Shown here piece by piece: positions 1-64,000 of a DNA stretch of 64,000 nucleotides (positions are counted from its first letter, which is position 1; each line of letters starts with the position of its first letter). The DNA comes from a virus. Below the pieces are notes generated by a model, which was not told where the DNA came from, searched no databases, and was given only the letters and a program-made list of their open reading frames with translations. The position numbers and the translations under genes are program-made. The stretch is taken from positions 96,001 through 160,000 of the IMG/VR virus record IMGVR_UViG_3300027861_000011; one strand, written 5' to 3'.

Positions 1-12
1 CTTATACAACAA

Positions 13-1368
13 ATGTTAGTTGACCGAAAGTTCGGTGAGTCAATAATGGATATTCTAAAACCTAATTACTTTGAAGATAGTTTCTTAAGGACTACTTCAG
101 CGAAAATAAAAGATAATTACGATAAATATGAGTCGATTCCAGATGTAAATAATCTAGAATCTACAATATTAGGTGCTGTATCTGACGATATTGATAAACA
201 AATGTATTTAGAACAGTTCAATAGAATAAAAAATGCTGAATTGAACAATGGATTGCAAATCCAAGATACAGCAATGAAATTTTGTAAACAACAAGAATTA
301 AAAAAATCAGTTAGAGACATTCAACAAATCATAGATAAAGGAGATTTAGAAGATTATCATATGTGTGAAGAAATCCTTAAAAAAGCCCTAGAAGTTGGTA
401 ATACAAAGGATGATGGTATTGATGTATTTCATGATATCGAGAATGTAATGTCTGAAGATTTCAGAAGCCCAATTCCTACTGGAATTAATGGGTTAGATGC
501 CTATATGGATGGTGGTCTATCTAAGGGTGAGTTAGCTGTTATCTTAGCTCCTTTTGGGGTTGGTAAGACAACTATCATGACTAAGATAGGTAACAACGCT
601 AAGAATGTAGGAAATAACGTCTTACAGATATTTTTCGAAGACAACCCAAAGGTAATCCAAAGAAAACATTTAACATGTTGGATGGATGGTAAATATTCAC
701 TTAATGAGTTATCTGAAAATAATGTAGAAATTCTTGCTAACGCCACAATTAAACAATCGCAACCAGGTAAGATTCAATTAAAGAAGTTTCCTAGTGATGG
801 AACTACAATACCAATGATAAAACAATATATAAAGAAATTAATATCTCAAGGTTTTAGACCAGATATAGTTTTATTAGATTATATTGATTGTGTAGTACCA
901 ACTAAAACATTCAAAGATGAATATGCTGGTGAAGGAAATGTAATGAGACAATTCGAAACAATGCTTGATGAGTTAGATATTGCTGGTTGGACTGCCGTAC
1001 AAGGTAATAGAAGTTCTATTAACGCTGAAACAGTTGATGCAAGTATGATTGGTGGTTCTATTAAGAAAGGTCAAATTGGACACTTTATACTTTCAATAGC
1101 TAAATCATTAGACCAAAAAGAAAATGGTCGTGCTAATATGGCAATTCTTAAATCTAGATTTGGTAAAGATGGGATTGTATTCGAAGATATAGTATTTGAT
1201 AACGGCACTTTAGTTATTGACATTACCGAGAATGAACAAAGAGGTAAAACATTCTTACAAGCTGAAGAAGTTAAGGTTGAGAGAAATCAAAACAGAGTTA
1301 CTGAAGTTTTTGATGCAATGCAAAAAAAGAAAGATGAAGATTATCAAAGCGGTATAACTAATAATTAA
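13..1368 (+). CDS. Replicative DNA helicase, DnaB/T4 gp41-like (frame open to window edge, true start may lie upstream)
   Basis: Walker A APFGVGKTT, Walker B IVLLDYID, WTAVQGNR and LKSRFG motifs of superfamily 4 helicases. Confidence 0.9.
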   Translation: MLVDRKFGESIMDILKPNYFEDSFLRTTSAKIKDNYDKYESIPDVNNLESTILGAVSDDIDKQMYLEQFNRIKNAELNNGLQIQDTAMKFCKQQELKKSVRDIQQIIDKGDLEDYHMCEEILKKALEVGNTKDDGIDVFHDIENVMSEDFRSPIPTGINGLDAYMDGGLSKGELAVILAPFGVGKTTIMTKIGNNAKNVGNNVLQIFFEDNPKVIQRKHLTCWMDGKYSLNELSENNVEILANATIKQSQPGKIQLKKFPSDGTTIPMIKQYIKKLISQGFRPDIVLLDYIDCVVPTKTFKDEYAGEGNVMRQFETMLDELDIAGWTAVQGNRSSINAETVDASMIGGSIKKGQIGHFILSIAKSLDQKENGRANMAILKSRFGKDGIVFEDIVFDNGTLVIDITENEQRGKTFLQAEEVKVERNQNRVTEVFDAMQKKKDEDYQSGITNN

Positions 1369-1394
1369 GTAATTAAGTAATTAAATAATTAAAT

Positions 1395-2354
1395 ATGTAT
1401 TTAAAAAATTCAGATACGGAAAAGAGATATTCTATTTTTCCAATTAAAAATCAAGATTTATGGGATGCTTATAAAGCAGCTGAAAAACAAACTTGGGTAG
1501 CAGAGGAGATAGATTTAGCGCAAGATAAATATGAGGATTTAAATGATGATGAAAAATTTTATTTAAAGAATATATTAGCCTTTTTTACTATTTCAGATGG
1601 TTTAGTTATAGATAATCTTTGTGATAATGTAATCGACAATATAGATATTTCAGAAGCTAAATATTATTATAATCACCAAATGTTTATTGAGCAAGTACAT
1701 GCTAATGGATATTCTCTATTAATCGATACGTATATCAAAGACAATAAAGAGAAAGAAGATTTATTTAATTCTATGATAACTAACGATGCTGTAAGGGCTA
1801 AAGCGTCATGGGCTGAGAATTGGTTAAACAATGGAACATTTGTAGAAAAGTTAATTGCTTTTGCTTGTGTTGAAGGTATTGCATTTTCATCAGTATTTGC
1901 TGGAGTTTTTTGGTTTAGAAGTAGAAATAAAATGCCAGGTTTAGGTGAAATGAACGAACTCATCTTAAGAGATGAATCTTTTCATTATGAATTTGCATTA
2001 CAAATGTTTAATAATTATGTTAAGGATGATTATAAACCTTCTAAAGAAAAAATTAAGGAAGTAATTTTATCTTGTTTTGAAACTGAGAGAAAGTTTGTTG
2101 AAGAGAGCTTACCAGATGGTCTACAAGGAATGAGTAAAGATATGATGATGGGATATGTTGAGTTTGTTACTGATATTGTATTAAATGATTTTATAGGTGA
2201 AACTAAATTTAATACTAAGAACCCCCTTGATTTTATGAAAAAGATAGGTCTATCATCTAAGAATAACTTTTTCGAAAGAAGAACTGGAGGTGGATACACC
2301 AGAGTTGACATACCAACAACTAATGATGGAATTTTTGATGATGACGATTTTTAA
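1395..2354 (+). CDS. nrdB: Ribonucleotide reductase class Ia beta subunit
   Basis: Di-iron ligand motifs SDGLV, EQVH..GY, VEG, RDESFH; C-terminal FFERR..Y. Confidence 0.95.
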   Translation: MYLKNSDTEKRYSIFPIKNQDLWDAYKAAEKQTWVAEEIDLAQDKYEDLNDDEKFYLKNILAFFTISDGLVIDNLCDNVIDNIDISEAKYYYNHQMFIEQVHANGYSLLIDTYIKDNKEKEDLFNSMITNDAVRAKASWAENWLNNGTFVEKLIAFACVEGIAFSSVFAGVFWFRSRNKMPGLGEMNELILRDESFHYEFALQMFNNYVKDDYKPSKEKIKEVILSCFETERKFVEESLPDGLQGMSKDMMMGYVEFVTDIVLNDFIGETKFNTKNPLDFMKKIGLSSKNNFFERRTGGGYTRVDIPTTNDGIFDDDDF

Positions 2355-2378
2355 ATATAAAGATAAAAAAAGAAAGAT

Positions 2379-4547
2379 ATGAAAATTATAAAAAGAGACG
2401 GAAGTAAACAATCTTTCATGCCAAATAAAATACTCGTTAGGTTAAGGCAACAATCTAAAGATTTAAATGTTAAACCCGATAAGTTATTTCAGAAAGTTAT
2501 ACCACATATAAAGGATGGAATGACAGCTACTGATATAGATGAAATAATTGCATTTCAATCAGCTGATTTACAAATCGAACATCCAGATTACGCTATATTA
2601 GGTGGTAGAATTCTTATATCTAGACAAGCTAAGATATTAGAAGTTGAAACTAAAGAAGTTGATGAGAAGTTTGATTCATTTGCCGCATCTACATTTTTAA
2701 AGAAATATTCTGAAAAGGATGATAAAGGGGTTCCAATTGAGATTCCATCTATGATGCATAACAGAGTAGCAAATCATCTTTACCCAGATTCATTTAAAGA
2801 TAGAAGAAAACTTTTAAATGAACTATATGAAAAGAAAATTAATTTTGCTACACCGATATTAAGTAATTCTGGTATTGAGGGTAGAAACGGTCTTATTAGT
2901 TGTAATCTAACAACTCTTATGGATGATAGTATTGAAGGTATTAATGAGACACTAGATAAAATCTCACATGGTTCAAAAGAAGGTTCTGGAATAGGACTTT
3001 GTATTGATAGATTAAGAAGTTCTAGTAGTTTAGTTAGTAGCTTCAAAGGTTACGCTGGTGGTGTAATTAGATTTGCTGATATGGTACAGTCTCACATGAG
3101 ATTTTATAAGCAAGGTAATAGGTCTGGTAGTTGTGCTTTATATTTATCTACTTGGCATAAGGATATATTATCATTTTTAGAATTAAGACTCCCAATTGGT
3201 GAAGAATTAAATAGAGCTAGGGATTTATTTACAGCTGTAACTATTGATGATGTATTTATGGATGCTTTAACAAATGAAACACCGTATTACTTATTTTGTC
3301 CTAACGATTTAAAGAAAGCTGGATTAAAACCATTATATGAGATACATGGTGAAGAATTTAAAGATGTTTACAATGAAGCTATTGAATTAGGTTTAGGTGA
3401 TAAAGTTGAACCTAAGAAAATATGGGATGCCATTATACGTTCACAAGTTGAAAGTGGTACACCATATGTATTCTATAAGGATAACGCAAATAAGGTTAAT
3501 ATGCAAGATAATATCGGTATAATTAACCAGTCTAATTTATGTATAGAAATTATGCAAGCTAGTAAACCAACATACACACCACAATGTACTTTAGCTTCAG
3601 TTAATTTATCCGAACATGAGACATTAAAGAGTATTGGTAAATCAACTAAGGTTTTAGTTAGAGCTCTAAACAAAGTTATTGATAATAATAAATGGTCTGA
3701 CGATTGGAGTAAAAATGCTGGGGTAGACCAAAGAGCTATTGCTATTGGTGTTGCTGGGTTAGCTGATTTCTTTGCTAAGAAGAAGATATCTTTTGAAAGT
3801 GATGAAGCGAAGAAATGGAATGAAGACATTTTTGAAATAATGTATAAATCTGCACTTGAAGAAAGTAGTTTATTAGCTATTGAAGAAGATGAAAATTATC
3901 CAGCTTGGGAAGGTAGTAAATATAGTAGAGGTGAGACTTATATAGAAGGATGGTCACCAGTAGAACCTGGAGAACCAATTCCAATGCGTAACTCATTATT
4001 AATAGCTTTAATGCCTACAGCTTCAAGCGCAATCTTATTAGGTGCTTTTGAATGTTTCGAACCAGTAACTTCTAACGTATTTACTAGGATGGTTGGTGAT
4101 GGTGAGTTTATTGTCGTAAACAAATATCTAGTAAGAGAATTAGTTGAGTTAGATTTATGGAATGAAGAGATACGTGATGCTATTATTTCTAACGAAGGTA
4201 GTATTCAAGACATACAAATAATACCAGAAGATATTAGATATCGTTATAAAACTGTTTGGGAAGTACCTCAAAAAGTATTATTAGAATTAGCTATAATTAG
4301 AAATAAATTTGTAGACCAATCACAAAGCATGAATGTATATCATAGAGATGCTAAATATAGTAAAATATCTAGTGCTTTAGTATTTGCTTGGAAGAATGGT
4401 TTAAAAACTGGTTCTTATTATACCAGAACTGAATCTAAGTTAGGTAAAAACAAAAAATTATCCGCATCTGATAATATATCAGCTAATCTAGTTAAAAAGC
4501 CAGAGAACTCAATGTTTAGTTGTGAAGGTGGTGGTTGCGATGCTTAG
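2379..4547 (+). CDS. nrdA: Ribonucleotide reductase class Ia alpha subunit
   Basis: N-terminal ATP cone (MKIIKRDG), SC, NQSNLCIEI, CTLAS, PTASS, YY and C-terminal CxxxxC pair. Confidence 0.95.
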   Translation: MKIIKRDGSKQSFMPNKILVRLRQQSKDLNVKPDKLFQKVIPHIKDGMTATDIDEIIAFQSADLQIEHPDYAILGGRILISRQAKILEVETKEVDEKFDSFAASTFLKKYSEKDDKGVPIEIPSMMHNRVANHLYPDSFKDRRKLLNELYEKKINFATPILSNSGIEGRNGLISCNLTTLMDDSIEGINETLDKISHGSKEGSGIGLCIDRLRSSSSLVSSFKGYAGGVIRFADMVQSHMRFYKQGNRSGSCALYLSTWHKDILSFLELRLPIGEELNRARDLFTAVTIDDVFMDALTNETPYYLFCPNDLKKAGLKPLYEIHGEEFKDVYNEAIELGLGDKVEPKKIWDAIIRSQVESGTPYVFYKDNANKVNMQDNIGIINQSNLCIEIMQASKPTYTPQCTLASVNLSEHETLKSIGKSTKVLVRALNKVIDNNKWSDDWSKNAGVDQRAIAIGVAGLADFFAKKKISFESDEAKKWNEDIFEIMYKSALEESSLLAIEEDENYPAWEGSKYSRGETYIEGWSPVEPGEPIPMRNSLLIALMPTASSAILLGAFECFEPVTSNVFTRMVGDGEFIVVNKYLVRELVELDLWNEEIRDAIISNEGSIQDIQIIPEDIRYRYKTVWEVPQKVLLELAIIRNKFVDQSQSMNVYHRDAKYSKISSALVFAWKNGLKTGSYYTRTESKLGKNKKLSASDNISANLVKKPENSMFSCEGGGCDA

Positions 4548-4580
4548 GGTGTGATACTTAAATAGAGAATTAATTTAAAT

Positions 4581-4614
4581 AAAAAAGGGGATTTCGAAAG
4601 ATTTCCCCTTTTTT
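4581..4614. terminator. Intrinsic terminator, probably bidirectional
   Basis: aaaaaagggga...tcccctttttt inverted repeat with A and T tracts, right after nrdA. Confidence 0.8.
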
Positions 4615-4675
4615 ATTTACACTATTTATTTTCGAAAAAGATTTATTATAATATTTATCTAATAAAGAAAGTAAT

Positions 4676-5065
4676 ATGGCTGGTAATGGTAAATTTATAA
4701 ATATTGCGTTTCCGTTTAAGGAAAGTAGTAGAGGTGACTTTTTAGAACTTAATAATATCGATAAATACGCAATTAAATCTGATTTATTACATTTACTATT
4801 AACCAGGAAGGGTGAACGACTATATTTACCAGATTTTGGTACAGACCTCATTAAATACATTTTTGAATTAAATGATGAAACTACTAAAAATAATATGAAA
4901 AAAGATATTAGCGCAACTGTTATAAAATATTTACCTAATTTACAAATAGATGAAATAACTGTAAAAGAAAATGAACTAAGTGAATATGGTGTTACAGTTA
5001 AAATTGATTATACAATAACAGAAGATGTGTTTAAAGAAACTGACTTCGTAATTATAGAATTATAA
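4676..5065 (+). CDS. Baseplate wedge protein, T4 gp25/GPW-like
   Basis: IKSDLLHLLLTRKGER.Y.PDFGT motif, typical ~130 aa size. Confidence 0.85.
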   Translation: MAGNGKFINIAFPFKESSRGDFLELNNIDKYAIKSDLLHLLLTRKGERLYLPDFGTDLIKYIFELNDETTKNNMKKDISATVIKYLPNLQIDEITVKENELSEYGVTVKIDYTITEDVFKETDFVIIEL

Positions 5066-5075
5066 AAAAAATATT

Positions 5076-6893
5076 ATGGCACAAAAAATAAATTACTATT
5101 CTAGGAACTTTGCAGATGTAAGGTCAGAATTAATTAATTACGTAAGAGAATATTATCCAGATATTTTTAACGATTTTAATGATGCCTCTGTTGGTATGAT
5201 GCTTTTAGAACTTAACGCTGCCGTTGGGGATATGCTTTCGTTTCAAACGGACAGAATGTTCCAAGAAACTCAAATTGATTTCGCACAAGAAAGAAGCTCC
5301 ATCTTATCAATGGCTAGAACATTCGGACTTAAAATACCAGGTAAAAGACCTTCTGTTACGTTATGTGATTTTTCAGTTGTTGTACCAGTGTTTGGTGATA
5401 CTTTTAATATTCAATACGCACCAATTATTAGAAGAGGAGCACAAGTTAGTGGTTCAGGGAAAGTATTTGAAGCTTTAGATGAAATTGATTTTTCATCACC
5501 ATTTAATAATAGTGGAGTCCCAAATCAATTAGTAGTTCCAAATTTAGATTCTAATGGTACAATAATTAATTATACCCTAACTAAAAGGGAATTAGTTACT
5601 AACGGTACAACAAAAATAATGAAAAGAATTACTAATAGTAGTGATGTTAGACCATTCTTAGAAGTATTACTCCCAGAAGATAATGTATTATCGATTAACT
5701 CAATAATCATGCTTGAGGGTACTAATTATTCAACAAATCCACCTACTGGTCAATTCTATAACGAAAACTTAAGGTGGTTTGAAGTTAATGCATTAGCTGA
5801 TGACATTGTTTTTATTAAAGATAATACCATAATTAGTGACGATTCAGCAGTAAGTCCAGGTAAATTTAAAAAAATAAATCAAAGGTTTATCAGAGAATAT
5901 ACAGATAAAGGGTTTACTAAAATTATATTTGGTGGAGGTTCCCAAGATATAAGTGAGTTATGCGAATTTGACGTTAATAAATCACTTGTTAATCGAGTAG
6001 GTGATTTTATCAATAACCTTTCATTAGGTATTACACCATCAGCCAATCAAACAATGTTTATTTCTTATAGAATTGGTGGTGGAGCTTCAACTAATATTGG
6101 TCCCAATGTAATTAAAACAGTTTCAACTGTTGACATGGTGGTTAATGGTCCTAATAACTTAGTAAATCAAAAAGTAATTAATTCTCTTTCAGTTAATAAT
6201 CCAATACCAGCATTAGGCGGTAAAGATGAACCCTCTATTGAAGAATTAAGAAATCTTGTTAGATATAATTTTGCATCACAAGAAAGGTGTGTAACGATTG
6301 AAGATTATAAAGTTAGAATAGGACTTATGCCAGGTGAATTTGGTATTCCATTTAGAAATAATGTAATGGAGATTCAAAATAAGATTAAAATTTTCATACT
6401 TACACTTGATGAGAATGGTCAACTAAGTACTAATACAACTACAACACTTAAAGATAATATAACAACATATTTATCTGACTACAGAATGCTTAATGATTAT
6501 GTTGAAGTATCTAACGGAAAAGTGTATAATTTAGGTTTTGAAGTAGATTTATTTACTGATTCACAGTTTTCAAAATCAGAAATTATGACACAAGTCATTA
6601 CAACAATTACAAGTTATTTTGATATTAATAAATGGGGTATGGGTGAAAATATATACATGGCCCAATTAATTGAATTAGTTAATAATGTACCAGGTGTATT
6701 AAATGTAACTGACTTAAGAATTTATAATAAGGTTGGTCAAGGTAAGTATTCATCTAATGAAATACCACAACCATATATCGATGAAGCAACAAGACAAATT
6801 GACTTATTAGGTGACTATACACTTTTCGGTGACCCAGTAGGTATGTTTGAGATTAAGTTTCCAGATACAGATATTAAAGTAAGGGTGAAGTAA
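5076..6893 (+). CDS. Baseplate wedge subunit, T4 gp6/baseplate J-like
   Basis: N-terminal YYSRNFADVRSELI..DFNDASVG, SYRIGGG, GGKDEPSIEELR, QERCVTIEDY motifs; follows the gp25-like gene. Confidence 0.85.
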   Translation: MAQKINYYSRNFADVRSELINYVREYYPDIFNDFNDASVGMMLLELNAAVGDMLSFQTDRMFQETQIDFAQERSSILSMARTFGLKIPGKRPSVTLCDFSVVVPVFGDTFNIQYAPIIRRGAQVSGSGKVFEALDEIDFSSPFNNSGVPNQLVVPNLDSNGTIINYTLTKRELVTNGTTKIMKRITNSSDVRPFLEVLLPEDNVLSINSIIMLEGTNYSTNPPTGQFYNENLRWFEVNALADDIVFIKDNTIISDDSAVSPGKFKKINQRFIREYTDKGFTKIIFGGGSQDISELCEFDVNKSLVNRVGDFINNLSLGITPSANQTMFISYRIGGGASTNIGPNVIKTVSTVDMVVNGPNNLVNQKVINSLSVNNPIPALGGKDEPSIEELRNLVRYNFASQERCVTIEDYKVRIGLMPGEFGIPFRNNVMEIQNKIKIFILTLDENGQLSTNTTTTLKDNITTYLSDYRMLNDYVEVSNGKVYNLGFEVDLFTDSQFSKSEIMTQVITTITSYFDINKWGMGENIYMAQLIELVNNVPGVLNVTDLRIYNKVGQGKYSSNEIPQPYIDEATRQIDLLGDYTLFGDPVGMFEIKFPDTDIKVRVK

Positions 6894-6938
6894 CCTTCAC
6901 TTTATCATAAATTTTTATTATATTTAAATAAAAAAAAT

Positions 6939-7307
6939 ATGAGTTGTAATAGTTGTAAAAATAGTAGTAATGTTACTAATCTTGGTGGGCTCTCCATACC
7001 AACAGATAATAGTGAAAAAAGTGTTGGGGTTAAAATATTAATATTTACAGTTAAGATTATGTTATTCTTAATAGCTTCAGTTATCTTAATAATAACTGTA
7101 ATCCCCTTTAGTATTTATTTATTAGTAAAGGTAATTTTCTTTGATGGTAGATTAGATATTGGAAGTTTTATAGGTATGATAAGTAATCATTTTAAAAATA
7201 AAAGAGAAGAAAAGAAATATAAAAAAGAGTCAATAAATGAAAATGATGATGAAGATGATGAAGACGATTATGAGGATGATTATAGTGATATTGATGAAAT
7301 AAAATAG
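6939..7307 (+). CDS. Small membrane protein with N-terminal CxxC and acidic tail
   Basis: MSCNSCK start, long hydrophobic segment at about aa 31-80, D/E-rich C terminus. Confidence 0.7.
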   Translation: MSCNSCKNSSNVTNLGGLSIPTDNSEKSVGVKILIFTVKIMLFLIASVILIITVIPFSIYLLVKVIFFDGRLDIGSFIGMISNHFKNKREEKKYKKESINENDDEDDEDDYEDDYSDIDEIK

Positions 7308-7327
7308 GAATAAAGATAGTTATATGT

Positions 7328-10300
7328 ATGTCTGATAACATTAGAATAAGAACTACACCTGGTGATGGAATTAAGAGTGTAAATATTAATATAAATCAAA
7401 AATTTGATTTTATTGAGATTCTTTCACTTAAGATTTCGCAAGATGAAGCTTATAGAAGTTTTTGTTCTGATTATGGTGCAGTAGTAGGTAGAGTTATTGT
7501 TAATAACGGTGTAGGAGTACCAAACGCAAAGGTATCTATTTTCATACCTATTGATGATAACGATGCTATTGACCCAGAAATTCTTGGGTTATACCCATTT
7601 GAAGTAGTTACTGGAAAAGACTACAACGGAATAGGTTACAACTTATTACCAAGGAACGCAAGAGGTAAAGGTGATTGTTTTACACCTATCGGAACATTTC
7701 CATCAAAAAGAGAAATACAAGATAACCCAGAAGTTAGTTATATATATTGTAAGTATTATAAATATTCGACAACAACAAATAACTCTGGTGATTTCATGTT
7801 ATTTGGTGTTCCAGTAGGACCAAACTTTTTACATTGTGATGTTGATTTATCTGATATAGGTATACTTTCACAAAAACCTTATGAATTAATTAATGATGGT
7901 GCTAGTGAAAATTCATTTGCATCTCCAACCGAGTTTAGAAGTCGTGATGAAACTGTAAATTTAAACCAATTAAAAACAATATCACCTATAAGTGTTGATG
8001 TAGTACCATTTTGGGGTGATAAAGAACAATGCCAAGTTGGAATTAGTAGGGTTGATGTTGACTTAAAAACACAAATTATATCTACCGCAATATTTATGGG
8101 TTCTATTTTTAGCGATACTGAGAATGCCAGTATTAACAAGAGATGTAGACCTAAAAAAGCAATGGGTAATCAAGCTAAATTAGTTGCTGGCCCAGGTACA
8201 ATTGAAATGATTCGTAAAAGTTCTACGGGTCAAATATCAAGATATGATATAAATGGAGGTCAAAATATTGACGATGACGGGACATGGAGTTATTTAGTAC
8301 CAATGAACTTAGATTATAAGGTTACTTCTGAAGATGGCACAATGATACCATCAGATGACCCAACAATAGGTATTGCAACTAGAGCGAATGTTAGATTTAG
8401 AATTTCAATGGGTAGTAATGGTGCAGAAGGAAAACTAAGAAGTAGAGCAAAATATCTTGTACCTAATAACCCAGAACATCAAAATGATGTTGATTATAAT
8501 TTTGATGGAAGTACTAAACCAGAAAGTTTTGTTGATTTTTATTGGAATAAAATTTATACAGTTAAGAATTATATAGCCAGAGTCCAACCAAATAAATCTG
8601 TTGAAAATAGAAACTTTATAGGTATAAAGGATGTAGATGAAGGAGCGAACTCTCCGTTCCCATTTAATAGAATGGATAATTCAGTAAACCCAATTATTGG
8701 GGTTTTGTGTCTTATGTTTAGTATATTTTCGATGATAATATGTGCAATTAATAGTGTGTTAATAAATATTCTTAATCTAGTTCTTCTAATACTTAATGTA
8801 GTATTAGGGATTATTTGTGTTGTTTTAGCTGCTATTAGTGTTCTAGTTTGTGGTTTAGCTCATTTATTTTCGGAAGCTAAACGAAAATCATGTAGGTGTA
8901 GATTGTGTCTTGGACAACCCTGTACTAATGGTGATTGTTTTGGTGCCTGTTTAGATGGTATTCTACCCTATATACCATATATATCAGTAAGTTGCCCAGG
9001 TGACCCAGATGGGATGAATTACGCACCTTGTGGCTTTAAACTTCCTGGTTCTTGGCAAGCTACGGAAGACCTTTCCCAACAAAATAATGGAACTAGCTTT
9101 CATTATCCATTTGATGGCCACCCTGGTCATGATAACCCTACGGCTGGATGGATAGATTGTATGATGCTTGGACTCATGGAAGCCTGGAACGCATTCAAGT
9201 TTGATTTTTATAATGATTGGGTTAATGGTACACTATACTCCTTCTTATTTAAAGTTAAAAAAAGGAAGAAAGGTAAAGGTAAAATGAGATTCTGTGACAC
9301 TGATTGTGAAGACAATATTTTAGGTGTTGATAATAATGAAGATGGTCAAGCAGATACGACATGTCGTAAAAATTACGTTCTTGATTCTTGTACTAAAGTA
9401 CAACCAGACTCTTATACTGATAGTAGTGGAGATAAAAAAGGGGTTAATACTAAAACATATTATCAACTTAGAGAAGGATATATAAAGTTATATAAGGGTG
9501 AATTTTATTATTCGGCCATTTCTAAAAAAACTGGCGTGAGACTTTTTGCTACAGATATAGTTAATCTTGGTTCAATGGTTGATTGTGATTGGCAAGGAAT
9601 ACCTAAGTTTCAACAATATCTTATAGATACAACCCACAATAAACCACCATTACTTGCTGAGTATGATGGAGATGTAGTACCAACCGACCCAGCAAATATC
9701 GATGTGACTGGTTATGATACTAAATTACCTGGTGGAACTGGTGATGATAAGTTAATTGGAAATGTATGGTGTATAATTATGCATGCATCTATGGGGACAA
9801 CACCACAAACATGTATTAATGTGAGAAGGTTTTCAGAACTAGGTGTTGGTTTAGATGAAAATAGAAGTGAGGATATTCCTGGTGATTACGTTGATAATAA
9901 AATTACAAATAATGATGTTGATAATGCATTTGTTAGAGGTGCATTTCTTAATGCCAACACCCCCACCTCAACAAGTATACCTTTAGTTTATTTCGATGGT
10001 ATGACACCACCAGCTAATTACCCTACTAATAATTTTGGTTATGATGATGAGATAAATTATTCAGAATTCAGAGACCGAAAAATTGTAAAAAATTTAAAAG
10101 AACATGAAAATTCATTTTACTTTTATTTTGGTCTTAAACCTGGAAAAACTGCTTTAACAAAAATGAATAATCAATACTTTACGGAATGTATTCCATTTGA
10201 TGATAGGGATTTCTTTATTACTGGTACCATTGATACACCAGATAATGAAGACCCTCTAGGTCAAGGTCAATTAACTATTGAAATGATTAATGGTAAGCCA

Positions 10301-11635
10301 CCATTCCAGATTGAATGGGTAGGTCCAACAATTAGTGGAACCCTATATACAAACTCCCAATCTGGATATAATTCTATTACACAAACATTAAGTAATCTTT
10401 ATGTTGGTAGTTATAATGTAACGGTGGTAGATGATTTAGGTAATACAGCTCAGGGGGTGTTTTATGTTCCAGGTCCAGAACCTACAACATGTAATATACA
10501 ACCAACACCAGCATCTGCTAATGGTGTTTCTGATGGAACAATAAGTGTAAATATAAGTGGTGGTCAAATTCCGTTCACGATAAATATATATGAATCTGAC
10601 CCAGCTATACCAGGTGGTTTTGTTACAACTCCAACTGATACAGCTTCAATCACCTCAACTTCACATGTATTTAGTAATTTACCAGGTGATAATTATTATG
10701 TTGAGGTGATTGATTCTGGAACGCCAATAACAGAATGTAGTAATGATGTAGAAATAACAGAACCAAATGCTTTAATTGTAAGTATTAGTGGTAGTTCATC
10801 ACCATGTTACGGTGAGAATGCTGGTACTGCGACTTCATCAGTAAACGGTGGTACTACACCATATACAGTAGAATGGACAGATTCAAATAATAATAATGTT
10901 AGTAGTAATTTTACTGCTAGTAATTTAGGACCAGGCACTTATACTGCCTCAGTTACTGACTCTAGTAATCAAACTGGTGGAGGAACTTGGGTTGTAACCG
11001 AACCAGGAGACTTGACGTTTACTACTGGTTCTGATGATGTCACCTGTTTTAATCAAAATGATGGTATAATAGGTATTGGTTCCGTATTTTCAGATAATAC
11101 TGTTGAAATTACTGTTGAGGGTGGTGGTACTAACACTTACCAGGTAAATTCACCTGGTACTGGTAGCGACCACCTTTTTTATAATTTAATTGCTGACACT
11201 TACCAAATTAAACTTAGAGATATTATAACTGAATGTGAAAAGATAACTTCTTTAGTAATTAATGAACCAACATCTGAACTGACCGTTAGTATTATAGAGA
11301 CAGTTAACTCATTAACCGCTACAATAGTTGGTGGTTGGGGAAATGAACCAGGTGGTGAATATATTACAGAATGGCAAGTAAGTAATACCCAATATGGAAG
11401 TTATAGCGCACCAAATCTAAATATGTTAGACCCCTCTGTTTCAGCTTCCATAGCTGGGGAAGATGTGCCCCCTTATAGTAATAAAGTAAATTTAAGTCCT
11501 ACCGCTTACGTTCCAGTCGTCTTCCCCAAATGGTGGAGACTTAAAGTAACTGCAAAAAATCAAACTCACGAGACTAATGAGGGATGTACTAAATATAGTA
11601 GTCCAGTTGAACTAGTTGGAGCTTATGTTCCATAA
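7328..11635 (+). CDS. Large baseplate/tail-associated protein with central hydrophobic segment and C-terminal SprB-like repeats
   Basis: GRVIVNNGVGVPNAKVSIF (carboxypeptidase-regulatory-like) N-domain; hydrophobic stretch at 8690-8870; repeated G.I.+.+.GG..P+.+.W..NL..G.Y.V.V.D units. Confidence 0.7.
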   Translation: MSDNIRIRTTPGDGIKSVNININQKFDFIEILSLKISQDEAYRSFCSDYGAVVGRVIVNNGVGVPNAKVSIFIPIDDNDAIDPEILGLYPFEVVTGKDYNGIGYNLLPRNARGKGDCFTPIGTFPSKREIQDNPEVSYIYCKYYKYSTTTNNSGDFMLFGVPVGPNFLHCDVDLSDIGILSQKPYELINDGASENSFASPTEFRSRDETVNLNQLKTISPISVDVVPFWGDKEQCQVGISRVDVDLKTQIISTAIFMGSIFSDTENASINKRCRPKKAMGNQAKLVAGPGTIEMIRKSSTGQISRYDINGGQNIDDDGTWSYLVPMNLDYKVTSEDGTMIPSDDPTIGIATRANVRFRISMGSNGAEGKLRSRAKYLVPNNPEHQNDVDYNFDGSTKPESFVDFYWNKIYTVKNYIARVQPNKSVENRNFIGIKDVDEGANSPFPFNRMDNSVNPIIGVLCLMFSIFSMIICAINSVLINILNLVLLILNVVLGIICVVLAAISVLVCGLAHLFSEAKRKSCRCRLCLGQPCTNGDCFGACLDGILPYIPYISVSCPGDPDGMNYAPCGFKLPGSWQATEDLSQQNNGTSFHYPFDGHPGHDNPTAGWIDCMMLGLMEAWNAFKFDFYNDWVNGTLYSFLFKVKKRKKGKGKMRFCDTDCEDNILGVDNNEDGQADTTCRKNYVLDSCTKVQPDSYTDSSGDKKGVNTKTYYQLREGYIKLYKGEFYYSAISKKTGVRLFATDIVNLGSMVDCDWQGIPKFQQYLIDTTHNKPPLLAEYDGDVVPTDPANIDVTGYDTKLPGGTGDDKLIGNVWCIIMHASMGTTPQTCINVRRFSELGVGLDENRSEDIPGDYVDNKITNNDVDNAFVRGAFLNANTPTSTSIPLVYFDGMTPPANYPTNNFGYDDEINYSEFRDRKIVKNLKEHENSFYFYFGLKPGKTALTKMNNQYFTECIPFDDRDFFITGTIDTPDNEDPLGQGQLTIEMINGKPPFQIEWVGPTISGTLYTNSQSGYNSITQTLSNLYVGSYNVTVVDDLGNTAQGVFYVPGPEPTTCNIQPTPASANGVSDGTISVNISGGQIPFTINIYESDPAIPGGFVTTPTDTASITSTSHVFSNLPGDNYYVEVIDSGTPITECSNDVEITEPNALIVSISGSSSPCYGENAGTATSSVNGGTTPYTVEWTDSNNNNVSSNFTASNLGPGTYTASVTDSSNQTGGGTWVVTEPGDLTFTTGSDDVTCFNQNDGIIGIGSVFSDNTVEITVEGGGTNTYQVNSPGTGSDHLFYNLIADTYQIKLRDIITECEKITSLVINEPTSELTVSIIETVNSLTATIVGGWGNEPGGEYITEWQVSNTQYGSYSAPNLNMLDPSVSASIAGEDVPPYSNKVNLSPTAYVPVVFPKWWRLKVTAKNQTHETNEGCTKYSSPVELVGAYVP

Positions 11636-11642
11636 TAAAAAT

Positions 11643-13364
11643 ATGAAAAGGTTAAAACATAAATTAAATGAATTTAAATCAAAATCTGACGTAAATAAAG
11701 AAATTTTTACTAAGGTTGATTTTTTTGGTGAACAAATGCTTTTACCACCAGGAGAGATTAATCATATAGTAGACGTTGGTAAAGAATTCGAAAAGGAACG
11801 TAAGGAATCAAGTATTTATAGGATTAAAGGTACGATAACACCCCTATTCAGTAATCCATTAATGAATATGAACACAGACCCAGAACCAACAGGCATCTTT
11901 GGTTCAAGTTTTATTTCTAATTCTGGAAATGGTTTAGATATTTTTAATAATGACTTATTTAAATTAGACCCAAATGATAATGACTTTGTTGGTAAACCAA
12001 CCCTAACATATGCAGAATCTTATGAAAATAAATTAGCTGAATCTGACGGTTGGTTCGGATTTTATGAACCAGACATAACCAAGTTAGGTATATGTAGATT
12101 TTATGATATCGAACCAACTAGAGAAAGATTCGATTTAAGCTCATATAAAGAAAAGAATTGGGATATAACCATCACATACCCACACAGAAAAAATAATACC
12201 CATACGATAGTCCAAGATGGGTTATTAGTTATAGGTTCTGTTGAGGTCGAAGTTGGAGGTGTACCTATGACAGCAATTGCGACCTCAACATATCACGGTT
12301 TAAATAATGGTGATAAAGTCAGACTTACCAATATGCCAAATATACCTTATAATGGTGAATTCACAGTAGTTAGACGTGGATTAGATAATGGTGATTTAAA
12401 AGATAATTACTTTGTAATAAGACTTGACCCTTCAGTAGTTCCAATTGGTCCTTTGACTGGTAGAATGAAAAGAGTTGTAAATGGACAAGAATCTGAATAT
12501 TATATAAGGATGTTTAAAAAGTTATTAGAAATAGATGGGGATTATGAGATGTACCAATTAGCATTTAGTATTAATGTATTTAATGACCCTAATTATCAAT
12601 TTATAATTAATGAAGATATAGATATTGAGGGGTTAGTTGATAATTTAGGTAGACCACTTAGTGAGTTATATCTTACACTTATTAAAACTGATAGTGGTGG
12701 GGTTTTCCATAAGACTCAATCTGGATTTGATTTAGAATTTATTGCTGGAAATATTATTAATGATGTCTCAAATTCTAGACAAATAACATATGATACATCT
12801 ACCACACAAACACCACTAGAAAATAATATTATACCTGGTCCTGGTACGACTGAATTTTACGGTGATATTGTGGAGTATAATAAATTTGAATTAAGAGAAA
12901 AAATACTTTCAGACGTACTACATAGATTCAACACAACCAATAGAGAGATTAATTACACTAATGGTCTTGCAGATGGACCTAGAAGAGAAGGGTATTTATA
13001 CAACCCACATCATATAATTAAAATAAGAGAATTTTCATTATATATAGAACAAGGTGATATAAATACTATAGGTATTCCAGATTACGCTGAAGATTTAGGT
13101 GATGGTAGATGGCTTTGGAGAGATTTATTAGATATTGGTATATATGACGGAGAAGGTGACTTTTTAGATTACCCATTTACGAATGGGGTTCATTATTTGC
13201 ACCAAAATTATTGTTTTAAAACAATGAGGCAAGACCCATTTACATCATATGACCTATATTATGGTGGGTCATCATTAAGTGACCCCACATTTAACCCACG
13301 AGACCCAATAGGGGACCCAATAACGGATAGGTTTACAGTAAAACGAAGCGATAATGTTTGTTAA
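11643..13364 (+). CDS. Putative tail/baseplate structural protein
   Basis: Long ORF in the structural operon; HGL..GD.V...NG.+.V beta motif seen in phage tail proteins; ATG at 11643 preferred over TTG at 11616. Confidence 0.55.
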   Translation: MKRLKHKLNEFKSKSDVNKEIFTKVDFFGEQMLLPPGEINHIVDVGKEFEKERKESSIYRIKGTITPLFSNPLMNMNTDPEPTGIFGSSFISNSGNGLDIFNNDLFKLDPNDNDFVGKPTLTYAESYENKLAESDGWFGFYEPDITKLGICRFYDIEPTRERFDLSSYKEKNWDITITYPHRKNNTHTIVQDGLLVIGSVEVEVGGVPMTAIATSTYHGLNNGDKVRLTNMPNIPYNGEFTVVRRGLDNGDLKDNYFVIRLDPSVVPIGPLTGRMKRVVNGQESEYYIRMFKKLLEIDGDYEMYQLAFSINVFNDPNYQFIINEDIDIEGLVDNLGRPLSELYLTLIKTDSGGVFHKTQSGFDLEFIAGNIINDVSNSRQITYDTSTTQTPLENNIIPGPGTTEFYGDIVEYNKFELREKILSDVLHRFNTTNREINYTNGLADGPRREGYLYNPHHIIKIREFSLYIEQGDINTIGIPDYAEDLGDGRWLWRDLLDIGIYDGEGDFLDYPFTNGVHYLHQNYCFKTMRQDPFTSYDLYYGGSSLSDPTFNPRDPIGDPITDRFTVKRSDNVC

Positions 13365-14172
13365 TAATTATAAAATAAGAAGACCACATTTAAGTGGTAC
13401 AACTGAGATAAGTATTAATGTTCCATTTGGTCAAACACCATGGTTAGTTGACCAAACGGATATTATTAACAATAAATTTGTGAATGTTGAGGTTGAGAAT
13501 TCTATTAACCCTATACTTGATTATGAAAATGTTAGGTTTGTACCCATCATTACTATCAACAATAGTAACATACCTTGCGATACTGTTAACTATAAGTTAA
13601 ACATGTTAAGTAATGGTAGTTACCCATCTAACACCTATTGGAGTGATGTTGACTTTACACTTAATGACCTTGCATTAAAGAAAAATTCATATGTTAAAAC
13701 ATTTTTAAGGTTAGATTTTTATGACACTGATATCGGGACAAATCAAAGACTTTTATTTTTTAAAACTATTTTTCCAGAAATAGTAAATCTACCAAACCCC
13801 ACTATCTTTAATTTGTCATTTAATACGGGTAATACTCTTATAGATAGAAATTTAAGAGGTGAAGGATTTTTCCTTTATTATTTTAAAGAAGATGTACTAC
13901 CTACAGTACCTAAATATTTATATATGAAAGCTACATTTCTTAATGCTAAAAATGGTTCACAAACAAGCTTTATGTCATCAAACATAACGAATAACCCAAT
14001 TGATGAATTAGTTCAAGAAGGTAGTGGTTTATTATATACTAGATATATATTAAAGAGAGAAGTTGAAGGGTATTATTATGAGATTGATGACACCTACTCA
14101 CAGAACATAACTAAATTAACTAGTAGTGAAATTAATTATACAGTTAATTTATATGAAATAAGTGTATTATAA
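13354..14172 (+). CDS. Hypothetical structural protein
   Basis: 272-aa ORF overlapping its neighbours within the baseplate operon. Confidence 0.5.
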   Translation: MFVNNYKIRRPHLSGTTEISINVPFGQTPWLVDQTDIINNKFVNVEVENSINPILDYENVRFVPIITINNSNIPCDTVNYKLNMLSNGSYPSNTYWSDVDFTLNDLALKKNSYVKTFLRLDFYDTDIGTNQRLLFFKTIFPEIVNLPNPTIFNLSFNTGNTLIDRNLRGEGFFLYYFKEDVLPTVPKYLYMKATFLNAKNGSQTSFMSSNITNNPIDELVQEGSGLLYTRYILKREVEGYYYEIDDTYSQNITKLTSSEINYTVNLYEISVL

Positions 14173-15035
14173 TGGAGATAATAAAGAGAAAAATACTTTT
14201 AGAAGACTACACTAGTAGAGAGCAAGGTAGTTGGGGAGAACTAACCGCTTCAGCTTTCACTATGAATGTGTTCTTTACCCAAGATGCTGATGATATGGGT
14301 ATTTCAACAAACCTACCTTTCATAGCTAAAGATGGTACGTTACCAACATATCAACCACTACTTGATAAATTAAATTCTTCTGGATATTCATTTAATTTCA
14401 TGGCTGGTGCCACAACAAACATAATTGAAGATGGTACTTCACCAAACACAAGATATCCAGGTAAACTTAAGAATGCTTATTTTATAAATGGAATAAGGGT
14501 AACTGGTCTTACAGAAGATAAACTTTTTACGGTACAATCATATAATAATACAATGCCATATATCCCACTATTTAATATTACTGAAGGGAGTTATTTAGAT
14601 TTTGAGGGTAATCCTTACCAGGGCGGTACAAGAGTAATACAAAATAGTAATGAAAACCCGATATCTTATATTATTGATGGTGATGTTACTGAAATTATTA
14701 ATCTTAATAACCCATATCCAGATTTAGGTATTTTATATAAGAGCTATAGTGGTTTAACAAGAACGGATTATCTGTATGCATTAAACGGGTCTATGCCAAT
14801 AACTGAATTATATTACAAATCTCAAGGATTTAATAATACAAATACCATTCTATCAGCTGAAACAAAAGAGGAATATCTATTTGGTATAACCTCATCACCT
14901 ACAGTTGAAAGTGATTTATTCATTGATAGAGGTATAACCAGTGTTATTCAGAGTCATATGCAATTAGGTGAGGTAGTAACTATGAGGGAATTAATAAATT
15001 ATGGTAATGGATATTATGAAATACAAATTACTTAA
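14172..15035 (+). CDS. Hypothetical structural protein
   Basis: 287-aa ORF, stop/start coupled with the previous gene. Confidence 0.5.
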   Translation: MEIIKRKILLEDYTSREQGSWGELTASAFTMNVFFTQDADDMGISTNLPFIAKDGTLPTYQPLLDKLNSSGYSFNFMAGATTNIIEDGTSPNTRYPGKLKNAYFINGIRVTGLTEDKLFTVQSYNNTMPYIPLFNITEGSYLDFEGNPYQGGTRVIQNSNENPISYIIDGDVTEIINLNNPYPDLGILYKSYSGLTRTDYLYALNGSMPITELYYKSQGFNNTNTILSAETKEEYLFGITSSPTVESDLFIDRGITSVIQSHMQLGEVVTMRELINYGNGYYEIQIT

Positions 15036-15129
15036 TACTTATATAGAAAGAAAATTATATAAAATTATAGTATTTATAAAATAAGAATTAAATATTCTAT
15101 AACAATAAAAGAATTAAAAAGAATTAATT

Positions 15130-16041
15130 ATGGCAAGTGGAACATACGGTACAGTAAGACCAGCAGATTTATCACCAAGTGATGTTGAGATAACAGTGTT
15201 TTATTCACAAAATAGAGAAACTGAGAACACAAATGTATTTAAATTACCTTCATCTAATTTAACTTCAATTAACAACCCATCTAATACTAACGGATTTGAG
15301 ACGTTTGGTGGTCTTTATACTCTTAGATTACCCATTACTGATTTTAGTTCTAAAGGAATTTACACTATTGTATTTAAACCACTTGAGATAAGAACTAAGG
15401 TCATTGATTGCGGTGTATTAGCTGCATATCCAGATATTAAGGGAATTCTTTTCGATACTTCAGACCCAGGACTAGCCACTGTTGCGGATAAATTCGAAAA
15501 TAATAACCTTACAGGGTATAGAGTAGAGTATTTAGATACTAATAGTGGGGCCATTGACAAAAAGATGAAAAATCTTTTTAGACTTATCACATCTAACAAT
15601 AGAGCTGAACCAGTTAGTCAAAATCTTACAAATACAAATCAAAAAGCTATTAGATATAGATTTAACGATAATTCTACACTTGTGTTTTGTACAATGACAC
15701 CATCATCATCTACTAATGTTAAACCAAACGTTTTACCATTTATTGGTGTACCAAATCAAGACGTAATTATAACAAATACGCTTTTCACACCATTCGTTAT
15801 GGAGATTGAATTAGTTGAGTACGATATTGAAACACTTGCCATTGGTATGTTCGGTAATCAAGCGAAGGGTCTTGAAAATGGAGTTTACACAGTTTATAAC
15901 TTTAACTCCGATATTTATAAACAATATAATCTTTATGAGATTAAAGATAGGTTTACTGGTAAACCATTATTTGAGATTAAAGAAAACAGGAACAATAATA
16001 TTGACTTTTCACAAAATTTTAATGACATATCAAACGTATAA
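15130..16041 (+). CDS. Hypothetical structural protein
   Basis: 303-aa ORF preceded by TATTTATA motif at 15071. Confidence 0.5.
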   Translation: MASGTYGTVRPADLSPSDVEITVFYSQNRETENTNVFKLPSSNLTSINNPSNTNGFETFGGLYTLRLPITDFSSKGIYTIVFKPLEIRTKVIDCGVLAAYPDIKGILFDTSDPGLATVADKFENNNLTGYRVEYLDTNSGAIDKKMKNLFRLITSNNRAEPVSQNLTNTNQKAIRYRFNDNSTLVFCTMTPSSSTNVKPNVLPFIGVPNQDVIITNTLFTPFVMEIELVEYDIETLAIGMFGNQAKGLENGVYTVYNFNSDIYKQYNLYEIKDRFTGKPLFEIKENRNNNIDFSQNFNDISNV

Positions 16042-16044
16042 TAA

Positions 16045-18786
16045 ATGGCTGAAAGTAATAAAATAAAGGTAATAGGTTATGCACAAAGAGTATTCTATAA
16101 CGATGGTATCGAGTATAGAAATTTTAGTGATGATTTAGTAGGTAATCAACAGACTAATAATGGAGATGGTGGTAGCTCTGTTTTTACCTTTGGTAATTTT
16201 GTTACAACAACAAATTACGAAGGAAAAGTAAGTAGATTATATAGTACTAAAAAATTCGGTGATTTTTATTGTCTTGAAAACATGGAGCTAAATCTAGAAA
16301 GGGCTCAGTTGTTACTTAATAATAATGTTAATGTAACATTAAACTTAGATAATACTAACTTATGTAATTTTGCTTATTTTGGTTCATCTACTGAATTCGT
16401 TAGAGTTAGTCTTGAAAATATAATTACTAATTGGCCAGCATCACTTTATCTAACCCCTACTAGAGAAACAGATTTAAATACTCTTGTTGGTGATACCGTA
16501 ATAGATTATTCTTACGACAATAACTTTAATAAAGGAACATTCAAAGTTGATACGGATTTTATTGATAATAAGTTCGACATTAATTATAAAAAAAATGGTG
16601 AAATAATTGATACATTTAATGAGGGTAATGATTTAAGAAACCTTACAGTTAATTTTAGTAATTATGTTATATTATTTAATGAAACAGAATACCCAATAAT
16701 TGGGTTCACTGCATCTACATACGAAAGAAATGATTTCATAAGCTTTGAAGTTATTGGTAATCCATTTACAAATATTAATAGTGGCTCAACTAAATCAATT
16801 TATCACATTAAACCCAAGAAGGAATTAGAAGAACAATTCTTCAATTCACTTGCCCCATTTGAAAATAACCTTTTAAGTAGACTTACTTCTCCTAAGTATA
16901 CCTCTAAGTACGAATATAAACAAGAATCTGATAGTGGAGTAATTAATAATAAACGACAAGTACTTACCTGGCCAGTTACCGATGGTTATAATATTGATTT
17001 CGATACTACTAATTACATTACCTACGTTACATCTTTACTTGATATAACTACAGCAAAGGATGGGACTGAAACTGACCTTATAACTAGATTCCTTACATCT
17101 GAATCTATATCCGATTTTGATACAGTACCAATATGTGATGGAACAGAAGAAGAACATGCTGGACAGAAAATGAATAAAACTCTTAAGATTTATGGTAGGG
17201 AGTTTGATGAAATTAAAAAATACATTGATGGTATCTCATTTGCTAATGTAGTATCTTACGATAAGAAGGAAAACACACCAGACCAACTAGTTAAATACTT
17301 AGCTAGAATACTAGGTTGGGGGTTAACATCATCAATAGTTGATAATGGACTTATTAGCACATATTTAAATGTTAGCTCAAGAACGTATCCAGGTTATAGT
17401 AGAGGTCTCACATCAAATGAAGCTGAAATAGAGCTTTGGAGAAGGCTTATCCTTAATTCTGCGTGGATTTGGAAGTCTAAAGGTACTAGGAAGTCTATTG
17501 AGTTCTTTTTTAACCTTATAGGGACTCCAGATGGTCTTATTAACTTCCAGGAATATGTTTATGTGGCTGATGAACCTATTGATATGGATTTATTCTATAG
17601 TGTTTTAGAATATAATCAACTTAAAGATGATTTAAATCTTTATAATGTGGATTCTGACGGATACCCTAAGTTTTTTAGAGACACCTCAGACATGTACTTT
17701 CAAAAAGGTGGTCAATGGTATAGACAAACTGCTGGAAGTGGTGCAACACAATACGTTCTAGAAGGTAATAATCCACATGTTGGACCTTATGACGGTGGTA
17801 AAGAGTATATTGCACAATTAGAAAATATTATCCCTAATTTTAGTGCTTTTACAATTACATCAACAACTATTACTACTGGAACAACACAAATTTTCACAAA
17901 TTATAATAGTGGTTTATTCAATCAATATACTGGTGATACATATGTTGATTTACAAAACGATAATGGTATTGATTTAACGGATATTGTATCACTTAATGTT
18001 AGCATAATAGATGACCCATGCCCCATGGTCGAAAAAACAGAATGTGGATGTGATATTCCAGAAGATGATGAAGCACTTTTAATTTATGTAATTGCAGATG
18101 ATTTATCACAATTGCAATTAGGAGAAAAATGTGATGATTTATTCTCTAATTATAGTTACAACGGTAAATATGGTTTTTGGGTTTTTGATTATATATTATA
18201 CGACCAATACGGTGTCGAATCTATTAATGTTAAAAAAACACCTTTCGTATCTCAAGAATGTTGCGATACACTTGTGGGTGGACATTCATATTACGCTGAA
18301 GATTACACCAGCATTCCACCAAAAGTTGAAGGTGAAGAGTCAACGTGGGAATTATATAATTCTGGTTATTTTTGTTGTGAATCACTAGGTATAACTAAAG
18401 ATTTTAGCAAAGAAGGTTGTGGATGCTCAATATCATGTCAATGGATTTTAGCTGGGCCTAGTCTTGCTGATATGTGGATTGACACCGCAGATAACTACGC
18501 ACCTTATTTAAAGTTTATTGACCCAGCTGGAAATGAAAGAGTAGTTAATAAAGCTGATTCCTGTTTCTGTCCATTAAATTATTCAGTACCATCTATTATT
18601 ACAGACCCCTTTACTGGTGAAGAAGGTTATGGATGTAAAATGAATGATGAAGCTGTAGCGGTTATGGTAAATACCCCAGTAATTACTAATGGACTTTATC
18701 AAATATTTTTACAAAGAGCTTATGGACAGATTGATTGTAAATCAGATGTTGCACAGCCAGTCAGTGACCTAGAGAGTGGAAATTAG
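16045..18786 (+). CDS. Baseplate wedge protein with P2 gpI/T4 gp7-like segment and Cys-rich C terminus
   Basis: LWRRLILNSAWIWKSKGTRKSIE resembles the conserved KGT motif of gpI-like wedge proteins. Confidence 0.6.
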   Translation: MAESNKIKVIGYAQRVFYNDGIEYRNFSDDLVGNQQTNNGDGGSSVFTFGNFVTTTNYEGKVSRLYSTKKFGDFYCLENMELNLERAQLLLNNNVNVTLNLDNTNLCNFAYFGSSTEFVRVSLENIITNWPASLYLTPTRETDLNTLVGDTVIDYSYDNNFNKGTFKVDTDFIDNKFDINYKKNGEIIDTFNEGNDLRNLTVNFSNYVILFNETEYPIIGFTASTYERNDFISFEVIGNPFTNINSGSTKSIYHIKPKKELEEQFFNSLAPFENNLLSRLTSPKYTSKYEYKQESDSGVINNKRQVLTWPVTDGYNIDFDTTNYITYVTSLLDITTAKDGTETDLITRFLTSESISDFDTVPICDGTEEEHAGQKMNKTLKIYGREFDEIKKYIDGISFANVVSYDKKENTPDQLVKYLARILGWGLTSSIVDNGLISTYLNVSSRTYPGYSRGLTSNEAEIELWRRLILNSAWIWKSKGTRKSIEFFFNLIGTPDGLINFQEYVYVADEPIDMDLFYSVLEYNQLKDDLNLYNVDSDGYPKFFRDTSDMYFQKGGQWYRQTAGSGATQYVLEGNNPHVGPYDGGKEYIAQLENIIPNFSAFTITSTTITTGTTQIFTNYNSGLFNQYTGDTYVDLQNDNGIDLTDIVSLNVSIIDDPCPMVEKTECGCDIPEDDEALLIYVIADDLSQLQLGEKCDDLFSNYSYNGKYGFWVFDYILYDQYGVESINVKKTPFVSQECCDTLVGGHSYYAEDYTSIPPKVEGEESTWELYNSGYFCCESLGITKDFSKEGCGCSISCQWILAGPSLADMWIDTADNYAPYLKFIDPAGNERVVNKADSCFCPLNYSVPSIITDPFTGEEGYGCKMNDEAVAVMVNTPVITNGLYQIFLQRAYGQIDCKSDVAQPVSDLESGN

Positions 18787-18879
18787 TTTTTCAAGTGGAA
18801 TATGAATGATATAAATTAATAAATTATTGACTATTAAATAAAATAAACTATATTAAAATAATTATAATAAAATAAATAA

Positions 18880-21800
18880 ATGTTAGTAGATTACGGAATA
18901 GGTTGTATGACCAAACAACAATACATTGATGATGGGTTTCAAGTTTTTGAGAATCCTGATGGTACTATAAGTATATTTGACCAACATCAAAACCCGATTA
19001 CAGCTCATGAAACTACGTCATGTTGTTCAGTTTTAGGTAATGGTGTTATTGGTACAACTGATAGTTTAGGTTATTTTTTTGATATTGAAACTCAAAAGTG
19101 TAGGTGGAGTAACCCTATTGTTTCTGATGAATTATTTAGTATAATACTTAACCCTGAAGGTAATTCAAGTACTTTATTTGATGTAGAGGAAAACGAAACG
19201 TGTTGTATTGATATCTCATTCGATTATTTATTCAAGTTTGATTGTGAATCACTTAACAATGTAATAAACCCAATTCATGATAGTGGTAGTGAAAGTTTGG
19301 TTGGAACAGTAGACACATCTTCATTACAACTAGAACTTTTAACAGAGCAATTAAATTCTCAACAAACAGAATGTATTGAAATACAAAATCAAATAAATAA
19401 CTTACCCTTCGTACCCTATGTTTTATTATGTAAAGAAAATAACTTTTGTTTAACAGATGCTGGGTTAGCTGCCTGGAGATTAGAAATTGGTGACCAAGAT
19501 TACAGTCAGTGGTTAACGAATAATGGTACAAACACCAGTTTATATAGTTGTACAGATGTTGAAAATTTTGTATCCCACGAACCAAATCCAGGTGATTGGT
19601 ATAATTCACCTTGTAACTATACTATTTGGGATACTGAGATATACTATGAAACACTTTCAAGCCTTGAATCTAAGCTTGAGGAATGTGATAATAAATTGGA
19701 ATCTATTCAAGCGGAAATTGATGCTCTACCACAAGAAGTAATTAAATGTGCATCTTTAATTGATATATTTGAAACTTTTAATGTATGTTTTACTCTTGAG
19801 GTATATAATCAAACTACTGGAGCATTAGAAACTGTTTATGAGGAAACTCTTTTTAATATTGGTAGTGGTAATCTTTATGATTATATTGACGCTTCATCTG
19901 GAAATACTGGTATTATAATTAGTGGTGCCACAAGTTCAGTGTCGGGTAATAAGTCTTTACCCGAAAATCAACAAAACTCATGTGATAGGTTAATAAATAC
20001 TATGTTAAATGAGCTGTATGCGGACCAATATTTAATTGATAATGAACCCCCAGCAAGTAAATCTGAAGAAGAGGCTTTAGTAACACAACTTAAGGGGTGG
20101 TATAATTCATGTTGGTTACATTATGAACGTAAGATTTGTGACCCAGATATAATTTCGTTAATTGAAAATGAAAAAATTAATTTATCAATTTCAGTAAAAG
20201 ATTCCTGTAGTGATTTCTCAATACTTCTTGATAGAATTAAAATGTATAAGAATTGTGAGAAGGTAGATAATTTTGAAACATTTATATCTGAACCACCAAA
20301 GTTCACACTTAGGAAAGTAGCGGATAATAAAAAATCATGGCTTAGTAATACTTCTCCAGATAATAGAGATTTTGAATTAAAATATAGAGATACTGAATAT
20401 AATACCAATCACCATAGATTAGTAATAAACACAAAGGAAGTTGATTTAAATCTTTCACCAGCAAGAGCTGTTGAGCAAGATGTTTGGTGTTACATAAATG
20501 ATAATAACTGTATACTTGAGGGGTGCTTAGGTGATGATAGTTTTAGTGCTTTTACGTGTCCATCTGGATACACAATGACATCTGATGGTAATGTATGTCA
20601 AGAATTAATATTAACAGCGTCAACAAGTGCTGTTACACAATATACAGTTGGTACTGGAAATATAGTTAGAACTTCAGAAACGTTCAACTTAAGTAGAGGA
20701 ACTATATTTGTTAATAATATTGATGGTAAAGATTTACCAATATACTGGACTGGAACACCTAGCGAAAGTTGGGTTGGGCCTTACTATAATAGTGATTATT
20801 TAGTAGATTCATCTGGGCAATTTATAACTCATAGTGGATTTGGTGAAAAATATAATATTGATGGTTCATTAAAATGGTCATCACCAGAAGCGTTTAGTGG
20901 TATTCATAGTGTATTTGGTACAAATAATAATACATTTATAGGTACTACATTAAACCCCAACATATTATGGGGTGGTAGTAATAGTGGTAACTCTGGTAGA
21001 CTTAGAAAAACAGCCGTATGGGCTTCACCATCAACATTAGCGGAACAAGAATGGATTGGGTTTGCTTCATGTTTCGAACTAGAAGAAACTAAAGTTTATA
21101 GAATTGGATTTGCTGCTGATAATATGATTAGACTTAAACTTAATGGTGAATATATATTTAATAATGCAATTACACCAGAGTTTGATGAATTAACCAACGG
21201 TCAGTGGAGTCCTTCATTATCAAGAGATATACAAGCATGGCTTGTAATTGCGATAACAATTCCATCTGGTAAGAACATTATTGAAATGGAAGGGTGGAAT
21301 TCAGTATCAAATAGTGCTGTAGGTTTCGGTCTTGAAGTATACGATGCCACTGAAGAACAACTTAAAAATATGACAACTGAAAGTGAGTTAGCTTCAGTTA
21401 CGTTATTTAATACAAATGATGAAGTAGGTAATACTTTCCAATTAGGTGAAAATAGTGGTTTCTCATGCCCAACTGGATATGCTTTAGATACATGTATAAC
21501 ATCACCATATCAATGTGTTAAGATTGATAAAATTAGAAGGGATGAAATACAAGATAATTGCTGTTGTGAAGGTTTCCCAATACAAGCAATAACTTATGAT
21601 AACTCAACGGTAGAGTTACCACTTACAGGTTCAACTGGAACTACACTTGATTGTAATGAGATACAAACATTAATAAATAATTTTAACGGTACAACGATAT
21701 TTGAATCAATTAAAACACGTAAATGTGGTAATATAAACTCTATAGGTGCACCTATTAATACTAAAATATGTGATATAAATGGTCTTTCTTATACTAATAT

Positions 21801-23988
21801 ATTTACTGCAACAACAGAATGTTTCACAAGTAACGCTTTATCTGGCGCTTGCTTTAATAGTGTAACCTGGACAACTAATCTTTATGAAGATAATGTGTTA
21901 GTTGGTAGTGATTTATTTTACACTTCCACAAGTATGGGTGATGCGTTGCCAAGTAACATTGAACTTAGCGGTTCTGTTGTATCATTATTTGATTCCATGG
22001 GTTATGATTATGCATTTAATGGTACAGAATTTACAATAATAGAAAATGGGTTTAATGAAATAAGGTTAGATGTTAACACAAGTCTTAGTTATGATTCTAA
22101 TTGTACAGTTACTGGTAATACTACAGGTGATACATTTTGTAGTTGCCCTATTGGTACAACAGCTACAACAGCTAATGATTCCTGTCAAGGATTTCTATAT
22201 ACAGCAGCTACTTTTAATGGTAGTGGTTCAACTATCGTTGCTGGTACCATAAGCTCTTCTTACGGTGAGTTTGGTACTTTCTTTTACCCAGATATAACCG
22301 ATATAACCGACTTACCACTTACAAGGACTAGTAATACATATCATATGGTTACTCAATCTGGAGGTACCGTAACTGCAACTAATATCTCTAATAATATGTT
22401 TTGGGATTCTAATGGTTCATCATCAAAAGGTAGACTTAATAATGTAGGTATTTCAGCTTCAACTACAGAATGGGTTGGTTTTTCGGAATGCATTGATATT
22501 CCTACTAGTGGCACATATTATATAGGTGTGGGTGCTGATAACTTCATTAGATTTAGTGTTGATGGTACCCTAGTTGTATCAATCGAACCACCTACCACTT
22601 ACGATAAAAACCATAAGATGTGGCATGTATTTCCATATTTTTTAACGTCTGGTAAACACGTCATAGAGATGGAGGGTCGAAATGATTTACCTGGTTCTAC
22701 AGCATTCGGTGCGGAGATTTATTACCCAACCGATTTCGCAACGCTTACAGGTGCAACAACCACTGGTGATACTGGACTAATATTCTCTACAGTGAGTAAG
22801 GTAGGTGATACTTTTGATTTAGGTGATACTATGGGTTACTCATGCCCTAGTGATTATACATATGATTCATGTAGTACTAGTGGTACATGTGTTCAAATTA
22901 TAAATGAAGATATTAGCTGTATTTACAGTGGCTCATGTACTGGCGGCACAACCGAAGAAATATGTGATATATCTTTTACTGGTCTTACAAGTGGTTCTAC
23001 TTATCCGCTTAGTAGTTTTGATGGTTTCTGGTTTGTAGAAGAAAATGATGGAACAATTGGGGTTTATATGGTAGATTATATTTCTGGTCTAACTCAAACA
23101 TATGAAAATGTATCAGACCAAGTAACTATTGAATGTTGCGAAATTATAAATGATTCATTTCAAACATATAGTGATATGTTTGAACAAGGTATAAATAGTT
23201 ATGTAAATGTATCTTGGGACCCCAACAAAGGAAGATGTGTATATAGAAAATGTGGTGATGATGGTTGTATTAATATTGATACAATGCTTACCACTGAATT
23301 AAATACTATAGATACAGTTAAAGAATTTGAAGTGATATTAAGTTCTGAATTAATTGATGTTAAGAATAGACAAACTATAGGTTCTTACCCAACACTCAGA
23401 ATGCTTTATGATAGGTACAATAATCATGCGTTAGATTATTGTGAAGTTGATAGCTCAAGATTTGATTATTTCGATATGGATAATTTTGGACAAACAGTAG
23501 GTAATTATTGGATTGACCTTATTGAACAAGTTGTTCCAGCTACAACAATATGGGCTTCAACATATACTTATAAGAATACTATATTTGATGCCCAGAAATA
23601 TAATTATAAGAGAAATAATTTATTTACTTGTGAAGACCCACCAAACGATTTCCCATGGTCACCCATAGGTAGTTATTACGGAGTTGATGTTATTTTAGAA
23701 ACACTATTCAATCCAAACGAGAATGATGAAGTTATTATTTCTGGAAGTACTACGGGAAGTACTACGGGAAGTACTAATGAAGAGAAAGCCTTGTTAAAAA
23801 GGGGAAGACCACTCATAGTTACCGAACTAGATGATGGAACTAGAATCTGTAGTGGTGTTTGGGCTATGCAACACACTTGTGGTTCTGAATTCATAGGAAC
23901 AGTAAAAACAATAGAGACGAATGCTTTAAGTGGTGACACCAGTGGCGTATTCGGACCAGGACATGGACTACCCCCATCTGGCCCATAA
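18880..23988 (+). CDS. Large tail fibre/adhesin-like protein with two PA14-like domains
   Basis: 1702 aa, Cys- and Thr/Ser/Gly-rich; two EW.GF..C.....Y.IG..ADN..R+.+.G units followed by H.IEMEG. Confidence 0.6.
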   Translation: MLVDYGIGCMTKQQYIDDGFQVFENPDGTISIFDQHQNPITAHETTSCCSVLGNGVIGTTDSLGYFFDIETQKCRWSNPIVSDELFSIILNPEGNSSTLFDVEENETCCIDISFDYLFKFDCESLNNVINPIHDSGSESLVGTVDTSSLQLELLTEQLNSQQTECIEIQNQINNLPFVPYVLLCKENNFCLTDAGLAAWRLEIGDQDYSQWLTNNGTNTSLYSCTDVENFVSHEPNPGDWYNSPCNYTIWDTEIYYETLSSLESKLEECDNKLESIQAEIDALPQEVIKCASLIDIFETFNVCFTLEVYNQTTGALETVYEETLFNIGSGNLYDYIDASSGNTGIIISGATSSVSGNKSLPENQQNSCDRLINTMLNELYADQYLIDNEPPASKSEEEALVTQLKGWYNSCWLHYERKICDPDIISLIENEKINLSISVKDSCSDFSILLDRIKMYKNCEKVDNFETFISEPPKFTLRKVADNKKSWLSNTSPDNRDFELKYRDTEYNTNHHRLVINTKEVDLNLSPARAVEQDVWCYINDNNCILEGCLGDDSFSAFTCPSGYTMTSDGNVCQELILTASTSAVTQYTVGTGNIVRTSETFNLSRGTIFVNNIDGKDLPIYWTGTPSESWVGPYYNSDYLVDSSGQFITHSGFGEKYNIDGSLKWSSPEAFSGIHSVFGTNNNTFIGTTLNPNILWGGSNSGNSGRLRKTAVWASPSTLAEQEWIGFASCFELEETKVYRIGFAADNMIRLKLNGEYIFNNAITPEFDELTNGQWSPSLSRDIQAWLVIAITIPSGKNIIEMEGWNSVSNSAVGFGLEVYDATEEQLKNMTTESELASVTLFNTNDEVGNTFQLGENSGFSCPTGYALDTCITSPYQCVKIDKIRRDEIQDNCCCEGFPIQAITYDNSTVELPLTGSTGTTLDCNEIQTLINNFNGTTIFESIKTRKCGNINSIGAPINTKICDINGLSYTNIFTATTECFTSNALSGACFNSVTWTTNLYEDNVLVGSDLFYTSTSMGDALPSNIELSGSVVSLFDSMGYDYAFNGTEFTIIENGFNEIRLDVNTSLSYDSNCTVTGNTTGDTFCSCPIGTTATTANDSCQGFLYTAATFNGSGSTIVAGTISSSYGEFGTFFYPDITDITDLPLTRTSNTYHMVTQSGGTVTATNISNNMFWDSNGSSSKGRLNNVGISASTTEWVGFSECIDIPTSGTYYIGVGADNFIRFSVDGTLVVSIEPPTTYDKNHKMWHVFPYFLTSGKHVIEMEGRNDLPGSTAFGAEIYYPTDFATLTGATTTGDTGLIFSTVSKVGDTFDLGDTMGYSCPSDYTYDSCSTSGTCVQIINEDISCIYSGSCTGGTTEEICDISFTGLTSGSTYPLSSFDGFWFVEENDGTIGVYMVDYISGLTQTYENVSDQVTIECCEIINDSFQTYSDMFEQGINSYVNVSWDPNKGRCVYRKCGDDGCINIDTMLTTELNTIDTVKEFEVILSSELIDVKNRQTIGSYPTLRMLYDRYNNHALDYCEVDSSRFDYFDMDNFGQTVGNYWIDLIEQVVPATTIWASTYTYKNTIFDAQKYNYKRNNLFTCEDPPNDFPWSPIGSYYGVDVILETLFNPNENDEVIISGSTTGSTTGSTNEEKALLKRGRPLIVTELDDGTRICSGVWAMQHTCGSEFIGTVKTIETNALSGDTSGVFGPGHGLPPSGP
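22699..22830 (+). repeat. 132-bp direct repeat copy 1
   Basis: Identical to 25368-25499 except G22801 vs A25470. Confidence 0.9.
23743..23776 (+). repeat. 12-bp tandem repeat (GSTT)n in the fibre C terminus
   Basis: ggaagtactacg x2 plus a partial copy. Confidence 0.8.
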
Positions 23989-24045
23989 TTAAACGAAAAA
24001 AAAAATAAATAAAAATTAAATAAAAATTGAATACTATTTATATAT

Positions 24046-24288
24046 ATGCCAATATTAATACAAAACATAACCGCAAGTTTATCAGATGACATCTCTAATG
24101 ATGTTAGTGCTATTAAATTCGTTAAAGCTAATTTTGGATATAAAGATTGGTTTAAGATTGGGTATTTAGAAGTTTTCTTACAAAACTACAAACAAGTAAC
24201 CCAACTTACCGATTTAAATAAAATAAAAGACCTTGGGTTACTTGTAAATTATGGTAAACCATTCACTGAAATAAAGATATCATATTAA
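24046..24288 (+). CDS. Small hypothetical protein between the two fibre genes
   Basis: 80-aa ORF, TATTTATA motif at 24035, stop overlaps the next start. Confidence 0.55.
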   Translation: MPILIQNITASLSDDISNDVSAIKFVKANFGYKDWFKIGYLEVFLQNYKQVTQLTDLNKIKDLGLLVNYGKPFTEIKISY

Positions 24289-26975
24289 TGAGTCACCAAG
24301 ACCCAATATATAATCAAAATGGTAACTGCGATAGAAATCAAACAGTACCAGTTGTAAACACTAGTTCTGACATCTGTGTGTTCACTATACCTTTCTTTAC
24401 AATGAGTGGTGGAAGTAAAATTAACTGTAGTGAGAAAATCTGTTCAATTAGTGGTGTTTCCTATGATAATATACTCACAGCTACAACAGAATGCTTTACA
24501 AGTAACGCTTTATCGGGCTCTTGTTTCAACAGTATTAATTGGACTACTAATATCTATGAAGACAATAACTTAGTTTCATCAAACATGTTCTACACATCAA
24601 CAAATATAAATGACGTAGCAACAGAAATTGATTTTAGTGATTCAGTAATAACTTCATTCAATACATTAGGTTATGATTATTCATTTAGTGGTACACAATA
24701 CACAATAACAGAAAATGGCTTTAATACGCTAAGAGTAGATATCGACACATTACTTAGTTATGACGATAACTGTCTAGTCACTGGTAACACTACAGGTGAT
24801 ACATCATGTTCATGTCCATCTGGATACACACTTACTATTGGTAGAGATTCATGTTTATTTAGCGCCACAACTGCGGCAACATATAATGGTAGTGGCGCAA
24901 CAATTACTGCTGGTGATACTAATGCTGATTTTTCTACTTTGGGCGCATATTTTTATACTAATGAAACAAATAATGAATCATTACCATTATATAGAATTGG
25001 TAGTAATAATTATTTAACAGACCAATCTGGTAACACTATTAACATTACCAATACCTCGGATAATTCTAACCCATTCTGGGATTCAATGGGTTCAGTAATG
25101 AATGGTAGACTTAATAATGTTGGTTTATCTGCAACAACTACAGAATGGCGTGGTTTCTCACACTGTTTAGACCTTAATGTTTCTGGCACATACTATATTG
25201 GTATTGCTGCTGATAATTACTGTAGATTCAGTATTGATGGTGAATTATTTTTAGAATTAAATACTTTTATTGATAAAAATCATAAAATATGGCATGTATT
25301 ACCATATGATTTCACTTCTGGACTTCATATTATAGAAATGGAAGGTAGAAATGCTGGTTTATCTCCAACAGCATTCGGTGCGGAGATTTATTACCCAACC
25401 GATTTCGCAACGCTTACAGGTGCAACAACCACTGGTGATACTGGACTAATATTCTCTACAGTGAGTAAGATAGGTGATACTTTTGATTTAGGTGATACTG
25501 CTGGTTACACATGCCCACCTGGCTATTCACTTGACCTTTGTGGCGGTTCAGATTGTGTACAATTAAATTATACTTCGAGTACCTGTACTTATAGTGGAGA
25601 CTGTTCTGGTAGTACAAGTGAAATAATATGTGATTTAGATTTCCCTGGTCTTACAAGTGGCTCTACAAATGTTTACCCTCTTACTGGTCAAACCAACATT
25701 GATGTTGAATTTACTTTTACAGCTAACACTTCAAATCTTAATAGTGATAGTATATTTAGGTTCGAAATATATAAATATAATAACACTATTGGTATATTTG
25801 AAGAACCGTACAGATACCAATCAAGTGGTTATACTTGGGATTCATTTAGTGGTACAAGTGCGTTTACAGCCACAATACCAGTTACTAATCTAAATGTAGA
25901 TGGTGATTATTTAGTTAAAGGATATTACGTTCACGATGTTTGTACTGAATTTGGTGGTTTATTAGGTAATAAATTTAGTACTTCTTCATTTAAAACAGGT
26001 AATAATTACGGGCTTTACCAAGAAGATAGAGATTCATATTTTGTAGCATTTACTTCTGCTGACAAACCACTACTTAATATAGGTGATACTTTGCTTGAAC
26101 CAGCTGGTACGTTACTTACAAATAGTATTCTATTAGATGGTACTGAGTTAACGTTTGTCTTACCAAGTTCAAGTCTAGGTGGTAGTCACATGGTTGCATT
26201 AAATGGTTTAACACTTTCTGAAAATTATGATTATAGTTTAACTTCTGAAGAGGTTACTACTATATTTACTGCCACATCAGAAACAGTAATACTTAAGTTA
26301 AGTGGCGAAACTTTTTCTGGTGATATACTCACATATGTTTATATCAACTCTACTACTGATTCAGCATTTAGGTATGATACTATCGACATAATTACTACTA
26401 TCGCAAGTGGCTCTACTAACAGTCAAGGGTCGAATGACGTTTATTATAATACAACAGAAGGTAAATATGAAATTTACACTTCATTAATACCAGCCGAACT
26501 AAATAATATGGTGGTAACACTTAATGGTGTCACCCTAGCCAATAATATTGACTACTATCAGTCAATTACAAATCCAAAAAGAATTATTCTTGAAGGTGTT
26601 TTAGCTGTTGGTGATTTAATTACTATATATTATGTAACAAGTGTTGCATTCCAAGGAAACATAACGACAACTAATATAAATTTTTCTTGGGGTATTACAA
26701 ATCAACCACAAACAACAAATGGATTATTTACTGTTGAAATTGCTTCTGATAATTTATTTACTACAATAGTTGGGACAGGTACAACAGAATATATAATTGG
26801 GGTAACTAATTATTCACTACAACTACCAACTATTGGTGAAGTTGGTGATGTATTATATTATAGAATAAAGAATGATAAAAATTATGTAAATTTATGTGGT
26901 AGTATAATAAATACAACCGCATATAGTGAAATAATTGATATAAGAATACAAACAAATGCAACTAATTCATACTAA
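24288..26975 (+). CDS. Tail fibre-like protein with PA14-like domain, paralogous to part of 18880-23988
   Basis: About 400-aa module homologous to the upstream fibre; two V.LNG+.L....DY repeats near the C terminus. Confidence 0.6.
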   Translation: MSHQDPIYNQNGNCDRNQTVPVVNTSSDICVFTIPFFTMSGGSKINCSEKICSISGVSYDNILTATTECFTSNALSGSCFNSINWTTNIYEDNNLVSSNMFYTSTNINDVATEIDFSDSVITSFNTLGYDYSFSGTQYTITENGFNTLRVDIDTLLSYDDNCLVTGNTTGDTSCSCPSGYTLTIGRDSCLFSATTAATYNGSGATITAGDTNADFSTLGAYFYTNETNNESLPLYRIGSNNYLTDQSGNTINITNTSDNSNPFWDSMGSVMNGRLNNVGLSATTTEWRGFSHCLDLNVSGTYYIGIAADNYCRFSIDGELFLELNTFIDKNHKIWHVLPYDFTSGLHIIEMEGRNAGLSPTAFGAEIYYPTDFATLTGATTTGDTGLIFSTVSKIGDTFDLGDTAGYTCPPGYSLDLCGGSDCVQLNYTSSTCTYSGDCSGSTSEIICDLDFPGLTSGSTNVYPLTGQTNIDVEFTFTANTSNLNSDSIFRFEIYKYNNTIGIFEEPYRYQSSGYTWDSFSGTSAFTATIPVTNLNVDGDYLVKGYYVHDVCTEFGGLLGNKFSTSSFKTGNNYGLYQEDRDSYFVAFTSADKPLLNIGDTLLEPAGTLLTNSILLDGTELTFVLPSSSLGGSHMVALNGLTLSENYDYSLTSEEVTTIFTATSETVILKLSGETFSGDILTYVYINSTTDSAFRYDTIDIITTIASGSTNSQGSNDVYYNTTEGKYEIYTSLIPAELNNMVVTLNGVTLANNIDYYQSITNPKRIILEGVLAVGDLITIYYVTSVAFQGNITTTNINFSWGITNQPQTTNGLFTVEIASDNLFTTIVGTGTTEYIIGVTNYSLQLPTIGEVGDVLYYRIKNDKNYVNLCGSIINTTAYSEIIDIRIQTNATNSY
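25368..25499 (+). repeat. 132-bp direct repeat copy 2
   Basis: Identical to 22699-22830 except one position; offset 2669 bp. Confidence 0.9.
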
Positions 26976-27029
26976 TTATTTATTTTTTAGTATTTATTAG
27001 TAATATAATAAGAAAAGATATTTTAAAAT

Positions 27030-29192
27030 ATGAGCTATTTAATTAACAGTACAGATGCTTTCGTTAATATTAAATTAACCCAAGCTGGAAGAGAAAAGTT
27101 AGCCCAAGGGCAATTAAACTTTACATCTTGGGGTATAGGTGATTCAGAAATCAACTATGATAGAGAAACCATACACAATAATAACATTACTGATGTAAGG
27201 TTGTCTGGTACTAGTAAAGTATTAAGGCCAGTAGATAATCAACCAGACATTAAGACTTTCATTACCGCTACAAGTAATGGTAATGTTAATTTAAACCCCC
27301 TTAATGCCTCTCAAATTACCACTATTAAAGCGATTGTAAATAATCAAGCTACTGAAAGAGGATTCTTTAGTGGTGATGGCACAACCTATATAACCTATAC
27401 AGGTGATACTTATATTCAAGCTCAAGGTACAGTTGTCGGTTCTTCAATTACTGGTGGAACGTCACTTGTAATTGGTACTGGTTATACATATAATAGCGGT
27501 GACTTTATTCTCCTTAAATTAGGTAATGATACTATTGGTTCTTTAACTAACAACCAAAACACAATACCAGTACCTCAGTTATGGTATAAAATTAATTCAA
27601 TAACAACGACTACCAACTTAAATGACACTATAATAGTAGATAGAGATTTACCAAGTAATATTGCAACAACCGCAACAACACAATGGATTATTTACACTAG
27701 TGATGAAGTTTATGGTGGTTTTGGTTTTCAAGAAACAACACCTTATTGGAATACGAATACACTTGCTTTTGCTGGGTGTTGTGACATAACCTGTGGAGAT
27801 GTTCCAGTTTGGAATATGAATAACGTGTGGTGTGAGAATATGGTAGGTATGAGCGGTACTGGTGTCAACAACATACCAGCAACTCCTTATCAAAGCTTCG
27901 AAAAATTTGGTTCTAACGCTTATTTAGGTCAAAAATATCCTTACTTTGATTATTCTTGTAATGAAGGTCTTATAACAGATATTGATATTTGTGGTAATCC
28001 AGGAGAATCAAGTCTTGATGGAACTAAGAAATCAATATCTATAATTCATTATACAAATAATACTATTTCTAATTTCTATGGAGAGTATTTCTTTATAGAT
28101 GGAGCAAATAATAAAGAAGTTAGACTTACATTACCAGACCTTATGTATCATAGAAGAAACTATTCCACTGGAACAGGTACAACAATGGGTATGGATTTTA
28201 TAGCTACGGGTACAACTAAACTTATAGGTACGTCAGATATTCAGTATGTCGATTTAATTGAAGACCCAACTATGGTTAGTAATGGTCCTAATGTAGTTGG
28301 TAAAGTATTTCCACAACTAAAGACTATTCTATTTGATGATGATGAAATTGTTGCTGCAATGTCTTATAAATCAAATAGAAACTGGACACTACCTCCCTTA
28401 AGTGCTAATATGGTATCATCATCTAATGGAGTAACAGGTGGTATATTAGACATAGCCAAAACAATGTATTTAACATATTCATTTGAGAATTCGACTGGAA
28501 CTGGTCTTACAACTACACTACCATGTCAATATTACACTAAGATAACAAATAATACATCAAACACTAAAGATATTCAATTCAAAATTGGTGATATTGATTT
28601 ATTACCCTACATGCGAAAAGAAGAGAAAGTAACTTACGATGGAATGGGATTCTCAGCTAGAGAATTTAAAGTATTATATCAAATAGTTAATGATGCTGAT
28701 GATAGACCATTGGCTGATGCTTGGAAAGAATATGATTTCACAAGTACTGCTATTACATCTGTTACTGGTGAAACAATTGACCCATTACTTTTAGAGGTAC
28801 AGAACCCAATATCAACTGGATTCCTTATTGATAGTAATGTAAATTCTTCTGCCACTACGTTTAGTATTATGTCATCCCTTAACATGATGACAAATTCAAA
28901 TAATAATGGTTTGCAGTTTGGTGATGAGAGATTCTTCTATGGTAATTTAGAAACGTATATTGGTGCTACCATATATAAAACAGTATTTAACCTTAATATA
29001 TCGGCAGATGATTTTAAAACCACATCAAACCCAACAAGACTAAATAGTAGTACTAACCCACCAGATATTGAAGTAACTGAAGTTGGTATATATGATACTA
29101 CTGGAGTTTTAGTTATGATAGGTAAATTAAGTGCGCCAGTTAAGTTATCATCAGGTAATACTATTATGGTGGAGCTTGCGATGGATTTTTAA
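27030..29192 (+). CDS. Tail-collar/fibre-anchor-like structural protein (DUF3751-like termini)
   Basis: N-terminal KLTQAGREKLA...WGIGDSE and C-terminal TEVGIYD..G.L+.IGKL motifs. Confidence 0.55.
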   Translation: MSYLINSTDAFVNIKLTQAGREKLAQGQLNFTSWGIGDSEINYDRETIHNNNITDVRLSGTSKVLRPVDNQPDIKTFITATSNGNVNLNPLNASQITTIKAIVNNQATERGFFSGDGTTYITYTGDTYIQAQGTVVGSSITGGTSLVIGTGYTYNSGDFILLKLGNDTIGSLTNNQNTIPVPQLWYKINSITTTTNLNDTIIVDRDLPSNIATTATTQWIIYTSDEVYGGFGFQETTPYWNTNTLAFAGCCDITCGDVPVWNMNNVWCENMVGMSGTGVNNIPATPYQSFEKFGSNAYLGQKYPYFDYSCNEGLITDIDICGNPGESSLDGTKKSISIIHYTNNTISNFYGEYFFIDGANNKEVRLTLPDLMYHRRNYSTGTGTTMGMDFIATGTTKLIGTSDIQYVDLIEDPTMVSNGPNVVGKVFPQLKTILFDDDEIVAAMSYKSNRNWTLPPLSANMVSSSNGVTGGILDIAKTMYLTYSFENSTGTGLTTTLPCQYYTKITNNTSNTKDIQFKIGDIDLLPYMRKEEKVTYDGMGFSAREFKVLYQIVNDADDRPLADAWKEYDFTSTAITSVTGETIDPLLLEVQNPISTGFLIDSNVNSSATTFSIMSSLNMMTNSNNNGLQFGDERFFYGNLETYIGATIYKTVFNLNISADDFKTTSNPTRLNSSTNPPDIEVTEVGIYDTTGVLVMIGKLSAPVKLSSGNTIMVELAMDF

Positions 29193-29237
29193 CATATAAG
29201 TAGTAAAAGAAATATAATAGTAATGGAATTTTAAGAT

Positions 29238-30443
29238 ATGGGATATTTAGACAACACATCGGGGTATGAGTTAACAGCAAAGTTAACACCTCAAGGAAGA
29301 ATAAAGTTAATAACAAACACTAATAACTTAATCACGCAATTTAGTCTAGGTGATTCAGATGCGTATTATGGTGCTTATACTGGCCTTACAGGAGGTCAAG
29401 TACCAGCAATTTCTGGTGACAATGAAGGTATCGATGTTAATAACGGTGGGGTTAATTATATATTTAAAAGTAGATTGAATTATAAAGGTTCTGTAGGTAA
29501 TAAATCAGTAGAACTTGGTTCGATAAGTGTTAACTCAAATTATGCGTTTATAGGTTATCAGAACATTCAGTATAGTGGTGGTAATATTACACAAAATGTT
29601 ATTAATATTAATAATTTAACAACTGACCCACTTACAAATCTTTATTACTCATTTGGTTTACCAATTACCTCTCCCCAAATAAATGAATTTACTGGAAAAA
29701 CAGTATCAGTTGGTGGTTGGTCAGATACTGCATTAAGTGGAATTGCCCAAACTAATATACTTGTAATTGGTATTGATAATTCTAAATATTCAGAACTTAT
29801 TGATGGTAAGAGTATTAAGTTAGAGATGGAGACTAGTGCCTCAACATATAATATTTACGGAACATACGAAAATAAAGGTGGCTCACTTACTACTGAAGAT
29901 TCAATGATTTATGATAGCTCTGGTAATATTATGCAGTTCGGTCCAAATAGAACTCTTTTATTCTCTGATGACATCCTTAAACCTAATGGTGGTGATGTTA
30001 CTAAGAGCTGGAGCACTGGATATGCAACAAACAAACCATTTAGTATTAATAATAAAGAACGTTGGAATATACGAACCAACACTAATATTAATTTAACCGC
30101 TGACAAACCAGTAGGTATAGCATATTTAGATAAAGGATTCTTAGTGATTACAGAACCGACTATTGTTGATGCGTATAATTCTGGGTTCTCTGGAGCTACT
30201 GGGACAACAATAACCTATAATAGTGCTAGAAATAAAGTATCACAATCTATTACGTGTATTGCTGGTAGAGGTGAGTTCGGAACATCCACTAACAACAGTT
30301 GGGCACCTGGTGATACACCTAGGATTACTGAATTAGGTCTTTGGGATAATACTGGAACGTTAATAGCCATAGCTAAACTTAATAAGACTTATTATAAACC
30401 ATCAAATGATTTTGTAGCATTTAATGTTACTATAGATTATTAA
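29238..30443 (+). CDS. Paralogous tail-collar/fibre-anchor-like protein
   Basis: KLTPQGRIKL...FSLGDSD and ITELGLWD..G.LIAIAKL motifs match the upstream gene. Confidence 0.55.
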   Translation: MGYLDNTSGYELTAKLTPQGRIKLITNTNNLITQFSLGDSDAYYGAYTGLTGGQVPAISGDNEGIDVNNGGVNYIFKSRLNYKGSVGNKSVELGSISVNSNYAFIGYQNIQYSGGNITQNVININNLTTDPLTNLYYSFGLPITSPQINEFTGKTVSVGGWSDTALSGIAQTNILVIGIDNSKYSELIDGKSIKLEMETSASTYNIYGTYENKGGSLTTEDSMIYDSSGNIMQFGPNRTLLFSDDILKPNGGDVTKSWSTGYATNKPFSINNKERWNIRTNTNINLTADKPVGIAYLDKGFLVITEPTIVDAYNSGFSGATGTTITYNSARNKVSQSITCIAGRGEFGTSTNNSWAPGDTPRITELGLWDNTGTLIAIAKLNKTYYKPSNDFVAFNVTIDY

Positions 30444-30492
30444 TACTTTACATTTAACAATAAACCTTTATACTTATTAAAAATTAAGTATT

Positions 30493-31146
30493 ATGGAAAG
30501 TGATGAAAATAAAGGTCTTATTTTAGGTCTTGACGTATCAACAAAAACAATAGGTATAGCCTTATTTGAAGATTTAGGCAATAAAGGTAAATTAAAATTA
30601 TTACATCACGTTACCCCAAAGATTAAACCGAAACCATCTAATAAGATGCAAGAGCTCTTTGAAAAAGCTAGAGTGTTTGAGGATGAGTTCTTAAATGGTT
30701 ATGCTGATATGGGGATAACAAAGGTTGTTATTGAAGAGCCACTTCTACGTTCAAATAACGTAAACACTGTCGCTACATTACTTAGATTTAATGGTATGAT
30801 TTCAAGGTCAGTATATGATACACTTGGTGTTATCCCAGAATTCATTTCATCTTACGATTCTAGAAAATATGCATTTCCAGAACTAATGCAAATTAGGACT
30901 CATAATAAAAAAGGTGAACCATATACAGAAAAAGAAATATCTAAGAAGAATCCAGTTTTATTTGGTGCTTATTCTTGGGATATTGATAAGAAAGAAATTG
31001 TATGGGGAAAAGTTGCTGATATAGAACCACAGATTACCTGGCTTTATACTAAAAACAAAACACTTAAGAAAGAAAATTTTGATATGACCGATAGTTATAT
31101 ATGTGTTATAGGTCATATGAATATGGGTGGTAGATGGAGTAAATAG
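30493..31146 (+). CDS. RuvC-like Holliday junction resolvase
   Basis: ILGLDVSTKTIGIA, VVIEEP and terminal D..D acidic residues of the RNase H fold. Confidence 0.75.
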   Translation: MESDENKGLILGLDVSTKTIGIALFEDLGNKGKLKLLHHVTPKIKPKPSNKMQELFEKARVFEDEFLNGYADMGITKVVIEEPLLRSNNVNTVATLLRFNGMISRSVYDTLGVIPEFISSYDSRKYAFPELMQIRTHNKKGEPYTEKEISKKNPVLFGAYSWDIDKKEIVWGKVADIEPQITWLYTKNKTLKKENFDMTDSYICVIGHMNMGGRWSK

Positions 31147-31164
31147 TATTTTAGTCAAAGTAAA

Positions 31165-31196
31165 TTTGTTTTATTGATTTAAATGTCGTATATTTG
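31165..31196 (+). promoter_or_regulatory. Bacteroidetes-type promoter TTTG-N20-TATATTTG
   Basis: Upstream of primase. Confidence 0.65.
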
Positions 31197-31207
31197 TTTT
31201 AATTAAT

Positions 31208-32164
31208 ATGGGAAATATTATAATTAATATATTAGAATCATTCTTAGGTAAATGCCATAATCATAATGAGGATAGTGGACAATCAGAATTTGATTGTCCA
31301 GCATGTGCTGAAGATAAGGGGTTAGCTCATGGTAATAGTGATGGTAAACATAAGTTAGCAGTAAACTACCAAAGAAACATATTTAGATGTTGGAGATGTG
31401 GTTTTGAAAATAATATGCATGGTAAGGTACCTAAATTAATCAAGAGGTACGGTAATAATAGAATTTTAAAGGAGTATGTATTAGTTAGACCAGATAATGA
31501 TGATGAAAAACAGGTACTAACTCAAATCGAAGTAAAGTTACCAAAAGGGTTTAAGAGACTTTCAGATTGTGATGGTAATTTCTATAAATACGACACAGCT
31601 TATAAATACATAACTGATAGAGGTATTACTGATGAAATGATTGATTTCTATGATATTGGATATACCGTTAGTGGTAAAAGACATGACAGAATCATAATAC
31701 CATCTTATGATAGCTTTGGTGATTTAAATTATTATATTGCTAGGTCATGGAGTAAATGGAATAAACCTAAGTATTTAAATCCACAAGCTGAAAAGCAATT
31801 ACTTATCTTTAATGAAAATAAGATTAATTGGGATGGTACTATCTATCTAGTGGAAGGAGCATTCGATAGTATTGTAATACCTAATTCCATACCCCTTTTA
31901 GGTAAGATGTTATCAGAGAAGCTTAAAATAGCCCTACTAGATAAAGCCAGAGCTGAAGTTGTTATTGTATTAGATGAAGATGCGTATGATGCTGCATTAA
32001 AAATTTACAGGAACTTAAATGTGGGTGGATTATATAATAGAATTAAGATATGTATTCCACCATATGGGCAAGACCCTTCATCCATATTTGAAAAGGATGG
32101 TAATAACGGAATAATAAAGTTTTTAAAGACTTCTATGCAAATTCCAGAAAGTAGATTATATTAA
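31208..32164 (+). CDS. DNA primase
   Basis: Zn-binding CPAC...CWRC, KYLN, Toprim YLVEGAFD and VLDEDA. Confidence 0.9.
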   Translation: MGNIIINILESFLGKCHNHNEDSGQSEFDCPACAEDKGLAHGNSDGKHKLAVNYQRNIFRCWRCGFENNMHGKVPKLIKRYGNNRILKEYVLVRPDNDDEKQVLTQIEVKLPKGFKRLSDCDGNFYKYDTAYKYITDRGITDEMIDFYDIGYTVSGKRHDRIIIPSYDSFGDLNYYIARSWSKWNKPKYLNPQAEKQLLIFNENKINWDGTIYLVEGAFDSIVIPNSIPLLGKMLSEKLKIALLDKARAEVVIVLDEDAYDAALKIYRNLNVGGLYNRIKICIPPYGQDPSSIFEKDGNNGIIKFLKTSMQIPESRLY

Positions 32165-32862
32165 ATAACTCTTTTAGCATTGGTAACATGAATTGTTGAT
32201 GGGTTGTATATCACAATATGTGCATCATCACCTTTAGCTGGTAAGTAAACGCCATCATAACCTAACTTCACCATATTTTTAACATAAGCTACTGGTTCTT
32301 CTCTGTAAACATCATAATAAAGGGTAACAAAGACTTCCTTTTCACTTTGAGCCATACTAATGTACCTTCCAACCATTTCTTCAATACCATCATCATAACC
32401 TTTAGCTATTGCTTTCCAGTTAGATGCCATTTTGATTAATTTAGTTACAGGTTCTATTAAGTATTCTAAATCATAAGCTTTTTCGTCAGATACTAAATTT
32501 TTAACTTTTAAATCCACTTCATAAACAAATCCACCAGCTGCGTATTTAAGGGCTTCATCAGATTTTGTTGTGAAGTAAATACCAGGACCCTCTTGGTCAT
32601 TAGCTTCTTTACCACCAACAAACTCATCACTAAATTGTCCTATTTTATTCGGTGTACCATGAAACGCTTTAATTGTACCATTAACTTTTTTAACTGGTTT
32701 TTCAGATGGCATATCTAATACATCGTCAAACTCATCAAACTCATCAAAGTCATCATAATCATCATACTCACTTAATTTAAATTTATCGTCAGTTGCTGAA
32801 CCAACAACATGACTATCACGTTCTAAATTCTCCCTAAGTTTTCTTTTTATGAAACCTTTCAT
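32161..32862 (-). CDS. ADP-ribosyltransferase-fold protein (ART-PolyVal-like)
   Basis: AFHGT, GPGIYFT..A.KYA, GYDGV, +V+YNP motifs; usual catalytic Glu position reads His. Confidence 0.65.
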   Translation of the reverse strand: MKGFIKRKLRENLERDSHVVGSATDDKFKLSEYDDYDDFDEFDEFDDVLDMPSEKPVKKVNGTIKAFHGTPNKIGQFSDEFVGGKEANDQEGPGIYFTTKSDEALKYAAGGFVYEVDLKVKNLVSDEKAYDLEYLIEPVTKLIKMASNWKAIAKGYDDGIEEMVGRYISMAQSEKEVFVTLYYDVYREEPVAYVKNMVKLGYDGVYLPAKGDDAHIVIYNPSTIHVTNAKRVI

Positions 32863-32876
32863 AATAATTCTTTTAA

Positions 32877-32917
32877 TATAAATATGTTGTACTTTTATTA
32901 AAAAGTCCGTATATTTG
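32877..32917. promoter_or_regulatory. Divergent promoters: minus-strand TATTTATA (32877-84) and plus-strand TATATTTG (32910-17)
   Basis: Between the divergent ART-like and PD-(D/E)xK genes. Confidence 0.55.
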
Positions 32918-32963
32918 TAGAAAGTAAAATATTAAAATAAAAAATTAAGTGACATAATTAACA

Positions 32964-33905
32964 ATGGGTGATAAGAACGAAGAATTATTAAAGATTGGTC
33001 AAGAGATTAGAGATGTAATCTCAGAAAAACAAAAGGAATTAAATTTAACCTTTGTTGAGGATACTCATACCTACCATATTAGAGATAAACATGGAAATAT
33101 GACAACAAAGTTCCCTAGCGTATCAACAGTTATAGGTCAATTCTATAAACCATTTCCAGATTTAAATAAATCATACCAAATGTGTGATGGTGATTTAATA
33201 GACCAAGATAAGTTACTTAAAGAATGGAGAGCCACAGCCGATTATGCTAATAGTAAGGGGTCCAGAGTTCATTATCTATTGGAGATGGACCTACTTAAAC
33301 AATATGGTTCTTATAAAGAAGTAAGAAAACCAATATTTGATTGTGATGAAGAACAAACGGCTGATGGCAATGCAATGATTGATGCTGGTCATGACTTCAT
33401 AAGACTTATGCATCGTAGAGGTGCTGTATTGTTAGATACAGAGATGGTATTAGGTTCTTCTACATTAGAATATACAGGTCAACCAGATAAGGTATGGCTC
33501 ATACATGATATAGATGGTTCAGTTGGATTTATAATAACTGATTGGAAAACCAATAAGGCAAAGAACTTTGAAGTACATGCTTATACAACAGAGATGTTAC
33601 CACCATTTGAAGAACATATGGATACAGCGTTAGCCCACTATAAAATACAGTTACCATTATATGGTAGACTTATATTAGACATGCTTAAAGGAACTAAGTA
33701 TAAGGACCTTAAGTTCTTAGGTGCAGTTATAGTTCATTTAACGGCTGAAAGAACCTTTAGAGAGATAAGAGTTGAGAATTCGTTTATAGATACGGTTTTA
33801 ACTATGGACCCATTACCAAGAATAAAAGAAGTGTTAGATTATAAGTACCTTCAAGTAGACAGAGAAGAGAAAAGGAAATTATTAGTAGAAAATTTAAATA
33901 AATGA
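32964..33905 (+). CDS. PD-(D/E)xK exonuclease (RecB/Cas4-like superfamily)
   Basis: GQPDK, ITDWKT, QLPLY motifs. Confidence 0.8.
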   Translation: MGDKNEELLKIGQEIRDVISEKQKELNLTFVEDTHTYHIRDKHGNMTTKFPSVSTVIGQFYKPFPDLNKSYQMCDGDLIDQDKLLKEWRATADYANSKGSRVHYLLEMDLLKQYGSYKEVRKPIFDCDEEQTADGNAMIDAGHDFIRLMHRRGAVLLDTEMVLGSSTLEYTGQPDKVWLIHDIDGSVGFIITDWKTNKAKNFEVHAYTTEMLPPFEEHMDTALAHYKIQLPLYGRLILDMLKGTKYKDLKFLGAVIVHLTAERTFREIRVENSFIDTVLTMDPLPRIKEVLDYKYLQVDREEKRKLLVENLNK

Positions 33906-34807
33906 GTAAAGAAACGACACATATATGTATAGGATGTAAAATAGAATTACCAAAAACTACTGAGTTTTATAGGTTTAGAAAAGATAGGGGTAGGTTTAGT
34001 ACCAAATGTATAACGTGTGAAAGGGTTTATGGTAAGAAACACCATGAAAAAAATAAAGAAAGAAATTTAGCACTTGGTAAGGAAAGATACCATGAAAATA
34101 TAGAGCAAGAAAGGTTAAGAAGTAAGAAATATTATGAAAATAATAAGGAAAAAATATCAGAACAAGCTAAACAGTATTATGAAAATAATAAGGAAAAAAT
34201 ATCAGACTATCAAAAAAAACGTAGGGTAGAAAATAGTGAACACTATAAGAATATCGCTAAAAAAAGTTATGATAAATGTGTTGAAAGTCGTAAACGATAT
34301 TATGAAAATAATAAAGAAAAAATAAGTGAGGCTAATAAAAAGTGGAGAGAAAATAATGTAGAAGGTAATAGAGAATATCAAAAAGAGTGGAGAGAAAATA
34401 ACGCAGAAAGTCAGAGAGAATATCAGAGAGAATATTATAAAAAAAGAAAAAGTATAGACCCAACCTTTTCTTTAGGGATTAAGGTTAGGTCAACAATTAA
34501 AAATGCCTTTATATATAAAGGTTATAAAAAAAATGGTAAATCAAGTGAAATATTAGGTTGTTCATTTAAATTTTTTAGGGAATATATTGAAGAACAATTT
34601 GAAGAATGGATGAATTGGGATAATAGGGGTTTATATAATGGTGAAGAAAATTTTGGATGGGATGTTGACCACATAATACCGATATCACACGCTGAATCTG
34701 AGGAAGATGTAGTTAGATTAAGTCATTATCTTAATTTAAGACCTTTATGTAGTTATAAAAATAGAGTTGGTAGAAGGGGTGAAGCAAAAAGAAAAAAGAA
34801 AAAATGA
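33902..34807 (+). CDS. Free-standing HNH homing endonuclease-like protein
   Basis: N-terminal CxxC...CxxC, repeated YYENNKEKIS helices, WDVDHIIP...HYLNLRPL motif. Confidence 0.8.
   Translation: MSKETTHICIGCKIELPKTTEFYRFRKDRGRFSTKCITCERVYGKKHHEKNKERNLALGKERYHENIEQERLRSKKYYENNKEKISEQAKQYYENNKEKISDYQKKRRVENSEHYKNIAKKSYDKCVESRKRYYENNKEKISEANKKWRENNVEGNREYQKEWRENNAESQREYQREYYKKRKSIDPTFSLGIKVRSTIKNAFIYKGYKKNGKSSEILGCSFKFFREYIEEQFEEWMNWDNRGLYNGEENFGWDVDHIIPISHAESEEDVVRLSHYLNLRPLCSYKNRVGRRGEAKRKKKK
34130..34206 (+). repeat. 32-bp direct repeat with 45-bp period inside the HNH gene
   Basis: tattatgaaaataataaggaaaaaatatcaga at 34130 and 34175; degenerate third copy near 34298. Confidence 0.85.
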
Positions 34808-35616
34808 AGATAAAGAAAGTAATACACATTGCTGATATACATATCAGAACATTTAGAATGCACGATGAGTACGGTGCGGCTTTTAAGACGTTTCTAAAGA
34901 AGATTAGAGAATTAGTGAAGGATTATGATAGAGAAGAGATTCGTATCGTTATAGCTGGTGATTATGTTCACCAAAAGATAACCATATCCAACGAGTTACT
35001 GATACTTGGTACTTGGTTCCTTAGAAAGTTAGAGAAGATTGCTCCAGTTGTTATTATAGCTGGTAATCATGACCTTTTAGAGAATAACAAAGATAGGGTT
35101 GATTCTATCACCCCAATGGTACAGTTACTTCCTGGATTAGATATTAAGTACCTTAAGGATTCTATTTGCTATCCAGACGAAAACATTGTTTGGGCTAATT
35201 ACTCTATTTTTGAGGAAAACGCTAGACCAGACATTGAAACTAGTAGGGTTGACCATGACGATAAGACTTATGTAGGTCTTTACCATGCACCGATAATGGG
35301 TGCTACAACCGATATAGGTTATGAGTTCGATGAATCAACTTCATTAGAACATTTTGAAGGTTGTGACATTGTAATGATGGGTGATATTCATAAAAGACAG
35401 ATATTCAACTATAAGGGTATTCCTATTGCTTATCCGTCTAGTCTTATTCAACAAAATTTTGGAGAGACAGTTTCAAAGCATGGTTTCTTGTGGTGGGATA
35501 TTGAAAGTAAGACATATGAGGAATTTGATATTGATACAGACTATGGTTTCTATCAATTTAAGATTGATTCATTAGATGATTTAGAAAATGGTACAGAAAG
35601 ACTCACTAACGCCTAA
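34804..35616 (+). CDS. Mre11/SbcD/T4 gp47-like metallophosphoesterase nuclease
   Basis: HIADIH, AGD, AGNHD, GLYH, GDIHK motifs. Confidence 0.9.
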   Translation: MKIKKVIHIADIHIRTFRMHDEYGAAFKTFLKKIRELVKDYDREEIRIVIAGDYVHQKITISNELLILGTWFLRKLEKIAPVVIIAGNHDLLENNKDRVDSITPMVQLLPGLDIKYLKDSICYPDENIVWANYSIFEENARPDIETSRVDHDDKTYVGLYHAPIMGATTDIGYEFDESTSLEHFEGCDIVMMGDIHKRQIFNYKGIPIAYPSSLIQQNFGETVSKHGFLWWDIESKTYEEFDIDTDYGFYQFKIDSLDDLENGTERLTNA

Positions 35617-36320
35617 TGGAATTACCAAAGAACATAAAAGATGAAATCTGGGAATATTGTCGTGTAAATGATATTTCTGGTGTTGATGACTTTATCACAA
35701 AGATGGTGAAGCAAGGTTTTACAGCTGAAAAGTTCGGTTCAACACCATGGGAGAAAGAACCAGAAATCAAAGAAGTAATTAAAGAAGTTATAAAAGAAGT
35801 ACCAGTTGAAAAGATTGTGGAAGTTGAAAAGATTGTAGAAGTCATTAAGGAAGTTACGGTTGAAAAAGAAGTAGTTAAAGAAGTTATAAAAGAAGTGCCA
35901 ATTGAAAAGGAAGTTTATATAACTAATGACGATGAAGTTAAGAAGTTAACAGAACTTTTAGAATCCCATAAAAAAAATGAAAGTGTACATAAGAAATCAC
36001 TACTTGAAAAAGTACAGGAGTTAACTGAAATAAATGAAGTGATTGATAGTAAAGATTTGGAGATAAATAATTTATATAAAGACTTAGAAACAAGAAAAAA
36101 TAAAATATCTGGTTTAAATCTTAAAGTAGGTAGGTTAGAAGCTAACATTATAAAGCTAGACGAAGAACTAGACGTAATCAAGACGGAGTTAGAAGAAAGT
36201 AAAAAACAATTAGAAGAAGAGGTTAAGAAACCAAAACAAAAAGAAGATGATATTTACGGGGAAAATAAAAAAGGTTTATTCGGGTCAAACACAAGTGATA
36301 TATGGAAAAAGAAGAAATAA
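35616..36320 (+). CDS. Coiled-coil protein with VEK/IKEV repeats
   Basis: KEVIKEVIKEVPVEKIVEVEKIVEVIKEV... followed by a heptad-rich region. Confidence 0.7.
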   Translation: MELPKNIKDEIWEYCRVNDISGVDDFITKMVKQGFTAEKFGSTPWEKEPEIKEVIKEVIKEVPVEKIVEVEKIVEVIKEVTVEKEVVKEVIKEVPIEKEVYITNDDEVKKLTELLESHKKNESVHKKSLLEKVQELTEINEVIDSKDLEINNLYKDLETRKNKISGLNLKVGRLEANIIKLDEELDVIKTELEESKKQLEEEVKKPKQKEDDIYGENKKGLFGSNTSDIWKKKK

Positions 36321-38671
36321 AAAAAATGGTAACTGTACCACCATACGCAAAGATAAAGGTCTATTGGGACGATTCTCCAGAAAACTATTCAAGAGAGTCT
36401 AGAAATAGGGTAAAGAAATATTTCTCAACCAAGTACGGTATACCACCACAAAGCGTTAATGTTGTCTATAGACCAGTTAAGATTAATAAGAGTGGTGAAG
36501 TAATACAAATTGATGGTGCTACCATTGATAATATTATGAATTCATCTCACCAAAGAGAATTATTCAAAGAATGGTTAACTAGAGAAAATAAAGACGTAGA
36601 TTTTACTAGAATAGTTGCGTTAGACAATAAGGTTAATTCTGAATTAAATATTGACCTAGAAGAGAAGATGCATAGGAAGTATAGACTTAAATGGCTTATG
36701 ATAAATAACTTCCTATCCTATGGTGAAGGTAATTTCTTCCCCGTTGATAAATTTAAAGGGTTTACAGTTGTAAATTCAAATCCAGCTAATCAAGGAGGTA
36801 AAACGACACTTACGATTGATGCTGTAAAATTTCTTTTCTTTGGTAAAACCACTAAGACAGATAAGAATGAAGAAGTGTTCAATACATATAATGACTCTGA
36901 AGAAATGACCGTTAAAGGTCTTATAGAGATTGAAGGTGAGGAAGATATTATTATTGAAAGATTATTAACTAGAAAACCTAAAAGAAAGGGTGGGTGGAAT
37001 ATAAGTAATAAATTATCTTTTTATAAGCTACTTCCAGATGGTGAAGAAGAAGAGTTGAATGAAGCTGATGCAATTAAGACAACACAATTAATTAAAGATA
37101 CGGTTGGTACTGAATCTGATTTTGACCTTGTAGTGTTAGCAACATCTAGAAATTTAGATAGTCTTATTGATTCTACTGCTGGTGAGAGTGGTAAATTACT
37201 TACTAGATTTATTGGGTTGGAAATAATAGCACTTAAGGAAGAGGCGGCTAGAAAGATGTCTAACACCTTCAGCAAGACCATGAAGTCAAATCTTTATGAT
37301 ACTGAAACACTTAAAGAAGAAATCGGTGAACATAATATTACCTTAGAATATCTAAGTAAAGAAACGATTGAAATTAATGCTAAATTAAAAACTGAGAAAG
37401 CGATACAAAAGAAATATAACGATGATAAGATTAAATTAGTTTCATCAAAGGATAAAATTGATGCTAATATACTTTCCATGAACCCATCTAAGTTAGAAGG
37501 TGAAATTAAAACTATTATAGGTAAGGGCGTTACAGCTAAGAAAGATATTGAAGATATTAAGGCTATAGTTAGAGATATTGGTAAAATTGAATTCGATGAA
37601 GATAGAGATTTCCAATTAGGTAAAGACAAGGGTGTTTTAGTTAGTGATGTAGCTGTTAAGGAAGCTGAAGTAGTTAGACTCACTAAGGTAATTGATGATT
37701 TAATTGCTGGGGGCATCTGTAAGGCTTGTAATAGAGCTTTAGATAATATTGATAATACAGAACACGTCAATAAACACAATGACCAGATAAAGGTTATTAA
37801 TGATGAATTATTAACTCTTAATAATAAATTAAAGGTTGTTATTACTGAAATAACATCTATGGCAGACACTAAGAAGAAGATTGAGAATAAAAACAATCAA
37901 GAACTTAAAAAAGATAGACTTGAAGTAGAAATGGATAGTTTAAGGGTTAAATTAAAAGAGAAAAAAGGTGATTTAAAGAAGTATAATCATAATTTAGATG
38001 CTATTGAAGGTAATAAGAAGATTGATATTGAAATAAGTGCCATTGATACTAAGATTGCTGTTTGTGATAATAAAAAAGATGAGTTAACTGCTACCTTACA
38101 ACAATTTGCAATAGACACAAGCTTTAATACTAAAGAAATAGTTAAAAAAAAAGGTCTTATAGTAACTATAAATAAGGAAAAGGAAGTAGATACTTTATTT
38201 AAGATTTATATTGATATGGTTGGTAAAAAGGGTATTAGTAAACTAGTACTTAGGTCAGTACTACCAATAATCAATAGTGAACTACAAAGACTACTAGAGG
38301 ACATAACTGATTTTGAGGTTGAAGTTTTTATTGACGATAAGAATGAAGTTAGATATTTATTAGTTAAAGATGAAAAAGAAAAACCACTTAAGTCTGGTAG
38401 TGGGTTTGAGTTGACAACTGCTAGTATTGCTTTAAGATGTGTCTTAGGTAAGATGTCATCGCTACCGACACCTAACTTTGTGACATTTGATGAAGTACTA
38501 GGTAGGGTAGCACCAGAGAACATCTCAAAGATGAAACCATTATTCGAAAGAATATCGGACATGTTTGATATTGTGTTCTTTATAACCCAAATCACAGAGG
38601 TAAAAGATTGGAGTGATAACATCATAACGGTGAATAAGGATAAAAATATTTCACAAATTAATATAGTTTAA
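36302..38671 (+). CDS. Rad50/SbcC/T4 gp46-like SMC ATPase with N-terminal extension
   Basis: GGKTT Walker A, coiled coil with CKAC Zn hook, SGSGFE signature, FDEV Walker B. Confidence 0.9.
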   Translation: MEKEEIKKMVTVPPYAKIKVYWDDSPENYSRESRNRVKKYFSTKYGIPPQSVNVVYRPVKINKSGEVIQIDGATIDNIMNSSHQRELFKEWLTRENKDVDFTRIVALDNKVNSELNIDLEEKMHRKYRLKWLMINNFLSYGEGNFFPVDKFKGFTVVNSNPANQGGKTTLTIDAVKFLFFGKTTKTDKNEEVFNTYNDSEEMTVKGLIEIEGEEDIIIERLLTRKPKRKGGWNISNKLSFYKLLPDGEEEELNEADAIKTTQLIKDTVGTESDFDLVVLATSRNLDSLIDSTAGESGKLLTRFIGLEIIALKEEAARKMSNTFSKTMKSNLYDTETLKEEIGEHNITLEYLSKETIEINAKLKTEKAIQKKYNDDKIKLVSSKDKIDANILSMNPSKLEGEIKTIIGKGVTAKKDIEDIKAIVRDIGKIEFDEDRDFQLGKDKGVLVSDVAVKEAEVVRLTKVIDDLIAGGICKACNRALDNIDNTEHVNKHNDQIKVINDELLTLNNKLKVVITEITSMADTKKKIENKNNQELKKDRLEVEMDSLRVKLKEKKGDLKKYNHNLDAIEGNKKIDIEISAIDTKIAVCDNKKDELTATLQQFAIDTSFNTKEIVKKKGLIVTINKEKEVDTLFKIYIDMVGKKGISKLVLRSVLPIINSELQRLLEDITDFEVEVFIDDKNEVRYLLVKDEKEKPLKSGSGFELTTASIALRCVLGKMSSLPTPNFVTFDEVLGRVAPENISKMKPLFERISDMFDIVFFITQITEVKDWSDNIITVNKDKNISQINIV

Positions 38672-38703
38672 TTTGCAAAATATTAAAATTATTAGTATAT
38701 TTG
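38672..38703 (+). promoter_or_regulatory. Bacteroidetes-type promoter TTTG-N20-TATATTTG
   Basis: Upstream of 38728. Confidence 0.7.
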
Positions 38704-38727
38704 TATTATAATAAAAAAAAAAGAAAG

Positions 38728-39264
38728 ATGAAATTTAAAAATTACTGTATTATAGTGTTAGGTAAAACTGAAGGTTGTTTAACGGAAATTAATAAAATTG
38801 CTGAAGGAAAAGTAAAAATCTTACCAGCTAAAGGAATTACAATCGGAACCTTTAATAGCGTATTTAAAGTTATGGAATTAGATGATTATTTTAAATCACT
38901 TGGAAGAAACTTCTTTGTATTTGAATTAAACCCTAAAACATCTGGTTATAATATAAATAATGAAGAAGTTCGACATGAATTATTTGGGAAATCAAAAGAT
39001 ATCAATCTTGAATTGGAGAGGATGTCTGATAACCTTATAGATGATATTAAATCCACCATATCTGGGTTTAATCCAAGACCAATAACTGGTTCTAGTAAAA
39101 GCTTTATAATAGGAGACGATGATTCAGATATTTCCAGTGATTTTTACGAAACACTAAATCCTAAAGAAAAACAAACCTTAATGGACAATATTATAGATAA
39201 GGGTGTTGATAATTTAACAGACGCTGATAAAGAAATATTAGTTATTCTATCAAAAAAGCAATAA
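38728..39264 (+). CDS. Hypothetical protein
   Basis: ATG at 38728 downstream of a TAnnTTTG promoter; the track's TTG start lies inside the promoter. Confidence 0.55.
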   Translation: MKFKNYCIIVLGKTEGCLTEINKIAEGKVKILPAKGITIGTFNSVFKVMELDDYFKSLGRNFFVFELNPKTSGYNINNEEVRHELFGKSKDINLELERMSDNLIDDIKSTISGFNPRPITGSSKSFIIGDDDSDISSDFYETLNPKEKQTLMDNIIDKGVDNLTDADKEILVILSKKQ

Positions 39265-39355
39265 AAAGCAATAAAAAGTAAACTTTTTAATATTAATACG
39301 TATACTTATATGTCCTTATGGATGTAAATAACGAGTTTTTATATGAATAGTAAAA

Positions 39356-40192
39356 ATGACAAAAGTATATGTTAATGTAAGTGGAGATGATAGCATCTCA
39401 AAGTATTTTAAAGATGTAAGAAAGTCTGAACTATTAACTTCAGAAGAGGAAGTTAATTTAGCAATAAGAATAAAAAACGGTGATGATAAAGCAATTGAAA
39501 TATTAGTTAATTCAAATCTAAAGTTTGTTATATCGGTAGCCAAGGAGTATCAAGGCCAAGGTCTTGCTCTTCCAGATTTAATCAATGAAGGTAATTATGG
39601 TTTAATCAAAGCGGCAACACGTTATGACCACACCAGAGGTTTCCGTTTTATATCATACGCTGTATGGTGGATTAAACAATCGATTATCCAAAGTCTTAAT
39701 GACAACTCAAGAACGATTAGGTTACCATCTAATGTGATTAGTAAAGTTTCTAGTACTAGGAAAGAAATTGAGAGATTCAAGTTAGAAAACGAAAGAGAGC
39801 CAATTTACGGTGATTTATTTGATGATGACGGTAATCTAATAGATATTTTGTCCACCCCTAGATGTACGTCATTAAATCAAACAATCAATGATGAGGGTGA
39901 TGAGTTATGTCTTCTTTTAGAAGATAAAGACGCACTTAAGGAAGAAAACTTCTACGATGTTGATGAAAGGGTTAAATATGAAATAGATAAAGTATTATCT
40001 TCTTTAAGTGATAGAGAAAGGGAAATTGTTGAATGTTATTATGGTATTAATAAGGATTTTGATAGTATGACTCTTGAAGCTATTGGGGATAAATATAATC
40101 TAACTAAAGAGAGAATTAGACAAATCAAAGAAAAGGCAATAAGAAAAATAAGACACAACGCTCATGGTTTATTTGATGCGTTAAATGAATAG
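39356..40192 (+). CDS. RNA polymerase sigma-70 factor, Bacteroidetes primary-sigma-like (no region 1.1)
   Basis: NLKFVISVAKEYQGQGL..PDLINEGN.GL, GFRFISYAVWWI, region 4 TLEAIG...TKERIRQI. Confidence 0.92.
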   Translation: MTKVYVNVSGDDSISKYFKDVRKSELLTSEEEVNLAIRIKNGDDKAIEILVNSNLKFVISVAKEYQGQGLALPDLINEGNYGLIKAATRYDHTRGFRFISYAVWWIKQSIIQSLNDNSRTIRLPSNVISKVSSTRKEIERFKLENEREPIYGDLFDDDGNLIDILSTPRCTSLNQTINDEGDELCLLLEDKDALKEENFYDVDERVKYEIDKVLSSLSDREREIVECYYGINKDFDSMTLEAIGDKYNLTKERIRQIKEKAIRKIRHNAHGLFDALNE

Positions 40193-40212
40193 CCTAATAT
40201 TTATATAATACT

Positions 40213-41472
40213 ATGAAAAAAATATTATTATATTTTATATTGATTATGGCTGTAGGTATGGCTGGAATAGTGGCTTATGTATCAGTTAGTGGTCTATTAA
40301 AAGTGTTTACTGGAGCTGGTACCCTAGGGCTTTTATTGTTCTCATCAATAGAAATTTCTAAAATTATTGCTACGTCAGCTATACACACCTATAGTAACCG
40401 AATAGGTTGGTTCTACAAATTACTTCTATCGTTAGGTATATTAATCGCTATGGTTATTACATCGATGGGTATATACGGATTCCTATCATCAACATATAAG
40501 GAAAGCTTCAGTAAGTTTGAAAATATGAATTCTCAAATAGAATTGCTTGAAAAAAAGAGAGATGGTTACCAAGAACAATTTAATTATGTAATCGAGGAAA
40601 AGACATCAGTTAATACAACTATTAATGAATTAAGTTCTGGTCTATCAAACAATGTTATTCAATATAGAGATGAAGTAAGTGGTGAAATAATAACAACAAC
40701 TTCATCATCAACTAGACGAGCTCTTGAGAAACAATTAGATAATGCAATCATAAGACAAAATGGCCTTAATGTTAAAGCGGATTCAATAGGAGCACTAGTT
40801 TTTGACCTGGAAAACCAAATACTTGAAACTAAGTTAGGTGATGAAACATCATCAGAGTTAGGTCCATTAAAATATTTAGCAGAGGTAACTGGTAAATCAA
40901 TGGATGAAGTAATGAAATGGTTTATACTTCTTTTAATCGTTATAGGTGACCCTATGGCAGTTCTTATGGTTATAGTATTCAATAAAGTTATTAATTATAA
41001 TAAATACGATAGACCAAAAGAACTTTTAAAACCTATAATAACCACCTCTAATGACTCATCAACAAATCTACATTCAGAAATAATAGAGGATAGTATAGAA
41101 GTTAATAACGAACCAGAAGAGGAACCAATAAAAGAGGAACCAATAAAAGAGGAATTACAAGTTTATATTGCACCAGAGGCTATAGAACCAGAGGTAGAGG
41201 CTATAGAACCAGAGGTAGAGGTTATAGAACCAGAGGTAGGGGTTATAGAACCAGAATTCGAGGTTCCAGATGAAATTATAGTTACTAATATTAAATCTAA
41301 ATCAGATAAAATAACATTAGATGAAATTAAAGAGGTTAAAGAACGTGAAAGAGGTTTCTCAGTAACAATACCCTCTAGAAAAAATAAAAGTAATACCGTT
41401 AGTAGAATAGGTAGTAATAAAGAAGTTAGAGATAGTGATAACAATACTATTTATTTTAAAAGGAGAAGATGA
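40213..41472 (+). CDS. Multi-pass membrane protein with coiled coil and repetitive acidic tail
   Basis: Three N-terminal hydrophobic segments, coiled coil, fourth hydrophobic segment ending at GDP, E/P/I-rich tail. Confidence 0.7.
   Translation: MKKILLYFILIMAVGMAGIVAYVSVSGLLKVFTGAGTLGLLLFSSIEISKIIATSAIHTYSNRIGWFYKLLLSLGILIAMVITSMGIYGFLSSTYKESFSKFENMNSQIELLEKKRDGYQEQFNYVIEEKTSVNTTINELSSGLSNNVIQYRDEVSGEIITTTSSSTRRALEKQLDNAIIRQNGLNVKADSIGALVFDLENQILETKLGDETSSELGPLKYLAEVTGKSMDEVMKWFILLLIVIGDPMAVLMVIVFNKVINYNKYDRPKELLKPIITTSNDSSTNLHSEIIEDSIEVNNEPEEEPIKEEPIKEELQVYIAPEAIEPEVEAIEPEVEVIEPEVGVIEPEFEVPDEIIVTNIKSKSDKITLDEIKEVKERERGFSVTIPSRKNKSNTVSRIGSNKEVRDSDNNTIYFKRRR
41119..41265 (+). repeat. Two tandem arrays: 15-bp (EEPIK) at 41119-41154 and 21-bp (EAIEPEV) x4 at 41176-41259
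   Basis: gaggaaccaataaaa x2+; gaggctatagaaccagaggta x2 plus two variants. Confidence 0.9.
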
Positions 41473-42083
41473 TAATTGATGATGAAACACATAAATTGAG
41501 TAAAGATAATTTTATTCAACAAGGTACTAAGAAAACTAGGATAATAATAGGTAATAGTTTCACGAGTGGTATGAAACATTGTATTGGTTGGGTGAATAGA
41601 TGGAATGGCAACTACACTAAGACGGCAATGTTTACAATAGATATCAAAGGTAAGGTATTCCAACACTTCTCCCCCATATACTTTTCAAACTTTTTAGGTG
41701 ATGAAAAATTAAAAGAAAGTAGTATAACAATACTGTTAGAGAATGAAGGTTGGTTAACGAAAGATTTAAGTGATGAAAATAAGTACATTAACTATATCGG
41801 ACATATTTATAATAGAAAGGATTCAGTTTTTGAGAAAAGGTGGAGAAACCATACGTATTGGGCACCATATACTAATAAACAAGAAGAATCACTTTATAAT
41901 TTAGTTAAGGAATTATGTAATGAATTTGATATCCCTTTAAAAGTGATACCTCACAACACTAATTTTTATGACGCTTATGATTATGAGGGGGTTCTTTATA
42001 GGAGTAATTTTGATAAACATCATACTGACATTAGTCCAGCTTGGGACTGTCTTTCTTTTAAAAATAAAATAGAATTAAATTAA
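41469..42083 (+). CDS. Amidase_2-fold protein lacking Zn-binding histidines (pseudo-amidase)
   Basis: Aligns by eye with the endolysin at 49137 but HHT reads GNS and THTN reads YRSN. Confidence 0.6.
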   Translation: MIIDDETHKLSKDNFIQQGTKKTRIIIGNSFTSGMKHCIGWVNRWNGNYTKTAMFTIDIKGKVFQHFSPIYFSNFLGDEKLKESSITILLENEGWLTKDLSDENKYINYIGHIYNRKDSVFEKRWRNHTYWAPYTNKQEESLYNLVKELCNEFDIPLKVIPHNTNFYDAYDYEGVLYRSNFDKHHTDISPAWDCLSFKNKIELN

Positions 42084-42088
42084 TAATT

Positions 42089-42607
42089 ATGAGTAACGAA
42101 CACGACATAACAAAAATGATGCTTGAGACAATTAGATTTCAAACATCAAAAAATAAGAGATTTATTACAGAGAATGAGGAAATGGGCACGACTGATGTGC
42201 CAGTTGTTGGTTCTGACGTTGAAGTAGATGCTGAAACTGAAGAAATGGGTGCTGAAGTAGACACAGAACAAGAAGGTACTGAAGGTATTGAATCAAGTTC
42301 TGATGTAAATAGTCAAGAAGCTAAGGAAGAAGAAAGTAAATTCATGGACACGGTAACACCTAGAGTTACATTCACATCATTCAAGGTTTATCCAGATACG
42401 GCAAATGTAGAGTTTTCTGGTAAGTTCGATAACGGTATTGAATGGCAAATGTCTAAAACAGATGGTCTTTTCTTAAATACATCTAATATTGAATTAGATG
42501 ATGAAATACTAATATTACTTAAGAAATTAAACGGTTATTATGTAAATTGGACAGATGAATGGTCAAAGAAGATGAACACTGAGTATAAAAAGAGTGATGA
42601 GGAATAA
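42089..42607 (+). CDS. Acidic hypothetical protein
   Basis: 172-aa ORF with E-rich linker after FITE. Confidence 0.55.
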   Translation: MSNEHDITKMMLETIRFQTSKNKRFITENEEMGTTDVPVVGSDVEVDAETEEMGAEVDTEQEGTEGIESSSDVNSQEAKEEESKFMDTVTPRVTFTSFKVYPDTANVEFSGKFDNGIEWQMSKTDGLFLNTSNIELDDEILILLKKLNGYYVNWTDEWSKKMNTEYKKSDEE

Positions 42608-42959
42608 AATAGATATAAAGATTATATTTATTCTAATATTAGCTATTGGTTTAATTCTTAGTTTAATCTTTAGACCATCCAAAGGTATTGACATACATAA
42701 AGATGAACTTAAACAATTAGAATTAGATAATAAGATTTTAAAAAATGAATATGATAGTATAAAGCTTGATAACGAAAAGTTGAATCAAGAAATACAAATA
42801 TTAATAATAAGTATTGACAGTACTGAATCCGTACTAATTGATACTGAAGGTAGATTAAACGATTTAGAAAATGAAGACAGTAAAGTTTCTGATTATGTTA
42901 GGGATTTGGATGCTGATGGCATCTCAAGGTCTCTCACAGAATTCCTCAACAAACAGTAA
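42594..42959 (+). CDS. N-anchored membrane coiled-coil protein (i-spanin-like topology)
   Basis: Hydrophobic aa 9-25 then coiled coil; overlaps the next ORF by 89 nt. Confidence 0.5.
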   Translation: MMRNKIDIKIIFILILAIGLILSLIFRPSKGIDIHKDELKQLELDNKILKNEYDSIKLDNEKLNQEIQILIISIDSTESVLIDTEGRLNDLENEDSKVSDYVRDLDADGISRSLTEFLNKQ

Positions 42960-43344
42960 TAGAGTAAGAACTATTATTACAAGTGCTGGTGATACATTAG
43001 TACAGATGCACTACGAGGACGCTAGAACCCTTTTAAAGTTCGTTCTACATTGTGAGTACAGTGATAGTATTTTATCCGTTTATAAGGAACGAGACAGCCT
43101 TAATACAAGAACAATCACACTCCAGAAAGAAGTATTAATGAAAATGGGTAAAGAAAAGTTAAATCTTGAGGTTATGTTATCTAATTTAGATGAGATAATT
43201 CTTAATAAGGAAAAAGCCCTACTTTTAAAGGATAATACTATTAAACAACAAAAGAAAGAGATTAGAAAACAAAAGTTTTTAAAGATATTGGGTTTCACTG
43301 GCTCAATAATATTACCTATAGTGGTATTAATAGCAATGTTATAA
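42871..43344 (+). CDS. Signal-peptide-bearing coiled-coil protein with C-terminal hydrophobic segment
   Basis: MKTVKFLIMLGIWMLMASQGLSQ leader; ILGFTGSIILPIVVLIAML terminus. Confidence 0.5.
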   Translation: MKTVKFLIMLGIWMLMASQGLSQNSSTNSNRVRTIITSAGDTLVQMHYEDARTLLKFVLHCEYSDSILSVYKERDSLNTRTITLQKEVLMKMGKEKLNLEVMLSNLDEIILNKEKALLLKDNTIKQQKKEIRKQKFLKILGFTGSIILPIVVLIAML

Positions 43345-43622
43345 TGGGGAGTAATCACATGCACAATATGTTAAGAACATCAAAACAGAAGTACGAAATT
43401 CCAGAGTATGACCCACAAACTGGGGAAATAAATCCATATTGGAATGAATTAATAACAAAGGAAAAGGTAGAAGGTATCACCAACCAACCAGATGCTATTA
43501 ATATGAATGAAATGTCATTAGATATCTTAGTTGATATGCTTGAGGAAAAATACACACTTCAATCAATAGGTGATGGTTTTGCTATAATGAAGTTAGTAGA
43601 ATTCTACAGAAAAAATAAATAA
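43344..43622 (+). CDS. Hypothetical protein
   Basis: 92-aa ORF coupled to the previous stop. Confidence 0.45.
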   Translation: MGSNHMHNMLRTSKQKYEIPEYDPQTGEINPYWNELITKEKVEGITNQPDAINMNEMSLDILVDMLEEKYTLQSIGDGFAIMKLVEFYRKNK

Positions 43623-43643
43623 AATGGTATTAGTATTTTAAAG

Positions 43644-43664
43644 AACTCATTAATGGGTTTTTTT
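43644..43664 (+). terminator. Weak intrinsic terminator
   Basis: aactcat-taa-tgggtt followed by a T tract. Confidence 0.55.
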
Positions 43665-43676
43665 GTTATTATTTTA

Positions 43677-43689
43677 TATTTATAATAAA
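43677..43689 (+). promoter_or_regulatory. Putative phage late-promoter motif TATTTATAATAAA
   Basis: Exact 13-mer 22 nt before ATG 43699; five exact copies in the window at a similar offset. Confidence 0.7.
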
Positions 43690-43698
43690 AGGTAAAAG

Positions 43699-43953
43699 AT
43701 GAAAGATTTAATTAGACAACGTTTAAATGAAGAAATGAACAAATCTGACGTAAAGAGTGAGGTTAAGAAATATATGGATTCTTCTGACTTTAAAGTAAAG
43801 GTTGAGAAGATAGTTAAAGATAGAATTAAAAACGATAAAGTATTAGAAGATAAGGTGGTGGAAATATCTAAGAATGTGTTAAGTCAATTATTCAAACAAT
43901 TATGGGTTAAGAGGTCAGCATATATTAATGGCATAACAAATAAAGCTAATTAA
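43699..43953 (+). CDS. Small putative head-associated protein
   Basis: MKDLIRQRLNEE leader; follows the late-type motif. Confidence 0.5.
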   Translation: MKDLIRQRLNEEMNKSDVKSEVKKYMDSSDFKVKVEKIVKDRIKNDKVLEDKVVEISKNVLSQLFKQLWVKRSAYINGITNKAN

Positions 43954-43954
43954 G

Positions 43955-45778
43955 ATGAAGAAGATAAAAATAAACGAAACTCAAGCTAATATGCTTAAAG
44001 AAATTGGGGTATCAAAAGTACTTAAGGTAACCCAAGAACAATACAATAGAATTGTTGAGATGGAGCAATTAAGTGAAAAAATTGATTTAGTTAGTAATGA
44101 AGGTGATAACTTCGATATAATTAAAACCGACACTGATTATTATATTAGTAATAGAACAACAAATTATAACCCAAAAGACACTGCACATATTGGCAGCATT
44201 CAAGAAATAGGTAATGATAAGAAAAAAATATGTATTATGGCTGATAGAGCATTTGAACTTTTTGAAGAAATGGGGTCAGATGGAAATAAACAGTCCGACT
44301 TTGAAAACTTAGAAGCTAGAGCTATTTTTAAAACACCATTTATCTCTGCTTGTAAAAGCAATATATCTGAAAAATTTATATCCAATCCAGCTCACCCAAT
44401 ATCTATGTCTTTTCGTAGGGAACTAGATGAAGCTAAAACTAGCGTAAGAGAAATGTATGAAGAATTCGTTAATGAACTTTATAATGTTAACGAAGGTGGT
44501 GAAAGAAAATACGAAAGTCTTATTAGTCTAATGGAAACTGTAGGACTTATTGAAAATAGAAGAATTAAAAAAGAATCATTTAGAAATGACAAAGCTATTG
44601 TTGAAAAAGTAATAAGTGCTGGTCTTCACGAAATTAGTAATGGTGGTAGTAAGTATAAAGCAATGGAAGCTATTGAAGAAGCATTAAGAAAAGGCCCAAC
44701 TGGCATTGACCCTAATGTAGATGTTGAGCCTAGCTTTGTAAGTTCTAAAACTGGTACATCACCAGAAGCGTTATTACAAAAGATTAAGGATGCGAGAGCA
44801 GAGTCAAATAGGTTAGTAACTAAGAATGATATTGAAAGAGATAGAATGAATAGTAAAATGGTTTATGACCCAGAATCTAAAGATGTTCGAGATGAAGCTG
44901 TTGATGCTTTAGTTGATGGAATGAAAGGTGACCAACAAGAAATGAAGAAGGAAACTATTACTAAGATAAAGGAAGAAGGTAATAGAGATAATTGGAAAGG
45001 TGATGAGATACTAAATCACCCAATGTTAGCTAAGTTACCAACAGATGTTATGAAGGCAGACAATAGTATTTATTTTAAATTACCAAGTCTTGATGGTGGA
45101 CATTCAGCTACACTTGCTACACATATAGGACATGTTATGGATTGGATTAGTGACTTAAAGAGTATTGTTCAAGAAATTCCAGTAGTTGATTCTGAAATGA
45201 ATGTATTGAATAAGGGATACGTAGGTAGAGATATTGAAAAACTTAGAGCAATTTCTAACCATGAAAGGGAGTATGGGGACAGAAAGTTTAATACTGACGA
45301 AACAACTGCTGATTCATCTGGACAATCAACTGGTCCTTTAGGAGGTCCATCACATAAATCAAATGTGGTATCAAACCTTGATGTTGACGAAATGACATCT
45401 ATGGGTGGTACAAATGGTGTGGGTGGTTTACAAGCTAATGGAAATAGTATGGCATATGATGCACCAGGACTTAAGAAGAATAATTTTATGATGGCTGGGA
45501 ATAAAGAAAATAAATCTGAGAGTGTGATTGATAATACTAATGAGGAAATTACAGAAGATGCTTTTAGTAGTACACAATATCCAGGCGGTACAATAGTAAC
45601 ACCAAAAGAGAAGTGTAAAAAATTCCCTTACTGTGATGAAGGTCCAGGAAACTTCGATGAAAAGAAGACAAAAGAATCAGTAATATCAAACGATACTAAT
45701 GTATATGAAACGATAGCTAAAAAGACTGGTAGAACTATTAGTGAGATAAAAGAAATAATAGAAAATAGTATTAATTAA
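43955..45778 (+). CDS. Putative head-internal/scaffold-type protein
   Basis: 607 aa, charged, repeated (I/L/V)-x-E motifs (INE, LSE, ISE, VNE, ITE). Confidence 0.45.
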   Translation: MKKIKINETQANMLKEIGVSKVLKVTQEQYNRIVEMEQLSEKIDLVSNEGDNFDIIKTDTDYYISNRTTNYNPKDTAHIGSIQEIGNDKKKICIMADRAFELFEEMGSDGNKQSDFENLEARAIFKTPFISACKSNISEKFISNPAHPISMSFRRELDEAKTSVREMYEEFVNELYNVNEGGERKYESLISLMETVGLIENRRIKKESFRNDKAIVEKVISAGLHEISNGGSKYKAMEAIEEALRKGPTGIDPNVDVEPSFVSSKTGTSPEALLQKIKDARAESNRLVTKNDIERDRMNSKMVYDPESKDVRDEAVDALVDGMKGDQQEMKKETITKIKEEGNRDNWKGDEILNHPMLAKLPTDVMKADNSIYFKLPSLDGGHSATLATHIGHVMDWISDLKSIVQEIPVVDSEMNVLNKGYVGRDIEKLRAISNHEREYGDRKFNTDETTADSSGQSTGPLGGPSHKSNVVSNLDVDEMTSMGGTNGVGGLQANGNSMAYDAPGLKKNNFMMAGNKENKSESVIDNTNEEITEDAFSSTQYPGGTIVTPKEKCKKFPYCDEGPGNFDEKKTKESVISNDTNVYETIAKKTGRTISEIKEIIENSIN

Positions 45779-45797
45779 CTTTTTACTAAAAACTTAG

Positions 45798-45810
45798 TAT
45801 TTATAATAAA
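45798..45810 (+). promoter_or_regulatory. Putative late-promoter motif TATTTATAATAAA
   Basis: Exact 13-mer 23 nt before ATG 45821. Confidence 0.7.
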
Positions 45811-45820
45811 CGCAATAATT

Positions 45821-47692
45821 ATGAACAAAAATATAATTAAACAACATCTTAGTAAGACTTTTATATCTGAAGATACAGCACATAAAGCAACTAGTGAAAC
45901 AAAGAAAGTTCAAGACCTCTCAGGAGCGACAAATAAGGATGCAATGAATAATGTTGCAAAAGAAATGAAAGACTATGATAAGTCTTCCAAAGAATCTGAA
46001 AAAGAAAATGCAGATTCTGTAAAGAAATACGAAAACGATAATAAACAAGATGAGTTACATGATTTAGGTGAATTACAAAATGGTAGCCTTGCAGCTACTA
46101 AGTACGGTAACGAGCCTGGTAAGGATTTTGAAGCTATGCAAAAAGCTGCAATTACTGGTACTGACTCTAAACTAGGTAATAGTAAGGACTATGCTAATGT
46201 AATACCAGCTGACCAAGCTGGATTCACTGGGCCAGAGTTCGGTGAGAACTTATATAGTGATATTAAAAAATCTGCTAAACTTAGAGCTGACGCTGAAAGT
46301 AAATATAATAGATTATCAACTGGGGTTAGTGGTGCTGATTTCGATGATAAAAAAATAAATGAACCTAAAAAGATTAATGAAGGTTTAAAGCCAGATAATA
46401 TTGCGTTAATTAAGAAATGGGTTGATGAACTTGGTTGTAGAAAAGCGGGAATAAAGTTAATTGATACGTTTCTAAATAAAATGATAGCCATGTCAAGCTC
46501 AGATTTAGGTGACACGTATATTTTTGTAGATGGTTTGGATGCTGTAGAGGAAGACCTAATTGTTGGTGAATATGATAATGCATTTGATAATGCCAAAGAA
46601 ACAGCAAGAGAAATGATTGCTGATGAATTTGGTACATTAACTGGAGGTATAAAACATTTTAATGAAAATAAAGTAATAAAAAAAGAAAAAATGAAAAGAC
46701 TTGTATTTAACAAACCATTCAACGGTGTAACGAACGCATTAAATCTTATTCCAGAATCTTATAAAATTAATAATAAAGAATTTCACATGACTGATGGTGA
46801 TGAGAAATATGAAATCAGATGGGAAGGAAACCTTAATGAAGGTAAAGCTATCATTACTAAAGCGTCCGATAAGACGATTATGAATGAGGACATGGTACAG
46901 ATGAAACATCTTATGGGATATAAATCAGAGAATACTCTTGGTAACCTTAAAGGTTCCGAAAGAATTAATGAAAACGCATCATTCAATGATATATGGAATA
47001 AAACTAAAGGACTATTAAATGAAGATGAACAAGAAGTACAGAGAATTAAAGATTATTTGATAAAAAAAATGAGTGTTGATGGAATTGATAAAAGAGAATT
47101 CTTAATGAAGTTTTTAAAAGGGCAAGCACCTGTTGGGTATAATGGTCGTGAAAGAATGGAAGATAGAACTACAGCTGCTAAATCTTTATTAAATGCGTTA
47201 GATTCAGAATCTTACGAAGAAAACCAAACATTAAGTGAATCTTGGGAATCAGAATACTTAAGCAACACTCTATTCAAAAAGTTAGAGGATGAAAAAGGTG
47301 TAGGAAGAGGTAGTGACGAAGGTCGAAAACTAGTAAAAAACGTATTGGACCCCTTTGAAGTTGAGATGAATAAATTTAAAAAATTCATCACAAAAAGTTA
47401 TAATAACCCCGATGAGAACGAGGTAAAGCGTAAGCTAAAAGGTGAGATTGAAAGAATAGTAAACGGTGGTAAAGAATTAGGAATAGAAGAAGATGTGATG
47501 ATGGATGCTATTATTGGACAAATATATTCTGAATACTTTAATAGAGGTAGTGGTTCTTTCGTAAGGTTATATGATAGTAACCATGTCATGTTTATGTTAA
47601 ATGTCGTAAAAGAGGTGTTAGTAGAGCTACAATATAACGATAAAACATTTGGTATTACATCAAGAATTGATAGATATTTAAAATCAGCCTAA
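45821..47692 (+). CDS. Modular putative head-internal protein
   Basis: ISE/INE/LNE/LSE-delimited segments; shares two modules with the next ORF. Confidence 0.5.
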   Translation: MNKNIIKQHLSKTFISEDTAHKATSETKKVQDLSGATNKDAMNNVAKEMKDYDKSSKESEKENADSVKKYENDNKQDELHDLGELQNGSLAATKYGNEPGKDFEAMQKAAITGTDSKLGNSKDYANVIPADQAGFTGPEFGENLYSDIKKSAKLRADAESKYNRLSTGVSGADFDDKKINEPKKINEGLKPDNIALIKKWVDELGCRKAGIKLIDTFLNKMIAMSSSDLGDTYIFVDGLDAVEEDLIVGEYDNAFDNAKETAREMIADEFGTLTGGIKHFNENKVIKKEKMKRLVFNKPFNGVTNALNLIPESYKINNKEFHMTDGDEKYEIRWEGNLNEGKAIITKASDKTIMNEDMVQMKHLMGYKSENTLGNLKGSERINENASFNDIWNKTKGLLNEDEQEVQRIKDYLIKKMSVDGIDKREFLMKFLKGQAPVGYNGRERMEDRTTAAKSLLNALDSESYEENQTLSESWESEYLSNTLFKKLEDEKGVGRGSDEGRKLVKNVLDPFEVEMNKFKKFITKSYNNPDENEVKRKLKGEIERIVNGGKELGIEEDVMMDAIIGQIYSEYFNRGSGSFVRLYDSNHVMFMLNVVKEVLVELQYNDKTFGITSRIDRYLKSA

Positions 47693-47725
47693 TGAAAATT
47701 TAGTATTAAAAAAAAAAAGAAAAAA

Positions 47726-49051
47726 ATGAAAAAAGCTACATTTAAAAAACCATTTAATGGTATGAACAACGCTTTAAAGCTTATTCCAGAATCTTATAAG
47801 ATTGATGGTAATGAATTTGAAGTAACAGATGGAATCGAATCTTACAGAGTAAGATGGGATGGTTCTTTAACTGAAGGTAAAGGCGCTATACTTATAGCTT
47901 CTGATGAGAAAATGATTAATGAAGATATGGATAAGATTAAACACCTTATGAACTTCAGCTCAAAAGAGACTCTTGGCAACCTTAAAGGTTCTGAAAGAAT
48001 TGATGAAGACAAATCATTTAAAAACGTATGGGGTAAAACTAAAAAGATTTTATCTGAATCAAAAGAAGATAGAGATGTCATCAATGAAATGGATGGTGGA
48101 TACGGATTCACAAGTGAAAACAATTTCAATGGTAATGAAATCGAAGTAAAAGAGATTAAAACAATGGACATGCCAGGTAGTAATAACTTAGTTGGTGAAA
48201 TGGATGATGCTGGTGGTGGTGTTATGAGTGTTGCTGAGATTAGAAAACAAATGAAAGATTTGCTTTACACTTTAAATAAAGCAGATTTTACAGCTAAAGA
48301 GAGAATGGTTGTTGGTCTTCTAATAGATATGATTAAACAACTTGGTGGTGAGGAAGACTCTTTCAGTCCAAGATTACTTAGTAAACTAAAGTTAGTACAA
48401 CAGGCAATTAACGATAAAACCCCAGAGTCAGAAGAATTTGCTGGTGATGGTACTGATAATGGTTCCACTGAAGCACAACCAGGTGAAGCACCAATGGGAG
48501 AAGGTTCAATTAACGAAGGTTGTAAAGAAGATTGTGAAGAAGATTGTGAAGACCATATTAATATAAAAAAATCGGAAATTATAGCTGCTAAATTAGGAGA
48601 TGAACAAAAGGAAATATCTAAGAGTGCACAACCAACATCTGGTCCAAATGAATCAATTGAAGAAACCGATAGATTTAATGAAATATTTGAAGGTATGTAT
48701 GAATCTGACATTAAACCAGTAAAAAAAAAATTACTAACTGAAAATGGTGAAATGTGGGATAGAGATGCATCACACAGAGATGATAGCGGATATAATGACT
48801 TTGACCCATCAGACCCGTCAATGGCTGGTGATAACGATATGGGTGATGATGAACTAATTGACAAACAAGCCAGAGAATTACTTATCAGTGCAATGGCTGA
48901 AGAAGGTCTTAATGATAATCCACTAGCAAGACACACAACTTTCTACGTTGATGGGTTAAACAATATAACTGCTATGTTATATGATGGTAGAGATGAAGAG
49001 GCTAGACAACATGCTGGAGCAATTGCTAACCAAATTACTAATTTATTTTAA
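47726..49051 (+). CDS. Modular putative head-internal protein, paralog of the upstream ORF
   Basis: aa 1-111 align without gaps to 46691-47023 (KPFNG..NAL.LIPESYKI...TLGNLKGSERI). Confidence 0.55.
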   Translation: MKKATFKKPFNGMNNALKLIPESYKIDGNEFEVTDGIESYRVRWDGSLTEGKGAILIASDEKMINEDMDKIKHLMNFSSKETLGNLKGSERIDEDKSFKNVWGKTKKILSESKEDRDVINEMDGGYGFTSENNFNGNEIEVKEIKTMDMPGSNNLVGEMDDAGGGVMSVAEIRKQMKDLLYTLNKADFTAKERMVVGLLIDMIKQLGGEEDSFSPRLLSKLKLVQQAINDKTPESEEFAGDGTDNGSTEAQPGEAPMGEGSINEGCKEDCEEDCEDHINIKKSEIIAAKLGDEQKEISKSAQPTSGPNESIEETDRFNEIFEGMYESDIKPVKKKLLTENGEMWDRDASHRDDSGYNDFDPSDPSMAGDNDMGDDELIDKQARELLISAMAEEGLNDNPLARHTTFYVDGLNNITAMLYDGRDEEARQHAGAIANQITNLF

Positions 49052-49074
49052 TTAAAAATAGTTAATAATAAAAT

Positions 49075-49104
49075 AAAAAAAGCCCTACTAATAGGGCTTT
49101 TTTT
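49075..49104. terminator. Intrinsic terminator
   Basis: aaaaaaagcccta-ctaa-tagggcttttttt perfect inverted repeat. Confidence 0.85.
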
Positions 49105-49115
49105 ATTTATGGATA

Positions 49116-49128
49116 TATTTATAATAAA
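49116..49128 (+). promoter_or_regulatory. Putative late-promoter motif TATTTATAATAAA
   Basis: Exact 13-mer 21 nt before the endolysin ATG. Confidence 0.7.
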
Positions 49129-49136
49129 AGAAAGAT

Positions 49137-50018
49137 ATGGTGTTGAAGAAAGGTTCAAAAGGGAAAGAAGTAAAAGAATTACAAGAGTTTTTAGCAATAT
49201 CCGCTGACGGTGATTTCGGTCCAAACACAGAGAAACATGTTAAAAAATGGCAGACTGAGAATAATTTAACACCCGATGGTATAGTAGGCCCTAAAACATG
49301 GGATGCTATGGGATTAGCCACCACAGATAATTCTGAATTATCATATATAACAGAAAATGGGTTAGAGGTAGAAAGATACCTTTTACCTAAAGGTGAATAT
49401 AAATCTGGTCCCACAAAGAAAGAATATTTATTTCTGCACCATACGGCTGGTTGGCAAAGCCCATATAAAACAATTGACAGTTGGGGTAGAGATGATAGAG
49501 GTACTATTGCAACTGAATTTGTAATGGGAGGGCAATCTGTTAAAGGTAATGATAATAAATATGATGGAAAGACACTCCAATGTATGCCAGAGGGTGCTTA
49601 TGGTTGGCACTTAGGTAAGAACGGTTCACAACATATGCACACACACTCAGTAGGTATTGAAGTATGTAATTTCGGTTATATTGAGAACGGTAAAACATAT
49701 GCTGGAACAACAGCAGACAAATCACAAATAGTTACACTTAATGAAGAGTTTAGAGGTCACAAGGAGTGGCATAAGTATTCCGATATGCAAATAAAAGAAT
49801 TACAAAAGTTTATACTTCATATAGCATCTAGAGATAATATAGACGTAAGAGCTGGCCTAGTTGAAGCTATTAAGAAAAATGGTGCTGGTGGATTTGATTT
49901 TAATAAAGATGCTTACTATGGTAAGGTAAAGGGCATGTGGACGCATACCAATACAAGAAAAGATAAATCAGATATGTTCCCTCAACAGGAGTTATTAGAT
50001 ATGTTATTAAGTTTATAA
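49137..50018 (+). CDS. Endolysin: peptidoglycan-binding domain plus N-acetylmuramoyl-L-alanine amidase
   Basis: LKKGSKG..V..LQ..L....DG.FGP.T...V..WQ....L..DGIVGP.TW (PG_binding_1); HHTAG, SVGIEVCN, THTN..KDKSD (Amidase_2). Confidence 0.9.
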   Translation: MVLKKGSKGKEVKELQEFLAISADGDFGPNTEKHVKKWQTENNLTPDGIVGPKTWDAMGLATTDNSELSYITENGLEVERYLLPKGEYKSGPTKKEYLFLHHTAGWQSPYKTIDSWGRDDRGTIATEFVMGGQSVKGNDNKYDGKTLQCMPEGAYGWHLGKNGSQHMHTHSVGIEVCNFGYIENGKTYAGTTADKSQIVTLNEEFRGHKEWHKYSDMQIKELQKFILHIASRDNIDVRAGLVEAIKKNGAGGFDFNKDAYYGKVKGMWTHTNTRKDKSDMFPQQELLDMLLSL

Positions 50019-50054
50019 TATTTATTTTTCCATTGTATGTAGTATATTAACGTT

Positions 50055-50534
50055 ATGATGGATAATAAGAATAAAAAAAGGGATTTTTTGAGCTATATTA
50101 AAACACCATTAAGTGAAAACAGTATTACTGTATTATACAGTGCTAATAACGTAAGATATGAGCGTTGCCAGTTATACAGTGATTATATTCAGTCGTTATT
50201 ATTTATAATATTTGATACTTATATGGGTGATGATATAATGTCAGATAAAGAAAAGGTAGAACATTTTAATTGGTGTTGGAATAAGAATATTGAGAACTTT
50301 AAAGAAGAGGGTATTATATTCAACGCTAGTGATATAGCGTTTAATTATTTTCTTGAATTTATTGTTGAGATTTTCTACAGTGTCAATGATAAAGAAAGTA
50401 AACCACACATAGCTGTAACCATTAGAGCACTTTGGTTATCATTATTTTCTTACAATAGTGTAAAGACTCGTTCTGATGTTGATAATTTCATAGAAATATA
50501 TGGAATTTTAGATAAATCACTTAAAAAAGGGTAA
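50055..50534 (+). CDS. Hypothetical protein
   Basis: 159-aa ORF with A-rich leader. Confidence 0.5.
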   Translation: MMDNKNKKRDFLSYIKTPLSENSITVLYSANNVRYERCQLYSDYIQSLLFIIFDTYMGDDIMSDKEKVEHFNWCWNKNIENFKEEGIIFNASDIAFNYFLEFIVEIFYSVNDKESKPHIAVTIRALWLSLFSYNSVKTRSDVDNFIEIYGILDKSLKKG

Positions 50535-50585
50535 TAAAAGGTGTTTACACTTGATTTATATTTTTTTACCCTTATACTTAACCCC

Positions 50586-50810
50586 ATGAGAATTATTAGT
50601 ATAATAATAACAGATTTAGCTAAAGATAAATTAATAGCTGAAGAAAAATTACAAAGACTTATTAATGATAAGGGTGATTTAGAAACGAACATTGTTCACA
50701 TCAAAGACCAATTACGTGAAGTAGTAAATCTTGATAGAATGATTATTAAATGGAAAGATTACACTAACATGGATGAACTTAGTAATAATAACGATAACGA
50801 AGACAAATAA
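50586..50810 (+). CDS. Small coiled-coil protein
   Basis: ATG at 50586 after TATACT box, preferred over GTG 50541. Confidence 0.45.
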   Translation: MRIISIIITDLAKDKLIAEEKLQRLINDKGDLETNIVHIKDQLREVVNLDRMIIKWKDYTNMDELSNNNDNEDK

Positions 50811-50820
50811 ATTTTAAAAG

Positions 50821-50994
50821 ATGGAAATGTATGAAAATTTAAAAGCTTTAGTAGAAAGTATGGAAGGTGATGTTACCAAGTTTTACGAAAACGGTAATAA
50901 AGCTGCTGGAACTAGAGTAAGACAATTATGTCAAGAAGGAAAAAAAGTACTTCAAGATATTAGAGTTGATATTTCGAGCAAGAAAAAAGCTTAA
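50821..50994 (+). CDS. Histone H1-like (Hc1-family) small basic protein, 57 aa, absent from the ORF track
   Basis: Manual translation MEMYENLKALVESMEGDVTKFYENGNKAAGTRVRQLCQEGKKVLQDIRVDISSKKKA; GNKAAGTR.R is the Hc1-like signature. Confidence 0.8.
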   Translation: MEMYENLKALVESMEGDVTKFYENGNKAAGTRVRQLCQEGKKVLQDIRVDISSKKKA

Positions 50995-51023
50995 TAATAA
51001 CAATAATAACAATAATAAAAATT

Positions 51024-51236
51024 ATGTATATGGACGTACTCAATAAGATATTACTAATTGTGTTATTCATGTCTTCACTCAATGTAGTTAGACATGGATA
51101 TTATTTTATTCAAGCTTGGTTTTCATCAAGTGACGATAATCCACAAAAGTATAGAATTAATAATTCTTCTTTATGGATTTTGAGTATGTCTCTTGCATAT
51201 ATTTTAACATCGATATTTAATGGTGTTTATTTATAA
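51024..51236 (+). CDS. Small membrane protein
   Basis: Two hydrophobic segments. Confidence 0.5.
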   Translation: MYMDVLNKILLIVLFMSSLNVVRHGYYFIQAWFSSSDDNPQKYRINNSSLWILSMSLAYILTSIFNGVYL

Positions 51237-51247
51237 ATAAAAGACAT

Positions 51248-51904
51248 ATGTCAAATATACAAGAAAAATTAGACTCACTACAACCTCATGTTGTTGGTAT
51301 TAGATATATTCAAAAAATACAGATAGTAGATGCTGTATTTAAAGAAGGATGGACAGTACCAAACTCAGATGTAATTAAAAAAGAGTTCGTAGATGAAGCA
51401 CAAAATTATTACATGTTCTATACAGAAAAAGAAGGTGTAACAATTGATGACCTTTTGGACTATGTTGAAGGTATTATCAATATCAATATAGAAAGAGAGA
51501 AAAAACACACCCTACTTAAACTTAAGGTTAAAGAATTACAAAAAATATTTAAAGATAGTACCCTTTCTAAATTAGAAAGACTTAAGTTCTCATTTGGGGA
51601 AGATGATATAGTACCATCCCTCATGGATATGGATATTGATTTAGAAGAAGACTTTTCGGTAGTTACTGAAGAACCAGTAATCGAAGAACCAGTATCTGAA
51701 AGTAAATCAAGGTCAGGTAAAAATAAAAAAAAGGTGGGTAAAGCTAATACCGCTAATATAAAAGGTCAAACTATAGAGCTACCACCAAAGGATGAAAAGA
51801 TAGTGGTAGAGGAATATGACGCACCAACTAATATTATATGTAACTGCGAAGGTCCAGACCAAGTATGTCCAGTCTGTCAAGAAGAAAAAATAGGAGCGTA
51901 CTAA
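51248..51904 (+). CDS. Hypothetical protein with C-terminal Cys cluster
   Basis: CNC......CPVC terminus. Confidence 0.55.
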   Translation: MSNIQEKLDSLQPHVVGIRYIQKIQIVDAVFKEGWTVPNSDVIKKEFVDEAQNYYMFYTEKEGVTIDDLLDYVEGIININIEREKKHTLLKLKVKELQKIFKDSTLSKLERLKFSFGEDDIVPSLMDMDIDLEEDFSVVTEEPVIEEPVSESKSRSGKNKKKVGKANTANIKGQTIELPPKDEKIVVEEYDAPTNIICNCEGPDQVCPVCQEEKIGAY

Positions 51905-51936
51905 TAGGTTTTCAGTACATACTCAAATAATAAATG

Positions 51937-51962
51937 AAAAGACTCTTAATTGGGTCTTTTTT
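51937..51962 (+). terminator. Intrinsic terminator
   Basis: aaaagactc-ttaattg-ggtctttttt. Confidence 0.7.
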
Positions 51963-51973
51963 GTTTTTAAGTA

Positions 51974-51986
51974 TATTTATAATAAA
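51974..51986 (+). promoter_or_regulatory. Putative late-promoter motif TATTTATAATAAA
   Basis: Exact 13-mer 23 nt before ATG 51997. Confidence 0.7.
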
Positions 51987-51996
51987 GGAATTTACC

Positions 51997-52530
51997 ATGA
52001 AAAAGAATAGAATACTTACGGAGTCTGAAAAGAAAGAAATATTAAATAACAAGGAACAATTAATTATTGAGAGTTTCAGAGAAGAGTTTAATAAGATTAA
52101 AAGAACTAATGAATCTAATTTAAATGAAACTCCATGGAATGGTAATCCAGAAAGTAATTGGGTTCCATTTGATGATAAAGTAGAAGTAGAGCTTTACGGA
52201 CTTAAAGACGTTACAATCACCCTACCTTTTAATGGAGAGTATTCTATTGATGGTGAAACAAGTGGTAACGGAAGTTTTAGTTTATCGGCTGAAGATTTAG
52301 CTAATATTTTTCCAGAAGGGTATGAAGAAATTAAAGCGTTTGGAATTGAAATAGCTGACGCAATGAAAGCTAAAGCAGTTAACTCACATGAAATAAGCCG
52401 ACCACATACGGTAACAATTAACGCTAATAAATTAAGAAATTTACCACACTATAATGATGTCGAAGGGTATATGAGTCATTATTTTGATAATGGATTAGAG
52501 CACGGTAATATTACATACGACAGAGATTAA
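51997..52530 (+). CDS. Putative head-internal protein
   Basis: True start likely 51997 (MKKNRILTESE); the track start runs through terminator and promoter; LTE, IIE, LNE motifs. Confidence 0.5.
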   Translation: MKKNRILTESEKKEILNNKEQLIIESFREEFNKIKRTNESNLNETPWNGNPESNWVPFDDKVEVELYGLKDVTITLPFNGEYSIDGETSGNGSFSLSAEDLANIFPEGYEEIKAFGIEIADAMKAKAVNSHEISRPHTVTINANKLRNLPHYNDVEGYMSHYFDNGLEHGNITYDRD

Positions 52531-52531
52531 G

Positions 52532-53092
52532 GTGAGAAGATTTGATAAGAAAAATAACATAAGTAAGGTTAATCTATTAGCCGAACAAAGATATCTTAAA
52601 TCGAAGAGTGAGTCTAACTCTAATCAAGAGATATACGATGCTCTATCAGACAACCCAAATAACTATAAGGTTGTTATGAGTAATAATTCAGAAGTTAATT
52701 TTACCCCGATATCAACGCAAAAACCAGGTATGAAACCAAAGGGTCTTTGGTATGGTATCAATACATCATGGATTGATTGGGTTAGAAGTGAAATGCCATC
52801 ATGGGAAAGTGAGTTTATTCATATTATAACTCTAGATTCATCCAATATGTTACAAATTAACAATATTGAAGAGTTAAGCGAATTCACTTCAATATATACT
52901 TATGAGGATAGTGAATATATTAACTGGCAAGAAGTAGCTAATAAATATAACGGTATTGAAATTAGTCCTTATATTTGGGAAGCTAGAATGAAATTTATGT
53001 GGTATTATGGGTGGGATATAGCATCTGGATGTATATGGGGTAACGGAACCATTGTAGGTTCGAAATTAATCACTACCGCAGAAGGATTATAA
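52532..53092 (+). CDS. Hypothetical Trp-rich protein, possibly enzymatic
   Basis: KPKGLWYG..SWIDW, NW..VA..Y.GIEI.PY, WYYGWD.ASGCIW motifs. Confidence 0.5.
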   Translation: MRRFDKKNNISKVNLLAEQRYLKSKSESNSNQEIYDALSDNPNNYKVVMSNNSEVNFTPISTQKPGMKPKGLWYGINTSWIDWVRSEMPSWESEFIHIITLDSSNMLQINNIEELSEFTSIYTYEDSEYINWQEVANKYNGIEISPYIWEARMKFMWYYGWDIASGCIWGNGTIVGSKLITTAEGL

Positions 53093-53431
53093 TTACCCTT
53101 CTAGTTTTTCTTGTATTGTGTGGATAAACCATACACCACCAGAAGCCAAACAACCATCAAAGAAAGTACCTAAAATTTCTTTAGGGAATGTAAACCCTTT
53201 TATTACTATATCTTGTATCCCAGTAGATAATGCTGGTGAAAACATAAGAAGTGAAAGTATTACTCCCCACCAAAACGGTAAACACATCATACACCCAAAT
53301 AACTTCCCAGAGAACCCAGGATTTGTCGAACCAACCTTAAAGAAGGTTCTCCACTTCGAAAAAATAGTACTAAACACCATTATATTACTAGCTCCATAAG
53401 CCACTAACATGAAAATAAATAAATTTGTCAT
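53093..53431 (-). CDS. Membrane protein, DUF1360-like
   Basis: KLFGCMMCLPFWWG motif between hydrophobic segments; ATG 53431 follows a minus-strand TAnnTTTG promoter. Confidence 0.6.
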   Translation of the reverse strand: MTNLFIFMLVAYGASNIMVFSTIFSKWRTFFKVGSTNPGFSGKLFGCMMCLPFWWGVILSLLMFSPALSTGIQDIVIKGFTFPKEILGTFFDGCLASGGVWFIHTIQEKLEG

Positions 53432-53447
53432 AATCTTTAATTTTATA

Positions 53448-53478
53448 CAAATATACGTATTATTAATCAATAAGTCAA
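53448..53478 (-). promoter_or_regulatory. Bacteroidetes-type promoter TTGAC-N18-TATATTTG (minus strand)
   Basis: Reverse complement of caaatata (53448-55) and gtcaa (53474-78). Confidence 0.7.
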
Positions 53479-53490
53479 TATTTATATTAT

Positions 53491-53651
53491 ATGAGAGTAT
53501 TACTAATAAATAATATTAACAAACAGTCTTTACAAAGTCCGAATTTTTATCTACATTAGATGAAGAAAATCTAGATTATAGATGGTGTGATAAGAATTAC
53601 CTTCCATTACCATTATATCCAGAGCTAATCAATAATATTAATAAGATATGA
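53491..53651 (+). pseudogene. Frameshifted, internally deleted gene remnant, possibly NUDIX-like
   Basis: ATG 53491 frame stops early; second frame 53523-53651 reads EFLSTLDEENLDYRWCDKNYLPLPLYPEL and ends in an ATGA overlap with the next gene. Confidence 0.35.
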
Positions 53652-53957
53652 GTGATAAATCAAAAATAATACCACTAGAAGAAGTTCTAGTTAGATTTGA
53701 AGACCATAAGAAGGGTTTTAAGCAAGAATTAGAGCGAGAAGAAGGTACTGAAAGAATAGAATCGTTAGATGCCATACAAAACGATATAAAGAGTGTTAGA
53801 CAAAACACCGAACTAAAAAAAAAAGAAATACATTTATGAATTAAAAAATGGATTAGGTGAAAAAGTTAAGAATAACCCAACAACAATAAAGAAGATTAAT
53901 AATAAATGGTATCAAAGATTTGGGTTAGTGATAAAAAGAATATTTACAAAGTTTTAA
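53648..53957 (+). CDS. Hypothetical protein split by a frameshift in the A10 tract (53815-53824)
   Basis: Removing one A joins 53648-53824 to a frame open to TAA 53955-57. Confidence 0.5.
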
Positions 53958-53960
53958 TAT

Positions 53961-54185
53961 ATGAAATACGAAGATTTAATAGCGACAGTTTCTGAAATTG
54001 TGGAAAACGATAACATTTACAAACCAGGTTTAGTGTTGTTATATGAACTGGATGAAAAAAGACATATAGAAATGGATGAACATTTATTCTACAAAGCTAA
54101 TCCAGAAGACACTGAATTTGTACATAAAGATGTGGTTGAAGTAGAGATTGGTGGTGTAATTGTAAGATTTGTTAAAAAAGATTAG
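53961..54185 (+). CDS. Hypothetical protein
   Basis: 74-aa ORF. Confidence 0.5.
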   Translation: MKYEDLIATVSEIVENDNIYKPGLVLLYELDEKRHIEMDEHLFYKANPEDTEFVHKDVVEVEIGGVIVRFVKKD

Positions 54186-54205
54186 GTTAATTGAAATATT
54201 ATTCT

Positions 54206-54213
54206 TATCTTTG
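54206..54213 (+). promoter_or_regulatory. Bacteroidetes -7 element TATCTTTG
   Basis: TAnnTTTG 30 nt before ATG 54236. Confidence 0.6.
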
Positions 54214-54235
54214 TAATGAATTAAAAAAAAACGTT

Positions 54236-54724
54236 ATGAAAATTTTATTATTATTATTAGTTATTGTGTTAAGTTTCGCTGCTTGTAATAAGCAAGAGCC
54301 ATTAGTTCCAATGGAACAAGTTCCAGACGCACAATACCAAGACTCAATTACTAATCCATATATTAATGGTGGCACACTACCAACTGGTACTAGTAATGGA
54401 GATAATCAATTAGTAGGTACATCATGGGTATTAACTAAGATGGTATCTTCATTCGCAACAGAATACCCTAACGATACAATTAACTTTGTTAGTAATACGG
54501 AATACACACTTAATGGTGGGGCAGTTAGACCTTACCAGTTAAATAGTCTTCCATCATCAACCAATTATGATTTATCACTTTACTACTTCATGTCATTCGG
54601 TGGGAGTCACTACTCAGCAAATGTCGGTTTCTACTTTGTAGATGATGCAGAGATTAACAATGTAGAGTTTACTGATATACAAAGTACAAGTACAACAATT
54701 AGAGCTTGGTTCACAAAATTATAA
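54236..54724 (+). CDS. Lipoprotein with lipocalin/META-like beta domain
   Basis: MKILLLLLVIVLSFAAC lipoprotein signal; LVGTSWVL motif. Confidence 0.65.
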   Translation: MKILLLLLVIVLSFAACNKQEPLVPMEQVPDAQYQDSITNPYINGGTLPTGTSNGDNQLVGTSWVLTKMVSSFATEYPNDTINFVSNTEYTLNGGAVRPYQLNSLPSSTNYDLSLYYFMSFGGSHYSANVGFYFVDDAEINNVEFTDIQSTSTTIRAWFTKL

Positions 54725-54725
54725 T

Positions 54726-54905
54726 ATGAAAAAGATATTATTTTTAATTTTATTAGGTAGTTTAATAACATGTGGTAAAAGTATAGATAGTCCAGGGTAT
54801 CAGCATTTTGATGACACGAAAGAGTCTCCATATATTAAATCTTATGATGTTGAGCGTGATACACACGTAATATGTATAGATATGTCAGAAGATACCAATT
54901 CATAA
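54726..54905 (+). CDS. Small putative lipoprotein, 59 aa, absent from the ORF track
   Basis: Manual translation begins MKKILFLILLGSLITCGKSIDSPG. Confidence 0.55.
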   Translation: MKKILFLILLGSLITCGKSIDSPGYQHFDDTKESPYIKSYDVERDTHVICIDMSEDTNS

Positions 54906-54943
54906 AGAAGATAATTAAATAAAATATTAAAAAAATAAAATAT

Positions 54944-55132
54944 ATGAAAAGTGAAGATAAAGGACAACTATATGATGATTACATAAGACAAGGTGATGTA
55001 CTACAAAGAGAAATTTCTAAAATTAAATCAGAATACCCAGTAAATATCCCAGAAGATAAACAAAAGATTATTAATGTTAATCAGAATAAAATCAACATAT
55101 TAGAATCAAAGTTAATGAATTTATTTAAATAA
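54944..55132 (+). CDS. Small coiled-coil hypothetical protein
   Basis: 62-aa ORF. Confidence 0.45.
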   Translation: MKSEDKGQLYDDYIRQGDVLQREISKIKSEYPVNIPEDKQKIINVNQNKINILESKLMNLFK

Positions 55133-55155
55133 CTTTAAAAAAGTTATAAAAGTAC

Positions 55156-55186
55156 TTGACATGTAATTTGTTTTATGGTATATTTG
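55156..55186 (+). promoter_or_regulatory. Promoter TTGACA-N17-TATATTTG
   Basis: Fits both sigma70 -35/-10 and Bacteroidetes -33/-7; upstream of 55229. Confidence 0.75.
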
Positions 55187-55228
55187 TGCTAACTTTAAGA
55201 AAAATTTTAATAACTAAATTTTAACACT

Positions 55229-56677
55229 ATGAATAAATTAATCGATACCCTAAGAACTAAAGATACCACTACAACCAATGGTATGACAACTAATTCAACA
55301 ACACTTAATAGCTGCGTGGATTTATTTTTCCAAATTGGAGCTTTAAGAGGTCAAGATAAACAAAAGAAAATTAACGCCTTTTCGAAAGCATTTGCTGAAG
55401 ATTCATTGACAGCAATGAGGATACTTTTCTGGGTTAGAGATATTAGAGGCGGTGCTGGTGAAAGGGGTACATTCAGAGATATAATTACTTACCTTGCTAA
55501 TTCTAGAACAGAGACTCTTAGAAAGAGCCTTCCACTTATATCAGAGTATGGTAGATGGGATGATTTACTTGTTTTAATTGATACTAAACTTGAGAAGGAC
55601 GCACTCACTGAAATAGCTTCTGCTCTTGAGAATGGTAATTCATTAGCGGCTAAATGGATGCCAAGGGGTAATGGTAAGAATAGAGAAAAGAAAAGATGGG
55701 CTAACGCCTTAAGAAAACACTTAGGTCTTACACCTAAGACTTATAGAAAAATGCTTTCTGAATTATCTAACACTGTTGAGCAATTGATGTGCGCTAAGAA
55801 GTTCGATACAATTACATATTCACACGTACCATCAAAAGCTATGTCTGATTATATGAGAGCATTCTCTAAGAATGATGGTGAGAGATTCCAAACTTATATT
55901 GAATCCTTATCCAAGGGTGAAACTAAGATTAATACTGGTGCAATATATCCGTATGATGTTACTAAGAATCTTAGACTTGGACATGCAGCTGGTGCTATTG
56001 AACAATGGAAATCTTTACCTAATTATATGAAAGATAGTAAGGAAAGAGTTCTACCAGTGGTAGATGTTTCTGGCTCTATGGAATGTCCAGCTGGTAATAA
56101 TGATAATATTAGCTGCATGGATGTTGCTATATCATTAGGTCTTTATATTTCAGAAAGAAATGAAGGACCATTTAAAGATGCGTTCTTTACGTTTCATAGT
56201 TCGCCAGAACTAGAATATTTAAGAGGAAACCTACAAGAGAGGGAGAATCAATTAAGTAAAGCTAAGTGGGGTGGTAATACTAATTTAGAAGCGACATTCA
56301 AAGTCCTTTTAGATAAGGCTAAGGGTGGTGGTGTCTTGAAAGAAGAAATGCCAACAATGATTCTAATCCTTTCGGATATGCAATTTAATCAAGCAACTAG
56401 TGATGGTTGGACCAATTCAGATTGGAACCCAACGGCACATGATATGATTAAGCAAATGTATATTAATGCTGGGTATGAAATACCAAAGGTTGTGTATTGG
56501 AATATACATGCGTCTAGTAGGAATAACCCCATTACGTTTAACGAAACCAAGACATGTTTAGTCAGTGGGTTCTCACCTTCACTATTAACTAGCTTATTAA
56601 GTGGTAGTGAAATGACCCCACTTAGTATGATGATGAATATTATAAATAGTGAAAGATATACGCCAGTAATGGTGTAA
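55229..56677 (+). CDS. TROVE-like/vWA domain protein (DUF2828-like, Ro60-related architecture)
   Basis: RDIRGGAGER, YGRWDDL, AAKWMPR N-region; MIDAS VVDVSGSM, GGNTN, LSDMQF. Confidence 0.8.
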   Translation: MNKLIDTLRTKDTTTTNGMTTNSTTLNSCVDLFFQIGALRGQDKQKKINAFSKAFAEDSLTAMRILFWVRDIRGGAGERGTFRDIITYLANSRTETLRKSLPLISEYGRWDDLLVLIDTKLEKDALTEIASALENGNSLAAKWMPRGNGKNREKKRWANALRKHLGLTPKTYRKMLSELSNTVEQLMCAKKFDTITYSHVPSKAMSDYMRAFSKNDGERFQTYIESLSKGETKINTGAIYPYDVTKNLRLGHAAGAIEQWKSLPNYMKDSKERVLPVVDVSGSMECPAGNNDNISCMDVAISLGLYISERNEGPFKDAFFTFHSSPELEYLRGNLQERENQLSKAKWGGNTNLEATFKVLLDKAKGGGVLKEEMPTMILILSDMQFNQATSDGWTNSDWNPTAHDMIKQMYINAGYEIPKVVYWNIHASSRNNPITFNETKTCLVSGFSPSLLTSLLSGSEMTPLSMMMNIINSERYTPVMV

Positions 56678-56685
56678 CAATATAA

Positions 56686-56814
56686 AGAATGTATACTGCA
56701 AATTTAACTAAAAAAGAAAAATCAAATATGGTTAAGTTGGGGATATTCAACCCCTATTAAAAAATCGGATAAACTTCTAACTGGGTTTTATAGAAGCAAA
56801 CGCCCCCACATTCT
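56686..56814 (+). ncRNA. Candidate ~130-nt structured RNA downstream of the TROVE-like gene
   Basis: Closing stem AGAAUGU/ACAUUCU with three internal hairpins, between stop codon and terminator. Confidence 0.5.
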
Positions 56815-56822
56815 GAAAAATT

Positions 56823-56861
56823 AAAAGGTTTATGTATTTTATTTTGCATAAACCTTTTTTT
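56823..56861 (+). terminator. Intrinsic terminator
   Basis: aaaaggtttatgta...tgcataaacctttt plus T tract. Confidence 0.8.
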
Positions 56862-56932
56862 ATGCTTTACACTTTCATTTATTTTCATTAGATTTAGGAT
56901 ATATAAAATAATAGATGTTTTAAACAAGAAAT

Positions 56933-57163
56933 ATGAAGATAGTTTCAAAAGAAATTAAAAGAGATGGTTCACAATCAATAATATATCTGATTGATGAAAA
57001 TGGTAACCCACTTAAGGGTGAGATTGTATCAGAAGGAGAAAAGTCAGAGTTAATTAATAATTTACTTAGTGAACACTTCACACCAGAAGACTGGGTGAAT
57101 AATAAAAATAATCTACTAAATAATGTAGAGGAAATAACATATGAAGAATATATAAATCAATAA
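56933..57163 (+). CDS. Hypothetical protein
   Basis: 76-aa ORF. Confidence 0.45.
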   Translation: MKIVSKEIKRDGSQSIIYLIDENGNPLKGEIVSEGEKSELINNLLSEHFTPEDWVNNKNNLLNNVEEITYEEYINQ

Positions 57164-57166
57164 ATT

Positions 57167-57523
57167 ATGAAAAAAGAAATAAATGAAGGACATCCTTTAC
57201 TCATTGTATTTTATCTCGACAGAGAAATGATGAGTAACCCAGATATAATACAACCATTCGCTGAATCAGTTAATCAAGCAATAACACAAAGAGAAGCTAA
57301 TGCAATGGCATTCTTCATACCGACAGATGGTGAAGAAAGAATCGAATGTATTAACCCAATTCAAGTTGAAGAAACTGAAATGGAAAGAATAAATGGAATT
57401 ATTGGGGATATTGTTAAGAATTTTGATATAGGTCAAGGTGCTGATAAAGGAAAGAACAATCCTGATTCTGAAATTGACATAGATACTCCAAGCGAAGAAG
57501 CTGACGTAGTTAAAGAAGATTAA
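57167..57523 (+). CDS. Hypothetical protein
   Basis: 118-aa ORF. Confidence 0.5.
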   Translation: MKKEINEGHPLLIVFYLDREMMSNPDIIQPFAESVNQAITQREANAMAFFIPTDGEERIECINPIQVEETEMERINGIIGDIVKNFDIGQGADKGKNNPDSEIDIDTPSEEADVVKED

Positions 57524-57527
57524 TAAA

Positions 57528-57638
57528 ATGGGAAATGACAACAGAGAACATCAATTACTAGCACTCTTATATCGGGTAGAAGAACTTCTACTCGAATTAA
57601 GGGTGGGCGGTAAAGACTCTAAGGATTATAAGAACTTA
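57528..57638 (+). CDS. Possible 36-aa peptide
   Basis: MGNDNREHQLLALLYRVEELLLELRVGGKDSKDYRT, starts 4 nt after the previous stop. Confidence 0.3.
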
Positions 57639-57696
57639 ATTATTATAATTAATAATCTTGAGAATCATATTCAAAATAATCAAGATATATTATAAT

Positions 57697-57963
57697 ATGG
57701 GTAAGTTATTAGGGGATGTTTGGTTTGTTTACATTGTTAAATGTTCAGATGATTCACTATATACTGGGATAGCTAAGAACGTAGATAAACGAATTGAGAA
57801 ACATAATAATGGTACTGGGTCAAAGTACTGCCATAGTAGGGGACCCGTGGTCTTAGAATGCTTTAAAATAGTATTCAGTAGGTCTGAAGCGTTGAGGTTA
57901 GAACTTAAGGTTAAAAAGAAGAGTAAAAATAAAAAGGTAGAATTTTTAATGAATTACAGTTAA
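57697..57963 (+). CDS. Small GIY-YIG nuclease (UPF0213/YhbQ-like)
   Basis: WFVYIVKCSDDSLYTGI...R+..HN.G.GSKY...R.P..L. Confidence 0.85.
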   Translation: MGKLLGDVWFVYIVKCSDDSLYTGIAKNVDKRIEKHNNGTGSKYCHSRGPVVLECFKIVFSRSEALRLELKVKKKSKNKKVEFLMNYS

Positions 57964-58092
57964 AATAAAAAAAATTATAAGAAAAATAGTTTTTAGCGGA
58001 ATACCTACATATTTATATAAGCTTAGGTAGTATAACTATTTAATAGTTTTTTTTATTAGTATAATCATTGAAAAGTTTTTTTTATAAATCTT

Positions 58093-58470
58093 ATGATTAT
58101 GATTTTTTATATAAAAAACGAAGTAACACCAGAAGTTAATTTTGATAAACATTCCAGAACACTTAATATTACAGGTATCTCATACCCAGAATACCCAAGA
58201 ATATTTTTCGATAAATTATTAATATTAATACATGATTTACAAAAAATTAATAATGAACACTTTGATTTCAAGATACAACTAGATTATCTCAACGCATCTT
58301 CAGTAAAAACATTATATAATATATTTAAGGAAATAATTCTTAAAAGTAAAATTATTTGGTTACATGACGAAGAAGATGAATATATAAAAGAGCTTGGGTT
58401 GATATTTCAAACGTTATTAGGTGAAAATTTTAAAGTAGAATTGTTTGTTAGGGGTGAGTCGAAGTCCTAG
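58093..58470 (+). CDS. SiaC/DUF1987-family regulatory protein with Thr-to-Ala at the phosphosite
   Basis: TPEVNFD..L.+.G.SYPE, YLNASS, W..DEEDE motifs. Confidence 0.75.
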   Translation: MIMIFYIKNEVTPEVNFDKHSRTLNITGISYPEYPRIFFDKLLILIHDLQKINNEHFDFKIQLDYLNASSVKTLYNIFKEIILKSKIIWLHDEEDEYIKELGLIFQTLLGENFKVELFVRGESKS

Positions 58471-58577
58471 TTATCCTTCTTAATGAATCTATTATAATAA
58501 CCACATAATGGTTATAAATTAGTATGATGGTTCAGTCTTATCATATCTTCCTCAGTTTTGGACGAGGAAGGGGTATT

Positions 58578-59234
58578 TTATGGTCTAGTCGATGTCCTTC
58601 TAATCTTTGTCATTAACCATCCAGTCTTTTCTTGAATTATTTCATACATCCTACTAACTGTACTCGGACTAGCGGTACCCATAAAGATAACACTTTTTAT
58701 TTTATGTTTCTTACAAGCCTTATGTAGTGCATGGTGAAGTCTTTGAGCATCCTTCTTACACTTACAAATAACCATTTCAAATTGGTCTTCATTATGAAGT
58801 ATTAATTTATTATGTACTACAATCATTTGTTTTACCATCTTCTTTTGGTAAGCACCCTCCATCATTGGTTTAACGATATCGTGAATTGTTACTCTATCTA
58901 CTTTTGGGTCTTTTGGCCACATCCAGAAGGTCTCTTCCTTTTGGTATTCATGGTCATTTAAAATAGTCCAATCCCCTAATGGCTTTTCTATATAGGTTCT
59001 ACCTAACTTATCCCTAAGAGCTCTAAATTCATCCCCCTCTTCAGTATCTTTGATAACTAGTATTTTATATTTAACTGGTTTAATACCATTATTATTAACA
59101 TATTGTTTGGGGAACACAACTTCCTTATTATTATCAATCAATAACCTATAATTAATAAAAGAAGTCTCTTTAGTCATACACCTATGTAGTGTTTTTTGAT
59201 ATTTTCCGTTCTTTGTTACAATTACCCTGTACAT
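58578..59234 (-). CDS. Hypothetical basic protein
   Basis: Long minus-strand ORF; ATG at 59234 just after a TATTTAT motif. Confidence 0.55.
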   Translation of the reverse strand: MYRVIVTKNGKYQKTLHRCMTKETSFINYRLLIDNNKEVVFPKQYVNNNGIKPVKYKILVIKDTEEGDEFRALRDKLGRTYIEKPLGDWTILNDHEYQKEETFWMWPKDPKVDRVTIHDIVKPMMEGAYQKKMVKQMIVVHNKLILHNEDQFEMVICKCKKDAQRLHHALHKACKKHKIKSVIFMGTASPSTVSRMYEIIQEKTGWLMTKIRRTSTRP

Positions 59235-59274
59235 ATTCAATAAATATACTTATATTTATTTTAAATTAAACACT

Positions 59275-59466
59275 ATGTATGAAGAGAATCCAACACCACT
59301 TAGAGAATTAAAAGATGGTGATAGATTTATAACAAAATCTGGTTCGGAATTAATCTATAATTATGCTATAGATGATGATAGACATAATATAGGTATAATA
59401 AATGGAAGTTCTTGGGATGTACCTAATGGGAACTACCCAAGTTTTAAATACAAAGGAAATGAGTAA
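59275..59466 (+). CDS. Small hypothetical protein
   Basis: 63-aa ORF overlapping the dnaJ start. Confidence 0.4.
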
Positions 59467-60520
59467 AAGGGATTACTATAAAGTTTTAGGTCTTGATAAA
59501 TCAGCTAGTGATAGTGAGGTTAAGAAAGCCTATAGAAAGATGGCTATTAAATATCATCCAGATAAGAATCCAGATGATAAAGAATCAGAAAATAAGTTTA
59601 AAGAAGCTGCTGAAGCATATGAAACTTTATCTAACAAAGAGAAGAGAGAAGTATATGATGCGTATGGTCATAATGGTCCAGGTAACCAAGGTCACCAAGG
59701 TGGTCAAAATATGAATGACATATTCAGTTCTATGTTTGGTGGTAGAGACCCATTTAATAGACAAAGAGAAAGACAAAGAAAGGGACAAGATTTAATACTT
59801 AATATTAGAATTAGTCTTGAAGATATATTTAATGGCTCAACTAAGAAATTTAAATATAAAAGAAATACACCTTGTGGTACCTGTGATGGTGCTGGCGGTA
59901 AAAATGAACGAAATTGCCCAACCTGTCAAGGTAGAGGTCACGTTATAACCCACATCAATACCCAAATGGGTGTTATGCAACAAATGACCGAATGTGGTAA
60001 TTGTAAAAGTATTGGTAAGATTGTAGATGATGTATGTAATACTTGTAATGGTCATGGTGTTAATCTAAAGGAAGAAGTTATTGAAGTTAAAACACCACAT
60101 GGGGTTAGTGATTCAGACACCTTACAATACGTAGGGATGGGTCATGGAATTAAGAGTGGTCCATCTGGTAACTTATTAATTAGACTTACAACCACAAACC
60201 ATAAAGACTTTATTAGAAATGGTTATGACTTAAGATACACACTTAAATCATCTTACCATCAATTAGTATTAGGTGATAAGATAGAGGTACCAACAATTGA
60301 AGGTAGAAATATAAAAATTACTATACCAGAATATAGTAAAATAGGTGATGCACTTAGGATAACCAATAAGGGGTTAAAACATAAAAAAAGTCAAAAAAGG
60401 GGTGATATGATAATTATTTTAGATATAGAAATGCCAACAAAATTAAGTGATGTAGAGAGAGAGACTATAGAAAAATTAAAAAAAATAGGTGAAGGGGTTG
60501 AAACTTTGGAAAATGAATAA
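59459..60520 (+). CDS. dnaJ: DnaJ chaperone (type I)
   Basis: [11 protein letters not shown] motif, four CxxCxxxG Zn repeats, C-terminal GDMII domain. Confidence 0.95.
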
Positions 60521-60546
60521 TATATTTGGGTAATTAAAACAACAAA

Positions 60547-60759
60547 ATGAGTAAAGAAAATACGGCATCAACAGGAATAGGATTAGGTGGATTATTATTC
60601 ATCGTATTCTTAATCCTTAAGTTAGCTGAAATTGGTCAAGTATCTGATTGGTCATGGTGGTGGGTTACATCTCCATTATGGTTACCAGTAGCATTAGTTT
60701 TAGGTATGTTTGGTATTGTCTTTATATTTTTGGGGCTAGTAATGATTTTCGAAGAGTAA
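60547..60759 (+). CDS. Small membrane protein
   Basis: GIGLGGLLFIVFLILKL..WSWWWVTSPLW; TATATTTG at 60521. Confidence 0.6.
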   Translation: MSKENTASTGIGLGGLLFIVFLILKLAEIGQVSDWSWWWVTSPLWLPVALVLGMFGIVFIFLGLVMIFEE

Positions 60760-60793
60760 ATTAATAAACATAAATAAATAAATAAAAAGAAGT

Positions 60794-61225
60794 ATGGCAA
60801 ATTTTGAAGTACCTTACCCAGACACCGCAAAGATTTTTGAAGGTGCAATCGCTAAAGTTAATCTTGATAGAGTTATCAATATTGAGCTTTTAGCTGACGT
60901 TAAATCTAAAGATGTTTATAAAATCGTTAAAGCTAACGAGATTACAAAGTACGCAACTAAGAACGATGTCTATATAATAATCAATGACACAATCTTTGAT
61001 GGACTAGAAGAGTGGCAACAACTTATTATTGCTGAGGAAGCAATTACATGTATTATATTTAATGATGAGAAAGATAAGGTAGAAATTAAAAAGGGTGATG
61101 TAGGTATCACTAAGGTAGGTGCATTTTCTGGAATCCTTTCTAAATATGGTGCTGAAAGATATGAAGCAATTCAAGAAAGTGTTAAAACACTTTATAATGT
61201 TGAACAAGAAGAAGCTGAAGTATAA
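60794..61225 (+). CDS. Hypothetical protein
   Basis: 143-aa ORF. Confidence 0.5.
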   Translation: MANFEVPYPDTAKIFEGAIAKVNLDRVINIELLADVKSKDVYKIVKANEITKYATKNDVYIIINDTIFDGLEEWQQLIIAEEAITCIIFNDEKDKVEIKKGDVGITKVGAFSGILSKYGAERYEAIQESVKTLYNVEQEEAEV

Positions 61226-61518
61226 TGACTATTGAGGAAGTATCAGAATACAACGAAGAAGCATTAATCTGTGATGGCTTAGATGAAGCCATTATAGGTG
61301 TTGCTGAAAGGATAAACCTTGGACCCGTTGCTGCGTATAGTGTGGAAAAGATATTAGATATCTTAATTCCACAAATGGAACTTGACGAAGAAGACTTAAA
61401 GTTACCTATAGAAGAGCAAGAGAGTGTTTTATATGGAATGGCTATGGAACACTTTGAATATAATATTAAAGGAGCATGGATGGGAGAATTTACCCCAGTG
61501 TTTATATATACAAATTAA
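61225..61518 (+). CDS. Conserved-looking phage hypothetical protein
   Basis: DGLDEAIIG...Y....I...A.E.F.YNI.GAW.GE.TP motif. Confidence 0.55.
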   Translation: MTIEEVSEYNEEALICDGLDEAIIGVAERINLGPVAAYSVEKILDILIPQMELDEEDLKLPIEEQESVLYGMAMEHFEYNIKGAWMGEFTPVFIYTN

Positions 61519-61521
61519 GAT

Positions 61522-62250
61522 ATGATAGATTTTTATAATGAATTTCAGAACTATGCTACAAAGCACATGGGAATTAGTTCAGTCCAGTTTCATTACTGGG
61601 AGACACTACAAGCTAGTTTATATAATAACGTACAAGTAAGTGGACAAGTAAGTGGACAAGTAAGTGGTAGTATGACACCATATATCTTAGAAGAAAGAGA
61701 AATGAGGGTAACCCAAATGGATATATTTTCTAGACTTATGATGGACAGGATTCTTTGGGTTGCTGGACCAGTTAATGACCAAATGAGTACTGTTGTGGCA
61801 GCACAATTAATGTTTTTAGATAACATGGAACCAGGAAAACTTATTACTATGCACGTTGATTCCCCAGGTGGTTCAGTTAAGTCTGGGTTAAGTATGGTGG
61901 ATGTTATGAACTACGTATCATGTGATATATCAACTATTAATACTGGTATGGCCGCATCAATGGGTTCAATACTATTAGGAGCTGGAACAAAGGGCATGAG
62001 ATATTCTTTACCTAATTCAAAGGTAATGTTACATCAAGTATCTTCTGGAGCTCAAGGACATGTTGAAGACATGAAGATTAGTATTTCTGAAGCTGATAAG
62101 TACAATCAAAAACTGTTTAAGATGCTTGGTGAGTATTGCGGTAAAAGTAAGAAGCAAGTTCTTTTAGATTGTACTAGAGATAATTGGTTAGGAGCAGAAG
62201 AAGCTCTTGAGTATGGTATTATCGATGGTATTGTAAAGACAAAGAAATAA
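61522..62250 (+). CDS. clpP: ATP-dependent Clp protease proteolytic subunit
   Basis: DIFSRL..DRI, SPGGSV, GMAASMG (Ser), MLHQ (His), RDNW (Asp). Confidence 0.95.
   Translation: MIDFYNEFQNYATKHMGISSVQFHYWETLQASLYNNVQVSGQVSGQVSGSMTPYILEEREMRVTQMDIFSRLMMDRILWVAGPVNDQMSTVVAAQLMFLDNMEPGKLITMHVDSPGGSVKSGLSMVDVMNYVSCDISTINTGMAASMGSILLGAGTKGMRYSLPNSKVMLHQVSSGAQGHVEDMKISISEADKYNQKLFKMLGEYCGKSKKQVLLDCTRDNWLGAEEALEYGIIDGIVKTKK
61633..61668 (+). repeat. 12-bp tandem repeat (QVSG)x3 in the clpP 5' region
   Basis: caagtaagtgga x2 + caagtaagtggt. Confidence 0.9.
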
Positions 62251-62324
62251 AACTAAATAACCTCTTGACTATTATTTAGTTTTAATTATATTTATTATTA
62301 AGCGTTACTTCATTAAAAATAACA

Positions 62325-62660
62325 ATGCTTATGGAAACAATAATAGTATCAGTGTTGTCAACACTAGGTGCAGTTGCTTTAGTCTCGACTATTGTGGTTG
62401 CGTTTATAAAACTGACAAAAAAAGTTGATGTTACTATTTTCGATAGAGAAATAGAAAACATTTATAATGAAGTAAATAAGAGGTTTGATAATTTGAATCG
62501 TGATTTAGAACATAATGTCACGGAAATATATCAACAAATTAATGAAGAAAATGAAGAAATAAAACGATTCATTGATTCTAGGTGTGATAAGTTAGACACT
62601 AAAATAAAAGACTTAAATAACAATAAGGTATCAAACAGTAAGCAATTACTGACTGATTAA
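62325..62660 (+). CDS. N-anchored membrane coiled-coil protein
   Basis: Hydrophobic aa 6-29 then coiled coil. Confidence 0.55.
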   Translation: MLMETIIVSVLSTLGAVALVSTIVVAFIKLTKKVDVTIFDREIENIYNEVNKRFDNLNRDLEHNVTEIYQQINEENEEIKRFIDSRCDKLDTKIKDLNNNKVSNSKQLLTD

Positions 62661-62690
62661 ATAATAAAATAAAAAAAAGAAGTAACGCAT

Positions 62691-62724
62691 AAAAAGAGGA
62701 TTTCTAATGATTTCCTCTTTTTTT
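62691..62724. terminator. Intrinsic terminator
   Basis: aaaaagagga...tcctcttttttt. Confidence 0.75.
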
Positions 62725-62735
62725 ATTTAAAAAAC

Positions 62736-62766
62736 TTGACAATTAAGTAAAGTTTATGTATATTTG
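62736..62766 (+). promoter_or_regulatory. tmRNA promoter TTGACA-N17-TATATTTG
   Basis: Same architecture as 55156 and 63399. Confidence 0.75.
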
Positions 62767-62798
62767 GATATATATTAATAATAAGTTCTTTAAAATAT

Positions 62799-63166
62799 GG
62801 GAATGCCTGGCTATTGACTGTTTATAGTCGTGATTAGTAAGCATACAGTGTTAGATTGGAAACACTTAAATCATCTATCACCAAGTTTAAATGACAACGA
62901 GTTTGACATTGACGAAAACTTCCTTAATACTGCTTCTGTAGAAGTAAGTGAAGGAGAGGTAGCATTTGCCTAACGAATAATGCGATGGTGGTAATCCACC
63001 GACAGCTCTTTGACATAGAGTTAAATAAATGTTCAGAAGAATAGTTATCAGTAAACCGAACTGCAATAAGGGAACTGTTAAACTTTGCTAGAATTAGAAA
63101 CTAGATAAGTATGTAGAAAGCTCTTTATGAGTAAGCAAGACGTGAGTTCGAATCTCACCATTTCCA
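62799..63166 (+). ncRNA. ssrA: tmRNA (one-piece), CCA not encoded
   Basis: Acceptor stem GGGAAUG/CAUUUCC with G3:U70 pair and A discriminator; T arm GUGAG-UUCGAAU-CUCAC; P2 pairings; UAAAU|GAC resume context; tag ORF 62893-62973. Confidence 0.92.
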
Positions 63167-63358
63167 GACTACCGAAATTAACTCACTTGCACGTAGTGGT
63201 AGTTGCACACCAGAAATGGTGACTAGGAAGTTAATAAAAAATGTGGAGACTAGGGTCTTTTCGTGGAGATGGAATTACAGAGCATTGGAAATAAGGTGAA
63301 TCTCACCATTTCTACTTGACTTTTTTGTACTTTTGTACGGAAAATAAAACAACAATTA

Positions 63359-63388
63359 AAAAAAGCTTCCAATTCGGAGGCTTTTTTT
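63359..63388 (+). terminator. Intrinsic terminator after tmRNA
   Basis: aaaaaagcttcc-aattc-ggaggcttttttt. Confidence 0.8.
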
Positions 63389-63398
63389 ATTTTATTAC

Positions 63399-63429
63399 TT
63401 GACAAATTAAAATATAAGTAGTATATTTG
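63399..63429 (+). promoter_or_regulatory. Promoter TTGACA-N17-TATATTTG
   Basis: Upstream of the FKBP gene. Confidence 0.75.
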
Positions 63430-63460
63430 TGCTATAATAAAAAATTAAAAAAAAATTAAT

Positions 63461-63907
63461 ATGTCAGTAGTAACAGAAAAAAGTAAAGTAAAAGTACATT
63501 ACACAGGTAGATTTCCAGATGGTGAGATTTTCGATTCTTCAAAAGCAGTTGAGGGTAATGACCAATATTCAGATAAAGACCCATTAGATGTTGAATTAGG
63601 AAAGGGGTTGCTTATCCCAGGTTTTGAAAAAGGATTACAAGGTATGAAAGAAGGTGATACAAAAACAATTACCATTTCTTCTGAAGATGCGTATGGTCCA
63701 ATTCAAGAAGACCGCCTACAAGAAGTTGAAAAGTCGTTTGTACCAGATACGGTAAAAGAAGGTGAGATGCTTCAATCACAATCAGAAGAAGGGCCTATGA
63801 CCGTTACGGTTAAAGAAGTAAAAGAAAAAACAGTTGTATTGGATGCTAACCACCCACTAGCTGGTAAGGATTTAGTTTTTGAATTGGAAGTAGTAGCCAT
63901 TTCATAA
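63461..63907 (+). CDS. FKBP-type peptidyl-prolyl isomerase, SlyD/FkpB-like, no His-rich tail
   Basis: VHYTG...GEIFDSS, LIPGFE..L.GM, EDAYG, DANHPLAGKDL.F. Confidence 0.92.
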   Translation: MSVVTEKSKVKVHYTGRFPDGEIFDSSKAVEGNDQYSDKDPLDVELGKGLLIPGFEKGLQGMKEGDTKTITISSEDAYGPIQEDRLQEVEKSFVPDTVKEGEMLQSQSEEGPMTVTVKEVKEKTVVLDANHPLAGKDLVFELEVVAIS

Positions 63908-63931
63908 ACTATTGTTTAGTTAAGTTTTATC

Positions 63932-63960
63932 AAAAAACCCACTTAATAGTGGGTTTTTTT
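63932..63960. terminator. Intrinsic terminator
   Basis: aaaaaacccact-taat-agtgggttttttt. Confidence 0.85.
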
Positions 63961-63973
63961 AGTTATGGGTATA

Positions 63974-63986
63974 TATTTATAATAAA
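63974..63986 (+). promoter_or_regulatory. Putative late-promoter motif TATTTATAATAAA
   Basis: Exact 13-mer 24 nt before ATG 63998 at the window edge. Confidence 0.65.
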
Positions 63987-64000
63987 CGATTTTAATTATG

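Follow-up and report, generated by a model that had tools for sequence, protein, structure and literature searches.

The tmRNA gene (ssrA) described here is in our reading a functional, one-piece phage tmRNA belonging to a family linked to clpP, with a Clp protease built on the phage's own ClpP as the likeliest reader of its tag; we put the probability of this reading at roughly 0.6. The window analysed comprises 64,000 nucleotides (positions 96,001 to 160,000 of IMG/VR record IMGVR_UViG_3300027861_000011). The two halves of the reading differ in strength: the comparative data make it very probable that the gene is genuine, expressed and translated into a tag, and they suggest, more tentatively, that the tag is mainly read by a protease based on the phage ClpP.

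Source phage and probable host

The window belongs to one virus record of 193,838 bp (193.8 kb) and 31% G+C, which is classed as linear and, according to CheckV, about 55% complete. Its genes include a T4-type baseplate wedge protein, a gp46/SbcC-like nuclease subunit, a ribonucleotide reductase (RNR) and a DnaB-like helicase, and judged by this gene content the source is a T4-like phage. These four genes, together with the presence of the record in IMG/VR, bear out the phage origin that had been proposed in the original prediction. Apart from the tmRNA, ARAGORN finds one tRNA-like gene in the record, a tRNA-Ala(UGC) situated 2.8 kb 3' of it. The long ORFs of the contig stay intact under genetic code 11, which argues against a Mollicute phage.

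The host is probably a member of the Bacteroidota, given that several leads (and the assignment rests on leads only) point in the same direction. The tmRNA promoter described below is of the TTG/TAnnTTTG type, which is the sigma-A promoter type of Bacteroidota. The atlas clusters nearest to the phage ClpP and to the SmpB of a relative are mostly Bacteroidota, and Flavobacterium phages are found among the distant baseplate relatives of the source phage. Finally, the top GenBank matches to the phage ClpP are phages of 630-640 kb and Lak phages, both of which have been assigned to Bacteroidetes hosts.

Structure and conservation of the tmRNA

The gene covers 368 nt (62799-63166, plus strand) and is the only tmRNA that ARAGORN reports in the window. 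A complete tmRNA had been predicted at exactly this position, and the Rfam/Infernal check agrees: the match to RF00023 runs from 62799 to 63169 and spans the model end to end (model positions 1-374) at 56.5 bits (E 1.7e-19), the curated gathering score being 47. The Infernal alignment furthermore sets the resume codon of the model on the same GAC as ARAGORN. The alanine identity pair, T arm, discriminator and resume context are all found in the sequence where they had been predicted.

The 5' strand of the acceptor stem (62799-62805) pairs with 63159-63165 and carries the identity pair G3:U70 at 62801/63163, followed by the discriminator A at 63166. In our covariation alignment of 30 tmRNA sequences (A2) a G:U pair occupies position 3:70 in 30/30, and the acceptor pairs flanking it have changed on both sides in 11-16 sequences each. 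The T arm (63142-63158; GTGAG, TTCGAAT, CTCAC) has a TPsiC-like 7-nt loop and shows compensatory changes in all five pairs, in up to 16/30 sequences. There is no anticodon arm; instead a long helix 2 joins the tRNA-like and mRNA-like domains, and double changes support both this helix and the T stem. CCA is absent from the gene (at the 3' end the sequence reads ...CCA and then GAC), as it is from most members of the family, and this matches the presence of a CCA-adding-enzyme family protein, encoded about 7 kb downstream of the tmRNA in the source genome.

The PK1 region (62848-62877, plus strand) consists of a hairpin (62848-62852/62864-62868) that covaries in the alignment (columns 50-54/67-71) and of a putative loop-to-downstream pairing between UAGAU (62852-62856) and AUCUA (62873-62877). 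The latter was recognised by visual inspection and agrees with the alignment from Infernal; its register varies between subgroups, and one relative (L035) has alternative complementary pairs. Overall, 32 of the 45 predicted pairs show compensatory changes among the 30 sequences. Such changes across the stems exclude a pseudogene or a chance match, and the latter is excluded also because 58 other distinct homologous sequences keep both the structure and the reading frame. A blastn search of GenBank phages with the tmRNA gave no match, and a scan of viral contigs for the exact tmRNA 3' end returned only tRNA-Ser genes in two unrelated contigs.

Transcription unit

The tmRNA is predicted to have a phage-type promoter and a terminator of its own. 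The putative promoter (62736-62766, plus strand) consists of TTG, 20 nt and then GTATATTTG, corresponding to the Bacteroidota-type -33 TTG and -7 TAnnTTTG. The same region can be read as TTGACA-17-TATATT, but judged from the sequence the former motif is the better fit. The window holds seven copies of it on the plus strand: six of them precede ORF starts by 12-47 nt, and the remaining one is that of the tmRNA. Over the whole genome the plus strand has 29 copies and the minus strand 15, compared with 12.7 in shuffles. Upstream of their tmRNA, relatives from the same subclade retain TATATTTG. The end of the promoter lies 33 nt before the mature 5' end, and this gap implies 5' processing (RNase P).

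Downstream of the gene we find a structured 3' trailer (63167-63356, plus strand; z -4.43), followed by an intrinsic terminator (63357-63389, plus strand; a 14-bp stem and then a T run) that would close the transcription unit. Within the trailer we recognise a hairpin (63167-63204) and two copies of the tmRNA 3' end, one of them inverted (63212-63222) and the other direct but with the T loop deleted (63295-63313). This repeat of the 3' end occurs only here and in one other locus (L031) and is not conserved. Another portion of the trailer, CCAGAAATGGTG, represents an ancestral terminator hairpin and is present in L004 as well. Some islands are known to target ssrA for integration, and the 3'-end copy was considered as an att site; we rejected this as the main reading, as the copies are just 148 nt apart, an integrase is absent nearby and the repeat is unconserved.

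The tag and its reading frame

The tag frame (62893-62973, plus strand) starts at the resume codon GAC, preceded by UAAAU with U-A at -5/-4, and comprises 26 sense codons and a TAA. ARAGORN reads the tag as DNEFDIDENFLNTASVEVSEGEVAFA followed by the stop, identical to the predicted tag in sequence, frame and charge (8 acidic residues, 0 basic). The description of the tag as unusually long holds in so far as it has 26 codons, yet this number falls inside the bacterial range: bacterial tags have anything from 8 to 35 residues, and their readers are ClpXP, ClpAP and Lon.

None of the 30 sequences has an internal stop in the tag frame, against 30/30 and 28/30 for the other two frames. The pN/pS ratio, calculated for those ORF segments that no predicted helix covers, is 0.38 for the first 9 codons and 0.58 for the last 4, against about 1.2 in two control frames. 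At the level of sequence comparison the frame is thus real and the peptide is under purifying selection. In all family sequences the tag is 25-26 codons long, with its resume codon and its stop each at a single shared position of the alignment; acidic residues number 4-9 and basic ones 0-1. Its consensus reads [GD]-N-[DE]-F-x-[IV]-[DS]-E-N-F-L, then 7-9 variable residues, then G-E-[VL]-A-[VLF]-A. Among the 59 distinct sequences the tag ends with AVA in 37, ALA in 9, AFA in 9, AAA in 2, AYA in 1 and VAA in 1: an A-x-A end is therefore found in 58/59, with VAA as the single exception, and the canonical L-A-A end read by ClpX does not occur. From these counts the -AFA of the source phage is a minority variant of the A-x-A end.

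The ORF of the tag also contains a two-tier, helix-5-like hairpin (62920-62956, plus strand). Its outer stem pairs UUCC (the Phe-Leu codons) with GGAG (the Gly-Glu codons) and its inner stem measures 6-8 bp; the same fold is obtained in 30/30 sequences (mean z -2.6). In three relatives (L042, L043 and L020) the compensatory change TTCT/AGAG turns the Gly of the tag into Arg. Since the codons for F-L and G-E double as an RNA stem in which a compensatory change alters the peptide, part of the apparent peptide conservation is to be attributed to RNA constraint. The conservation of the hairpin within the ORF likewise implies that the variable middle of the tag is dictated by the RNA. The alignment thus presents the tag as two blocks constrained as peptide (one at either end) and one middle constrained as RNA. 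Its extra length would be best explained by an ORF that runs through the helix-5-like hairpin and stops four codons later. The short tag of the Prevotella megaphage Lak-C1 fits this read-through idea: it has a similar start and stops before its hairpin.

A family of tmRNAs linked to clpP

The phage ClpP has 175 relatives in IMG/VR. In 38 of the best 80 ClpP loci a homologous tmRNA is located directly downstream of clpP, many of these having been missed by ARAGORN. By an independent route, a strict scan for the tag pattern yielded 56 viral contigs, each of which contains a full tmRNA (56/56). Both routes pooled yield 95 viral loci, among which 59 tmRNA sequences and 46 tags are distinct. Where tag-pattern loci have enough flank, clpP is found 84-1975 nt upstream of the tmRNA in 49/49 (in the other 7 of the 56 the sequence available upstream is shorter than 900 nt, and they do not enter the linkage count), and in 44/49 it lies within 1.5 kb on the same strand. 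The E-N-F-L core of the tag is almost invariant across phages whose ClpP is just 57-84% identical.

In about 185,000 species' genomes the tag pattern gave a single match; the contig concerned, 170 kb long and phage-like, had been binned with a Methanobacterium MAG. As archaea have no tmRNA and this match is the sole real tmRNA of the MAG, the contig is a mis-binned phage. From its distribution the tag thus appears to be phage-specific rather than cellular. The published relatives of 634 kb and 642 kb do not contain a full tmRNA, and the cassette is therefore not universal in the wider clade. One relative (G001) has a second tmRNA (106.7 bits) that encodes CCA, carries a 21-codon tag ending in VVA and is not beside clpP. 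On the available loci the family itself is fixed directly downstream of clpP in a clade of large phages (about 190-480 kb).

The original prediction had named the phage ClpP as one possible reader of the tag, and with clpP directly upstream in every testable relative it is indeed a reasonable candidate. Still, synteny with clpP is no demonstration that tagged proteins are substrates of ClpP. A conserved tag encoded downstream of clpP hints at a tag-and-degrade pathway owned by the phage. The idea of a phage Clp reader is attractive because three observations come together: the invariant linkage to clpP, a ClpC with a ClpP-docking loop in relatives (see below) and the conserved tag ends.

One competing explanation, which we consider nearly as likely as a phage-encoded Clp reader though doubtful when taken by itself, is that the tmRNA only rescues ribosomes. 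It would keep ribosomes free and leave the tag to be degraded by host proteases (ClpXP, ClpAP, Lon, FtsH); the length of the tag would be a by-product of an ORF that has come to cross helix 5, and the neighbourhood of clpP would be synteny inherited within a proteostasis block. Several of the above results fit: the hairpin encodes the middle third of the tag, where the peptide varies freely; an RNA-compensating change alters the tag peptide; 26 codons are within the bacterial range and the nonpolar end resembles that of ordinary tags; and Lak-C1 combines a similar start and a short tag with a tmRNA far from clpP. Moreover, ClpXP of Escherichia coli still degrades ssrA variants such as tags ending in LVA, and the A-x-A end is close to such variants, so that host ClpXP may read the tag too. 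Against rescue alone stand the peptide-level selection on the first 9 and last 4 codons (which are outside the hairpin), the near-invariance of E-N-F-L, suggesting a specific binding partner, and the clpP linkage in 49/49 loci.

ClpP and its neighbours

The predicted phage ClpP (61522-62250, plus strand) has 242 aa and matches PF00574 (peptidase S14) with 199 bits over profile positions 5-181 of 182. Its motifs GMAASMG, MLHQ and TRD fit what we take to be the Ser-His-Asp triad of E. coli ClpP. It is part of a proteostasis block with the order DnaJ, two small ORFs, ClpP, membrane protein, tmRNA and FKBP. The DnaJ (59402-60520, plus strand) is of type I, with a J domain, a CXXCXGXG zinc finger and a C-terminal domain. 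The FKBP-type (SlyD-like) peptidyl-prolyl isomerase (63461-63907, plus strand) has its own predicted promoter at 63399-63429. Between clpP and the tmRNA lies a variable slot, here filled by an ORF for a membrane-anchored coiled-coil protein of 111 aa (62325-62660, plus strand).

The two small ORFs (143 aa and 97 aa; 60794-61518, plus strand) are conserved upstream of clpP in all relatives examined. Their AlphaFold models (pLDDT 80 and 82) gave no match in the PDB with E <0.001; for the 143-aa protein there were just weak zincin-like rows, and the HEXXH motif is absent. The structure models have no adaptor-like fold and thus give no evidence that either protein is an SspB-, ClpS- or MecA-like adaptor.

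It might be argued that this ClpP is a virion (prohead) maturation protease, in which case the neighbouring tmRNA would have no meaning for tag degradation. Some ClpP-family proteins of jumbo phages are annotated as head maturation proteases, and the N-terminal extension of about 55 aa is unusual. We nevertheless regard this explanation as improbable: the match extends over the whole Clp_protease profile, the gene is placed among those for DnaJ, tmRNA and FKBP, with the genes for baseplate and tail about 30 kb away, and the ClpC of relatives, with its ClpP-docking loop, would have no role without a ClpP partner.

Partner proteins

In the source contig (about 55% complete) we found no SmpB, no Clp/Hsp100 unfoldase and no Lon_C domain. 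SmpB is encoded in three of five large relatives and is absent from the two closest complete ones, which must therefore use host SmpB. In two relatives (L035 and L036) it sits between clpP and the tmRNA, in the slot of the 111-aa ORF.

All complete relatives (4/4) encode an Hsp100 protein of 710-849 aa. Those of G001 and G002 (821 and 833 aa) have a Clp_N domain, two AAA+ modules and a short UVR-like middle domain, together with a VGF loop at the ClpP-docking position (residue 685 in G001, 697 in G002); neither reaches the equivalog cut-offs that NCBIfam sets for ClpA and ClpB. By domain content these two proteins are of the ClpC type and not ClpB. We recognised no adaptor of the MecA, McsB or ClpS-like kind.

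Proposed role of the tag

Taking these data together, the reading we prefer (a phage tmRNA whose tag is delivered to the phage's own Clp protease) could work as follows. The tmRNA would be transcribed during infection, trimmed at its 5' end by RNase P and supplied with a 3' CCA, for which the phage has a CCA-adding-enzyme family protein. Host AlaRS would charge it via G3:U70, and host SmpB (or, in some relatives, their own SmpB) would bring it to ribosomes stalled on broken mRNAs. Translation would then resume at GAC, unwind the hairpin within the ORF and append Ala plus 26 residues to the stalled product. The tag might finally be read by the phage ClpP together with either a phage ClpC-type unfoldase (as found in the complete relatives) or an unfoldase of the host. 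Clp, DnaJ and FKBP could in this way jointly form the phage's own arm of protein quality control.

A stricter version, which we find possible rather than probable, is a private and partly orthogonal circuit: the phage tmRNA writes a degron that phage ClpC-ClpP reads and host ClpXP does not. Here the acidic N-terminal block would confer specificity or bind an adaptor, and engagement would take place at the A-x-A end, with phage SmpB joining in some members. If true, truncated proteins would be cleared, amino acids recycled and ribosomes freed without drawing on host proteolytic capacity, at a time when host nucleases or phage-driven shut-off of the host cut mRNAs. The proposals in the original prediction that tagged products may be spared by host ClpXP, and that abortive-infection defences could be countered, are speculative.

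Two further explanations seem to us very unlikely. The original prediction had drawn an analogy with Mycoplasma, in which the -AFA end would send tagged products to Lon. Mollicute tags are indeed long, end with NYAFA and are read by Lon, and the tag of the source phage shares the AFA. The analogy fails nonetheless once the family is considered: AFA occurs in 9/59 sequences whereas AVA is the majority, NYAFA is absent (with N-Y replaced by E-V or E-L), no Lon_C is found in the source contig (about 55% complete), the phages encode ClpP and ClpC instead, and ORFs that are intact under code 11 do not suggest a Mollicute phage. An equally remote idea is that of a decoy, with a tmRNA that titrates host SmpB or AlaRS or an acidic tag that marks or protects its products: SmpB titration has been discussed as a possible function of the TLD-only tmRNA fragment in mycobacteriophage DS6A, and the tag is unusually acidic (4-9 acidic residues, 0-1 basic), but a decoy needs no selected ORF, while the frame is kept in 59/59 with low pN/pS, and an own SmpB in some relatives argues for use and not blockade.

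In most cases tmRNAs of phages are catalogued as accessory genes of translation and then left unexamined; the comparative data presented here turn one group of them into a defined, testable system. If the phage protease does read the tag, the family would provide a natural orthogonal degron-protease pair from a virus, with a bearing on phage takeover, on ribosome rescue amid mRNA destruction and possibly on resistance to defences that cleave mRNA. Such a pair might also become a tool, as the Mesoplasma florum tag and Lon already are. If the protease does not read the tag, the family shows how the ORF of a tmRNA can grow through helix 5.

Comparison with known systems

With bacterial SsrA (e.g. 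that of Bacteroides) the phage tmRNA has most of its architecture in common: a tRNA-like domain carrying G3:U70, the T arm, helix 2 and a hairpin in the PK1 region (with a putative pseudoknot pairing), the U-A at -5/-4, a resume codon starting with G, an ORF that lacks a start codon, a last residue that is nonpolar and, presumably, the need for SmpB. It differs in being phage-encoded, in its modest Rfam score (56.5 bits), in not encoding CCA and in an ORF that crosses the helix-5-like hairpin, whereas the bacterial ORF ends before it. GETNYALAA, the tag native to Bacteroides, has a strong destabilising effect in vivo. Compared with this tag, that of the phage has 26 codons instead of 9 and an A-[VLF]-A instead of an L-A-A end; the claim that it departs from a host-type tag is thereby upheld.

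The resemblance to Mollicutes (Mycoplasma, Mesoplasma florum) concerns the long tag of about 26-27 residues and, in the source phage, the AFA end. In the phage family, however, the N-Y that precedes AFA is replaced by E-V or E-L and the consensus end is AVA. The phage tags are acidic whereas those of Mollicutes are rich in Asn and Gln, and the phages possess ClpP and ClpC (the latter in complete relatives) and show no sign of TGA=Trp.

The presumed reader can be compared with cellular ClpC-ClpP as found in Firmicutes, Actinobacteria and Bacteroidota. The unfoldase of the relatives and ClpP share with these the domains, docking loop and catalytic motifs; unlike them they are phage-encoded, with ClpC known in complete relatives and none found in the incomplete source contig.

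Lak-C1 belongs to the same broad phage group, and the ClpP relatives include Lak. Its tag, (A)DDEIDFRMAA, differs from those of the family in having 10 codons and an MAA end, and the gene is about 55 kb from its clpP. Even so, the start of this tag (D-D-E-I-D-F) resembles that of the family, as does the start of the tag of the second G001 copy (G-N-I-L-E-N).

Other tmRNAs have been described in phages: in eight cluster C mycobacteriophages (Bxz1 group), in Bacillus phage G (with a 13-residue tag ending in QVA) and, as a TLD-only fragment, in DS6A, with two-piece tmRNAs in phages Melnitz and Mosig. These reports give the presence of the gene or, for Melnitz and phage G, its context and tag; the paper on Melnitz does not mention ClpP. 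For huge phages tmRNA and SmpB have been listed, with no analysis of the tags, and a survey reported tmRNA in 402 of 18,146 phage genomes (about 2.3%), proposing ribosome maintenance or the tagging of host proteins as possible roles. The source phage resembles these earlier cases as a large lytic phage with an own ssrA near tRNA genes. The literature that we searched on phage tmRNAs does not describe a conserved tag family, a hairpin within the ORF or an obligate position after clpP. Phage tmRNAs as such are thus already known; by this same literature, a ClpP-linked family with long tags is new.

Exchange of tmRNA alleles

The loci of related phages bear traces of tmRNA turnover. In one of these, L025, a 44-nt fragment (4851-4894) lies upstream of the locus's own divergent tmRNA and corresponds base for base to the 5' terminus of the tmRNA type found in another relative (L024:4839-4882). 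At the L025 locus, then, one tmRNA allele has taken over from another. In L026 (5512-6126) and L032 (5202-6029) the tmRNA is followed at once by homing-endonuclease-like ORFs of the GIY-YIG type, which could be drivers of such exchange.

Repeats are also observed in the 3' trailer of the window tmRNA. Its last 15 nt (GAATCTCACCATTTC, at 63150) recur as a direct copy at 63298 (window 63150-63313); direct copy and T stem amount to a T arm without the T loop, plus the acceptor strand. An inverted copy (AGAAATGGTGA, 63212-63222) can pair with either direct copy, and folding of the trailer is strong (z -4.43). Given that a comparable remnant downstream of the tmRNA is present only in L031, the repeat looks like the scar of a partial duplication or allele replacement rather than a conserved switch.

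Additional tmRNAs

The closest complete relative, G001, holds a second and more canonical tmRNA at L106:1501-1897 (contig position 327939-328335; 106.7 bits, CCA encoded), which was not called by ARAGORN; inspection by eye gives (A)GNILENATVGHFVAEDAAVVA as its tag. G001 is thus a single phage with two tmRNAs and different long tags. ARAGORN also missed the tmRNA of Prevotella phage Lak-C1 (L091:1501-1897, corresponding to MK250029.1 182229-182625; 49.4 bits). Its tag was read by eye as (A)DDEIDFRMAA, and it lies ~55 kb from the Lak-C1 clpP.

A tmRNA of the phage family, together with two tRNA-Met genes, is found on the 170-kb contig PLXT01000115.1 (L087 and L097) of a MAG labelled Methanobacterium sp. 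palsa_68; this is almost certainly a phage contig mis-binned into an archaeal MAG. ARAGORN reports CUA-anticodon tRNAs (amber suppressors, labelled Pyl) within a few kb of the tmRNA on this contig (L087:376-448) and in L047 (7492-7563), and the tag frame of L008 stops at TAG, not TAA. Some relatives may use TAG as a sense codon, a reading reported for Lak phages.

Gene neighbourhood and promoters

Directly upstream of clpP, ORFs of 143 aa and 97 aa (window 60794-61518) are kept in all relatives examined. Their AlphaFold models are confident, but neither protein falls into a Pfam family and neither model matches a PDB fold significantly; in the 143-aa protein there is a faint minigluzincin-like similarity, HEXXH being absent. 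With a DUF2828/DUF7788 vWA protein (window 55229-56677) and, past the window end, a tRNA-Ala(UGC) (G000:C1:162002-162078, on the phage's whole contig) and a 397-aa ORF of the CCA-adding-enzyme family (G000:C1:166421-166789; PF01743, 129.6 bits) after the tmRNA block, the region looks like an island of RNA and protein quality control.

A phage promoter motif, TTG-N19-20-GTATATTTG, is located 12-47 nt upstream of ORF starts, with window copies at 31166-31196, 32887-32917, 38673-38703, 55156-55186, 60498-60528, 62736-62766 and 63399-63429. It offers a handle on one temporal gene class as well as a clue to the host: the motif is of the TTG/TAnnTTTG type of Bacteroidota.
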